From the NCBI GenBank assembly GCA_963514005.1, contig OY740781.1, positions 98,208,001-98,272,000 of the forward strand: a stretch of 64,000 bases of DNA, read 5' to 3'. Below are positions 1 through 64,000 of this stretch, piece by piece; within the stretch, counting starts at the first letter, position 1, and every line of letters begins with the position of its first letter. The notes beneath the pieces are model-generated. The model was not told where the DNA came from. It worked only from the letters and a program-made list of their open reading frames with translations, and made no database searches. The position numbers and the translations under genes are program-made. Source of the DNA: Raja brachyura (Eukaryota).

Positions 1-629
1 CAAAGTATATGCTCTCCCACCAGTTACAGGAGCTAGCTATGTATAAAGCAGCAAAAAAACTATGAAGCTCCTGTTAATTGTGATCTCCTGAAGGTACCGG
101 TGGTTAAACACCAAATTTGGTCACAGTTGGATATGCCAGCTAGGGCCCAGGAGATGAAATTCCAAAAAGTGCTCAAACTGTTGTCGGCAGGTGTCACGGC
201 TTTTGTGAAAGTTATAGATACAGGGAATATGTTTGAAGCACACCAGGATACACTTGGATTCTTTTGTAGTGCATTTTTTGAAATTAATAATATCAGGAGG
301 GTCGCTATAAGGCCAGTGATTAATCCTAACTTGGCGAGTTTGTGCAAACCGACCAGTGTACCGCCACGAAATCTGCTGTTTGGAGGTAACCTTGCAAAAA
401 GGGTAAAAGACTGTCATGAAGATATTAAAACCATGGCCCTCATTAAGCCAGCTGGCAAACAAGGCAAGAGGTTTTCCCTTATCGGAAAGGCACTAGTGTG
501 GATGCAGGAGAAGGAACCAGCCGTTCAGGTCTTCAATATCGGAACTGGCAGGCTGCCACCGGTATGAAGGGGAAGGTGCCTTTCTCTACAAGAGGTCGTG
601 GACAACAAGGTCAGCAAGGACAGATTCAG
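1..629 (+). pseudogene. DIRS gag-like ORF1, 3' part (1-bp frameshift near 476)
   Basis: ORFs 100..567 and the start of 498..1022 align with copy 2 ORFs 13734..14240 and 14277..14612. Confidence 0.8.
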
Positions 630-2070
630 GTAAAGAATATACCGTTGACAGACAATGAATTAACTAATGTTGCTGTTGAAATTGGGGGAAGTTTAAAATT
701 GTTTCTCAAACAATGGCATGAGTTGACATCAGATTTGTTTATACTTAGCTGTATTGAAGGGGTGAAAATTGAATTTTACTCTAATGACAGTCCACCTAAT
801 CAACATATTCCTAGTCGGAAACTTATATTTTCAGATGAAGAAAATGTGCTTATTCAAGCAGAGATTCAGTCATTATATAAGAAAGGGGTAATTGAGACTT
901 CAGTCTGTCAAAGTCGACAATTTGTGTCAAGTATATTTCCCAGATCAAAATGGCATTTCAAAATGGAAACCTTGACCATGGCCAAACATCCAAATGGTGT
1001 TATATGGCAAGCATTGTTTTAAAGGATGTGTATTACTCAGTGTCTACTCATGGTGATGATAGAAGATATTTGAAATTTATTTGGCTGGCTCAGTTGTGAC
1101 AATTCAAGGCATTGCCTAATTGATTAACTTCAGTTCCTAGACTATTTACTAAATTGGTAAAACCTGTGTTAGCATTACTCAGAGCTCAGGGGCATGAGGT
1201 AATGGCCTATTTCGATGATATTCTGATTGTTGGAAAGACTCATGCTGAAGCTCAGTCATCAGTTCCAGTAGTTAAATTCATTTTTGAGCAATTGGTGTTT
1301 GTCGTTCATCCAGATAAATCTAAATTATCACCAGTCCAAATCATTGATTATTTGGGATTTACCATAAACTCAAATGACATGTTGGTAACTTTGCCCAGGG
1401 ATAAATTCGATCAGTTAATTGAGGACTGTGTTAATCTCCTTGGAGAACAACGGCCTTCAATTAGACAAGTAACCAGGTTGATTGGGAAGTTTGTTGCAGC
1501 ATTTCCAGCTGTGCGGTATTGTCCTCTACATTATCAACAAGTACAACAATCAAAGGAACAGGCACTGAGACTAGAAAGGGGCCATTTTGATAGGCCCATG
1601 CGGTTGTCAGTTGGGGCAATTTCTGACATACAATGGTGGATAGTAAATGTTTCAAAAGGTTTTAGGAAGGTTTTGGTGGAACCACCTTCAATGATATTAC
1701 AGGCTGATGTAAGTGTACTGGGTTGGGGTGCAACAGATATGTCTTCTAGTTGTGGAGGCAGATGGAATGTTGATTAGACATCCCTTCTTCAATTAAGAGG
1801 GATTAATTATTTAGAGTTGTTGGGAACCTGGTATGGGCTTAAAGCTTATTGTTCGACCAGGAGGGACTTGCATGTGCAGGTTCAGATTGACAATACCACA
1901 ACAGTGGCATATGTAAACCACATGGGTGGAGTCAAGTCACAGTCTTGTGATAGACTGGCTAACCAGATTTGGAGTTGGTGTATTGACAAAAATATCTGGC
2001 TTTCAGCAATTTATTTGCCAGGAAGATTCAACACTGTAGCTGACACTAGGTCATGTCAGTTCAATGACAA
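630..2070 (+). pseudogene. DIRS pol: reverse transcriptase + RNase H (stops and small deletions)
   Basis: Motifs IGGSLKLFLKQW, HFKME, AYFDDILI (YxDD), DYLGF, QADVSVLGWGA, INYLEL, QIDNTTTVAYVN. About 60 bp is missing near 948 relative to copy 2. Confidence 0.9.
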
Positions 2071-2491
2071 CATAGAATGGATGTTAAATCAGGATGTATT
2101 TAATCAAGTGATTGTTCAGTATGGAATGCCAGATATTGACTTGTTTGCATCTAGGTTAAATCATCAGTTGCCCAGATATGTTTCATGGGAACCAGATCCT
2201 GGTGCAGCAGTGGTGGATGCGTTCTCGCTGCATTGGGGAGGAATGTTTGTGTATGCATTTCCTCCATTCTGTCTCATCAGTACATGTTTGCAAAAGATAA
2301 AGCAGGACACTGCTTCAGGGGTATTGGTAGTGCCAGATTGGCCTACACAAGTGTGGTTTCCTCTTGTATTACAAATGGTGAGGGAGCATCACATAAGTAT
2401 TCCCAAGAATAAAAATCTACTGGTGAATCCAGTAACTGGGGATCAACATCCTTTACATGATCATATTCATCTGTTGATTTGCAGATTTTAA
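2071..2491 (+). pseudogene. DIRS phage-Dam-like DNA N6-adenine methyltransferase domain (C-terminus of pol)
   Basis: EWML...PDIDLFASRLN...DAFSLHW...YAFPPF...LVVPDWPTQVWF in ORF 1817..2491. This domain is characteristic of DIRS1 pol. Confidence 0.85.
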
Positions 2492-3440
2492 GGAGGCCAT
2501 ACATGGGGAGAGGACTGTCTGATCGTACTGTGGATGTTCTCACGTTGGCTTGCAGGGATAGTACACAGAAGCAATATATCACCTTGATAAGGAAGTGGGA
2601 GCAATTCTGTCTACAGCAGAATATCTCATATCAAACTGCAGGGATCACAGATGTATTGGAGTTTTTGTCAACTCTTTATTTCGACCTAAAATTAAGTTGC
2701 AGTGTGATCAATTCAGCCAGAAGTGCTCTGTCTTCTTATTTACCCATGAATTCAGAATTGCATACAGTAGGGACACCTCCATTAGTTTCTCAATTCATGA
2801 AGGGAGTTTTCAATTGTAATCCTCCTAAACCCAGGTATGCCGGTATTTGGAATGTGAGTGAAGTTCTTATGCTTCTTCGCCAGTGGGCTCCTGTTGCAAG
2901 CCTATCTATAGCCAAATTAACTATGAAGGTGGTCATGCTTATGGCGTTGGTTTCAGCCCAACGTGTACAAACATTGCAAAAGCTTCGGCTAGGTAGAATG
3001 CATGTGTCGGCAGATGCCATTATATTTTATGTCTATGATTTGTTTAAACATAGTAGAAGAGGCATGACAGGATGTAAGATTGTGTTTTCAGCATTCCCCA
3101 CAGATGATCGCTTGTGTGTAGTCTCACATTTATCTCATTACATTGAGGTCACTAAAGCTCTAAGAGGAACAGAGCCTGCATTATTTATTAGTCACAAAAA
3201 AACACATAGAAAGGTGTCGGTGCAAACAATTTTAAGGTGGCTAAAGCAGGTTCTGGGAAGTGCTGGAATTGATACTGATAAATTCAAATCTCATTCCACC
3301 AGGGCGGCATCAACTTCCGCGGCAAGGGCGATGGACGTGCCTATAGTCCAGTGGGCTGTCCTTTCAAAGGTTTTATCACGCTGATTTCAAGGCTGGGGGT
3401 GTTATTATTGATGCATTATTAATTGTTAATGACTTTTAAG
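2479..3440 (+). pseudogene. DIRS tyrosine recombinase (C-terminus deleted/frameshifted)
   Basis: ORF 2479..3384 has SAQRVQTL (catalytic R), LCVV and KSHSTRAAS (HxxR). The FQRFYH motif with the Tyr nucleophile (3362-3379) lies in another frame. Confidence 0.9.
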
Positions 3441-3502
3441 TCAATCGATGCAGTGTGAACGCCGGATTTGGGTCTGCGGCGTGAAATCACAGTGCTTTGA
3501 AG

Positions 3503-3826
3503 TCTTCACGTTGTCACGTTCCGAAGTAAAATAGTATGATTAAATGAGAACTTACTAGTTTGAAGTTTGATCTTTATTTTATGAGTTGAGTTGAGGGACT
3601 ACGTGCCCTCCGCTCCCACCCTCGTAGATCTCAGCTGGTAGTTCTAGTCTTTGTTATTTTACCATCATACTTCAGTCATTGTTAACTGTGAATTCACTTC
3701 GCTGCTTTGAAGATTGACGCACCAACGGCTGTACGGGGTTCTTCACATAGTACCTCAACTCGACTCCTCATAAAATAAAGATCAAACTTCAAACTGGCAA
3801 GTTCTCATTTAATCTTACTATTTTAC
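3503..3826. repeat. DIRS copy 1 internal complementary region and right ITR/extension
   Basis: About 80-bp inverted arms at 3526-3605 and 3744-3826. Confidence 0.9.
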
Positions 3827-4019
3827 CCCAGACCAAATCTAAACCATTGACATTTCCAAGCCATGCTTCATTTTCAATATTTATTCACTACTGTGAGCTA
3901 TGTTGCTTTATTAAGCTGGCTTGAATGCCAGGCTAGATTTAACGCCGAATATCATTTTTTTCCCTTGAGAATCAGGTGAGCTTACAGTAGAATTTGTTAA
4001 TAAAATCTTTTTATGTTTA

Positions 4020-4170
4020 GTTTAGCTTTTGTTTAGTTTAGGGAAACAAGCCATCCAGATCCGCGGCGACCAGCGATCCCCACATATGAACACTATCCTA
4101 CAACCACTAAGGACAATGTTTACATTTACCAAGCCAATTAACCTACATACCTGTACGTCTTTGGAGTGGT
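4020..4170 (-). mobile_element. HE1/V-SINE-like SINE, 3' part
   Basis: Matches 17040-17200 (accaagccaattaacctacatacctg..cgtctttggagtg) and has a gtttagttta tail. Confidence 0.75.
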
Positions 4171-4285
4171 TGTCCTAAGAACTAAGAGCTAATTTTATGT
4201 TAGGTGTATTTGTGGTAGAGAAATACAACTTTGAAATTAATGAAAGTCAGCACCTGGATAAGCAGTCCAGATAATCCATTCTGCA

Positions 4286-4622
4286 GCATAGAAAAATAGG
4301 TGCAGGAGGAGGGCATTCGGCCCTTAAAGCCATTCAATATGATAATGGCTGATCATCTAAAATCAATAATCCATTCCTGCTTTTTCCCCATATCCTTTGA
4401 TTCTTTTAGCTCTAAGAGTTAAATCAAACTCTCCCTTGAATACATTCAGTGAGTTGGCCTCCACTGCCTTCCGGCAGAGAATTCCACAGATACACAACTC
4501 TCTGGGTGAAGAAATTTTTCCTCATAGTCCTAAATGGCCTACCCCTTATTCTTAAACTGCGACCCCTAGTTCTGGGAACATTTTTCCTGCATTTAGCCTG
4601 TCAAATCCTTTAAGAATTTTAT
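4286..4622 (-). mobile_element. CR1 LINE 3' fragment
   Basis: catagaaaaataggtgcaggag... is the reverse complement of the CR1 tail at 50090-50205. Confidence 0.85.
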
Positions 4623-4639
4623 GTGATAACTGCTGTGCC

Positions 4640-5060
4640 TTTGCTACATGCATCCTTAATTTTTTGATTGATGCTAACCCCAACCTCCCTACTGCTGTTT
4701 GGTGGTCTGTACAGCACTCCAACATGTGTTTTCTGCCCTTGGCTCTTTCACAGTTCTACCCATACTGATTCTAAAGAATCCAAGCTAATGTCTCTCCTTA
4801 CTTTTGCATTAATCTCCTCTTTAACCAGCAATACCACCCCACCTAATTTTCATTTCTGTCTATCCGTCCTGAACATTAAATACCCCTGTATATTTAGCTC
4901 CCAGTCTTGGTCACCCTGGGCCATATCCCCGTATTTCCAACAATATCATATTCCTTAACTACTGACTGCGCATTCAATTCATCCACCTTATTACGAATGC
5001 TCCTCGCATTAAGGCACAAAGCTTTCAGGTTTGTTTTTCTTATCTCCCTTCTGCTGTTTG
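4640..5060 (-). mobile_element. CR1 LINE endonuclease-domain fragment
   Basis: LKALCLNARSIRNKVDEL...EYDIVG in ORF 4894..5244, the same motif as at 43713 onward. Confidence 0.85.
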
Positions 5061-5639
5061 CTTTTGTCCTCCTTTTATGACCCTTTATCTCCTTACATTG
5101 GTTCCCATCCCCCTGTCCTGTTGACAAACCAGAGCAGAACGTTGACATATTACTGAAGGTGTTCTTTCTCCTCAGATACTTCGGTAAGTTATGCAAATTC
5201 AATTGCATTTTAACGTATGTTACCTGTAAATGTCCCATTTTCATCTTTCACCTGTAATCTTGTGCATTTTCTTTCACCTTTAGATCCGTACCAAGCACAA
5301 GATTATCTTTGGGAACGCTCCTCCTGAAGATCCAGTATCAAAAATTCTCTGCATGTCACTGGTGTACAGGATAGTGTTCATATGCGGGGATGACACTGAC
5401 TCAGATACCAGGTATGGTGGCATGGTGATCAAGTAAATGAATCAACATCCAAAGACCAGGACTATTAATCCAGGGACATTAGTTGGTATCCCATCATGAC
5501 AGATATTGGCAATGTCCTTCAAGGACAATTGTTTCTTAAATTCAATTTCAGGATACATGGGATCCAAAGTTCTCAAACAAAAAAAAGGTCATGTATTGAA
5601 TTTGAGAGTTTTATAGCTGGTGACTCGCGGAACAAGAAT

Positions 5640-5880
5640 TAGAGAGTCATAGAGCTGTTTCCTCAGCCCACCTTATCCAGGCTGACCAATTAGGCATACA
5701 GGGCCAGTTCCTTTTGCCTGCATTTAGCCCATATCCCTCTAATCCTTCCTATCCATGTATTTCTCCAAATACCTTTTAAAAGCTGTAATTGTATCCGTGT
5801 CATTATCCTCCTATGGCTGCTCATTCCAGATATGTACTACCCTCTGAGTGAAAAAGTCCACCTGAAGTGTCCCTTAATCA
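5640..5880 (-). mobile_element. Old CR1 3' fragment
   Basis: Degenerate reverse complement of a CR1 tail (agagtcatagag...cttcctatccatgtatttctccaaatacc). Confidence 0.6.
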
Positions 5881-7579
5881 GTGAGGGGAGTCCTAAAGTG
5901 AGAGAGACTATCGCATCATAGTCTTCCCACATTTCTCCTGAGAAGGGCATAGCTCAAGTCTTCATCAACACAGCCATGAAAATAACTAACAATACAGTTA
6001 CAATACAATACAATACAGTTGTTTGAGGTAATAGTAAGTCTGCAAATTAATTTTACAGCATTGGGTATCAGAATGAAGAGACCATCTGTGGAAAGCTCCA
6101 TAGATCTCGCAAACAAACCCGCACCTCCAGAATCTACGCTTTGGCACATTTGGTAAAGGCTGACACATATGCCAGTCTGAGCCAAACGTCTAGCATTTAC
6201 AAGCAGTTGATGCCACAAGATAGACTGGTGGATTGAACAGAAGGAGATTTAAGAATGTGTTCACCTTCCATAGATTGCCTCTCCTTTGAGGAATAGAAGA
6301 GGTTAAATGCCTGCCCTACTGGAATGATGTAAAGCATTGGGATCAGTATCTGTTTCTACTGCACATTAACATATTATCTTCATCTCCAACCTGCTCTAAC
6401 CTAGTGTTCCAAGATCTGAATAGCATAGTTTAAACTTAGGAGCAGCATTCCATACCCAAACCCTCACAAGTTTGAGCATGCAGTAAAAACAAGATTAAGT
6501 GTAAAGACATTAGGCTGGGTGCCTTAGACAATCTGCACTTTATACTAACTACTAGATCCGCTACTAGCTCGCTATCAACAGAGCTGCATCTACTGATGAA
6601 CATTGCTGATGTTAATTACATCATTTACGCAGGAGAAGCCAGCCATTACTGGAAGGCCACAGGCTCTTTCACATTAACTGCTTATGTTAATAAATAGGCT
6701 GAAGTTTGTACTGACCCTTATTCAGTTTGTCAGCTTAAAAGATGTGGCTAATGCCACAGATCTTCATGGAATGGAGCCATTGATGTATTAAATTCTGTGG
6801 TAGAGGTGCCATTATGCTGGGATGTTGTGAACCCATTGTCCAGCAAAAAGCCTTGCATGTTACAAGAAATGGCAGAGATCCACTGCAGTATGTCTGCCTC
6901 ACCATTCACTGCTCCTCAGCTTGGAAGAAGGTGAGTCCTTGCCTCTCAATCCACAGCATTGAATATGCTATTCAGACTATTTACCTGATATATGCTGAGA
7001 TTCTGGTGCTGGTGGCTTCTGTTGCTTTTCCCTTCTTTTGATCAGGCTCATTTCAGAAAATATACAAGAATGGCCCCTTCATGAAGAACTAGGAAGAAAG
7101 GCAATTAACAAGTCACAGGCTTAAAGCAGGCAAACTATCTGGGGAAGCATACAATAACATATCCTGCCATCTCATGAGCTGCAGCTGAGCACCACCATTA
7201 TATGGTTTCACCAGGCCTCAGATACCAACCCCAGCCTTTTATTCTGAAAGGTATCGGAATGGATGGAACATTTGTAATCTTGAGTTAAAATCTTGTTTGG
7301 TGTGCGCATGGAAACTTTGGATTATGACCTTTTCAATCAGGACCGTGTTTGTTCAGGACAGGCACCTGACCCAAGGCTGGAATCTCACAGAGAGAGGAAT
7401 AATGCAGGAAGGGAACACCCAGATATAATATAACCACTTTCCCCATCTTTCCCTGCCAAATGACCAGAGATGAAATTAGTATGTGTAAAGCATATTGACT
7501 TAAAGAAAATGTATTCAGGTATATTTTTAGGAAGGTCTCTAAACAACCAGAAAGCACCATTACCCATGTAATTATTCAG

Positions 7580-8028
7580 GTATTCTCTGTGCACGGACAT
7601 TCCTAAACTTGCATTGCAAGTACTGGGATAGCATTAAAAAGGGCCATTTGTTGCCTCCCATGGAGGATGCCTGTGCTTGAATTTGTTTAACGTAGGGAGA
7701 CTGGTGCACAGACGGCCTTCACACAGTCCTTGACAGATCTGGGTTAGAATCCAGTGGCATTGAGTCCAAGATAACCTGGGACCCTTTTCTGCTGAAGCCT
7801 TCATCTGCCTTCCCAGTGGTTTTAATGCTCCACTGAAGTCAGCCATCATCCTTTGCCTGTCCCACCATTGAGGTCTTGGTTGGATTGGATTGTTCTTTGT
7901 CAGAGACCTCCCCCTCGACCTTACTGCCATGGGTGACCCTACCAGGAACATAGCTCCAGACGGCATAGCTCTCAGGATCTCGGGTCGCCTCGAGCTTCTC
8001 CACCACAGCAGGGTGACAATCCACGGAG
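7580..8028 (-). mobile_element. RTE-clade (BovB/Expander-like) 5' UTR fragment
   Basis: Minus strand reads ggattgtcaccctgctgtggtggagaag...gctatgttcctggtagggtcacccatggcagtaaggtc...tctgacaaag, recognised from memory as the RTE 5' domain. It ends near an NVR-like endonuclease start. Confidence 0.7.
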
Positions 8029-8619
8029 TAGTTAATATAACTTTTCACTCTGTGTTTGTTATTAGAATTTCAATTTACTGTTGAAAGAAAATGAGGTTAA
8101 TGTTTTTTTTTTAGTTTCTCAGAAATAAATGATAAAACCATTCCCAGTCCCATTGGAGTGCATTTGGTGCTGCCTTTTCAGCAACAGTCAGTGTGATAGA
8201 GAAGATAGTCCTCGGTGAACTGAATGGTGTATTCCTCACTGTGCAGGCGGAAATGTAATTGGAGTCTCTGCAGCAGAGATTTGAATGTACACTGGCCTAA
8301 TTAGTAGCGAAAAATTTATGTAAATCCATTCCAAAAATTCCCCTGTCGAATTTCCTGTGTCATTTGGCAATGTGGTTTTTGATTCACTGGGAAGCCTGCA
8401 AGCTGCTCTTTGAAGATCTTTTCTATTTAAAGTAAGATTGCCATATTATTAACATCTTCTTGGAAGTGCTTGCTTTCACTTCAATTATAAGTTTTGGATT
8501 TATTCTTCTTTTGGCTGCTTGCTTCAGTTTAGCTTGGTTTTAACAGTCCTTTACAAGTGTCTCCTATATTAGCTTTATATATATGCATGCATGTTGCATC
8601 ATTTGTGACTGATTTGATC

Positions 8620-8965
8620 ACATGATGAAGAAGGCATACAGTATGGTGTGCTTCTATTCATTAGTCAGGACATTGAGTACAAGAGTCAGGAAGTCATGAT
8701 GCAGCTTTAGAAGATTTTGGTTAGGCTGCATTTGGGCTATTGCATGCAGTTCTTGTCGCTCTGTTACAAGAAGTTAGTGGATGCTTTGGAAAGTTTGCAG
8801 AGGAGGTTTATTTGAATGATGCCAGCATTAAAGGTTATTAGCCACAGGGAAAGATTGAACAGTTTGTTTTCTCTGGAACTTGATAGAAGCATATAATATT
8901 CAGAGATAATCAGATGCTAGGTGTATATAATATTATGAAAGGTATAAATAGGGTAGATAATCGGA
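8620..8965 (+). mobile_element. Old CR1 RT C-terminal fragment
   Basis: Degenerate match to 45800-46130 (aagaaggcat...cattgagtacaagagt). Confidence 0.7.
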
Positions 8966-8984
8966 GAGCTGTTCCCACACTTCT

Positions 8985-9290
8985 ATCAGGTCTGATTATT
9001 TCTCAACATTATATGCTTTTATCGTCACTTCTCAGTCTCTGATACTCCAGAGAAAACAGTCCAAATTCGGCTAACCTTTGGATCTAGCTGTATAGCTAAA
9101 ACTCTCTAATCCAGGCAGCATCTGGGTGAATCTCTTCTGCACCCATTTCAAAGTATCCACAACAGTCCTGTAATGCGGTGACCAGAATTACACACCATAC
9201 TCCAAATGTGCCCCAACCAAACTGTTAAAAAGTTGCAATATGACTTCAAAATTTTTTTACTCATGTCCTGACTGATAAAGTTAAGTATTG
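8985..9290 (-). mobile_element. Old CR1 RT C-terminal fragment (opposite orientation)
   Basis: ggtgaccagaattacacaccatactccaaatgtg is the reverse complement of the HLEYGVQFWSP-coding region. Confidence 0.7.
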
Positions 9291-9294
9291 GTTA

Positions 9295-10030
9295 TAGAAA
9301 CATAGAAAATAGGTGCAGGAGTAGGCCAATCGGCCCTTTGTGCCAGCATCATATGATCATGGCTGATCAACCAAAATCAGTACCCTGTTCTGGCTATTTC
9401 CCTATATCCATTGATTCCATTAGCCCTAAGAGTTAAATCTAACTCTCTTGAAAACAAGCAGTGAATTGGCCTCCACTGCCTTCGGGGCAGAAAATTCCAC
9501 AGATTCACAACTCTCTGAGTGAAAACATATTTCCTCATCACGGTCCTAAATGGGCAACCTCTTATTCTTAAACTGTGACCCCTGGTTCTGGACTCTTCCA
9601 ACATCGGGAATATTTTTACTGCATCTACCCTGTCCAATCCTCCAAGAATTGTATGTTTCTACAAGATCTCTTCTCATCCTTCTAAGGCCCCTGCACAACT
9701 GCAGTAGGACCTCCTTGCTCCTAAACTCAAATCCTCTCACAACGACGGCCAACATGCCATTGGCTTTCTTCACTGCCTGCTGTACCTGCATGCATACTTT
9801 CAGTGACTGATGTACAAGCACCATCAGGTCTCGTTGCACCTACCCTTCTCCTAATCTGACACCGATCAGACAATAATCTGCCATTGTGTTCTTGCCACCA
9901 TAGTGGACAACCTCACATTTATCCACATTATACTGCATCTGCCATGCTTCTGCCCACTCGCCCAATCTATCCATGTCATCCTGCAGCCTCATACCATCCT
10001 CCTTGCAGCTCACACTGCCACCCAGCTTTC
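9295..10030 (-). mobile_element. CR1 LINE 3' portion with internal deletions
   Basis: ORFs 9546..9839 (QRDLMVLVHQSLKV...KKANGML) and 9377..9637 (RTRGHSLRI...FTQRVVNLWN). Tail tagaaacatagaaa. Confidence 0.9.
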
Positions 10031-10272
10031 GTCACCACCTTACCTAATGTGTTGCTACTTTCAGGGAGCTATGGGCTCGCACCCATGTTCCTTCTGGACA
10101 TCAATGCTGTTAAGGGTCATGTGATTTACTGCGTATTTTCCTCTTTCATTAGACCTCCAGGATGCAACACCTCATACATGTCCAGCTAAATTTCATCAGC
10201 CATTTCTCTATCCATACTCCCATTTGATTCATAAAATACTGTATTAACCTTCCAAGCAACATATTTTATTAA

Positions 10273-10390
10273 ACACACACACTATATATCTATATCTATA
10301 TATACACATATATATATACGCATACGCATACGCATACGCATACACATACACATATAAATATATACACATATATACATACATATATATACA
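10273..10390. repeat. Compound (TA)/(CA)/(CATACG) microsatellite
   Basis: Seen directly. Confidence 0.95.
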
Positions 10391-10714
10391 TGTGTGAACA
10401 AGGGACCCGTTGGGTCCCTTGTTCACACAGGAGTGCTGGTACCCCAAGACAATATTCCACCTCTCCACCAATTCCAATATGGGTGGCCAGCAGTGGGGAG
10501 GGGGGGTGGGGGCTTTGTGGAGCGCAAGTATGGGTGTTGTGGGCTGAAGGGACCAGTTTCTGAGGGCTAGTATGGGCTGTTGTGCTGGCAACTCACTCAC
10601 GGTGGGTGGGCTGACAGTTGACTCGTGGCTATTCCTTGAAATTCCATTTCAACCAGGGTGCAAGGCCACCAAATTCAAATGCAGTTTCCTACCATTTCAA
10701 GCAGGGTGTACAGC

Positions 10715-11686
10715 CATTTCCGGGGAAGAAAACAGCACAGGTGACTGCGAGCGACTGCTGGGTCCCGACAGCAGAACTGGCCAGAACTTCAGTGCCTTCT
10801 GCGGCCGCTCACCTCTGGCAGTGCTCTCCGTCTGAACACCTCTCACCTGCTGCTCACCGACTTCGCTCATGTTAGCCGCTTCCTGCAAATGCTTAAATTC
10901 CGGCAGCTGAGTGACCTCAATTGGTCCCTTGATCACGCTGTCGGAATTGAAGGGTTTGCAGGAAGCGGCTGACATGAGTGAGGCTGGCGAGCGGCAGGAG
11001 AGAGGTTTTCAGACGGAGAGCTGCCAGAGATGTGTGGGGACCGGCAGAAGGGGCTGTCCGGTCCCAGCGGCCACTCTCAGCCACTCGAGCTAATTCACAC
11101 CCAGCCACAATGCGCTGGCTCCATACTCGGAGCATCGCAAGCGGGTTACTGGCCCCGATCCCCTCCTTCACAATGCTCCTGCCCTCCCCACAACTTTACC
11201 CCGGGCAGACTCCTCAAACGCTGTGAAAGGAGCTCACACCCCACCCCGGGAAATACGGTATTTAAAAACATAAAGCACCAAGAAATGTACTTACCACTTT
11301 ATCAGTACGCAAAGTCTATTCTTCTCTCTTTGTTTGCTAAGATACTCTTAAAGTAACGACAATCCATGTTTGAAAAACCTGCCAAGAAACTTGCACTGCG
11401 CATGCACAGTAGGCTGCTGCGCATGCGCAATGCCGCAAAGGCAGAATTTCAGCTGCCTTCAGCCCCACTTGTCATTGACGGCTTTAAGCAGCGCTGACGG
11501 CACGTGCATTGCACAGACCTTCGTGTGCTGCGGTTGAAAGGCACGGAGAATTATGCCTAATTGATCGATCTCTTAGATAGGCATAATTCTCCCATGCCTT
11601 TACTATTTATATTTAATAATTGCCATTTCATAATTTTAGTCAGGGTAGGCAGTGCCTACCTTGCCTACCCTGATAGCACGTCCCTG
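10715..11686. mobile_element. GC-rich insertion with a hAT-like terminus inside the Helitron
   Basis: Interrupts the 45-bp repeat array. Ends ...gcctaccttgcctaccctgatagcacgtccctg (CAGGGACGTG on the minus strand). Second TIR and TSD not found. Confidence 0.5.
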
Positions 11687-11970
11687 GTGCAAGGCCCGTA
11701 AACTCAAGTGCAGTTTCCTACCACTTCAAGCAGGGTGCGTCCACCAAACTCAAGTGCACTTTCATGCCACTTCAAGCAGGGCGCAAGGCCACCAAATTAA
11801 AGGGCAGTTTCCACCCACTTCAAGCAGGATGCAAGGCCGCCAAATTCTAGTTTCAAACCATTTCCCGCAGGGTGCAAGGCCACCAAATTTAAGTGCAGTT
11901 TCATACCACTTCATGCAGGGTGCAAGGCCACCAAATCCAAATGCATTTTTATACCATTTCGAGCAGGGTG
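11687..11970. repeat. ~45-bp tandem repeat (about 6 units), Helitron-internal
   Basis: Unit gggtgcaaggccaccaaatt.aagtgcagtttc.taccacttcaagca. Further units at 10640-10710. Confidence 0.9.
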
Positions 11971-12246
11971 AAACCACCATAAAACCACACAAAACACCAC
12001 ATAAACATCACACTCACAGTTCAGTAGACATTCAGTGTGTTCAGTTGATTTACAGCTTGGAGAGTGTCTGGACCTCTTCCTCTCCCATCTTGCAAAGACA
12101 GCCACACCCACACTTCCGGTTTTTGTAATCCCCCCCCCCCCCCCCCCCCATCCCGAGCGGAAGAGGACTGAGAAAGTTGGCCAAAAATCACAGTGGTAAC
12201 GTTGTATCTAAAATTAATATGCTGTGCAAACAGGAAGTTGTCAAGT

Positions 12247-12640
12247 TACCACCACCAACAGCCATTTGCAGTGCTTCACTTCAAACCAACCACCACAACC
12301 AACAGCCATTTGCAGTGCTTCACTTCAAACCAACCACCGTCAGCAGCCATTTACAGTGCTTCACTTCAAACCAACCACCACCAACAGCCATTGGCAGTGC
12401 TTCACTTCAAACCAAACACTGCCAACAGCCATTGGCAGTGCTTCACTTCAAACCAACCACCACAACCAACAGCCATTGGCAGTGCTTCACTTCAAACCAA
12501 CAGCCATTGGCAGTGCTTCACTTCAAACCAACCACCACAACCAACAGCCATTGGCAGTGCTTCACTTCAAACCAACATCCATTGGCAGTGCTTCACTTCA
12601 AACCAACCACCACAACCAACAGCCATTGGCAGTGCAAACC
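12247..12640. repeat. 31-44-bp minisatellite (about 10 units), Helitron-internal type
   Basis: Unit cagccattggcagtgcttcacttcaaaccaa(ccaccacaaccaa). Reverse-complement relatives at 35480-35590. Confidence 0.9.
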
Positions 12641-13199
12641 AATCACAGATATTGATTACATGAAAGTGTTTTGACAGTTCCCCAACCCAATTAAAAAGTG
12701 CCCCTGTACAATTTTTCTACGGCAGCTTCTGGAAGGAAGTCAGTTGACCCAAGTAATGCAACATTTTCCCTGGTACTATAGACAACTTAAATAAGGCTTC
12801 ACACTTCCGCTGTGTTTCATTAAACAGCAACACAAACACATTGCAACATTATTTACAATACCGTTTCACACCCCCTTTTATAACCTACGCATTTGCAGAC
12901 CTTCTTATCTCCCTCTGCAAACCTTCATACATACTAACAAAGTTAGGACATCTGGACCTCTCCTTATCATCAACTTCCATCTGGGATCCAGACTCCTCTG
13001 AGCCGTGACTCCATCTTGCAACTTTCACAGAATGAGACCAAGCAGGCCCACCAAATGCAAAGAACGTCCATTTTACTTCAGAGTCACATGAGTGACTACG
13101 TGAAGAACCCCGTACAGCTGTTGGTGCATCATGACGTCAGACGCGTTGGTGCAGTCGGCCGATTGAGGTGGTTTTTAAAAAATTTTCAGTTCATTTTCT

Positions 13200-14405
13200 G
13201 TGATGGTTGGAGAGGTCCTTTTGGAAATGTTGCAGAAAGTGAAAAAGGTGGCAGCGAGGCGCTCCGGAGGGAGGAAGGTTGACGACCAGGAGAGTGCTGT
13301 TGGTGGAGGCCCGTCTTGTGCACCTGGTCTGATGCCGGCTATACAGCCAGGAATTGCGGACCCACTGCCTTCGAGCAGTGTAGGCTTGCCAGTAGTGCAG
13401 AAGGCCACTGGAAAGTCAGATAGGCCCGTTGACCCAGAGTTGGGCCTCGAGGTTGTACCCTCTACAGGAGAGTCTGTTTGCTCACGGCGCTCCCAGGTCG
13501 AGATTCTATTACAAAGAATGCTCGACAGGGACCAGCTCCGGGAGGAGGAGTGGTGCCCAAACCAGGCTGTTGGAGAGCCTGAGCTAGCAGTACATTTTAC
13601 AGGGGTGCAGGAATATCCTGCCTGTGAGGAGGATGTTCCAATGGTGCAGTTTGCTGATACCAAATCTATGGTGGGGGAGAGCAGTAAGGGAGTTCAGTTG
13701 GAGGTAATTCCTAATATTGCTGGTTAATCTGCTATGCCCAGAGAGACAGGAAAACCGATTGGTGAAGAATTGGCTGCAACAATTCAGTATATGCTCTCCC
13801 ACCAGTTACAGGAGTTAGCCATGGATGAGGCCGCAAAGTATGAAGCTCCTATTAATTGTCATCTTCTGAAAGTACCTGTGGTTAATCATCAGATTTGGAC
13901 ACAGTTGGGGGTGTCAGCTAGGGCTCAAGAAATGAAATTTCAAAAAGTGCTCAGATTGTTCTCGGCAGGGCTTGCGGCTTTGGAGAAAATAATTGATACA
14001 GGGAATATGACTGAAGCCCATCAGGATGCACTGGGACTGTTTTGTAGTGCATTCTTTGAAATTAACAACATCAGAAGAGCCGCAATAAGGCCGGTGATTA
14101 ATCATAATCTGGCTGCTTTGTGCAAACCACCCAGTGTACCGCCAAGAAATCTATTGTTTGGAGGTGATCTTGTTAAAAGAGTTAAAGAATGTCATGAGGA
14201 TGTAAAAACTATGGGCCTCATTAAGACAGCTGGCAAATAAGGGAAAAGGTTTTATCCTTATCAAAGAGGCACCAGTTTGGTTGCAGGGGAAGGAACCAGC
14301 CATACAGGCCTACTATACCGGAATTGGCAGGCTGCCACCGGTATGAAGAGCAAGGTGCATTTCTCAAGGGGCCGTGGACAACAAGGTCTACACGGACATT
14401 TGCAG
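13200..14405 (+). pseudogene. DIRS gag-like ORF1 (in-frame stops at 13725 and 14238)
   Basis: ORFs 13200..13727, 13734..14240 and 14277.. share one frame. The TAA at 14238 is CAA in copy 1. Confidence 0.8.
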
Positions 14406-16293
14406 GTAAGGAATGTGCCTTTGAGAGAGAATGAATTAAGTAATGTTGCTGTTGAAATTGGGGGAAGGTTAAAATTGTTTCTCAAACAATGGCAGGAGTT
14501 AACGTCAGATTTGTTTATACTTAACAGTAGTGAAGGGGTAAAAATTGAATTTTACTCTAATGAGAGTCCACCTAATCAACATGTTCCAAGTCGGAAACAT
14601 CTTTTCAGATGAAGAAAATGTACTCATACAAGAAGAAATTAATTCATTACACTAGAGAGGAGTAATTGAGACATCAGTCTATCAAGGTTGTCAATTTGTG
14701 TCAAGTATTTTTCCTAGGGATAAAAAGACTGGGGGATGCAGAATTATCCTGGATTTAACGAGTTTGAACAAGTTTGTCTGTTATAGGCATTTCAAAATGG
14801 AAACATTTTCCACGGCCAAACATCTAATTTCCAAAGGGTGTTATATGGTTAGCATTGATTTGAAAGATGCATATTACTCAGTGTCTATTCATGGTGATGA
14901 TAGAAGATATTTGAAATTTATTTGGAAGACTCAGCTGTGGCAATTTAAGGCACTGCCTAATGGATTAACTTCAGCCCCTAGACTATTTACTAAAAATATA
15001 AAACCTGTGTTAGCATTACTCGGAGCTCAGGGGCATATAGTAATGGCCTATTTAGATGATATTCTGATTGTTGGAAAGACTCGTGCTGAAGCTCAGTTGT
15101 CAGTTTCAGTTGTTAAATCCACTTTTCAACAATTGGGGTTCGTTATTCATCCAGATAAATCCAAATTATCACCAGTTTAAATCATTGATTATTTGGGATT
15201 TGCCATTAATTCAAATCACATGTTGGTAACATTGCCCAGGGACAAATTGCAACAGTTGATTGAGGATTGTGTTAATCTCCTTGGAGAACAATCTTCAATT
15301 AGACAAGTAGTTAAGTTGATTGGTAAATTGGTGGCTGCTTTTCCAGCTGTGCAGTATGGTCGTCTGCATTATCAACAATTACAACGATCAAAGGAACAGG
15401 CACTGAGAATACAAATGGGACATTTTGACAGGCCTATGCAGTTGTCAGCTGGGGCAATTTCCGACATACAATGGTTGATAGTAAATGCTTCAAAAAGTTT
15501 TAGGAAGGTTTTGGTGGAACCTTGAAATCGGCTTGTGGTATCACCTTCAATGATATTACAGACTGATGTAAGTGCACTAGGTTGGGGTGCAACAGATATG
15601 TCTTCCAGCTGTGGAGGCAGATGGAATGCGGAAGAGACATCCCTTCTTCAATTAAGAGGGATCAATTATTTAGAGTTGTTGGAAACCTGGTATGGGCTTA
15701 AGGCTTATTGTTCTACCAGTAGGGACTTGCATGTGCAGGTTCAGATTGACAACACCACAGCAGTGGCATATGTAAACCACATGGGTGGAATCAAGTCACA
15801 GTCTTGTGATAGACTGGCTAACCAGATTTGGAGCTGGGGCATTGACAAAAATATCTGGATTTCAGCAATTTATTTGCCAGGTAGATTTAACTGTAGCTGA
15901 TACTAGATCACGTCAGTTCAATGACAACATAGAATGGATGTTAAATCAGGATGTATTTAATCAAGTGATTGTTCGGTATGGAATGCCAGATATTGACTTG
16001 TTTGCAGCTAGGTTAAATCATCAGTTGCCCAGATATGTTTCATGGGAACCAGATCCTGGTGCAGCAGCAGTAGATCCTTTCTCGCTGCATTGGGGAGGAA
16101 TGTTTGTGGATGCATTTCCTCCATTCTGTCTCATCAGTAGGTGCTTGCAAAAGATCAAGCAGGACTCTGTTTCAGGGGTATTAGTAGTGCCAGATTGGCC
16201 TACACAAGCATGCTTTCTTTTTGTATTACAAATGGCTAGGGAGCCTCGCATGATTATTCCCAAGAATGAAAATCTACTGGTAAATCCAGTAAC
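14406..16293 (+). pseudogene. DIRS pol (RT, RNase H, methyltransferase), disrupted
   Basis: IGGRLKLF, RIILDLTSLN, SIDLKDAYY, LPNGLTSAPRLF, AYLDDILI, QIDNTTAVAYVN, DIDLFA, AFPPF. Confidence 0.92.
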
Positions 16294-17039
16294 TGTGGAT
16301 ATTTTCACGTCTGCCTGCAGAGATAGTACTCCGAAGCAGTATATCACCTCGATAAGGAAGTGGGAGCAATTCTGTCTACACCAGAACATTTCATATCAAA
16401 CTACAGGCATCACAGAAGTCTTCACGTAGTCACTCACGTGACTCCGAAGTAAAATAGTAAGATTAAACAAAAACTTACCAGTTTGGTTTGATCTTTATTT
16501 TATGTTGAGTTGAGGGACTACGTGCCCTCCGCTCCCAGCCCTCATAGATTTCATCTGGTAGTTCTAGTCTATGTTATCTTACCATTATACTTCAGTCATT
16601 GTTATCTGAGTTCACTCCGCTGCTTTGAAGATTGACGCACCAACGGCTGTACGGGGTTCTTCACGTAGTCCCTCAACTCCTCATAAAATAAAGATCAAAT
16701 GTCAAACTGGTAAGTTCTTGTTTAATCTTACTATTTTATAATAGCTTTATTTTGGCCAACATTAACATTACCATTGCGCCCTGTGGACTTAACCACGTAA
16801 ACAATATTCAAAAGACCTAACACTCCTGATCAACATGCCTTAGAATATTATCATGCTCTATTTGATCACATTATTCTCCTTGGTGAATACCAATGCAAAG
16901 AGAAACTATGTGTCTCCCACATATTCTACGTGAAATATTACACGTGAGCTAAGATAGTGGCATTTAAGGGGCATTTGGATAGGTACATGTGAGTGCAAGG
17001 AATAGAGGGATATTGATCCTGTACAGGCAGATGATATCA

Positions 17040-17275
17040 GTTTAGTATAGAGATGCAGTATGGAAACAGGCCCTTCGGCCCACCAGTCCACGCTAACCAG
17101 CGATCCCTGCACATTAACACTATCCTATATCCGCTACGGACAATTTTTCCATTTACCAAGCCAATTAACCTACATACCTGCACGTCTTTGGAGTGTTGGA
17201 GGAAACTGAAGATCTCGGAGAAAACCGACGCAGGTCATGGGGAGAACATACAAACTCCGTACAGACAGCAGCCCT
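17040..17275 (-). mobile_element. HE1/V-SINE-like SINE inserted in a CR1 tail fragment (16960-17360)
   Basis: Minus strand gctgtctgtacggagtttgtatgttctccccatgacc (V-domain) followed by the CR1-like tail gggccgaagggcctgtttcc. Confidence 0.8.
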
Positions 17276-17857
17276 TGTTTATTTTAACTAACATCATGTT
17301 CGGCACAAACATTATGGGCCTAATGAGCCGATCCTGTATTGTACTGTTTTATGTTCTATTTTTGATAGTATATGCACACATGCTGCAATTTACTACATAA
17401 AGAAATCACAAGAGTATGTAAGTTGCACAAGTGATCAGCAAAAACAAATATTCCAATGTCACAGCATTGTCAAAAGTATAGAGTGAATCATGGTTATGTG
17501 GTTTAAAGGTGCGGGGACTCAAAATAATTAACAATTCCACAAAGAATTAACAGTTAATATATGGGATTGTTAAGTGTAAAGATTATAAAAATAAAAAGCT
17601 TACATTGAGGATGCATCTCAACTACTCTTGCGACCTTGAAGCAATGCAAGGTGAGACAGCTTTTTGGTTTATCTACAGAATGGATGGAGATGACTTTCAA
17701 GACAAAACAACTATTGTTAAAATTGAGGGTGAGGGATAAGTCATGTACACCTAATAAGATGGCATATAAGTATGTGAAAGTAATCTTTCCAAACAAAATA
17801 TGTGCAGATATTTACCAGACGTGTAAAACTCCACTCAAAACAAAACATATTCCTTTT

Positions 17858-18390
17858 ATAGAAAAAATAGGTGTAGGAGGAGGCCATTTGGCCGTTTGTG
17901 CCAGCACTGCCATTTATTGCGATCATGGATGATCATCCACAATCAGCAACCCATGCCTGCCTTCTCCCATATCCCTTGATTCCGCTAGTCCCTGGAGTTC
18001 TCTCTAACTCTCTTTTAAATTAATTCAGTGAATTGGTCTCCACTGCCCTCTGTGGCAGAGAATTCCACAAATTCACAACTCTCTGGGTGAAAACGTTTTT
18101 TTCTCATCTCAGTTTTATCTCATCTCATCTCATCTCAGAGGCCAGTTCATTGGATATATTTAAGAGGGAGTTAGATGTGGCCCTTGTGGCTAAGGGGATC
18201 AGAGGGTATGGAGAGAAGGCAGGTACGGGATACTGAGTTGGATGATCAGCCATGATCATATTGAATGGCGGTGCAGTCTCGAAGGGCCGAATGGCCTATT
18301 CCTGCACCTAATTTCTATGTTTCTATGTCTATGTTTCTAAATGGCCTCCCCTTTATTCTTGGACTATGGACCCTGGTTCTGGACTTCCCC
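17858..18390 (-). mobile_element. CR1 3' fragment interrupted by an opposite-strand CR1 tail (18136-18337)
   Basis: The minus-strand tail resumes at 18338 (aaatggcctcccctttattctt). The insert matches 50003-50205. Confidence 0.85.
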
Positions 18391-19810
18391 ATTTTTATGA
18401 GATGACCAAGAGATTGTAGAGGTATTTCGAGAGATTGTAGAGGTATTTCGAGAGTAAGATTAAAAACAGAGCACAGCTGAATATCTGAAATGAAAACATA
18501 AATTGCAGGAGACATTCATTAGGTTTGGCAACATCACGCAAAATGCCTTTGACCTGAAACATAACTCTGTTTCCCTACAGATGCTAAATTCCCCAGAAAA
18601 TATTCTATTTTGAATCAACATTGATATTTATATAGTGGCACTGATAAGCCTGGTGAATCCCTAAACTAAGCATTGAGAGGCAACTGTGCATATGGCCTAC
18701 CAAATGAACAAATTCAATCATAGTTATTGTACTCCCAAGACGTAATATTCGATTTCACATGTAAGATTGCAACATCGTTGGAGTTGGCTTCCAAAAACAC
18801 TAATGAATTTCAAACCTGTGCATAAAATTAGTATTAGTGCAGTCAGTGGGCAGATGGCAGTAGTAAAAGTCACAAATGTCAGTTCAGCAAGGAAAAATGA
18901 ATGAATTAAGAAAGGGCGAGGCTTGATCCAGAATGGAAAAACAAAACAATGTTAGACGAGTTCACAGAGTATAGGGATGCTGACAGAAGGAACTCGCACA
19001 GAAGAGGTTTTAATGATTTTGAGTTTGGTGAACAGTAGGGAACCATGTTATATTGTAAATATGCCCCTAGTGGCAAAGGGGAAAAGCAGCAATTTCAAAT
19101 TTGCTATAAATTTCAGGATGAGTACTGTGAAAAGGCTCAGGAAAGAACTCAAAATGTTACATGTTCTTACAATAGAAGGGTTGATCCAGCTGCAGATTGG
19201 CACTGAGTGATAAAGAACTGGGCACAAAAAAGTAAAATTTCAAATAAACCTTTACATTATGTAAATTTAAAATTAAGGGCATTTCTCCGATCCCTTTCTT
19301 TGATGGCACCACTTTGATTATTTGCAAGGCTATACTGTTTAAATTAGCAGTGATAGTACAGTTGGGTTGTCTTGTCATTTATGCAGACATGATTGATGCT
19401 TATGTGCAATGTTCATCTTTTATGGATAACCTAAAGTGTTGAGTATTAGAATCAGATCAGGCACCTCAACGAGTTTGGAGACCCAAAAGACTACAGATAT
19501 AGGAAAGCAGAGCAAAAAACAAACAGAAGGATGAACTCAACATCTTAAGCAGCGTCTGTGGAGCCAAATCAAATGTAGACGTTTCAGGTGGAGACTGGGT
19601 TCAGTCCTGATGCAGCGTATCGATCTGAATCGTCAACAGTTCTTTTCCCCAACAGGTGCCTCGCGACTCTTTGAGTTCCTCTGGCAGTCTTATTTTTTAC
19701 CTCAATGGGCTTTGTTCTATTTGCCTGATGTGAAGAGCTGAGAGAAAGGATATAAATAATACATAACTGGTCAGTAAACACACAAGCATTGTGACACCAT
19801 CATGTCTTGA

Positions 19811-19949
19811 TGTGGGGTGGAAGATTGCAACCTTCACGTGATCCTTCCTGTTTCGACTAATGCAATCAATTCAAAGTGCACAAACGGAAGATCAAATAGA
19901 ACAAGTTGTCCAACAACTTTAGGCTGTGCACGCCACACAAAAGAAGAAG
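19811..19949 (+). mobile_element. ~140-bp SINE-like element with 5' HDV-like ribozyme and (AAG)n tail, copy 1
   Basis: TSD atgtcttga at 19802-19810 and 19950-19958. Homologous to 30975-31112. Confidence 0.85.
19814..19867 (+). ncRNA. Minimal HDV/CPEB3-like ribozyme fold (mutated copy)
   Basis: P1 ggggtgg/ccttcct, P2 gattgca/tgcaatc, P3 acc/gat, L3 ttcacgt, J4/2 ctaa. Confidence 0.7.
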
Positions 19950-20193
19950 ATGTCTTGAAGGCATAGGATGTTCAGCATGTCCCCCAAAACTCTCACTAAC
20001 TTCTACAGATGTGTCGTAGAAAGCATTCTATTTGGATGCATCACAGCATGGTTTGGGAACAGCATCATCCAAGACCGCAATAAATTGCAGTGGATTGTAG
20101 ACGCTGCCCAGACCATCACACAAACCGATCTTTCTTCCATTGGATCCATTTACACTTCACGCTGCTTCAACAAGGCCAGCAGTATAATCAAGG

Positions 20194-20842
20194 ATCAGAA
20201 TCAGAATCACATTTTATTCGCCAAGTATGTTTTGCAACATACGAGGAATTTCACTGGCCAGGTCAGTCATACAATTAAAAGCAACAGACTCAAAACCACA
20301 TTTTAACATGAACATCCACCACATTCTCGTACACATTCCTCACTGCGATGGAAGGCGAAATAAAGTTAAAGTCCTTCCTTATTGTTCTTCCTCGGTCGGG
20401 GGCCTCGAGCCCTTCGTTGATGGGACAATCTTGACTCCCGTAGCCGACGGCATTCGGGCCCTCCGCATTGAGGCGTTCAGCTCCTGCATCGGGGAGTTGT
20501 CAGCTCCCCGCGCCGGGTGATCGAAACTCACGTTGGGGCTGGTCGAACCTTCTGCGGCATTGGAGCTCCGACTCAGCCTTTACCGAGACTGTGAGCTCTT
20601 GATGGTAAGTCCACAGGCCCCGTTGGGAGCAATCCCAAGCAAGGGATCCACTCCGATGTTAAGTCCGTGCCCCGCGGCGGGGCTCACAACAGTCCCAGGA
20701 GGCCTCCAGTCCAGCAATGGAAGGCTGCAGAGCCTGGAGAATGTGATACGGAAAATTGATCACATCTCCGGGAAAGTAGGAACTTGAAAAAAAAAAAAAT
20801 CCCCTGATCCCCTCACCCCTCCCCCCACATAAAACACACAGA
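20194..20842 (-). mobile_element. GC-rich SINE-like family, copy A (5' end removed at the CR1 junction)
   Basis: Shares the G-run, hairpin, ccttccatc.cagtgaggaatgtg box and gtatgttgcaaaacatac tail with 34587-35077. Confidence 0.75.
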
Positions 20843-22436
20843 AAAATATAAAAGTGGATAAGTCTCCAGGTCCTGACATGATATTCCCTAGGACATTGAG
20901 GGAAGTTAGTGTAGAAATAGCCGGGGCTATGACAGAAATATTTCAAATGTCATTAGAAACAGGAATAGTCCCCGAGGATTGGCGTACTGCGCATGTTGTT
21001 CCATTGTTTAAAAAGGGTTCTAAAAGTAAACCTAGCAATTATAGACCGGTTAGTTTGACTTCAGTGGTGGGCAAATTAATGGAAAAGATACTTAGAGATA
21101 ATATATATAAGTATCTGGATAAAGAGGTCTAATTAGGAACAGTCAACATGGATTTATGCCTGGAAGGTCATGTTTGACTAATCTTCTTGAATTTTTTGAA
21201 GAGGTTACTAGGGAAATTGACGAGGGTAAAGCAGTGGATGTTGTCTATATGGACTTCAGTAAGGCCTTTGACAAGGTTCCTCATGGAAGGTTGGTTAAGA
21301 AGGTTCAACTGTTGGGTATAAATGCAGGAATAGCAAGATGGATTCAACAGTGGCTGAATGGGAGAAGCCAGAGGGTAATGGTGGATGGCTGTTTGTCGGG
21401 TTGGAGGCAGATGACTAGTGGGGTGCCTCAGGGATCTGTGTTGGGTCCTTTGTTGTTTGTCATGTACATCAATGATCTGGATGAAGGGGTGGTAAATTGG
21501 ATTAGTAAGTATGCAGATGATACCAAGATAGGGGGTGTTGTGGATAATGAAGAGGATTTCCAAAGTCTACAGAATGATTTAGGCCAGTTGGAAAAATGGG
21601 CTGAAAGATGGCAGATGGAGTTTAATGCTGATAAATGTGAGGTGCTACACCTTGGCAGGACAAATCAAAATAGGACATACATTGTAAACGGTAGGGAATT
21701 GAAGAATACAGTTGAACAGAGGGATCTGGGAATAACCGTGCATAGTTCCTTGAAGGTGGAATCTCATATAGATAGGGTGGTAAAGAAAGCTTTTGGTATG
21801 CTAGCCTTTATAAATCGGAGCATTGAGTATAGAAGCTGGGATGTAATGTTAAAATTGTACAAGGCATTGGTGAGACCACATCTGGAGTATGGTGTACAAT
21901 TTTGGTCGCCCAATTATAGGAAGGATGTCAACAAAATAGAGAGGGTACAGAGGCGATTTACTAGAATGTTGCCTGGGTTTCAACAGCTAAGGTACAGAGA
22001 TAGGTTGAATAAGTTAGGTCTTTATTCTCTGGAGCGCAGAAGGTTAAGGGGGGACTTGATAGAGGTCTTTAAAATGATGAGATGGATAGACAGAGTTGAT
22101 GTGGACAATCTTTTCCCTTTGAGAATAGGGAAGATTCAAACAAGAGGACATGACTTTAGAATTAAGGGACAGAGGTTTAGGGGTAACATGAGGGGGAACT
22201 TCTTTACTCAGAGAGTGGTAGCGGTGTGGAATGAGCTTCCAGTGGAAGTGGTGGTGGCAGGTTCGTTGGTATCATTTAAAAATAAATTGGATAGGCATAT
22301 GGATGAGAAGGGTATGGAGGGTTATGGTATGAGTGCAGGCAGGTGGGACTAAGGGAAAAAGGTTGTTCGGCACGGACTTGAAGGGCCGAGATGGCCTGTT
22401 TCCATGCTGTAATTGTTATATGGTTATATGGTTATA
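20843..22436 (+). mobile_element. Young CR1 LINE (subfamily B), 5'-truncated
   Basis: Nearly identical to 44870-46458. (GTTATATG)n tail. 1-bp frameshift near 21128. Confidence 0.95.
21156..22352 (+). CDS. CR1 ORF2 reverse transcriptase (partial, 398 aa open)
   Basis: DFSKAFDKV, GVPQGSVLGP, KYADD, RDLG, RRLRGDLI, TRGH. Confidence 0.9.
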   Translation: MPGRSCLTNLLEFFEEVTREIDEGKAVDVVYMDFSKAFDKVPHGRLVKKVQLLGINAGIARWIQQWLNGRSQRVMVDGCLSGWRQMTSGVPQGSVLGPLLFVMYINDLDEGVVNWISKYADDTKIGGVVDNEEDFQSLQNDLGQLEKWAERWQMEFNADKCEVLHLGRTNQNRTYIVNGRELKNTVEQRDLGITVHSSLKVESHIDRVVKKAFGMLAFINRSIEYRSWDVMLKLYKALVRPHLEYGVQFWSPNYRKDVNKIERVQRRFTRMLPGFQQLRYRDRLNKLGLYSLERRRLRGDLIEVFKMMRWIDRVDVDNLFPLRIGKIQTRGHDFRIKGQRFRGNMRGNFFTQRVVAVWNELPVEVVVAGSLVSFKNKLDRHMDEKGMEGYGMSAGRWD

Positions 22437-23739
22437 ACTAGAGAGCTGGCCTGAGCTACTTTCTACCTAATTGTGGACCCTCAGACTATCTTTGATTGGA
22501 CTTTACTGGACTTTATCTTGCACTAAACATTGTTCACGTTTTTCACTTTGTCATGTATCAGTACACTGTGGATGGTTCTATTATAATCACGTATTGTCTT
22601 TCCACTGACTGGTTAACATGCACCAAATGCTTTTCACTGTACCTCAGTACATGTGACAATAAACTAAACTTTACTCCTCAACTCTTCTGAGCCATCCATG
22701 GGTGTTCCTCGCTCCTCATTCATGCCATTGGCCAATATTCACTTTGTTAGATTACACTGTCTCTATCTGGAATATCTCACTCCGCCCCTGGAATTGCTAC
22801 TTTCTTCAGGGATACTACTGCCAAAAAGATAAAACACTTGTTTTTGCTTAAGAAGACAGTTCTAGAAACTCCTTTAACTCATCCCCAACTAAAGATGTTG
22901 TTTCTCTAAACTTTAACAATGGTTCCAGGCTCCTTGTGCATGGGGAAAACATGCAAGAAGCACGTTAAAATTATGCAAATTTCCCAACTCCTTTGATTCT
23001 GTTGGAATTGGGCTGACAATCTTGCTCTGAGCACGTTGGAGGATTGGGAACACTTTTTGCCAGAGTGTAGAATGAACATTTATTATATCCTCCCAATGTA
23101 GAGAGCAACAAACTTGAAAATATATCACCAGAGACCTGATGGTAGGAAAGTATTAAATGGGGAATGCCTTGAAATATTAATGACAGTGATTTTCCACAGT
23201 GTAAAAGCATCAAAATGAAATGGAGGATCAGCTTGCTTAATCACTACATATTACAATTTATTTTCAACACATTGTTAGGTACTTTAAAAGCACCAAACTT
23301 ACAGATTTCCAAACCTTCAGGTTGGGGAAGGTATTAGTATTGATTTTTTTATTGTCACGTGTACTAAGATACAGTGAAAAGGTTTTGTTTGCGTGCTGTC
23401 TAATTAAATCAGATAATACTGTTCATGAATGGGATCGAGCCATACACTAATACAACAGGTTGAGCAAAGAGTAAAATAGCAGAGTGCCAGATATAATTTT
23501 CAGCATTGTGGTGTTGCAGTTCCAGAGAAAATGTCCAAAGTCTACAATGAGGTAAGTAGGATGATCGGAACACTCTAGGTTTTTGGGATAAACATTCAGA
23601 AGTCTGATAACACAGGAGAAGCAGTCTTAGTTTAGTTTACTTTAGTTTCAAGATCCAGCTTGGAGACAGTCCCTTTAGCCCACCATGTCCGAGCCAACCA
23701 ATGCTCACCCATACATTAGTTCTACTTGTTCATTAGTTC

Positions 23740-24081
23740 TCAGTTTATCTCAAAGTGCACATTGCACATGAGAGCCAGGGCATCCTGCTGAACCCCAGTC
23801 AGGTGTCCACCATCCAGCGACCTACCGAAAACCATAATGCCCGATACGAGCAGCTTCAGCACCCTTTGCAGCTTTATCTCATGCGCCCTGATGCCTACGC
23901 CCATATGGCCCCAGATGGCATGGTTTACAGCCGGCAGTTTAAGCAGGATACAATTAGCCGGGGTTTCGTACTTCTTGGCCATTGCCATGGTCAGCTCCTG
24001 AAGCTGGTGTGAGGCCAAGTATCACGCGCATGCGGACTGGCGGGGTCTTCACGGAATTACTCACGTGACTCCGAAGTAAAA
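23740..24081 (-). mobile_element. DIRS fragment of a second subfamily: left terminus fused to gag core
   Basis: ORF 23740..24018 (SHQLQEL..KYETPANC..QDALAL..FEIN) is homologous to DIRS gag. 24020-24081 reads ttttacttcggagtcacgtgagt.. on the minus strand. Confidence 0.85.
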
Positions 24082-25814
24082 TGAGTAAGCACAATAACCA
24101 GTAAGCACAATAACCATCAGGGATAAACATGACTATCGGCTACTTCTGACGGGCAGCAAGGTTTTTTGGGAGTATTGTGTTCAGTTTGGGCCTCCCTCTA
24201 CAGGAAAGTTGTTGTTAAACTGGAAAGACTGCAGTGGAGATTTAAGAGGATGTCTCAGGACTTGAGGGGCTGAGCTATAGGGAGAGATGAGGAAGGCTAG
24301 GACTTTATTCCTTAGAGTGCAGGAGGCTGCCACTAATGGTAACTTGTTAGAAATATTATTTACATCATAATAAATAGTTGTCCCAATATTAAACTAGACT
24401 TGTACAATTTGAATGACAGTTGGCAGTAGTTATTAAATAACCAAAATAGGCTTAGATAGGCTTTCAGTCATTTACTTCTTGTCACATTTTTGCACATGGA
24501 TATGCAGGAATTAGAGGGATATGGATAATGTGCAGGCATATGAGATTAATTTATCTTGGCATCATGTTCGGCACAAACATTGTGGGAAGAATGCCCTGTT
24601 TCTGTGCTGTACTTTTCTATGTTATATGTTCTATGTTTACCAAACTTTGAACAAAAATGCCACAACCAAGGTTATACATTTCATGCAAATGTCGATTTCT
24701 TGTTTCCCGGTGACAGCTTAAAAAGAATTGAGCATCGATGTTCTTATTCGGCTGATGTTGCATTGAGTTACCAAAGCTTCAATGTCACGCCAGGATTTGC
24801 CTTTTATAGTTCCTACACAATGCACTAAGAATATGGATTCATAACAGCTAAACAACATTGATGGAGTATTACTTCAAATTTCACTACTTCCTTTAAAGTT
24901 AACTCTGCATCATTTCTTTAAAGTGTGATGAAAATTGACACAAATTTTATGAGCAATATTTTCAGCGCTGACTCCTGGACTCTGCTTGTCTCATGATTGA
25001 TCACATAAATAGAACTGCAGGTGCCAACAAACTCGTAGTCCTTCAGTTCTTTTAAAAACCTATTACAGCAAAAAAATGATGCCAGCCTTGAAAACAAAAG
25101 CCACTTTATCCACTAATATTGATATTTTCAGGCGGTCAAACATATTTCCTGCTATTCCCTTTCCTGCAAATATAGTTTTTAAATTAGTTTGTGTAAGCAA
25201 AGTTGATCTAATGTTCACAACCCTATTTTGCATCAGGTATAAGGCAGGGTGCGTCAAAACTGTCCATGCCACTGCTCATCTTAGAGCAATTTCCTTCAGA
25301 CTGCAACCAACTTGCATTAGTATTCACAGTACATGGTTTAACAGTTAAAATAAGTACAGAACAGCGTGTCCACAGCCATGATAAAATGTTTATCAAACAT
25401 GCATGCAAAAAATCAATTAATAATGATAGCTACACGAAAGAAAGGAAATTGCTATTTTTTTGGGTGCAGCAATTTCATTATTTCCATGTTAGAATGCATT
25501 TTAGATGGAAAAGAGCAGTTATGCATATCGGATGTTTTTTTTGTTTCATTCATGATGAGTTGTAACATCTTGTAAAAAAACGTAAGTGCCTGTGTAAAAC
25601 ATATATGAGCTCTGTTTTAACTTTAAAATAAGTAAGATATCTAATATTATTAATTCTCAGTGGAAGTGATAATCCAGATAACCCACATCCATTCATACCA
25701 GTGCAGTGGGATGCATCTTTTGTTATAATCCTCGTATAAGTGGCTTTTGATGGTCTTGGGTGCTTTATTTCATTCCTCCATTGATGCACTTTTCACTATA
25801 ATTAAGGGTTATAT

Positions 25815-26035
25815 GTAGAAACATAGAAAATAGGTGCAGGAGGAGGCTATTTGGCCCTTCGAGCCAGCACCGCCATTCATTGTGATCATGGCTGATCGTC
25901 CCTTATCAATAACCCGCACCTGCCTTCTCCCCATATCCCTTGACTCCACTGGCCCCTGGAGCTCTATCTAACTCTCTCTTAAATCCATCCAGTAACTTGG
26001 CCTCCACTGCCCTCTGAGGCAGGGAATTCCATACC
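25815..26035 (-). mobile_element. CR1 3' tail fragment
   Basis: tagaaacatagaaaataggtgcaggagg...ttggcctccactgccctc. Confidence 0.85.
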
Positions 26036-26814
26036 TGCTGATTTATTTATTAAAAAATCGGTTTTAGGATTCCAATCCCCAGAGGGCACCTAGATATACA
26101 CCTTGCTTTCCCATTCTTCTTAAGCATCCCCTGAGGACGTCTTCATTCCACCCCAGTATTGTGTGTCCAAGGTGGCTAATGAGACCAGGGTGGCAACTGC
26201 AGGTTCCTCCGCAGCCGAGACAGGTGATGGCTGTTAGTGAAGATGCGTTGGTAGTTTGCGGGGTGGTGCACTCCTTTCACTGTAAGCCCAAGGTGATCCC
26301 AATGCATGAATGTTCAATTATCAATATCGCCCTGAATAAACCAGGACCTGCAGTTCCCTCCTACAAATGACCGTGAGTTTCATGTCAGGTCTTGCTCTCC
26401 AAATAACTTTTGCTCAATCAACCAAAGGGTGCTCTGGCAAATTGAAGTTGGTGGCGAATTTCATAATTGAAGTCTACCAAGGTCTGGCACCTAAGAAATG
26501 AGTTAATATTTTACACTATTTTCTCATCAATTTTTATTGCCGTATGATGGGAGTAGATCACTTTGTCATGTGTATGCCAACTACAGTGCCATCCTCTCAT
26601 TTGCTTTGTTTAAAGCATTGACAATGTCTTGGAACTCAGTTTCCAACTTTGCACAAATGCAGGCAGCAACTACTGCAGCACTTCTGAAAATGGACATTGA
26701 AATGGATTCAGGGAAAGAAGTGACTGTCATTTCTGAGTAAATAAATTAGTGAATAGAAGTCATTGACTGTATGCCAGGGTCAGGGAGTCAGAGTGGTCCT
26801 CAGTTGAAAAGAAA

Positions 26815-27400
26815 GTTCAATGGTTCAATAGGGCTTTATTGTCACATGCAAATGCACAGTGAAATTCTTTGCTAACATACGGTCCAGTAGAGTATTGTCA
26901 TACCTAAGCACATCCCTGATTAGCAAAGTGTACAGAAATAGTCCACTGAATCCATATGCTTGAGGCATCATCTTTTGATTCAATTTTCAAAGTCCAGTCA
27001 ATGCTCTAGTTGTTATGAGCAGTGCCCGATCCAGGCGAACCCCTGGCTTTTGCAGGACTCCAGCCATCGTCTTCTTTGGATGTGTGGATCAACCTGTGAA
27101 CTGACATCCTACTCCTCGCCCTTCCACCTTAGTGCCCCGGGGGAGCCTCCCGCAGCCATCTTGAGGGACAAATCTCGGTTCCTCTCCCACTGGCCTTGAT
27201 CCTCGATCCATCCAATCGGGCTCTGGTTTTCGGGGAAGAGCAGGGCCTGCTCATTGGTTTCCCCCTACAAACCACAGTCCACCACCGGGTCTTAGTACAT
27301 CCGGCCATGGGGGACAAGCAGGTCGGATGTACTAAGCAGCTTCCTGATAACAGGTCGTAGCTCACTGGGAGCTTCTGCTGCATATGGACCGCTGTTTGAA
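26815..27400 (-). mobile_element. Divergent GC-rich SINE-like repeat with a Rex-type tail
   Basis: tttattgtcacatgcaaatgcacagtgaaatt tail with gttcaatg repeats, followed by a GC-rich body. Confidence 0.45.
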
Positions 27401-27429
27401 ATGATAGCAAAAATAGTGTGGAGGAAGGA

Positions 27430-27630
27430 TCTGCAGATGCTGGTTTACACCAAAGATAGACACAAAATGTTGGAGTAACCCAGTGAGTCAGGCAGCATCA
27501 CTTAAAAAATGGAATAGGTGACGTTTCGGGTCGAGACCCATCTTTAGACTGAAGATAGGTCACATGCTCCTTTTCTTCAGAGATGCTGACTGACCCGCTG
27601 AGTGCCTACAGCATTTTTTATCTGTCTTTG
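27430..27630. repeat. Inverted pair of Penelope 3'-end (pLTR) remnants
   Basis: Arms caaagatagacacaaaatgttggag..gcagcatc and gatgctg..cagcattttttatctgtctttg flank gacgtttcgggtcgagaccc. Homologous to 49400-49499. Confidence 0.75.
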
Positions 27631-28609
27631 ATAGCAAAAGTTATCCCTGCACCTGACAACAAGGCAGTGAAGCATTCCATATCCAGTCACAGTTAGGCTA
27701 TGATCCTTAGAACTGCAGCACAAAATTGCAACTTTGATATAGTCAAAGTTGCAGACTTGCATAGCTTATGACTGAAGTCAGAGATGTACACGCCCATACA
27801 ATGACACTTCCAGAGCAAGCAACTTTCCAGATGCCACATGCATGTCACATCACACACATCACATCACACACACATCACACACACATGCACATGACCCACA
27901 CAGGCACACACATCCATCTCACCATCTTGTCTCCAACTGGCAAATGCATAAGATATTCCTGTGCGGGATTTAACTAAGTGCTCTAACAAGCATGTACAAT
28001 GTAATCGGGGCCTGGGAACATTAATGTTGCCTGTTACTCACTTCTCCCTGTTGTTTAAAGTTTTATCAATGCCCTTTATTTTTTCGGGCACAACCACCTT
28101 TGTATTCATCAGGAGGAGCATATGCTATAAACATTTCTCCTCAACCTGAACCATCAGTGAAACCATTTTTTAAAAGCAGATTTGGGCAGTAATTGAATGA
28201 AGTTCCAGGGATGCTAATCAATTATAACAATTACAAAGAAATTACAACTGTAGGTCAAAATGTCTGATCACATACTACAGAGTACATATGCTAGGTTCAA
28301 ACTTTAACCTATTGTTGTAGTTATAATCAACAAACGATCCCTATCTGGGAGTTGTAATGTTAGAATGGAATGCCAAATACTTGTGCATCATTTGGTTGTT
28401 TAATGGGGAATAATCGGCCCCCAGGGAAATCCCACAATAACCCCACACTTCGAAAAAGCGTCTGACATGGTAGTGGCAAGCAGTCTTTTTTTTAAATCAC
28501 TGTTCCTCGTTCTGGAAATATTTAAAATTCATGGTACTTGAGTCAGTGCTTAAGCCACTATTGGTACTTCGAAGCACCAGTAGTAGGTTTCCAAGTTTAA
28601 GGATTCATA

Positions 28610-28910
28610 GTCATAGAGTGATAGTCATGCAGCATAGAACAGGCCCTTTGCCCAACTTGTGTAAAAAAGTTAACCCTAAATTTTTTATTAAATCTTTTCC
28701 CCTTCACCTTAAACCTAAATCACCTGGTTCTTGATTACCCTATTCTGGGTAAGAGACTCTGTACATTTACCCGATCTATTCCTCTCATGATTTTGTACAC
28801 CTTTACATGATCATCCCTCATCCTTCTGCGTTCCAAGGAGTCCTCGCCTGATCAACCTCTCTGAACAGCTCATGCCCTTGGGTTCTGACAGCATCTTCAT
28901 AAATCTTCTC
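28610..28910 (-). mobile_element. Old CR1 3' fragment
   Basis: catagtcatagag tail followed by RT C-terminal remnants. Confidence 0.65.
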
Positions 28911-29989
28911 TGTGTCATTTCCAGATTCATATAAACCTATGTGCATTTTTTTTGTTTTTTTCTGATAATATTTCTGTGTATTTCTTTGAACCGCAGCCAG
29001 TAGAATGCCTGCCTTGCTGAGACTGTCATGACTGAGTTGAGAGTCAGGCTTATGGATCCTCTGCTTGCCCAATGTTGAGATAGACAGCAGCTACTTTATA
29101 GCATCAAGTAGCAGCTGCTGAAACTGTGTGTCCTTAATGAAGTCCATTGATTGTATTCATTGACTTTTCTGGAGAATATATCTGCTGATATCTGAGAATA
29201 TAAAGCTCCCTCTGGGTGGCCTTTCAAACAACCAGAACCTTCGAGACTGTTTTGTTACCACTGTCTTTTCCCTGGCAAATGATAACATTCCTGTAAATTT
29301 GTCATGGTCTCGAGGATGCAAACAGGATAGTCGAAGCTCTTGTAACACCTGCTCACCGGACACGGCTAGTTTTGAGCAAGCTGGTTGCAGCTTTGACAAT
29401 ACACATCAGTTGTGCCTTGCAAAAACCTGTGGACAGTTCACTTTGCCTGAAATGAAAACAGAAAATCCTGGAATAACACAATAAATCAGGCAGCATCTGC
29501 ACAGAGCAAAATGGAATTAACAATCCAAGTTCATAACCTTACATTCAAAAATGGCAAAAGTGCATTATCCTGAAAAATTGATTATGTTTCCCTCTACACA
29601 GACTGCATGACCTGCACATGACAATAAACTTGATTTGATGACCTGATTTGCGTAACAAATTCCCTTTTATAATTTCACTCCGTCTGCCTCCTGCTTTCTG
29701 CTCATGTGAATGGGGATAAATACCCTTTCCCATAAATAGAGAGAAGCAATGCTCTCATTGGGATGAATGGCCGAGACAAATCACTGATAAGTTGGAATGA
29801 TCCAGAGATGATGAATGTGAGGGTGACAGTAGACGTGATACCCTCAGAGAGATCATTCTAGACATAGGTTTATGCTTATCACAGATCTGCCATTACTAAT
29901 TTTTTTAAACAATGGTCTACAAGAACATAGCATGTGGAGTATGCAGAGAACGTCTGACCATTCCAAACTTTACCATAGATCTTTTATAG

Positions 29990-30826
29990 ATAGATAGATA
30001 CAGATAGATTTTATTTGTCATGTGTGCCAATTGGCACAGTGAAATGAAGTTACCATACAGCCAAAAATAAAGAACACAACACAGAGTAGATAGAAATTCA
30101 GCATAAAACATCCCCTCACAGCAGGATCAAAATTTCCCACCATGAGGGAAGGCACCAAAGTCAGTCTCTTCCTGATGTTCCCCAATGTTCACCCATGGTC
30201 GGGGCCTCCCCCAGCCCTCTGCTGTCGCCGCTCCGGGCAGCCCGGTTTTCAGGCCCGCACCCCGGGGTGATATAAGTCCGACGTCGGGGCTGGGGGACGT
30301 CCTCAGCGGCCTGGACCCTGAGTCGGCTCCCTCCTACCGGAGTCTGCGGCTCCCAAAGTCCGCAGGGCATGCCGGGTGGAGATTCAACGCTGGAGGCCCT
30401 CGGCAAAGGGCCCCAGGACTCCACGATGATGGTCATCTCCAAACCAGAGCTCCACTATGTTGGAGCAGCAGCCCAATGCTCCGGAGCTCCAACGGAGACC
30501 CAGGTAGGCATCGCCCACTCCGTGGTGATTCCAGCGCCGCCGCCGCTGTTGCAGCTCTGGTCCGGTTCCCGGTCCCCGGCAGGAAAGGCTGCTCGGATCC
30601 AGGAGGTAGGCCGCGAGGTGGGAGGCGAGGGCATGACTCGGAGGAATAGTCGCATCCCCGCCAGGAAGCGACTGGAAAACAGTTTCCCCCTTACACTGCC
30701 CCCCTCCCCCACATGTAAAAGGTAAAGAGTCCCCAACAAACAGACTTTAAACTGACTAAAAATAAAAAAAAAGATGAAAAAACAAACGGGCTGCAGGCAG
30801 AGGCTGCTGTCAGTGCAGCACACCAA
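29990..30826 (-). mobile_element. GC-rich SINE-like family, copy B (apparently full length)
   Basis: Head homologous to 62108 onward and 42110 onward. Tail atttcactgtgccaattggcacacatgacaaataaa plus (TATC)n. Confidence 0.75.
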
Positions 30827-30974
30827 GTGGAAACTAGGGGTTTCCCCTTGACTAACCTTCCCCTTCAGTGCTATTTTCCTGCATTAAATCTCCAGGATTC
30901 TATTGAATGAACTCAATGACTGAGTCTCCACAGACCTCTGTGGCAGGGAATTCCAAAGATTTATTGTCTTCTGA

Positions 30975-31112
30975 ATGGAGTGGGAGATTGCAACCTTCAT
31001 GTGGTCCACCCTGTTTCGGCTAATGCAATCAACTCAACATGCACAAACAAATAGATGTCATGTTTTGGTGTCCACAACTTTAGGCTGTGCACGCCATACG
31101 CAAGGAGAAGAC
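30975..31112 (+). mobile_element. ~140-bp HDV-ribozyme SINE, copy 2 (inserted in an old CR1)
   Basis: TSD tgtcttctga (30965-30974) and tgtcttttga (31113-31122). aaggagaaga tail. Confidence 0.85.
30977..31030 (+). ncRNA. Minimal HDV/CPEB3-like ribozyme fold
   Basis: P1 ggagtgg/ccaccct, P2 gattgca/tgcaatc, P3 acc/ggt, L3 ttcatgt, P1.1 G at 31013, J4/2 ctaa (candidate catalytic C at 31020). Confidence 0.72.
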
Positions 31113-31849
31113 TGTCTTTTGAGTGAAGATCATTCTCATCCTTTCTGCCTTAACGGGCCTGGCCCTGGTCTCCAAGCCTGTGATTATAGATTCCTCAATG
31201 AGGGAAACATCCTCCATGCATGTAGGCTGCTGAACCCTGTGATACATTTGAAATGTTTCATTGATATCACCTCTATTTTCTTTTAACTAAACAGAATTTA
31301 GACCCAGTTAACCAGGTCCACAGTTCACAATGATGTATCCTTGGAATTGCACCATTGCTTGCCAACTATTGGCCTATCAGGGAACCCTCTCATATGAGTT
31401 AATCTGGGTTTTTTTCATGCTTCCAGACCACCCCCGACCCCACCCCCACTCCACTACAATTAGTCTGAAGGTACCCCAACCTGAAACGTCACCTTATCCA
31501 TTTTCCTCAGAAATGCTTCCTGACCTGTTGAGTTACTCCAACGTTTTGTGCCCATTCTTAGAATTTAAATCCAGTTGACCCAGTCTCGCTCCATCTACCA
31601 AAAAACATCCAAGGAACCAGTCTGGTATATATTTGTTTCATTCCCTTTATGGCAACCATAGCTTTATTTCAACATGGGAAGATCAAATGGTCTATATTCC
31701 AAGTAGGGTCTTATCATTACAGTGCAACTTATTTATCCCTGTATTCAATACTCATACTAAAAGCCAACATTTGATTTGCTGTCCTAGTTGCTTGCTGCTG
31801 CTCTGTGTTAGCTTTGTAAAGGATACCCTTTGAACAGTAACATAACCCA

Positions 31850-32090
31850 GTGTATAAAATCACGAGATAAATAGATCAAGTAGACGCACAGAGTTGCTTG
31901 CCCAGAGTAAGGGAATTGAGAACCAGAGAACATAGGTTTAAGGTGATGGGGGAAAGATTTAATAGGAATCTAAGCGGTAACTTTATCACACAAAGGGTAA
32001 CTTTTTCACACAAAGGGTGGTGAGTGTATCGAACAACCTGCCGGAGGAAGTAATTGAGGCAAGGACTTTTGTAATGTTCAAGAAACAATT
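31850..32090 (+). mobile_element. Old CR1 3' fragment
   Basis: agaaccagagaacataggtttaaggtg...aactttttcacacaaagggtggtg. Confidence 0.75.
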
Positions 32091-32700
32091 AGTCGTTATG
32101 AAGCAAATATAAATGGGGACAATTTTTGCTGGGTGGCTGAATTTAAGGGGAGTGCCCTTCAATCCATGCTGATTTATGGAGCCAAATGCTTTAGTGAGGT
32201 TGAAAACGATCATCTATGGTGGCGGGTGCAGCCTCTTGCATTAATCTTGGAGCTGTTGCACATGTCCACCATGACTCCAGATGGATGATGGTCTCCTGGT
32301 CTAATGGACCTAGTCAATGTTCCCTCCGGCGGATGGTCTCCTATTCATGACCTGGTCTTTGGGCTCTAGAAGCATGCGACTGAGCAGGACTTTCCTGAAT
32401 GCTTTTCCTCATGACAGAAAGCAGAGAGATCCTACTGGGCCGTATCACTGTCAGGCTTGTGTCCTTTCTTGGAGTTGGTCGCATTCATCAGGTCCTCTGA
32501 AGAATTCTCCTGTTCCCAGATGTAGATGATGGGATTGTAAACACATGACAGAAACTCTTCCCCACAAAGTTGCAGCAATGTAATGTGGACACTGTGCACA
32601 CTTGTTATTTTCAGATAGTAGAGAACTTTTGTCTTGACTTTTGTCCTCCCTCGAACTTCTGACCTACGGTTCCATTTGCTGCAAAACACTCAGGAGAACC
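32090..32700 (-). mobile_element. Highly decayed RTE-like LINE RT fragment
   Basis: IVFNLTKAFGSIN..GL...LKFSHPAKIV resembles RTE DLTKAFDTVNREGLW..L.KFGCP. Confidence 0.5.
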
Positions 32701-32785
32701 TTCACAGAAACACACGCGTCAAGGCAGCAATAACCAGAGAATGGTTATTAAGGCCATGCACTTAACCTGATGTTGAAGGCTCAAT

Positions 32786-32896
32786 TCAAGGCAGACGCTA
32801 AATGCTGGAGTAACTCAGCAGGACAGGCAGAATCTCTGGAGAGAAGGAATGGGTGACGTTTCGGGTCGAGACCCTTCATCTCTGCCTGAGTGAACA
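32786..32896 (-). mobile_element. Short Penelope 3'-end insertion with 13-bp TSD
   Basis: ttgaaggctcaat at 32773-32785 and 32897-32909. The body is the reverse complement of 49415-49499. Confidence 0.75.
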
Positions 32897-33319
32897 TTGA
32901 AGGCTCAATGTTCATTCAGGCAGATTACATTAGTGTCACGTAGGTGAGCAGCCTTTTAAACAAGAAGGTTGCAGTGAATAAAAGTCTGTGAAGGTACAGT
33001 GAATATCCAGCAGTTTCTGAAGCAGAAATACATAATTCATGCCTAAAAAAGAGTCTAATGATCCACAGTGACATACTGTATTTAGCCATGTTAAGAAAAT
33101 TAAAATGGAAAATAAATAAAAACTGCAGATCTTGGCAATTTGAAATATAAAAACGTAATATAAATAGACACAATGTTAATCTGAATTTCTAAAGGGACAA
33201 ACAGATTCATGGTGGTTTTGAGTTTTTTTATGCTTTCAGTTGCATTAGGTATGATTAAGTTAATAGCATTTTTGTGTCCGAAAGTTTGAAGTTTCAGGCT
33301 AAGATCTGTCAAATATTAG

Positions 33320-33945
33320 CACATGGCAGAGCTAGTAGAGCTAGTGCATCACCAGCAGAGACCTAGGTTCCATCCTTACCATGGGTGCTTTATGTGTGGT
33401 GTTTGCATGTTCTCATTGTGAATGCATAGGTTTCTGAGTGTCCAGTTTCCACCCATGTCCTAAAGACATGCAAGATGTGGTTAGTTGGCCACTGTAAATT
33501 GCTCCTAGTGTTAAGATGTGGGAGAAGGTGAGGTGGCAAAGTGACGCAGTATGTAGAGCTGCTGCCTCACAGTGCCAGAGTCCCAGGTTCGATCCCAATA
33601 TTGGGTGCTGTCTGTGTGGAGTTTGCATGTTCTCCTAGAGTCCGCATAAGTATCCTCCGGGTACTCCAGTTTTGCCCCACATCCCAACGATGTGAGGGTA
33701 TGTAGGCTCATTGGCCTCTGTGATATTACCCCTAGTGGATGATTAAGTGGGATAACATAGAACTAGTGTGAACGGGTGATCGATGGTCAGCGTGGAATGG
33801 GACTCGTTGAGCCGAAGGGGCTGTTTTCAAGCTGTATCTTTCCAATGACTCCAAAATTATGAGGAAAATTAATAGCAAAAGGGATTCATGTGGGATCAGT
33901 GTAAATGAGTGATCAGCATGAGATCAGTGATCTTTGTGAGTCTAT
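33320..33945 (+). mobile_element. Two nested/tandem tRNA-derived V-SINE (HE1-like) copies
   Basis: B-box-like ggttcgatcc (about 33586), V-domain tgtgtggagtttgcatgttctcc, and CR1-like tail gccgaagggg. The second copy spans about 33535-33845. Confidence 0.8.
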
Positions 33946-34339
33946 GGGAAATTGTCACCTAAGAAGTTAAAACCAGGACTTATCTTTTCCTGCAGATGGA
34001 TTGTAAAAATCATGTGACACAATTTAGAAGAAAGATTTCCTGCCCAAGAGTTCCTTCCCAGTATTCACACTGGTTTATGGCAATTCTTACTGTGAACAAA
34101 CTAGACGCCACATTTCCTTCTTCACACAATGTATACAATTACTTACTTCTTTGTTTGTAAATAATTTTTGCTTCAGACATTATCTCGAATACTGTAGCAC
34201 AACCTTCGGCCTACAATGTATGTGCCAAAACATGATAGATATTATCTATGCCTCTTATAATGTTATATACTTCTATCTGGTCTCCCCTGACTCCTCCATG
34301 CTCCAGACAAAGCAATCCATGTCTGTCCTCCGTTGTTAG

Positions 34340-34586
34340 AGTGAGGCTTAAGTAAATTGGAGAAACAGCATCTCACATTTCGCTTGGGCAGCTTACAGCC
34401 CAGTGGTATGAATATTGATTTATCTAATTTCAAGTAAACCCGGCATTCCCTCTCTCTCTATTCTTCCTCCACCCAAGTCACACCAGCTTCTCGTTTTCAC
34501 CCAACAAGCAATTAACAATAGCCTGTTTCCTTTATCATCATTACTTTTTTGCATATCTTTCAGTCATTGTTCTTTATCTCTCTACA
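34340..34586 (+). mobile_element. Penelope GIY-YIG C-terminus and 3' UTR fragment
   Basis: Homologous to 49080-49370 (cagcatctcacatttcgcttggg; cccaagtcacaccagcttctc). Confidence 0.8.
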
Positions 34587-35077
34587 TAATCATAATAATA
34601 ATAATCATAATCATAAACATAATTTATTAGCCAAGTATGTTTTGCAACATACGAGGAATTTAATTTGCCATACAGTCATACCGAAAAAGCAACAAGACAC
34701 ACAACTACATAAAATTTGACAAAAACATCCACCACAGCGGCTCCTCCACATTCTTCACTGTGATGGAAGGCAATAAAGTCTTATCTTCTTTCATCCATTT
34801 TCTTCCATGGTCGGAAGAGTCGAACCATCTGGCGTCGGGGCGGTCGAAGCTCCTGCATTTGGAGCTCCCGAAGTCGGTCCCTGGCAAAAGGATCGCAAGC
34901 TCCACGATGGTAAGTCCGCGGACACCGCGGTTGGAGATCCCAAAGTCGGTCCCCAGCAAGAGGCTGCCAGCTCCACGATGTTAGGCCGCAGTGTGGAAGG
35001 AGATGTGACACGGAAAAAAATTGCATCTCCATCGAGGAAAGAGATTAAAAAGTTACCCCCCACCACCCCCCACATAA
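34587..35077 (-). mobile_element. GC-rich SINE-like family, copy C
   Basis: gccaagtatgttttgcaacatacgaggaattt is identical to copy A. Truncated by the Helitron at 35078. Confidence 0.75.
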
Positions 35078-35600
35078 TCTATATTACTAAAAGTGACCAC
35101 TTCCTTGACCACTTCCTGTTTTCCTGTTTCATAATTTTAGAAAAAACGCTGCCACTTAGGGCTGTGATTTTTGGCCAGCTTACTCAGAGCCCCCCTCCGC
35201 TACGCAGGACAAGAGGGTTGTTCCCATCGGTGAAACATAAAAGAGTTATTAATGTTTAAAAAATATTGACATTCTCTCTGCTGCCCCTGCTGGTGGGAGG
35301 GGGAGGGATTATAAAACCCAGAAGTGTTGTGCCTCAGTCAGTCTCTGCAAGATGGGGGAAGTGAGAGGGCATGTCTCTCAGTCTGAGCTGTGAATAACAC
35401 TGAACATATGTCTACTAAACTGTGAGTGTGGTTTTACTGACCTTGAGTGCCCTTAATGTGGTTTGAAAATGAAAATGAAAATGTGGTTGGTTTGAAGTAA
35501 AAGCACTGCAAATAGTTGGTGGGGGTTTGGGTTGAAGTACAAGCACTGCAAATGCTGGGGTGGGGTTTTGGGTTGAAGTAAAAGCACTGGAAAACTTCAG
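35078..35600 (+). mobile_element. Non-autonomous Helitron, 5' portion
   Basis: A|TCTATATTACTAAAAG start. Body homologous to 54679 onward and 57563 onward. Confidence 0.8.
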
Positions 35601-35609
35601 GAAAATTGG

Positions 35610-35998
35610 ACACCGAATAGTGGAGAGTGAAGACGACCTCCTTCGATATCCTTTGACCTCCCTTGGACTATGATGAAGACTATCTACGACTACCTTCGAT
35701 TCCCTTCGACTACCCTCGATTACCTATGACTAACATGCTGACATGTAACATTACTACGACCTACTACGACTAAACCTACGAGTAAAAAAAGTACACATTT
35801 TTTCCATGGCGACCTTTTTTCACATATTGAAAAAAAACTCCGCAACCTAGCTGAGGCCTCGAGTACGCGGAGACCGCTCTCGAGCATGAAGGAGAGCTAC
35901 GAAGACCTCCTACAACTTCGTGTCGACCATGCTGCGAGTATGTCGAGGGCAAACTCGGCAGCACTCGCGGATTAGGTCGCCCAAGTGGGACAGGCCCT
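35610..35998. mobile_element. PIF/Harbinger-type MITE, right half
   Basis: Ends aagtgggacaggccct|taa, the same TIR as 38393-38410. Confidence 0.7.
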
Positions 35999-37120
35999 TA
36001 ACCTGCAGTGTAGGCAGTGCTGCATATAACCTCTAAAGATTAAACACTATAGGTATTTCAAGATTTATGAACATTCTATTTACAAATTTTTGCTATAATG
36101 TCATTGTATTCAGTTTCTGAATCTATTTTTGACCATAATAAATAGCACACTGGTCTCCACTCATAAGAGAACACTGTACCAAAATAACCATCATACATCT
36201 TGCTCAGCTTTTTTCTATTTATGTAATTTTGCTTGATGAGATGGATCCAAGAACACATCCTATTTGTAAATTTGTGCGTAAGCGTTTATGCATGACTCAA
36301 CTTGAACTCGACAAATTGAGAAATACTTCTTCAAAAACTTACTGTCGAATCCAATTTGAAAGTAAATTTCTTTGAGAGGTACCAATCAAATGTAAATCCA
36401 AGGAAAACAAAGGGTCCTAACCCAAAACAACATCCCCGTTCACTGCTGAATTACTCTAGCACTTTGTATCTATCTTTGGTAAAAATTAGCATTTGCAGTT
36501 TCTTATTTCTACATTCTACCTTTTTTTGTTGAATAGCTTAGATCTTCTCTTTAGAGGAACTGTAGTATATAAAGCATCTAATTCCCAATCTGCTTTAATG
36601 CCATTAGTGTATTTTTGCACAAAATGTTTTGTCATGTGGTTATTGGGGTCATATTATGAGTCCTGTTCCCAATGAAGAAATAAACTGAAAGATCACATTG
36701 AAGAGACACCAAAAGCTAAAGTAACTCAGCGGGATAGACAGCATCTCTGGAGAGAAGGAATGGATGACGTTTCAGGTCGTGACCCATTGTTTAGAAAGGT
36801 GAGTGCCCATACAATGACTACTAATATATTGTCTGATATTTTCAATGGATAACAAAGCATGGACTGCACATGCCTAACTCTTCCCATAAAGGTGAGACTA
36901 CCTGGAAGAATTATAGACCCACAATTGAGGCCAGTTGGATTTAGGCAAAAAAGATGGTACTTGTGAGGGAATCTATTTCTTAGCCTAATTATCCCATGAC
37001 AGAAGTAAAAACCTTCAAAGCATCACAGAACAAAAATCCAATATATTGGTCGTGAGTATGGCATCAAAATTGAATTTTGAACTATAACTGAGTTCATCTA
37101 AAACTGATTCAAAGATAAAA

Positions 37121-37193
37121 CAAAGGTAGACACAAAATGCTGGAGTAACTCTGAGTCCCGCTGAGTTACTCCAGCATTTTGTGTCTACCTTTG
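37121..37193. repeat. Perfect 31-bp inverted repeat (Penelope pLTR-derived)
   Basis: 37121-37151 is the exact reverse complement of 37163-37193. Confidence 0.95.
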
Positions 37194-37635
37194 ATTTAAA
37201 CCAGCATCTGCAGTTCTTTGCTACTCAAAGGTATAAAACATTGCCCAAGCCAGCTGTGTAATTTGTAAAGGGAAGAAATGTATTACAACATACCTGTGGA
37301 AGTCAAGAAATTAAAATTAAAGAACATCAATATAGCCTGGCTTTTTCTCAGAAACTAATCATTGACAGATAAGCAAATTTTTTCATACACAAATCCCTCA
37401 ATATAGCATTATGATTCACCAGCAGGATTAACAAATGTCAAAGACAGGTAACTCTGTGGTGACTATTTTGCCATTTGACTTTCCAAAATGTTTCCATCAA
37501 GTGAGGGCACAAATCAATACTGTAACAGAGAAGTCTTTCCCACCAGGGTGACAGCAGTTCCAACGCAACTCAGGAAAAACAGTATTACCCATGACCAGGC
37601 AGAAGTATTAATGGATAACCCATTCACCAGTGTAA

Positions 37636-38410
37636 TGGGCCCACTTAGGCGACTTTTTAGACGCGTGCAGGAGAAACTGCGCTCACCACATGGTCGCCAC
37701 TTGTTTGCTGGTGGTCTCTGGTGAGTCTCCTTCATGTTCGCGAGGAGTTCCTGCATTGTGGGAACTAGTCGGAGCCTCAGTATGGGTGCTAAAAAAATGT
37801 CAACATGTTCTGCGAACAAAAATTGGTCGCCATGGAGGTAATCGATAACCCTGTAGTCATATGTACAGTTGTGGTGGGGTTGCCATGTAGTTGTAGGTAG
37901 TCGAGGTAGCCATAGGTAGTTTTAGTTAATTGTCTTTGCTGACTGGGCAGTTTCATTGGCTCATTGGGGAAAGTAAAGTAAGCACGAGTTTTTAGAACCA
38001 AGGATAACCGACTGGTAATGTTAAATGTCCGCCGAACTTCACACCTGTGTATCTCTGGCTTATTAAAAGTTGTCTGGCTTCTTAAATGTTGTCTCCACTC
38101 CTTTTCCTCCCTTATTACCCTTTCTCCCCCCTCCCTACCCCCCCCCCCCCCTCTTTTAAAGGGCTCACTGTGCTAGCCATCTTAATTACAGCGCCATCCT
38201 TCCTGTTCATCACAGTGTGTGTTTGTATCACCTTGGCTTTGCACTGTGTGAATTTCAGACAGCGACCCCCCCCCCCCCCCCCGCTGCTTGCCCTGTCCCC
38301 ACCTTTGCGATTGTGTGTGTGTTCCACTCCGACAGTCGCTGTTCCAGTTCCCGGTTTTTCAGGTGATTGCCGGCAGTCCGCTGAAAAATCGCCTAAGTGG
38401 GACAGGCCCA
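37636..38410. mobile_element. PIF/Harbinger-type MITE with TAA TSD
   Basis: taa|tgggc[5 bp lost]ccacttaggcga ... tcgcctaagtgggacaggccca|taa. Confidence 0.8.
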
Positions 38411-41400
38411 TAAATACACATTCGCAACACAGCGCTTTATCAGTGTTGTAGTGCACCATCTCTGATAGATTTGGCAGCGACTTCTTAAGGTTTCTTTGAC
38501 ACCATTTTCCAAAATTGCAAACTCTACTTTATAGAAGGCCAAAAACACCAGGAACAAGGGGAAACCCATCAGGTGCTTCTACTTGTTGTCACACTGCATA
38601 TTTAAAAATCATGTTTGGTTTTTAGCTTAGTTGAAACCTTAGTTCCATTATAATCAACATTCCAGGACACCTTATCTAACTGCATTGCAAGAATAACTTC
38701 AGCGCAAGATCCGAAGAAGGCCGTCACCACTCTCTTTGCAAAGGCAACTGGGCATGTAATGTGAAAGAATAATATTTTAGATCAGTTGTGAAAATGAAAG
38801 GGACATGTTCGATTTATCCTCTGAATGCATGATTAGGCCTATAGGAACCCTGCAAATATGCTTAAATGGCCGAAGTAACACTATTCACTTACATACTACC
38901 CACTATTACCCGATAAAGAACAATGCCATTGGATGCATTTAATGAATATAGAGCAAGGTTAAATGAAAAGTAAGAGGTATGTGGAATTTTAGTCCTCGTT
39001 AAATGCACATGATACATATTAAAATACAGCACCAAGCACAGGAATAATTCCAAAATAGGTTAGAAATGATTACAAGTCACATAATATCTGTGGAGAGAAA
39101 CATAGCTCAGATTATATGATAGTTTATTTTTAGAAAACTATATGAATTGATCCCAATTCAGGGGTGAATTAATGTTAGTGTCATGCAATTGAAAATGCAA
39201 AAACGAATGAACATGCATTTATATAGCAACTTTCAAAACCTAAGGGCATCCTAAAGCATCACTGGTCAAAGTAGTGCTCCTGTATTGCATACCTGCTGCA
39301 CCAATTTGTTTACGTTATCATCACAAGATGATATCAATTACCACTGGATCATGACCACACCAATGCACAACATATCACGCATTACCACACTATCACATAT
39401 CTCACCACATCAGCAGATCACCCTTCCATTGCCTCCAACTTGACAGTACCCCAACCCAATCATGAAGAAGGGTTCTGACCCAAAATGTCTTTAGTCCATT
39501 TCTCTCCACAGATGCTGCCTGCCTATTGGCTCTAAGGAGAGGTTGGGCAGATCTGGAATGCTATTTTTTCTGGAGTGTTGGAAGCTAAGGAATAAACTGT
39601 TGAATGTTTATTAAATTATGAGAGACATGGATTGGGTAAATGGTCAGAATCATTTTTTCCACAGCGGGAGACATCAAATACTGGAGGGCATGGATTAAAG
39701 ATGAGTGAGGGATAGTTTAAGGGAGAAGTACAGGGCATGTGTTTTACAAAGAGCCGATCTGGATAATGTTGCTGTGAAATAAGAGGCTGCATGAGAATTG
39801 AATTCTCCAACTGCTCCCACTGTGTATATATGACTGAATAACCCAAACTAGTGGCACTGCACATCCTACTTTGTTGGGTAATGCAGGAGATGTATGCTTA
39901 TTATGCCCTGTTGAATTTGGAAGCAAATCAGTGATCGAGAAATGTGCGACAAAGCCCAATTCTGAATTTAGACATCCATTGGTACTTATACCTTAATTAC
40001 TTTATAAAGATGCCATGAATATAATCAGCAATACTTCTCCTGAAAACAAATAAGAATGGGTTCTGAAAAAAGCCTTACCAATTTCATTGGAATTAACTTT
40101 CAGAGGATTTTGTTCCTGCCATTATCATGGCCAACATGCTACAATTACTGAAAAGAGGATATTTAAATTGTTGTTTATCGATGCATTTGATACTCTCATT
40201 AGACTGGAAATGGAAACGGAAATGCCCCTATTTCAAATGCTGACATTTTCCATGCAAATATAAAAAGTTGTTTTTGACAAAATTGGAATCAGGAAGCCCA
40301 TTTCAGCAGACTCCAGCTCACCAATTTATTCATTTATTTTTAGAAGCATGGTTGTTTTATTAGTTGAAGGAAGCATCCTTGAAGGTGAATTGTTTAACAC
40401 TGAAGGTTTCAAAATTCATTCAAGTAAAACATAATATGAGTACATTTAATAGCTTGCATATCACTCATCATTATATGAAAGGGATTGAAAATGGGATCAC
40501 AATGCCATAAAATGTAGGGATGTCAGTTAGAGGTCAAATATGACCATACATACATGTTAAAGTCCCAGTAATGGATTGGAAAGCATGCTTCAATCACACC
40601 AAAAACTATCATTTTGTTATTTTAAAGGGGAAAAAAAAACATGATTTGAATGAACTAGCTCTCTTAATTATTTTTTATTGTTTAACAATATTTGAATAAT
40701 ATAACAGTGGGAAATACTTAATTTGCTGTGTGAACTACGTGTATCCAGTAAAATGTTTAACTCTGATAGAGTGCACGGGTTCAAATAAAACCAAAACTTA
40801 TGCACTTACATAATTTCCTCATTTTCAAAATCCCTCAGAAATCATTTTCATACTTGATCGTGTCAAACCATTTTTTAAAGATTCAAACGTTAACCTCTTA
40901 ACTGCGCAAATGAAATTCTTTATCAAAGTAAAATAATTATTCATATAAAGAGCACACTAGGGATTATCCAAAATGTTAAAGATAAATGTAAAGCACATCG
41001 GAAATCATTTCATGAATTATGTATAATATGAAGATCAAACTATCAGATCAAATAATAGGAAGCATCTTATTTCTAGACATATGCCAAAGGAAATAATAGG
41101 TAATTAAAAGTAACAAATTCTTGTTTAACACAGAATTATTGTTTTTGAAAGACACTATCGCAATTCTTCCAACCTGTCAGAAGGTCCTCAATCTAGTTTT
41201 TTTTCTTTCTGAATGACGGAGGAGGATATATTTATTCCAATTATGCAAAAGCCTGATCAAATTGAGAATTACGTAAATCAATCTACTGTACATTAGCTTT
41301 ACTTCAGTGCAATAATTATTATCACATGAAATGTCTGGATTGAATCATGTGTGGCATCGATGCTGCCAAAAAGCGACAAGCTCACCCTGTCCATCCAATT

Positions 41401-42109
41401 ATGCATGAAATTGTCCAACAGACTAGTTTTAAACAGATGTCAATCTACTCAGCCATTATGCATTGTGGCAGGTGTAGGTTTACTAAATAAAGACTGTACT
41501 TTTATTTAGAAGATGTATTGTGGGCATGGAGTGGAGGAATGACAGATCATGTCACCTGTGGAAACTTGGAACTCTCTTAGAAAATCTCAAATTTAATTAC
41601 AACTGTCATCTTGTTTGTTTTTACTTTTCAGTTTCCCTTCTATTAAATGGCTGTAGGGTACAGTGCATTCAGAAAATATTTAGGCCCTTCACTTTTTCCA
41701 CATTTGGTTACGTTACAGCCTTATTGTAAAATGGATTCAATTCTTTTTTTTTACCATCAATCTACATACAATACCCCAGAATGATGAAGCGAAAACAGGT
41801 GTTTAGAAATGTTTGCAAAGTAATTAAAAATAAATAACTGAAATATCACATTTATATAAGTATTCAGACCCTTTGCTATAACACTCAAAATTGACTTTAG
41901 GTTCATCCTGTTTCCATTGATTATCCTTGAGATGTTTCTACAAACTATCAGATCAAATAATAGGAAGCATCAAATTATTGTTTTTGAAAGACACTATTGC
42001 AATTACTTCTTCCAACCTGTCAGAAAGTCCTCTATCTAGTATTTTATTTTTCTGAATGACGGATGAGGATATATTTAGTCCAATTACCCAATCATCGGGT
42101 AGGGCCTCC

Positions 42110-42795
42110 AGCGGCCGCCTCGCCAGCAGCACGTCTGTCGATTTGACATTTTTTGTTATTTTTAGTGCGTCTAAATGAATGATTTAATGTTTCCAGTATG
42201 TTTTATGTGGAGGGTGGGGGGGGGGGGGGAAACAAGGGGAAACCATTTTCAGTCACTTACCTCGACGGGGTTGTGACTTTTCTTCTTGTCACATCTTCAC
42301 CCTCCTCGCGGCATAACAACTGGTTTGGTGCAGACTCTCCAGACCGGAGACTGGCCCAGAGCTTCAGCAGTTGTTGTGGCGTGGACTTACCATCGCGGAG
42401 CCTGGGATCCTTTGCTGAGGATCGCCAGTGTTGGAGCTCCGACCACGGGGGCGTGCTGACTGCAGAGGTCTTCGGAGCTTCTAGCCATGGGCGCGGCGCG
42501 GACTTACCATCGCAGAGCCTGGGATCCCTTGCCGGCATCACCAGAAGAAGTGCTCTGACTGCTGGCCCGTGGACTTTAGCTTTGTGATGCCGCTGTTTCC
42601 AGTAAGAAGTGGCCGATTCGGGAACTCCGAGTTCTGATCCATCCCGACGTCTGAGTTTCGATCATTCCGACGAGAGGGCTTGTACATCTGGCTGTCCGTA
42701 GCAGCAACTGCGAAGGGTTCAAGGCCCTGACCACAGGTGAACAAAGCAGGAAGATTGACTGAACTTTATCGTCTTCCATCACAGTGAGGAACGCT
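42110..42795 (+). mobile_element. GC-rich SINE-like family, copy D (3' tail lost)
   Basis: Head ttttttgttatttttagt...ttttatgtgg plus G-run. 3' box gaactttatcgtcttccatcacagtgaggaa. Confidence 0.75.
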
Positions 42796-43668
42796 GAAGA
42801 GCACAGTGGTCTCCGTCATTCGTAAATGGAAGAACCTGGAACCACCAGAACTCTTCATAGAGCTGGCCACCCGGCCAAATTGAGCAATCGGGGAAGAAGG
42901 GCCTTGGTGAGGGAGGTGACCAAGAACCATATGGTCACTCCGATAGAGCTCCAGAGCTCCTCTGTGGAGATGGGAGAACCTTTCAGAAGGACAACTATAT
43001 CTGCAGCACTCCACCAATCTGGCCTTTATGGAAGAGTGGTCAGATGGAAACCACTCTTCAGTAAAAGGCACATGACAGCCCACTTGGAGTTTACCAAAAG
43101 GCACTTAAAGGACTCAGACCATGATGAAACCAAGAGTGAACTCTTTGGCCTGAATGGCAAGCGTCACTTCTGGAGGAAACCAGGCATCGCTCATCACAGT
43201 GAAGCATGGAGGTGGCAGCATCATGCTGTGGGGATGTTTATCAGCAGCAGGAACTGGGAGACTAATCAGGATCGAGGGAAAGACGAACGGAGCTAAGTAC
43301 AGAGAGATCCTTGATGAAAACCTGCTCCAGAGCATTCTGGACCTCAGACTAGTGTGGAGGTTTACCTTCCAACAGGACAACGACCCTAAGCACACAGCCA
43401 AGACAATGCAGGAGTGGCTTTGTGACAAGTCTGTGAATGTCCTTGAGTGGGCCAGCCAGAGACCGAACTTGAACACGATCAAACATCTTTGGAGGGGCCT
43501 GAAAATAGCTGTGCATTGACGCTCCTATCCAAACTGGCAGAGCTTGAGAGGATCTGCAGAGAAGAATGGGAGAAATTACCCAAATACAGGTGTGCCAAGT
43601 TTGTAGCATCATACCCAAGCAGATTTGAGGCTGTAATCGCTGCCAAAGGTGCCTCAACAAAAGACTGA
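42796..43668 (+). pseudogene. Tc1 transposase, frameshifted and N-terminally deleted
   Basis: [44 protein letters not shown] (catalytic E changed to K), AAKGASTK. Confidence 0.9.
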
Positions 43669-44210
43669 GTAAAGGGTCTGAATACTTATGTAAATATGAT
43701 ATTTCAGTTATTTCAGTTATATGCTTTGTGTCTCAATGCAAGGAGTATTCGTAATAAGGTGGATGAGTTGAACGTGCAGATAGCTATTAATGAGTATGAT
43801 ATAGTTGGGATCACGGAGACATGGCTCCAGGGTGACCAAGGCTGGGAGCTGAACATCCAGGGATATTCAATATTCAGGAGGGATAGAGAGAAAGGAAAAG
43901 GAGGTGGGGTAGCGTTGCTGGTTAGAGAGGAGATTAACGCAATGGAAAGGAAGGACATTAGCTTGGAGCATGTGGAATCGGTATGGGTAGAGCTGCGAAA
44001 CACTAAGGGGCAGAAAACGCTAGTGGGAGTTGTGTACAGCCCATCCTAACAGTAGTAGTGAAGTTGGGGATGGTATCAAACAGGAAATTAGAAATGCGTG
44101 CGACAAAGGCAAAACAGTTATAATGGGTGACTTCAATCTACATATAGATTGGGTGAATCAAATTGGCAGGGGCGCTGAGGAAGAGGATTTTTTGGAAAGT
44201 ATGCGGGATA

Positions 44211-46458
44211 ATTTCAATATAATTATGGAGAAGGACAGAACTGGGCCTAGGGTTGAGATTTTTGATTGGAGAAAGGCTAACTTTAACGAGATGCGAGATG
44301 ATTTAAAAGGAGTGAACTGGGACATTTTGTTTTATGGGAAAGATGTAGAGGAGAAATGGAGGACATTTAAAGGGGAAATTTTAAGAGTACAAAATCTTTA
44401 TGTTCCTGTTCGGTTGAAAGGAACCAGTAAAAATTGGAAAGAGCCCTGGTTTTCAAGGGAAATTGGACATCTTGTTCGGAAAAAGAGGGAGATCTACAAT
44501 AATTATAAGCAGCATGAAGTAAATGAGGTGCTTGAGGAGTATAAGGAATGTAAAAAGAATCTTAAGAAAGAAATTAGAAAAGCTAAAAGAAGATATGAGG
44601 TTGCTTTGGCAAGTAAGGTGAAAGTAAATCCAAAGGGTTTCTACAGCTATGTTAATAGCAAAAGGATAACAAGGGATAAAATTGGTCCATTGTAGAGACC
44701 GAGTGGACAGCTATCTGCAGAGCCAAAAGAGATGGGGGAGATATTGAACAATTCCTTTTCTTCGGTATTCACCAAGGAGAAGGATAATGAATTATGTGAG
44801 GTAAGGGAAACTAGTAGAGTAGCTATGGATACTATGAGTTTCAAAGTAAAAGAAGTACTGACACTTTTGAAAAATATAAAAGTGGATAAGTCTCCAGGTC
44901 CTGACAAGATATTCCCTAGGACATTGAGGGAAGTTAGTGTAGAAATAGCCGGCGCTATGACAGAAATATTTCAAATGTCATTAGAAACGGGAATAGTCCC
45001 CGAGGATTGGCGTACTGCGCATGTTGTTCCATTGTATAAAAAGGGTTCTAAAAGTAAACCTAGCAATTATAGACCGGTTAGTTTGACTTCAGTGGTGGGC
45101 AAATTAATGGAAAAGATACTTAGAGATAATATATATAAGTATCTGGATAAAGAGGTTCTAATTAGGAACAGTCAACATGGATTTATGCCTGGAAGGTCAT
45201 GTTTGACTAATCTTCTTGAATTTTTTGAAGAGGTTACTAGGGAAATTGACGAGGGTAAAGCAGTGGATGTTGTCTATATGAACTTCAGTAAGGCCTTTGA
45301 CAAGGTTCCTCATGGAAGGTTGGTTAAGAAGGTTCAACTGTTGGGTATAAATGCAGGAATAGCAAGATGGATTCAACAGTGGCTGAATGGGAGAAGCCAG
45401 AGGGTAATGGTGGATGGCTGTTTGTCGGGTTGGAGGCAGATGACTAGTGGGGTGCCTCAGGGATCTGTGTTGGGTCCTTTGTTGTTTGTCATGTACATCA
45501 ATGATCTGGATGAAGGGGTGGTAAATTGGATTAGTAAGTATGCAGATGATACCAAGATAGGGGGTGTTGTGGATAATGAAGAGGATTTCCAAAGTCTACA
45601 GAATGATTTAGGCCAGTTGGAAAAATGGGCTGAAAGATGGCAGATGGAGTTTAATGCTGATAAATGTGAGGTGCTACACCTTGGCAGGACAAATCAAAAT
45701 AGGACGTACATTGTAAACGGTAGGGAATTGAAGAATACAGTTGAACAGAAGGATCTGGGAATAACCGTGCATAGTTCCTTGAAGGTGGAATCTCATATAG
45801 ATAGGGTGGTAAAGAAAGCTTTTGGTATGCTAGCCTTTATAAATCAGAGCATTGAGTATAGAAGCTGGGATGTAATGTTAAAATTGTACAAGGCATTGGT
45901 GAGACCAAATCTGGTGTATGGTGTACAATTTTGGTCGCCCAATTATAGGAAGGATGTCAACAAAATAGAGAGGGTACAGAGGCGATTTACTAGAATGTTG
46001 CCTCGGTTTCAACAGCTAAGTTACAGAGAGAGGTTGAGTAAGTTAGGTCTTTATTCTCTGGAGCGCAGAAGGTTAAGGGGGGACTTGATAGAGGTCTTTA
46101 AAATGATGAGAGGGATAGACAGAGTTGATGTGGACAAGCTTTTCCCTTTGGGAATAGGGAAGATTCAAACAAGAGGACATGACTTTAGAATTAAGGGACA
46201 GAGGTTTAGGGGTAACATGAGGGGGAATTTCTTTACTCAGAGAGTGGTAGCGGTGTGGATTGAGCTTCCAGTGGAAGTGGTGGCGGCAGGTTCGTTGGTA
46301 TCATTTAAAAATGAATTGGATAGGCATATGGATGAGAAGGGTATGGAGGGTTATGGTATGAGTGCAGGCAGGTGGGACTAAGGGAAAAAAGTTGTTCGGC
46401 ACGGACTTGAAGGGCCGAGATGGCCTGTTTCCGTGCTGTAATTGTTATATGGTTATAT
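44211..46458 (+). mobile_element. Young CR1 LINE (subfamily B) nested in CR1-A
   Basis: gata duplicated at 44207-44210 and 46459-46462. The host frame FLESMRD|SYLNQHV rejoins. Confidence 0.95.
44732..46381 (+). CDS. CR1 ORF2 reverse transcriptase (549 aa open, 5'-truncated element)
   Basis: KSPGPD, NYRPVSL, QHGF, KAFD, GVPQGS, YADD. Confidence 0.92.
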   Translation: MGEILNNSFSSVFTKEKDNELCEVRETSRVAMDTMSFKVKEVLTLLKNIKVDKSPGPDKIFPRTLREVSVEIAGAMTEIFQMSLETGIVPEDWRTAHVVPLYKKGSKSKPSNYRPVSLTSVVGKLMEKILRDNIYKYLDKEVLIRNSQHGFMPGRSCLTNLLEFFEEVTREIDEGKAVDVVYMNFSKAFDKVPHGRLVKKVQLLGINAGIARWIQQWLNGRSQRVMVDGCLSGWRQMTSGVPQGSVLGPLLFVMYINDLDEGVVNWISKYADDTKIGGVVDNEEDFQSLQNDLGQLEKWAERWQMEFNADKCEVLHLGRTNQNRTYIVNGRELKNTVEQKDLGITVHSSLKVESHIDRVVKKAFGMLAFINQSIEYRSWDVMLKLYKALVRPNLVYGVQFWSPNYRKDVNKIERVQRRFTRMLPRFQQLSYRERLSKLGLYSLERRRLRGDLIEVFKMMRGIDRVDVDKLFPLGIGKIQTRGHDFRIKGQRFRGNMRGNFFTQRVVAVWIELPVEVVAAGSLVSFKNELDRHMDEKGMEGYGMSAGRWD

Positions 46459-48220
46459 GATAGTTATCTAAATCAACATGTAGAGGAACCAACGAGAGAG
46501 CAGGCTATTTTAGACTGGGTATTGATTAATGAGGAAGGGTTAGTTAGCAGTCTTATTGTGCATGCCCCCTTGGGCAAGAGTGACCATAATATGGTCGAGT
46601 TCCTCATTAGGATGGAGAGTGACATTGTTAATTCAGAAACAATGGTTCTGAACTTAAGGAAAGGTAACTTTGAGGGTATGAGACGTGAATTGGCCAAGAT
46701 TGACTGGCAATCAATTCTAAAAGGGTTGACGGTGGATACGCAATGGAAGACATTTAAAGGCTGCATGGATGAACTTCAAAAATTGTTCATCCCAATTTGG
46801 CAAAAGAATAGATCAGGGAAGGTAGTGCATCCGTGGATAACAAGGGAAATCAGGGATAGTATCAAAGCAAAGGATGATGCGTACAAAGTAGCCAGAAAAA
46901 GCAGCATACCAGAGGACTGGGAGAAATTCAGAGACCAGCAGAGAAGGACAAAGGGCTTGATTAGGAAAGGAAAAATAGATTATGAAAGAAAACTGGCAGG
47001 GAACATAAAAACTGACTGCAAAAGTTTTTAGAGATATGTGAAGAGAAAGAGATTAGTTAAAACAAATGTAGGTCCCTTGCAGTCAGAAACAGGTGAGTTA
47101 ATCATGGGGAACAAGGATATGGCGGACCAATTGAATAACTACTTTGGTTCCGTTTTCACTAAGGAAGACATAAATAATCTGCCGGAAATAGCAGGGGACC
47201 GCGGGTCAAAGGAGTACTTGAGTGAAATACAGGTTAGTCAGGAAGTGGTGTTGGGTAAATTGAATGGATTAAAGGCCGATAAATCCCCAGGGCCAGATAG
47301 GCTGCATCCCAGAGTACTTAAGGAAATAGCTCCAGAAATAGTGGATGGATTAGTGATAATCTTTCAAAACTCTTTAGATTCTCGAGTAGTTCCTGAGGAT
47401 TAGCGGGTAGCAAACGTAACCCCTCTTTTTAAGAAGGGGGGGAGAGAGAAAACGTGGAATTACAGACCAGTTCGTCTAACATCGGTAGTGGGGAAACTGC
47501 TAGAGTCAGTTATTAAAGATGGGATAGCGGCACATTTGGAAAGTGGTGAAATCATTGGACAAAGTCAGCATGGATTTATGAAAGGTAAATCATGTCTGAC
47601 GAATCTTGTGGAATTTTTCGAGGATGTAACTAATAGCGTGGATACGGGAGAACCAGTGGATGTGGTGTATCTGGACTTCCAGAAGGCTTTCGACAAGGTC
47701 CCACATAAGAGATTGGTATATAAACTTAAAGCATATGGCATTGGGGGTTCAGTATTGATGTGGATAGAGAACTGGCTACAAACAGGAAACAAAGAGTAGG
47801 AGTAAACGGGTCGTTTTCACAATGGCAGGCAGTGACTAGTGGGGTACCGCAAGGCTCAGTGCTGGGACCCCAGCTATTTACAATATACATAAATGATCTG
47901 GATGAGGGAATTGAAGGCAATATCCCCAAGTTTGCGGATGACACTAAGCTGGGGGGCAGTGTTAGCTGTGAGGAGGATGCTAGGAGACTGCAAGGTGACT
48001 TGGATAGGCTGGGTGAGTGGGCAAATGTTTGGCAGATGCAGTATAATGTGGATAAATGTGAGGTTATCCACTTTGGTGGCAAAAATAGGAAAACAGACTA
48101 TTATCTAAATGGAGGCCGATTAGGAAAAGGGGAGATGCAGCGAGACCTGGGTGTCATGGTGCACCAGTCATTGAAAGTAGGCAAACCCTACCATTCCTTG
48201 ACATTTCCGACATTTCCCTA

Positions 48221-49162
48221 CCATTCCTTGACCTCACCATCTCTATTGCAGGTGACACACTCCTGACTGACATCCACTACAAACCAACTGACTCCCACAG
48301 CTACCTGGACTACTCTTCCTCCCACCCTGCTTCCTGTAAGGACTCCATCCCCTATTCCCAATTCCTCCGACTACGCCGCATCTGCTCCCAGGATGACGTG
48401 TTCCACACCAGGTCATCGCAAATGTCCTCGTTCTTCAGAGAACGGGGTTTCCCCTCCCCCACTATAGATGAGGCTCGCACCAGGGTCTCCTCCATACCCC
48501 GCAACACTGCCCTCTCTCCCCATTCCCCCACTCACAACAAGGGCCGAGTCCCCCTGGTCCTCACCTTTCACCCCACCAGCCAGCGCATACAACAGATAGT
48601 CCTCCGCCAGTTTCGCCACCTCCAACGTGACCCCTCCACTCGCCACATCTTCCCATCTCCCCCCCTATCTGCCTTCCGCAAAGACCGCTCCCTCCGCAAC
48701 TCCCTCGTCAATTCTTCCCTTCCCTCCTGCTCCACTCCTTCCCCGGGCACTTTCCCTTGCAACCGCAAGAGATGCTACACTTGTTCCTTCACCTCCCCCA
48801 TCCACTCCTTTCAGGGACCCAAGCAGTCATTCCAAGTCCGACAGAGGTTCACCTGCACCTCCTCCAACCTCGTCTACTGCATCCGTTGCTCCAGATGCCA
48901 GCTAATCTACATCGGTGAGACCAAGCGGAGGCTAGGCGATCGTTTCGCCGAACACCTCCGCTCGGTCCGCAATAACCAACCCGACCTCCCGGTGGCTCAG
49001 CACTTCAACTCCCCCTCCCACTCCGTATCCGACCTCTCGGTCCTGGGCCTCCTCCATGGCCAGAGTGAACAACACCGCAAGTTTGAGGAACAACATCTCA
49101 TATTCCGCTTGGGGAGTCTGCATCCTCTGGGCTTAAACATTGAATTTTCTCTATTCTGTTAA
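48221..49162 (+). CDS. Penelope RT C-terminus + Cys linker + GIY-YIG endonuclease (open frame)
   Basis: PFLD..YKPTDSHSYLDYSSSHP; CNRKRCYTC; LVYCIRC..YIGETKRRL..RFAEH; EEQHLI; GLN. Confidence 0.9.
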   Translation, partial: PFLDLTISIAGDTLLTDIHYKPTDSHSYLDYSSSHPASCKDSIPYSQFLRLRRICSQDDVFHTRSSQMSSFFRERGFPSPTIDEARTRVSSIPRNTALSPHSPTHNKGRVPLVLTFHPTSQRIQQIVLRQFRHLQRDPSTRHIFPSPPLSAFRKDRSLRNSLVNSSLPSCSTPSPGTFPCNRKRCYTCSFTSPIHSFQGPKQSFQVRQRFTCTSSNLVYCIRCSRCQLIYIGETKRRLGDRFAEHLRSVRNNQPDLPVAQHFNSPSHSVSDLSVLGLLHGQSEQHRKFEEQHLIFRLGSLHPLGLNIEFSLFC

Positions 49163-49399
49163 CCCAGACTGCTCCTTTCCCCCCACCCCCCCACCTCTCC
49201 CTCAGCCCTCGGGCCCTGACATTCCTTCTCCATCTCCCCCCCCCCCCCCCCAAGTCGCACTAGCTTCTCATTTTCACACCAGAAACAGCTTACAATGGCC
49301 TGCTTTCCTTATCACCAATACTTTTTTGCATATCTTTCACTCATTGTTCTTGCTTTATCTCTCCATATCACTGTTTATATCTCTCGTTTCCCTGATCCC

Positions 49400-49445
49400 T
49401 GACCAGTCTGAAGAAGGGTCTCGACCCGAAACGTCGCCTATCTCC
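49400..49445 (+). ncRNA. Minimal type I hammerhead-like motif in the Penelope 3' repeat
   Basis: CTGAAGA (49408-49414), stem gggt-ctcg-accc, GAAACGTC (49428-49435). Stem I is weak. Confidence 0.55.
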
Positions 49446-50524
49446 TTCACTCCTTAGATGCTGCTGCACCCGCTGAGTTTCTCCAGCTTTTTGTGTAACC
49501 ATTGAAATTAGGCATGCAGGTACAGCAGGCAGTGAAGAAAGCGAATGGTATGTTAGCTTTCATAGCAAAAGGATTTGAGTATAGGAGCAGGGAGGTTCTA
49601 CTTCAGTTGTATAGGGCCTTGGTGAGGCCACACCTGAAGTATTGCGTACAGTTCTAGTCTCCAAATCTGAGGAAGGACATTATTGCCATAGAGGGAGTGC
49701 AGAGAAGGTTCACCAGACTGATTCCTGGGATGTCAGGACTGTCTTATGAACAAAGACTGCATAGACTCGGTTTATACTCTCTAGAATTTAGGAGATTGAG
49801 AGGGGATCTTATAGAAACTTACAAAATTCTTAAGGGGTTGGACACGCTAGATGCAGGATGATTGTTCCCGATGTTGGGGAGGTCCAGGACAAAGGGTCAC
49901 AGCTTAAGGATAAGGGGGAAATCCTTTAGGACCGAGATGAGAAGGAATTTTGTCACACAGAGAGTGGTGGGTCTCTGGAACTCTCTGCCACAGAGGGTAG
50001 TTGAGGCCAGTTCATTGGCTATATTTAAGAGGGAGTTAGATGTGGCCCTTGTGGCATAAGGGGATCAGAGGGTATGGAGAGAAGGCAGGTACAGGATACT
50101 GAGTTGGATGATCAGCCATGATCATATTGAATGGCGGTGCAGGCTTGAAGGGCCGAATGGCCTACTCCTGCACCTAATTTCTATGTTTCTATGTTTCTAT
50201 GTTTCTTTTAAATTACTTTGCAAAAATTTCTAAACACCGCTTTTCACTTTTTTATTATGGAGCATTGTGTGTAGATTGATGATAAAAAAATAATTTAATC
50301 AATTTTAGAATAAAGCTGTAATGTGGAAAAGTGAAGCGGTCTGAATACTTTCTGGATGCACAGTCTGGTGGGGATCCATGCAATGCATCTTTACCTCCAG
50401 TATGTACAGGCACAGTGCAACAATTAACATGAAATGCTGGAGTTCTAATGAGAAACAACATTCAATTATCAAGTGTGTGAAATGTACTAATCTGGCACTC
50501 GTTTCAATGCTCGTATGTGATAGG

Positions 50525-51570
50525 ACCAGGATTAGGCCTTTCGGCCCATCAAGTCTACTCTGCCATTCAGTAATGGATTATCTATCTTTCCCTCTTAACC
50601 CCATTCTCCTGCCTTCTCTCCATAACCCCTGACACCCATACTGATCAAGAATCTATCTATCTTTGCCTTAAAAATATCCAATGACTTGGCCTCCACAGCC
50701 TTCTGTGGCAATGAGTCCCACAGATTAACTACCCTCTGACGAAAGAAGTTCCTCTTCACCTTTCTAAAAGAGCGTCTTTTAATTCTGAGACTGTGAACTC
50801 TGGTCCTAGACTCTTCCACTAGTAGAAACATCCTCTCCACATCCACTCTTTCCGGGCCTTTCCCTATTCAGTAAGTTTCAAGGAGGTTCCCCCTCGTCCT
50901 TCTAAACTCCAGCAAGTAGAGGCACAGCACCGTCATATGCTCATCACATGTTAACCCACTCATTCCCAGGATCATTCGTGTAAACCTCCTCTGGACCCTC
51001 TCCAGCATCAGCACATCATTCCTCAGATATGAGACCCAACATTGCTCATAATACTCCAAATGTGGTCTGACCAACGCCTTTTAGAGCCTCAGCATTACAT
51101 CCCTGTTTTTGCATTCTAGTCCTCTCAAAATAAATACTAGCATTGTGTTTGCTTTCCATACTACCGATTAGACTTGCAAATTAACTTTTTGGGTGTCCTG
51201 CACCAGCACTTCCAAGTCCCCTTGCATATCTGATTTCTGGATTCTTTCTCTATTTACGAAATAGAGTATGCCTTTATTCCTTCTATCAAAATGTATGACT
51301 CAACACTGCCACACTATATCCCGTCTACCACTCCTCTGCCAACTCTCCCAATCTGTCCAAGTCCTTCTGAGGAGTCCTTGGTTTCTCTACACTACTTGCC
51401 GCTCCACCTATCATCGTATCATCTGCAAGCTTGGCATCAAAGCCTTCAATCCCCTCATCCAAATCATTAATATATGACGTAAAGAGTAGTGGCCCCAGCA
51501 CCAGCCCCTATGGAACTCCGCTAGTCACTGGCCACCAACCAGAAAAAGACTCCTTTATTGCCACTCTTTG
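50525..51570 (-). mobile_element. CR1 LINE 3' portion (decayed)
   Basis: ORFs VRPHLEYY..LERVQRRFTRMI and SRTRVHSLRI..QRVVNLW. Confidence 0.9.
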
Positions 51571-54500
51571 CCAGGGAATATTAATTCCCTGCACATGCTG
51601 TTGGTGTTAGGAGAGGGCAGAGGAAAATACCATTCTCCAGCAACAGGAGGTAGAAATTTGCCTCAGAGATCCACCAGCCTGAGCAGATAATCATGAGGTA
51701 TTTTAACATTTTACATGGTCAGGAAAATCAAGATGAATGGCAGATATTCCCATGTCCTGTTGTGGAAAAAATCTTTCTTTGCTTTTCAGATGAATTGAGT
51801 ATTTTTCATCTCTCCAATCTCATCTCTAAACTTTTTTGCTCACCAATCCCATGCAAAGCATGACATAATTTCATGTTCCAGCACGTTTTGAAAATAATTT
51901 TTCAGATATACATGCACCGTTACAGCAAACATAGCTTAATTCATACTTTCTTTGCAATTCATGCGACAACAAGGAAGGACAAAGAAAGAGAGGTTATCCA
52001 ATTATCTTGCAACATGGAGACACAGAGGAGGTTGGCTTGGACATTACTGAGCTATCAACAAAGTTCAAAATCAGAGATGAGAAAATAGTTACTTGATAAC
52101 TTTCTGATTTATGAATTAAATGTTTGAGTGTCACTTACTATAGAGAACTCAGTCACATTGAGCAACAGTGGGGTCTTAATGAGAACTTGCAACACTGTTA
52201 ACTTGCCAGGACTCCTCTGATTTTTTAAAATCTCTACAGAGTCTTCACATGTACAGGGTAAGATGATGAAAATCTAAGATAACATTTGATTTTCTTTGGA
52301 AATCCCAACACCTACCTCCTTAACTGATAGGAAGCTTTGGACTTCTACATTGAAATGCATGAACTGGAACGTCTGACCTTCCTAAGAAATGCTCACTGCT
52401 CTCATTTTGTGTGGATTCCAGTGTTGGACAATGTAGAATCCACCTGTAAAGCTCCAGTTTCTTGTAATTTCCTGGCAGCTGTGCTCAGGAATCAGCCCAC
52501 TGAACCTGCTTGATATGCTCCTTTGGTGCTCTCCATCCCAGCATGAAACTACAATGCTACAGGTTCTGTGACTGTTCAAGTTGGTTCTCACCTGATGGCC
52601 AAAGACACCATAAGTGACAGTGTCAGATGTCAAATATCAAGTGTGTAGAGTAATCCCTCAGGTCCGTTAAAAAGCAGCAAAAGGGCTTCTCCATTCAACC
52701 ATTCTGAGCATCATTGTCTCCCCTCAGTTGCTACAATGTGCTCACATTACATTCAATGGAGTGAATGAAACCAATGAGTCTCGAGTTAAAGTAAAAATTC
52801 GGTGTGAATACAAAATTAACTTATCATTTGTAAAAAGGGCAGACATTTCTTCAATTATATGTTGAGGTTTGTGTCATGGAGCTGGTTTCCTTAATTGCTA
52901 TCACTTTCAATACCTTAAAACTCCACTCCCAAATCCACCAGCTCCTCCATGTTAAAAATAACTCCAATGTTTTTAATAATTTAAATTAATGAATTGGGAT
53001 CTCTTGCAGTGCAGATGTGAAATTATTTCATTTCACCCAAGCAATGCGTTGCATATTTTAGAAAATGTGTGAGGCCAAAATTGACAAAATTAATAGAAAT
53101 GAAATGGAGCTCAAACATAAGCCAAAAGAGCATTAAACAAACACATATGAAGGGTGAAGCAATGTTCATCGCTGAGCATTGAGAAAGACAAACAAAGTGA
53201 TTTATGAGGCATGAATGATTATTTAGGCCATTAGGGAAATCCTAAAACATTGACATGGTATCATATTCAGAAAAGATAACAGAAGAAACATGGGGAACTA
53301 AAGACCAATTAGTTTTATTTCAGTTCTGCACAAAATAATAAAATCAATTATCCACACAACATTTGAGAGTTATCCATGAAATAAGAATTAGTAAACATGC
53401 TCACAGCTTTACATGACAAAAGTCTTACTTTATTTCAGACTGCTTTATTTCTGGGAAAACAGCAATTATCTAAAGATTCATATTTCCCATGTATATTGAC
53501 ACATATCAGCTCTACCTCACCTCCATCTCTCCATCCTCTGCTGCCTCAGTGTTGGCAGGTAGCTTTCCTGGACTCCATTCTTGAAGCTAGAATGCTGAGA
53601 TTTAAATCATGGGAATACAGCAGCACAAACTCCATATGCCCACCACACATTTCTTTGCATAAACCGTGTTTGAACTCGAGTGCAATGTTGGAGTAATCTA
53701 CACCTAGAGTTGAACTTTCATACCAATTTTCTTTCCAGCATAAAGATCACTTCCCTCCCCATTACAGGATGTTGGCAATATAATTTTGAATGGGGATGGT
53801 GGGGGATGGCAAACTGGCCAAGAGAACATTTGCAATCTGAAGAAGGTTCTCGACCCAAAAATTCACCTATTCATTTTCTCCCCAGATGCTGCCTGAGCCG
53901 CTGAATTACTCCAGCATTTTGTGCCTATCTTTACATTCTGATGCCTGGAGTGCCGAAGATGGGAATGAGACTTTTACCAACAGAATAATGTCAGAAGAGT
54001 CAAGAGTGTCTAATTGTCACATATACTGAAAATATTACATTGAAATTCTACTTTGCGTCAAATAAATAATATAATAGCGATACTTCTGGAGTGAGAATCT
54101 CAAACCAGGGAGCATGACTTCAACGAAGAACTCGACCAGTCAATAAGTTAGAAGATATTTATTCATGAAACAAACAGTGGACTATATTTCAATACTAAAT
54201 TCAAATCTGAGATTGACATTTTTGTTTCTCACTTTAATGTAAAATGGTGTCAAAAGGCTGGATGGGATTAAAAATCTCGACCAGTCATTGATAAATGGAA
54301 CAAACTCACGGACAGGATAACTGAGCATCCAACAATCTCAAAGATTTTGGGGTCATGGCAATGTGCAGCTCCTTCACATGTTGCTTTGACAAGGTACATA
54401 AATCTCATCTTCAAAAGAATAAATCTGATCGTCAAAATCATGTTCTAGTATAGAAGAAGGATAAGGACGTCAAGGTAAGGGAACCTTCGATGAACAAAGA

Positions 54501-54770
54501 GGTTGTAAATTTGGTCGAAAAGAAAAAGGATGGTTATGTAAGATTTAGAAAGATAAAATCAGACATGGCCTTTGAAGAATATAAAGCAGGCAGAAGAGAC
54601 CTCAAGCGAGAAGAGTCAAAATGGGTCAGGAAATGTCATTGGCAAGTTGGATTAAAGAAAAACACGAGGCTTTTTATATCTATATAATTAAAAGTCTAAT
54701 CTTGACCACTTCCTGTTTGCACTGTGCTTTGATTTTAGAAAAAACGCTACCACTTACGGCTGTGATTTTT

Positions 54771-57056
54771 TAAATGTTATTATTTTTTTTTTTTATTGAA
54801 GGAAAGATACAATACAGCTGACATAATGCATTATATTTCCCTCCATTTTGTTTTTTATATATAACAACAAAGTTACCCTCACCCACCCTCTTTGAACACC
54901 CCTTGGCAGCTGATGTGTTCACAATACAACATATCACAAATACAATTGCACATTTTGACAGCAATACCTCTACATTCTTCCAAGGTGCAGGCCCATACAT
55001 ACCCACAACATGTCAGATGGGGTATGTATGGGCCTGCACCAGAATACACTCATTCATTATGCATCAACCGTCATGTGAGGTAATCAACATTTGCGTAAAC
55101 ACAAATAAGTTAATAAATAACAGTAAAACATAAATAAAGGCAGATCCCCAACTACCTGTTTGATCTTCAGATTATTTTGGGAAGTTGGCATTCGAAACGG
55201 CAAGCCAGTGCCAACATTTTTACATCTACATTCAGAAGTGAGATGGGGCAGTATGATCCACATTGAGTCGGATCCTTGTCTTTTATAAGAAGAAGTGAAA
55301 TAGATGCCTGTGAAAGGGTGGGGGTTAAGGAACCATTTTCCAAAGATTCTTGAAACATTTCTAGAAGAACTGGTGTGAGCTTATCCTTAAATTTCCTATA
55401 AAATTCTAATGGGTAGCAATCAGGGCCTGGAGTCGCACCACTCTGCATCACCATAATGACATTATTAATCTCTTTCTGCCCAAGAGTCTGATCTAGATCT
55501 TCTGCCTCTTCTGGTTCCAGAGTGGGTATTCCCAAATCATATTTGTTGTATCTGAGGGGAATTCTGAGGTGTAAAGAGAAGAATAAAAGGCTGTGAAAGT
55601 ATTATTAATTTATTTTGGATTGCTTGTTATGTTTTGGCGTGTGTCTCTTATCTGAGGAGTAAGTCGTGACGCAGCTAGACGCTTCAGCTGGTGAGCCATA
55701 AGCCGGCTCGCCTTGTCACCATATTCATAATAGAGACCACGAGTCCTGAGAATTAGTTGTTCTGATTAGTTAGTAGATAGAAGATTGAATTTTGCTTTGT
55801 AAATTAGCATGGCTTTTATATAATTCAGCAGTGGGTGCCTCAGAGTATTGCCTGTCCAGAACCAGGACGGATTGTGACAAGGTTTGCATTTCCTTCTTAC
55901 ATCTTTATTGGCGTATGAGGTATAAGAAATGATTTGACCTCTCAAGTAAGCTTTTAAAGTTTCACAAAGTAACGAGCATAATACCAGCTTGGTTTTATTA
56001 GTCTCAAAGAATGTGTCTATGTTAGCCGATACTAAACTGCAGAATTTCTCATTGGAAAGCAAAAGGGAGTCTCCAAAGTGGTCGTTCTTTAATTTTTAAA
56101 GGAAAACCTAGGTCCAGTATCACAGGCAAGTGATCTAATATCGCAATAGTAGTATATTCAATTTTCTTAACCATAGGAAAAAAGGAGCTGTCTATAAAGA
56201 AATAATCTATTCTGGAAAAAGAACGGTGAACATGAGAAAAAAAAGGAGAATTGTCTAGCAGTGGGTTCAAGAATCTCCTGGGGACCACATAACCATTTTG
56301 TTGCATAAACAGTGAGAAGGTCTTTGCCATACTATAAGATATCCCCTTAGAACTAGACCTCAAGCAGTATCCAGAAAAGATTAGCTGGTGTGTGTTCAGA
56401 TCAGCTATTAATGACAAAACGTTATTTGCAAAGTGGACATCATCCCAATTAGGGGCATAAACGTTCACTAAGAAGACATGTTTTTGAAAAAGAGACCCAG
56501 AAACTATAATAAACTGGCCATTAGGGTCACTGACTACGTCAAATGGTGTAAACTGTGTTCTTTTGTCGATTAATATTGCCACACCCCTGGACCGGCCATT
56601 GAATCTAGAGTGAAAAATCTGACTAACCCACGCTTTACGCAGTCTATTATGATCTTCCAGTCTTAAGTGAATTTCTTGTAGAAGTAGTATATCTGTTTTT
56701 AATTGTTTTAGATGAGAAAAATCCTTAGCTCTTTCAACAGGACCATTAAGCCCCTTTATGTTTCAAGATATAAACCTCACAGGATGGCCTCCATCAATGT
56801 CACCATTCGCCATATTTCAAAACACATATTTAAAAAATACACAGGGTCTGCCATCCAAAACAAAGCAAAGGCTGTATGTGGAAACACACAATGGAGAAAA
56901 AAAAGTCTAGTGCATTCGTGACATTCAAAGAATAAGTTGCCTTACCCAAAACATTTCCCTCGTCCCCTTACAATAACAAAACAAAACATTTAACCCCCAA
57001 AACCTAAATCTTCTTCTCCAACTGAGGACGATCTCAGGTATTACTATTGAGGCAGT
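54771..57056 (-). mobile_element. L1-clade LINE, 5'-truncated and RT-deleted, nested in the Helitron
   Basis: TSD gctgtgattttt at 54759-54770 and 57057-57068. Poly(A) at the left end. APE endonuclease and linker coding remnants. Confidence 0.88.
55150..56813 (-). pseudogene. L1 ORF2 N-terminal half (endonuclease through PGPD/PISLLNVD)
   Basis: NIKGLN, LLQE, GVAIL, VNVYAPN, SRIDYF, LDH, TLKAYLRG, TPGPD, PISLLNVDVK. Confidence 0.85.
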
Positions 57057-57934
57057 GCTGTGATTTTTGGCCATCTTATTCATAGTTCCCCTCTGCTCAT
57101 CAGGTGCTGAGGATTTTCCCATCGATTAAAAATAAAAGAGTTATTAGTGTTTAACAAATCTTGAGATTCTCTCTCCTGTCAATCACCATGATTAAGGCCA
57201 CGCCCCTTCCAGGGGTGGGGGAGGGGCTATAAAACCCCAAAGTCTGGACTTGGCTCTGTCTGCAAGATGGTGAGGGAGAGGTCTCGACTCTCAGTCTGAG
57301 CTGGGAATCTATAGAACACTGAGTGTCTACTGGCCTGTGAGTGCCCGTAATGTGGTTTGAAAATGTGTTTTTTTAGATCAGACTGTGTTTACTGCAAAAG
57401 TCCCGTTCATTCCTGGATGTAGTGGACAGGTCGCGCTGAACAACTCATAATTTCCGGCGAGTGCTGAGGTCGTGCTGAATGCGGAAGTGGTGCTGACTGC
57501 AGAAAGCACATAGTGGAGAAGTCGCGTTGAGCCATTTGAGTATTCAAAAAAGTTTACTGCCATCTATATAATTAAAAGTCTCATCTTGACCACTGCGTTG
57601 TCTGCGTTGTATTTTAATTTTAGAAAAAAATCGCTACCATATATGGCTGTGATGTTTGGCCATCTTACTCACAGTCCTCCTCCGCTGTGCAGGCCCTGAG
57701 GATTTTTCCAATCGATGAAAAATAAAAGAGTTATGAGTGTTTAAAAACCTTGAGATTCTCTCTCCTGTCAATCACGCGATGAAGGTAATGCCCATTCCGG
57801 GGGGGAGGGGGGGCAGGACTATAAAACCGGATGCCTGGACATGACTCAGTTTCTCTGCAGGATCGCGAGGGAGAGGCCACGGCTCACATTCTGCTGTGAA
57901 CCAGCTGAAATGTAAGTCTTCAATGTACTTGAAT

Positions 57935-58322
57935 AAACTGCAATGGCAATCGAAATGAAATGAAAACGCAATGAGCTGTTTGGCCTACCCTGTGCTTTGA
58001 AACTGCAATGGCAATTGAAATGAAATGAAAATGCAATGACCTCTTTGGCCTGCCCTATGCTTTGAAACTGCAATGGCAATGCAAATGAAAAGAAAAAGAT
58101 GAAATATGTCTAAAATTGATTCTTCACCCTCTCCCCTTTCTCTCTCACAGACTCTCACCTGTTTTGGGCCGAATTTATGGCAGTTTCTGAGCTGCCAGCC
58201 CACCATCCCTGAATGACTGAGCTGCTAGCCCACCAGGCCTGCATGACTGAGCTGCCAGCCCACCAGGCCTGAGTGAGTGAGCTGCCAGCCCACCAGGCCT
58301 GAGTGACTAAGCTGCTAGCCCA
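57935..58322. repeat. Helitron-internal tandem repeats (about 60-bp units at 57935-58095; 31-bp unit x4 at 58188-58322)
   Basis: aaactgcaatggcaat recurs three times. tgagctgccagcccaccaggcctgagtgac unit. Confidence 0.85.
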
Positions 58323-61054
58323 AGAATCCATTTAACCCATAATGTCCATAGTAGCCCTCTGGAAACCAGTCCCTTCAGCCCATAACACCCATACTAGCAC
58401 TCCAGAAAGCCCCGCACTGGCCACCAATATTGGAATTGGTGGAGAGGTGGAATATTGCGTTGGGGGAACAGCCCTCTCGTGTGAACATGGGACCCAACAG
58501 GTCCCACTTAGTCTAGTGTACATTAAAAACAAGAGGGTAATCAGGAAGAAGGTAGGACCACGAAAGGATAAAGGAGGGATGAAGTAAGAGGTAGGCAATG
58601 TACTAAATGAGTACTTTATAAATGAGTACTTAATGAGTACTTTATAAATGAGTACTTAAAGTAAATGACTGCTTTGTATTCACCATGAAGAAGGGCAATA
58701 AGGACACGAAGGACAATCAGATCAGTGTGGAGAATTTTAATTTCAATAGTGGGATTTAAGAGACTTTCAGATAAGCCCATGGATATGCAGAGAATGGAGG
58801 TATAGTATGTGAATCATGTGCAGAAGAGATTAGTTTAAAGTGACAGCATGTTCTAAATACAATATTTTCTCCTATGCATGAAAACATGAGCTAAATGCCA
58901 AAGTAGGATTCTTCTAACTACAACACTGTGAATCCTCTCAAGTGTTATAGTGCTAAATTTGACAGGAATCTTCACCCTCAGGCTGGAAATTCCTAACAAG
59001 AACTTTCTGTATGCTGTTATTTTCAAAGTCTCCCTATCCTATCTCTATTGGTTCCATCTGCCCATCATCTCTCCCTTATATTTTCCAGCTATCACCATCC
59101 TTACTTATCAGAATCCAGAATTTCCAGCCCTTTCTTGTCTCCACCTATCTTCCAGCATTTGATACTACCTCCAGCCCCAACATTCCCACTCTCCTCTCTA
59201 TACAGGTTAATGACCCTCGGCATTCTCAATCTTGAAGCAGAGCCTCTACTTGAACATTAGTTATCCAAAATTGTTGCCTGAACCATTGAATTGATCTAGG
59301 AGTTTGTAATTTGCTATGAAAAAAGGTGAGACAATTCTCACCTGGATTGTGAATTTGTTTTCTAATTCAAAGGGCCTTGTTTGGCTGGATTAGAGCATAC
59401 TAGCTATAAGGAGCGGTTGGACAGAATTTGATTATTTTTTCTGAAATGCTAGTTGAGGGGAGACCTGATCAAAGTATATAAAATCATGAGAGATGATGAC
59501 AGCTCTCTTTAAAGGGCCAAAGGACATATGCAGGGCAGATTTTTTACAGAGTGGTGGATGCTGGAACACGCTGCCTAGGAGGTAATGAAGGCAGATACAG
59601 ATGTTTCTGTGTTGTATTGTTCTATCTTATATATTCTATGTTAATATTACATGTCAATATTCAATTTTAATGTTAGCTGTCATTTTCTAAACATAAAATA
59701 TCTCATTATTCACTATTGCTTTACAAACAAGAGCATACGTGGATTTTAGTGTACTCCAAATGAACAGCTTCAGCAAATATCTAGCAAGTGATGAAAATGT
59801 TTTGCTTGGCATTCACCACCTTTAAATATTTCCTGATGTTCTCAACTAATTATACTATGATCTGGCTTCCATTTTATAACTGCCAGATTTATGCATTTTA
59901 AGAAGCTCTATCACTTTGCATCTTTTATATTAGATATTTAGATCAGCAATTAAAACTCCCTCCCATTCTGGGACCAACTTCACCAGAAAAATTATCGCAG
60001 TTTGTTCAAAGTCACCTCTCAAGGGCTAATGGGGAAAGGTAGTAAATGCTGGTCTTTCATGTAACACCAAAAACCACAAAACATATTAAAATAAACAAAT
60101 TCCTTGAAAACAAATGTTATTTAATTTACGACCTGTGAGTACAGCCATTTGTATAACACTGTTTTTTACCAGTCTCCTGGGTTTTAATTTTTGCTTCTTG
60201 AGAACATCAACCAATCTTGAGGCTTCACTAATATTAAAGGCTTGCTCCAAATGCCAAATGTTTTCATATTATTTTATCAAAGTTAAGGAGACACTATGAC
60301 AATTATTTTCTTCAATCAAGACTGTACTTTCCCTTGAAGATACACACAAAATGCTGGATTAACTCAGCAGGTCCGGCAACATCTCTGGATAAAAGGAATA
60401 CATGGCGTTTCAGATCAAGGCCCTTCTTAACAGATGTTAAATCAGCATCCCACCTGAATGAATACTTTTATAGAGATTGGCTTGTTTGGAGTCTTTTGTA
60501 ATGATTTTTGTTTTGAAACATTTGGTGTTCTGATATTCTCTATTGAATTATTCCATAACCTGCTCTGAGTAATCAGAAGCTCCACACTGTGATCAGACTC
60601 TTTCCTCCCTTGGCCCTACTACAAGGCAGGATGCATAGAGGAAACTGCTCTAAGGACCTATTCAATCAATAAGAAATGCAGGGCTTCCAAAGTACAGGTC
60701 ATGAAATACTCACAATGGCACATTTCCAATTGTGATAAAGACATTATAATTTTAATTGTAATTAACCTTTAAATTCTGTTTGTAGATTTAATCAAATGCA
60801 AAGCAGCAGTCTATTTAAAGATAAAAATAGGCTTAGCTCATCTGAATAGTTTGTTGTATCCATTAACCTCAATGTACAACTCCCCATGATAATTCTGCTG
60901 AAAGCAATGTGGTTATCATGGTCCACCATATGGCCTGTTATCATCAAACTGTTGTTAAAGGTTTTTTACCTCTGCTTAGAAACTTCTTCTATGTAGATAT
61001 GCGGCAAAGGTACTTAGAAAATAGAACATAGAACCTTGCAGCACAGGAAACATG

Positions 61055-61890
61055 GTATGTCAATGAATACTCTCTTGAAACTCAACAGGTGTATGGTAGA
61101 GAGTATATTGACTCTCTACCATGTTGTGTCGGAATGAACTGCAATTGATGGTGTCTACACTGAAGATAGACACAAAATGTTGGAATACCTCAGCGTGTCA
61201 GGCAGTATCTCTGGAGAAAAGGAATAGGTGATGTTTCAGGTCTTTCTTCAGACTTTCTTCAGGTAGTATCAAATGCTGGTTCTCACTTGCATCTCAGCCT
61301 GGTTTAATCACCTCGTGTGAAGGAGATTACAAATGTCCCATGTTCCAAAATGCCATCTCTAATCAAAACTTTTGAGCATGTTAAATCTAATAATGTAACT
61401 TACCTATAACATTTCTGTGTCAATGGAAATAGTATCTAAGAATGCCAGAATGCCAAATGCCAAAATGTTGGAGACAGTATCCTTCACAGATACTGACCTC
61501 CGCACCATCGAAGAGATTCAAAAGATGCGCTGCCTTAAAATGACTGTCACAATAATCAAGGACCCACACTACCCTGGACACGCTTTAATTTCACTCCTGC
61601 CATTGGGAAGAAGGTATAGGAGTCTGAAAACTGTTCCCTCCAGGTTCAGGAACAGCTTCTCCCCAACAACCATCATGCTATTGAACAACTAAGCTTCAAA
61701 CTTTAAACTGTGCTGGTTGCATTCGGGACTTTGTGCTTTATTTTTTTGCTTAAATATTTTCTAATTTATTGAACCGTTTTATTTTATTTTATTTGGTATC
61801 TATTGAGTACTGCGCTTACAGACCCGTTAGCTGCTGAAAGTAAGAATTTCAGTGTTTTTGTTCGGTATAGTTGACAGTATACTTGAACAG
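61055..61890 (+). mobile_element. Rex1/Babar-type LINE 3' fragment, interrupted
   Basis: IIKDPHYPGHALISLLPLGRRYRSLKT..SRFRNSFSP in ORF 61417..61692. Confidence 0.75.
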
Positions 61891-62107
61891 ACCTTTCAGC
61901 CCACAATGGCCTTGCCAAAAAAGATGCCAAGGTATGCTAATTTATTGTGCACCAACAAAAGTCCATCCTCTTAAGCATGAAATACATTGTTTTTGCCATA
62001 GCTGTGTGTGCATTCATGTGAGCACACATGCTTGCGTGTCTCAATGCTCATGTTGTGATTCAGCTTGGACAACAACATCATGTGGTACATATGCTTCTCA
62101 GTATTGT

Positions 62108-62923
62108 GTGGCGCCACGTGCGGCAGCCTTGCCAGCAGTCTGTTTGTCATTTCACCCTTTTTGTTATTTTTAGTCTGTTTAAAAGTATGTATTTGGAGGT
62201 TTCTCAGTCTTTTTTATGTGGGAGAGATGAGGGGGGAATGGGGATACCGTTTCTCAGTCACTTCCTGGACGAAGGTGGGTCTATTCTTCAAGTCACATCT
62301 TCGTCCCCTCCCTTGTGGCCTACCATCTTGGCATGACCTTTCCTGCTGGCGACCGACCAGAGCTTCAGCAGCGGCGCAGCACTGAGTTACCATCGCGGAG
62401 CGGGCGATGCCTTACCGGGGATCGCCGTGTTGAAGCTCCTGCTGTTTAATACTGTGGAGCAGTGGTTTATGGAGCATTTAGCCACGGATGGCGCTGACTT
62501 TAACATCATGGAGTCCTGGGATCCTTTGCCGAGGGTCGCCAGTTTTGGAGCTCTGCCCAGCTCGGCCTGTGGACTTCGGGAGCCGTGGTCTCCAGCAAGA
62601 AGTGGTCGATTCGTAAATTCCAAGCCGCTGACAGTGTTGTTCCATTCCGACGTCGGAGTTCCGATCATCCTGGCAAGAGGGTCTGAACATCAGGCCGCCA
62701 TAGCAGCGACTGCAGAGGGTACAAAGGCCCCGATCACGTGTGAGCAACGAGGAAGATGACTGAACTTTATTGCCTTCCCTCATAGTGGAAAACCTTGATT
62801 CCGCTGTGTGGAAATGTTCATGGTAAATTCTGTTCTTTTTATTTGTATGGCTGTATGGTAACTCAAATCTCACTGCACCAATTGATGCATGTGACAATAA
62901 TTGTAACTTGAACTTGAACTTGA
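62108..62923 (+). mobile_element. GC-rich SINE-like family, copy E (apparently full length)
   Basis: Head as in copies B and D. Tail ctcactgcaccaattgatgcatgtgacaataa plus (ACTTGA)n. Confidence 0.78.
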
Positions 62924-63594
62924 AGTAAGTTTAAGAATCACAACTCAGCAGATCACGCAGGATCTCTATAGAACATGGATAGGTGACATTTAGGGTCCCA
63001 ACATGAAAAGTTGTCTATCCATGTCCTCCAGAGATGTTGCGTGACTCACTGAGTTATTCCGGCACTTAGTGTTTTAGATTGTAAGCTTTAAACTTTAATT
63101 CTTTTGGATGCATGTTTGCTCGTGACTCAGTGTATTGTTAGTGGTATTACTAATCTCTGTTTTCAAATTAGATTCTCTTCAAATTTGTTGATAATATTGA
63201 TGGCTCATATGGCAATTTGTACATGAAACACAAAGAACTGAAGATGCTGGTTTACAAAAAAAAAAACAAAGTGCTGGAGTATCTCAGCAGGTCAGGCAGC
63301 ATCTCTGGGGGACATAGATAGGCGACATTTAGGTTTTTGACCCAAAATTGCCATCTCCTAGCAAAGCTTTTGAGCATGTTAAATCTGAAATATGACCTTC
63401 CCTATAACATTGTCTGTGTCAATGGAAATAGTATCTAAGAATGCCACAATATTTTACCCAGCTGCAGACTTCATTCAAAAAGTTGCAGCCCCCAAGACTG
63501 TGAAATGGAGTCTTAAATGCACTGGTGAAATCTTATCATTCAAATGTTAGTGTTGCAAACTAATGTTTAAATGCTGAGGGTTTAAATAAGCTTA

Positions 63595-63825
63595 GAATGG
63601 CAGAACAGCTGATAACGCTACTGACTCACAGTGCTGGAGATCCGGAATTAATCCTGACTTTGGATGTTGGCTGTATCAAGTTCTCCCGGTGACTTCGGGA
63701 GTTTCCTTTTGATACTCTGGTTTGCTCCCACATCTCAAAGACTTGAAGGTTTCTACGTAAATTCTCCTCTGTAAAAAATTGGCCCTTGGGTGTAGGGAGT
63801 ACAAAAGTGGGATAACATGGGATAA
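63595..63825 (+). mobile_element. Decayed V-SINE/HE1-like SINE
   Basis: ctcacagtgc..gttctccc..ggtttgctcccacatctcaaagac, similar to 33535-33760. Confidence 0.65.
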
Positions 63826-63934
63826 TTTAATTATTTATCTACTTGGCATTAGTGATGTGATCTGCACAATTTGAAATATCCTAATTGCATGATGATTAAT
63901 TTAGGCATTCCGAAAATCGAACTTGTCAATTGGA

Positions 63935-64000
63935 CATAGACATAAACATAGACATAGAAAATAGGTGCAGGAGCAGGCCATTCGGCCATTCGAGCCAGCA
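63935..64000 (-). mobile_element. CR1 3' tail (continues beyond window)
   Basis: catagaaaataggtgcaggagcaggccattcggcc. Confidence 0.85.

What the first reader, a model, noticed from the sequence alone, without database searches (positions are those of the whole stretch)
19802..19958. ~140-bp SINE whose head is a minimal HDV/CPEB3-like self-cleaving ribozyme (two copies)
Seen: two homologous TSD-flanked elements (19811-19949 and 30975-31112) with no Pol III A/B boxes and an AAG-rich tail. Their combined consensus is GGGGUGG-RA-GAUUGCA-ACC-UUCACGU-GGU-CCACCCU-G-UUUCGR-CUAA-UGCAAUC. This parses as the HDV nested double pseudoknot: a 7-bp P1 with a G1-U wobble, 7-bp P2, 3-bp P3, a one-pair P1.1, P4 reduced to a few nucleotides, and J4/2 starting with the catalytic C. 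The two copies carry different lesions that complement each other. G1 lies 2-3 nt from the left TSD in both. Established: the mammalian CPEB3 ribozyme has loop L3 UUCACGU, and HDV-like ribozymes process the 5' ends of R2, Ingi/L1Tc and RTE retrotransposons. Inference: this is a promoterless mini-retroposon that excises itself from read-through transcripts and borrows an Ingi/Vingi- or RTE-type RT. I cannot tell whether the family is already catalogued.
Basis: partly seen in the sequence, partly recalled or inferred. Interest (0 to 1): 0.85.

Follow-up and report, generated by a model that had tools for sequence, protein, structure and literature searches.

The report
Ribozyme-headed mini-retroposon from a Vingi-like LINE
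This is a 140-base jumping element, present in thousands of copies and made of just the two ends of a larger retrotransposon, whose first 54 bases are predicted to fold into a stripped-down self-cutting RNA that would free it from host transcripts.

Summary
Confirmed and extended. The two copies belong to a dispersed family (3,741 exact copies of a 30-nt head motif, 8,167 of a 23-nt tail motif; controls 0). I found the parent: a 3.1-kb single-ORF APE/RT LINE without RNase H (Vingi-like) carrying the same head and tail. Copy 2 is that LINE's first ~96 and last ~41 nt joined at a 2-nt overlap; copy 1 is a younger subfamily with a remodelled middle. The head fits the HDV double pseudoknot with no P4; 0 of 5,000 shuffles fit. 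The target-site duplication abuts G1 in 73 of 92 copies. Four other element families (two in this genome, two in metagenomes) begin with the same fold built from unrelated helix sequences, which supplies the missing covariation. Cleavage is not shown, Rfam scores stay below cut-off, both window copies are damaged, and an internal promoter (as in L1Tc) is not excluded. It is not a SINE in the strict sense but a SIDE/bipartite non-autonomous LINE, a known kind (R2 SIDEs, NARTc). New in my searches: ribozymes on Vingi-like elements and a P4-less one in an animal genome.

The parts
19802..19810 (+). Copy 1 left target-site duplication (9 bp), followed by 3 extra nt
   Evidence: repeated at 19950-19958
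19814..19867 (+). Copy 1 predicted HDV-like ribozyme, 54 nt: P1 19814-19820/19843-19849, J1/2 19821-19822, P2 19823-19829/19861-19867, P3 19830-19832/19840-19842, L3 19833-19839, P1.1 partner 19850, no P4 (19852-19856), catalytic-position C 19857. Damaged at 19841, 19845, 19846
19868..19885 (+). Rest of the LINE-derived 5' part in copy 1 (element positions 1-72 match LINE 5' ends at 82-88%)
19886..19905 (+). About 20 nt specific to subfamilies A/C; not found in the LINE copies examined
19906..19949 (+). Copy 1 LINE-derived 3' part: last codons and stop of the ORF, short 3' UTR, (AAG)n tail
19950..19958 (+). Copy 1 right target-site duplication
30965..30974 (+). Copy 2 left target-site duplication (10 bp, one mismatch)
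30977..31030 (+). Copy 2 predicted ribozyme, same register; catalytic-position C 31020; damaged at 30979 (P1) and 31000 (L3)
30977..31072 (+). Copy 2 5' part = first 96 nt of the LINE 5' UTR (85-92% to natural LINE copies L202, L267, L274, L275), ending just before the ATG region
31071..31112 (+). Copy 2 3' part = last ~41 nt of the LINE plus AAG tail; overlaps the 5' part by 2 nt (deletion junction)
31113..31122 (+). Copy 2 right target-site duplication

Best explanation
The element is a short internal-deletion derivative of a Vingi-like LINE that keeps only the LINE's two ends; its first 54 nt are predicted to fold as a P4-less HDV-like ribozyme that likely cuts the RNA just before G1, and the freed RNA is likely copied into new sites by a Vingi-type endonuclease/reverse transcriptase. 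Shown: shared ends with the LINE, the deletion junction, TSDs, the sharp start at G1, the pairings and their conservation across five families. Inferred: transcription as part of host read-through RNA; self-cleavage; recognition of the 3' ~40 nt and AAG tail by the LINE protein; target-primed reverse transcription.
For: Family size: 3,741 and 8,167 exact motif copies, reversed-pattern controls 0. Parent LINE shares the last ~41 nt and the first 72-96 nt; natural full-length copy L202 spans about 3.1 kb, and L274 has a 12-bp TSD abutting G1; domains APE + RT, no RNase H. TSD found in 92 of 127 distinct short copies (8-15 bp), abutting G1 in 73 of 92; mismatched-flank control 1 of 126. In the 30 loci picked by tail only, 21 align from G1, 2 more keep the spacing with altered first bases, 2 more start at G1 beyond a nested insertion. 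Descriptor: intact copy L003 fits with 0 mismatches, 0 of 5,000 dinucleotide shuffles fit; no hit outside three element families in 2.59 Mb of host sequence, both strands. On L003 the two best of 4 Rfam matches are RF00094 and RF02682, in the same register. Subfamily differences inside the core fall only at J1/2, at a P1 pair that changes U-A to U.G, and at the variable base after the C; the same last two are the only variants above 10% in contigs of three other-organism runs. Four other families start with the same topology and different helix sequences: host short family 2 (RF02682 E 0.005), host LINE family ii (P1.1 is U-A instead of C-G), metagenome L279 and the L300 family (RF00622 E 0.0025).
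Against: No cleavage data. Rfam scores on L003 are 21.2 and 16 bits against cut-offs of 50 and 44, E 0.33 and 0.7; nothing in the window scan or on L032. J1/2 is 2 nt; in Agam-2-1 constructs 0-1 nt spacers gave little or no activity (PMC4908430), though those had a longer P2. A sharp 5' end is equally expected from an internal promoter. Of 9 LINE copies with a head, only 3 start at position 1-2, one is unclear and 5 lack the first 5-10 nt. Only 10 of 30 tail-picked loci keep a strictly intact fold. No intact parent ORF was seen (longest open frame 518 aa among listed matches of 75% identity or more), and LINE copies are more diverged (median 88.5%) than subfamily A (94.6%, a sample biased to similar copies), so the enzyme that moved subfamily A is not identified. 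Contigs from runs guessed to be RNA run through G1 into upstream flank, so uncleaved RNA or DNA is present.
Confidence: 0.72

Rival explanations
1. Dual promoter/ribozyme, as in L1Tc and NARTc: the head DNA is also an internal RNA polymerase II promoter, so most element RNA starts at or near G1 and cleavage only trims read-through RNA.
For: Pr77 of L1Tc/NARTc, in the sister Ingi clade, does both jobs (PMC3383444, passages). Dispersed insertion without a fixed host promoter favours a carried promoter. Every sequence result here fits this too.
Against: No promoter evidence; the head sequence differs completely among the five families while the fold is kept, which points to selection on RNA structure.
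Confidence: 0.3
2. The fold is real but works mainly as a non-cleaving or slow-cleaving 5' module (exonuclease shield, translation aid for the LINE, or a signal for 5' junction formation), and the short elements simply inherited it.
For: P4 is absent and J1/2 is short; Rfam scores are low. In R2 templates the fold is described as giving cap-like protection (PMC13708176). Some well-folded trypanosome SIDER heads did not cleave (PMC4035085).
Against: The catalytic-position C and J4/2 pattern are kept in all five families; relaxed-descriptor hits in family 1 carry C in 126 locus hits against T in 4 (loci overlap, so these are not copy counts). Natural P4-less ribozymes cleave (PMC10879173).
Confidence: 0.17
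3. A conventional Pol III SINE with a small-RNA head, the pseudoknot being chance.
For: Length, TSDs and simple-repeat tail look SINE-like.
Against: The head is the LINE's 5' UTR; no tRNA call in the window; no exact A or B box and no one-mismatch pair that recurs at the same place in all four copies tested; 0 of 5,000 shuffles fit the fold.
Confidence: 0.01

Closest known systems
R2 SIDEs and R2/R1 hybrid SIDEs of Drosophila (Eickbush and Eickbush 2012, PMC3414825; passages read)
   Same: Non-autonomous element made of a 5' HDV-like ribozyme plus the 3' end of a LINE; not a Pol III SINE; cleavage shown there.
   Different: R2 SIDEs are rare, confined to rDNA, use an R2/R1 protein and a larger ribozyme. 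This one is dispersed in thousands of copies, about 140 bp, from an APE-type LINE.
NARTc/RIME/SIDER of trypanosomatids, with the Pr77/L1TcRz head (PMC4035085, PMC3383444; passages read)
   Same: Short derivative sharing the 5' ribozyme and 3' end of an Ingi-clade LINE; cleavage just before +1.
   Different: Parent has RNase H; ribozyme is 77 nt with P4; NARTc is 263 nt; host is a protist. Promoter activity shown there, untested here.
Bipartite non-autonomous Vingi elements such as the Vingi-1_EE derivatives (as cited in Kojima 2018, PMC5786205; passages read; the 2011 source paper was not held)
   Same: Internal-deletion derivatives keeping the 5' and 3' ends of a single-ORF APE LINE without RNase H.
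   Different: [quoted passage not shown] I could not check whether this family is in Repbase or Dfam.
Minimal HDV-like ribozymes: drz-Mtgn-1 and theta ribozymes (PMC10879173; passages and section 7 read)
   Same: No P4; catalytic C first in J4/2; cleavage site at G1.
   Different: Reported from metagenomes and gut phages, often next to tRNAs; that study found none in human, mouse or protist genomes. Here it heads a retroposon in a 2.7-Gb animal genome.
Mammalian CPEB3 ribozyme (Rfam RF00622)
   Same: The L3 loop of the related L300 family aligns letter for letter with the model's L3 and equals the L3 here; single-pair P1.1 in CPEB3 is recalled.
   Different: CPEB3 is a single intronic copy with P4; family 1 itself gave no RF00622 match.

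Membership tests
HDV-like ribozyme | Nested double pseudoknot: P1 (6-7 bp, starting at G1), P2, 3-bp P3, L3, P1.1 | tested here: met
   L003 fits with 0 mismatches, 0 of 5,000 shuffles; subfamily majorities keep all pairs; window copies carry 2 and 1 mismatches
HDV-like ribozyme | Catalytic C at the start of J4/2, followed by N-R-A | tested here: met
   C in 67 of 70, 28 of 29 and 13 of 14 copies of subfamilies A, B, C; the next base varies in C
HDV-like ribozyme | Covariation of helices | tested here: met
   Not within the family (one one-sided change). Across five families P1 and P2 differ wholly, P3 occurs in two forms, P1.1 as C-G, U-A or two pairs. Read by descriptor and eye, no R-scape statistic
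HDV-like ribozyme | Score above an Rfam family cut-off | tested here: not met
   RF00094 21.2 of 50 bits, RF02682 16 of 44 bits on L003; models expect P4
HDV-like ribozyme | Mg-dependent self-cleavage 5' of G1, lost on C-to-U | not testable with these tools
   needs an in vitro assay
Minimal (P4-less) HDV-like ribozyme | P4 absent | tested here: met
   5 nt between the P1.1 dinucleotide and the C in subfamilies A, B, C and in the LINE
Theta ribozyme | Phage origin, G1 next to a tRNA 3' end | tested here: not met
   G1 abuts the TSD; no tRNA in the window
SIDE / bipartite non-autonomous LINE | Both ends derived from one autonomous LINE, interior deleted | tested here: met
   copy 2 positions 1-96 and 95-135 match the two ends of L202 and L274
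SIDE / bipartite non-autonomous LINE | Own amplification by retrotransposition (TSDs, simple-repeat tail, many sites) | tested here: met
   TSD in 92 of 127, control 1 of 126; 8,167 tail motifs
SIDE / bipartite non-autonomous LINE | Released from a host co-transcript rather than made by Pol III | not testable with these tools
   only assembled contigs were available
Classical SINE (tRNA, 7SL, 5S or snRNA head) | Small-RNA-derived head with Pol III boxes | tested here: not met
Vingi clade (parent LINE) | Compact single ORF, APE + RT, no RNase H (definition from PMC13708176) | tested here: met
   about 3.1 kb; ATG about 100 nt after G1; Pfam PF03372/PF14529 and PF00078 only, in host fragments and in intact relatives P0003, P0006, L279
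Vingi clade (parent LINE) | RT phylogeny with named Vingi, Ingi and RTE references | not tested
   no named reference sequence came from any call; none of the 120 listed homologues is labelled Vingi
Ingi clade (parent LINE) | RNase H domain after RT | tested here: not met

The most novel reading that the evidence does not exclude
Vingi-type LINEs as a clade begin with an active HDV-like ribozyme, and in this animal one lineage has shrunk it to a 54-nt P4-less form, so far described only from phages and metagenomes, which powers a 140-bp parasite and leaves over a thousand intact RNA-cutting sites scattered through the genome, able to sever host pre-mRNAs when they land sense-strand in introns. 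A second, unrelated 200-bp family in the same genome has the same design, so the route is repeatable.
Probability: 0.5. Interest if true: 0.72.

Novelty: new variant of a known kind. Interest (0 to 1): 0.6.

Why it matters
It would add Vingi-like LINEs to the clades that define their 5' end by self-cleavage, explain why this clade spawns two-ended mini-elements (a question left open in PMC5786205), and give a natural P4-less HDV-like ribozyme with a clear job in a eukaryote. The 140-bp element and its shorter deletion variants map the minimal cis-signals for Vingi mobilisation; Vingi-1 UTRs are used in RNA-based gene-insertion platforms, and the review of them that I read mentions ribozymes only for R2. 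Thousands of natural variants of one 54-nt ribozyme are also a ready mutational scan.

Tried and rejected
Rfam scan of the whole window: 17 matches at E up to 5, none a ribozyme, none on the two copies. PF14529 search for the partner: the 30 loci fetched were one two-ORF LINE family with no shared ends. Head-anchored exclusion pattern: 240 matches, 50 fetched, all short copies, deletion variants or interrupted copies, no LINE. First strict descriptor: no hit in the window, in L091-L120 or in 80 metagenome loci; the metagenome heads were then found by eye upstream of the ORFs and needed a 6-bp P1 or long L3 in the descriptor, so that descriptor was adjusted after seeing them; L290 did not fit at 2 mismatches. 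A younger partner LINE for subfamily A: 12 loci of three other Vingi-like families share at most the last ~20 nt. Expression: only contigs, kind mostly guessed, so no start, strand or level. Earlier findings of the scan: nothing. Papers not held: Ruminski 2011, Kojima 2011, Webb 2009; they may already list ribozymes from elements that are Vingi. Repbase and Dfam could not be searched. Scripts 36 and 108 stopped early on an error after printing the parts cited.

Full report
Observation. Counting from G1 (19814 and 30977), the 54-nt head has the helices listed under parts, with the catalytic-position C at 19857 and 31020. Copy 1 has a mismatch in P3 and one in P1; copy 2 has one in P1 and a change in L3. 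Both have TSDs and an AAG tail.

Family. The genome is 2.7 Gb; that it is a cartilaginous fish is my guess from its repeats, recalled and not tested. Searches with each copy gave 2,387 and 3,105 first-look candidates, 40 scored each. A 30-nt head pattern occurs exactly 3,741 times and a 23-nt tail pattern 8,167 times, reversed controls 0; the tail count includes LINE ends. Among 127 distinct short copies in hand there are three subfamilies, A (70; copy 1), B (29; copy 2) and C (14), plus 14 others, at 3.3%, 4.5% and 6.4% from their majority; this sample is biased towards copies like the window's. The middle tolerates many deletions, down to head plus a few bases of tail (L063, L128).

5' ends. 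A TSD was found in 92 of 127 copies, mostly 10-12 bp, abutting G1 in 73 and within 3 nt in 89; mismatched flanks gave 1 of 126. In the 30 loci picked by tail alone (two pairs are duplicates), 21 align from G1, L240 and L265 keep the spacing with altered first bases, L247 and L250 start at G1 beyond nested insertions, L261 has a rearranged head, L252/L253 are inverted, L258 has no head within 1.5 kb and L260 is a LINE fragment.

Parent LINE. A tail pattern that excluded the short elements' middle returned 656 matches; 17 of the 30 fetched continue upstream into an ORF end with RT motifs, a C-terminal Cys/His cluster and a stop about 25 nt before the tail. Walking upstream reached its 5' end, which is the same head, then a short UTR, an ATG and an APE endonuclease. 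L202 spans about 3.1 kb; L274 carries a 12-bp TSD abutting G1. Pfam finds endonuclease and RT, no RNase H, in 5 of 8 host fragments (3 had no match) and in the intact relatives. The protein search gave 382 relatives, many about 1,000 aa on 3.1-3.9-kb contigs, best 70% identical. This fits the description of Vingi as single-ORF, APE-type, without RNase H (PMC13708176, passages); no tree with named references was possible. Copy 2 is LINE positions 1-96 joined to the last ~41 nt with a 2-nt overlap; copy 1 matches the LINE over 1-72 and 93-137. All LINE copies seen are broken, median 88.5% identical to each other, and one holds an inserted A copy (L220), so A outlived at least that copy; its enzyme source is open. 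Of 9 LINE copies with a head, 3 start at position 1-2, one is unclear, 5 lack 5-10 nt.

Fold. Intact copy L003 fits an HDV descriptor with no mismatch; 0 of 5,000 dinucleotide shuffles fit. A relaxed descriptor found no hit outside three element families in 2.59 Mb of overlapping host loci, both strands. Rfam gives nothing on the damaged window copies or on L032, which has T at the catalytic position; on L003 the top two of four matches are RF00094 and RF02682 in the proposed register, below cut-off. Within the family the core differs between subfamilies only at position 8 (J1/2), 32 (P1 pair kept as a wobble) and 45 (after the C). Contigs of three runs from other coded organisms (175, 827 and 639 laid) show loose ends at G1 and, inside the core, variants above 10% only at 32 and 45; a fourth run had 3 contigs.

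Covariation across families. (a) A second host family, found as the single non-family descriptor hit: about 200 bp, 884 candidates, TSDs, similar AAG tail, 7-bp P1, 8-bp P2, 5-bp P4; 10 of 25 copies strictly intact; RF02682 E 0.005; 0 of 3,000 shuffles. (b) A second Vingi-like LINE family in the host, 70 candidates: conservation begins at G1 in the 20 loci, P1.1 is U-A, 5 of 20 strictly intact, 0 of 3,000 shuffles. (c) L279, a metagenome contig with an intact 1,039-codon frame, 48% to P0003: two-pair P1.1, long L3 insert, P4; 0 of 400 shuffles. (d) Seven copies of another metagenome family with the same L3 as family 1, 6-bp P1, 8-bp P2, 6-bp P4; L300 fits with one mismatch, 0 of 3,000 shuffles, RF00622 E 0.0025; L290 does not fit at two. 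Most of the 80 metagenome loci did not reach a 5' end or showed no head.

Mechanism. Most likely the element is transcribed inside host RNA, cuts itself before G1, and its 3' end recruits a Vingi-type protein for target-primed reverse transcription. The anatomy is shown; transcription route, cleavage and protein use are inferred. Rivals are an added internal promoter (precedent in L1Tc, PMC3383444) and a non-cleaving role of the fold (short J1/2, PMC4908430; inactive SIDER heads, PMC4035085). The promoter rival can coexist with cleavage.

Known and new. [quoted passage not shown] A review notes HDV-like or hammerhead ribozymes in some LINEs and SINEs of diverse animals (PMC6765202, passages). 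P4-less forms are reported from metagenomes and phages (PMC10879173). I also read passages of PMC7761336 and PMC5753468, which name no such family. Searches: Vingi + ribozyme gave 6 papers, two read in passages, neither assigning a ribozyme to Vingi; self-cleaving ribozyme + SINE + cartilaginous fish gave 1 listing, on R2; the five-term search gave 0; the phrase 'minimal HDV-like ribozyme' had no occurrence in the 20 listed papers; some searches were seen as listings. Ruminski 2011, Kojima 2011 and Webb 2009 were not held, no supplements were read, and Repbase, Dfam and patents were out of reach, so prior description cannot be excluded.

Verdict.

Noticed in passing
L067:1000-1184 (- strand); L358-L382: Second short retroposon family, about 200 bp, with its own HDV-like head (with P4), TSDs and an AAG tail like family 1; 884 first-look candidates; parent LINE not found.
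   Followed up: partly
L393-L424: At least three further Vingi-like LINE families in the host at 37-46% protein identity to P0003; one starts sharply at an HDV-like fold. The 5' ends of the other two were not reached.
   Followed up: partly
P0067 against L201, L202, L270, L271, L274: A protein annotated from the eel Synaphobranchus kaupii is 50-88% identical in segments to the broken host LINE copies, up to 82% over 61% of P0002; horizontal transfer is possible but untested.
   Followed up: no
L210/L268, L222/L277, L203, L165: LINE copies whose head is inverted against the body, like twin-primed 5' inversions.
   Followed up: no
L063, L128, L076: Very short TSD-flanked variants: the head plus about 15-45 nt; they may mark the minimal mobilisable unit.
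   Followed up: no
window:19868-19935: In intact copy L003 the body folds as a hairpin pairing LINE 5'-derived with LINE 3'-derived bases (-16.2 kcal/mol, no shuffle control); in the full LINE this would be an end-to-end pairing.
   Followed up: partly
L279:424-567: In this family the ATG-bearing frame overlaps the ribozyme and a long stem is inserted in L3.
   Followed up: no
window:37-3384 and 13179-16429: Two broken elements with RT, RNase H-like and tyrosine-recombinase-like frames (DIRS-like by recall); CR1-like RT frames at 21123-22352 and 44024-48266, a Penelope-like frame at 48089-49162.
   Followed up: no
L091-L120: A young two-ORF LINE family (CCHC ORF1, APE-RT; 91-98% between copies), I/Nimb-like by recall; unrelated to the finding.
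   Followed up: no
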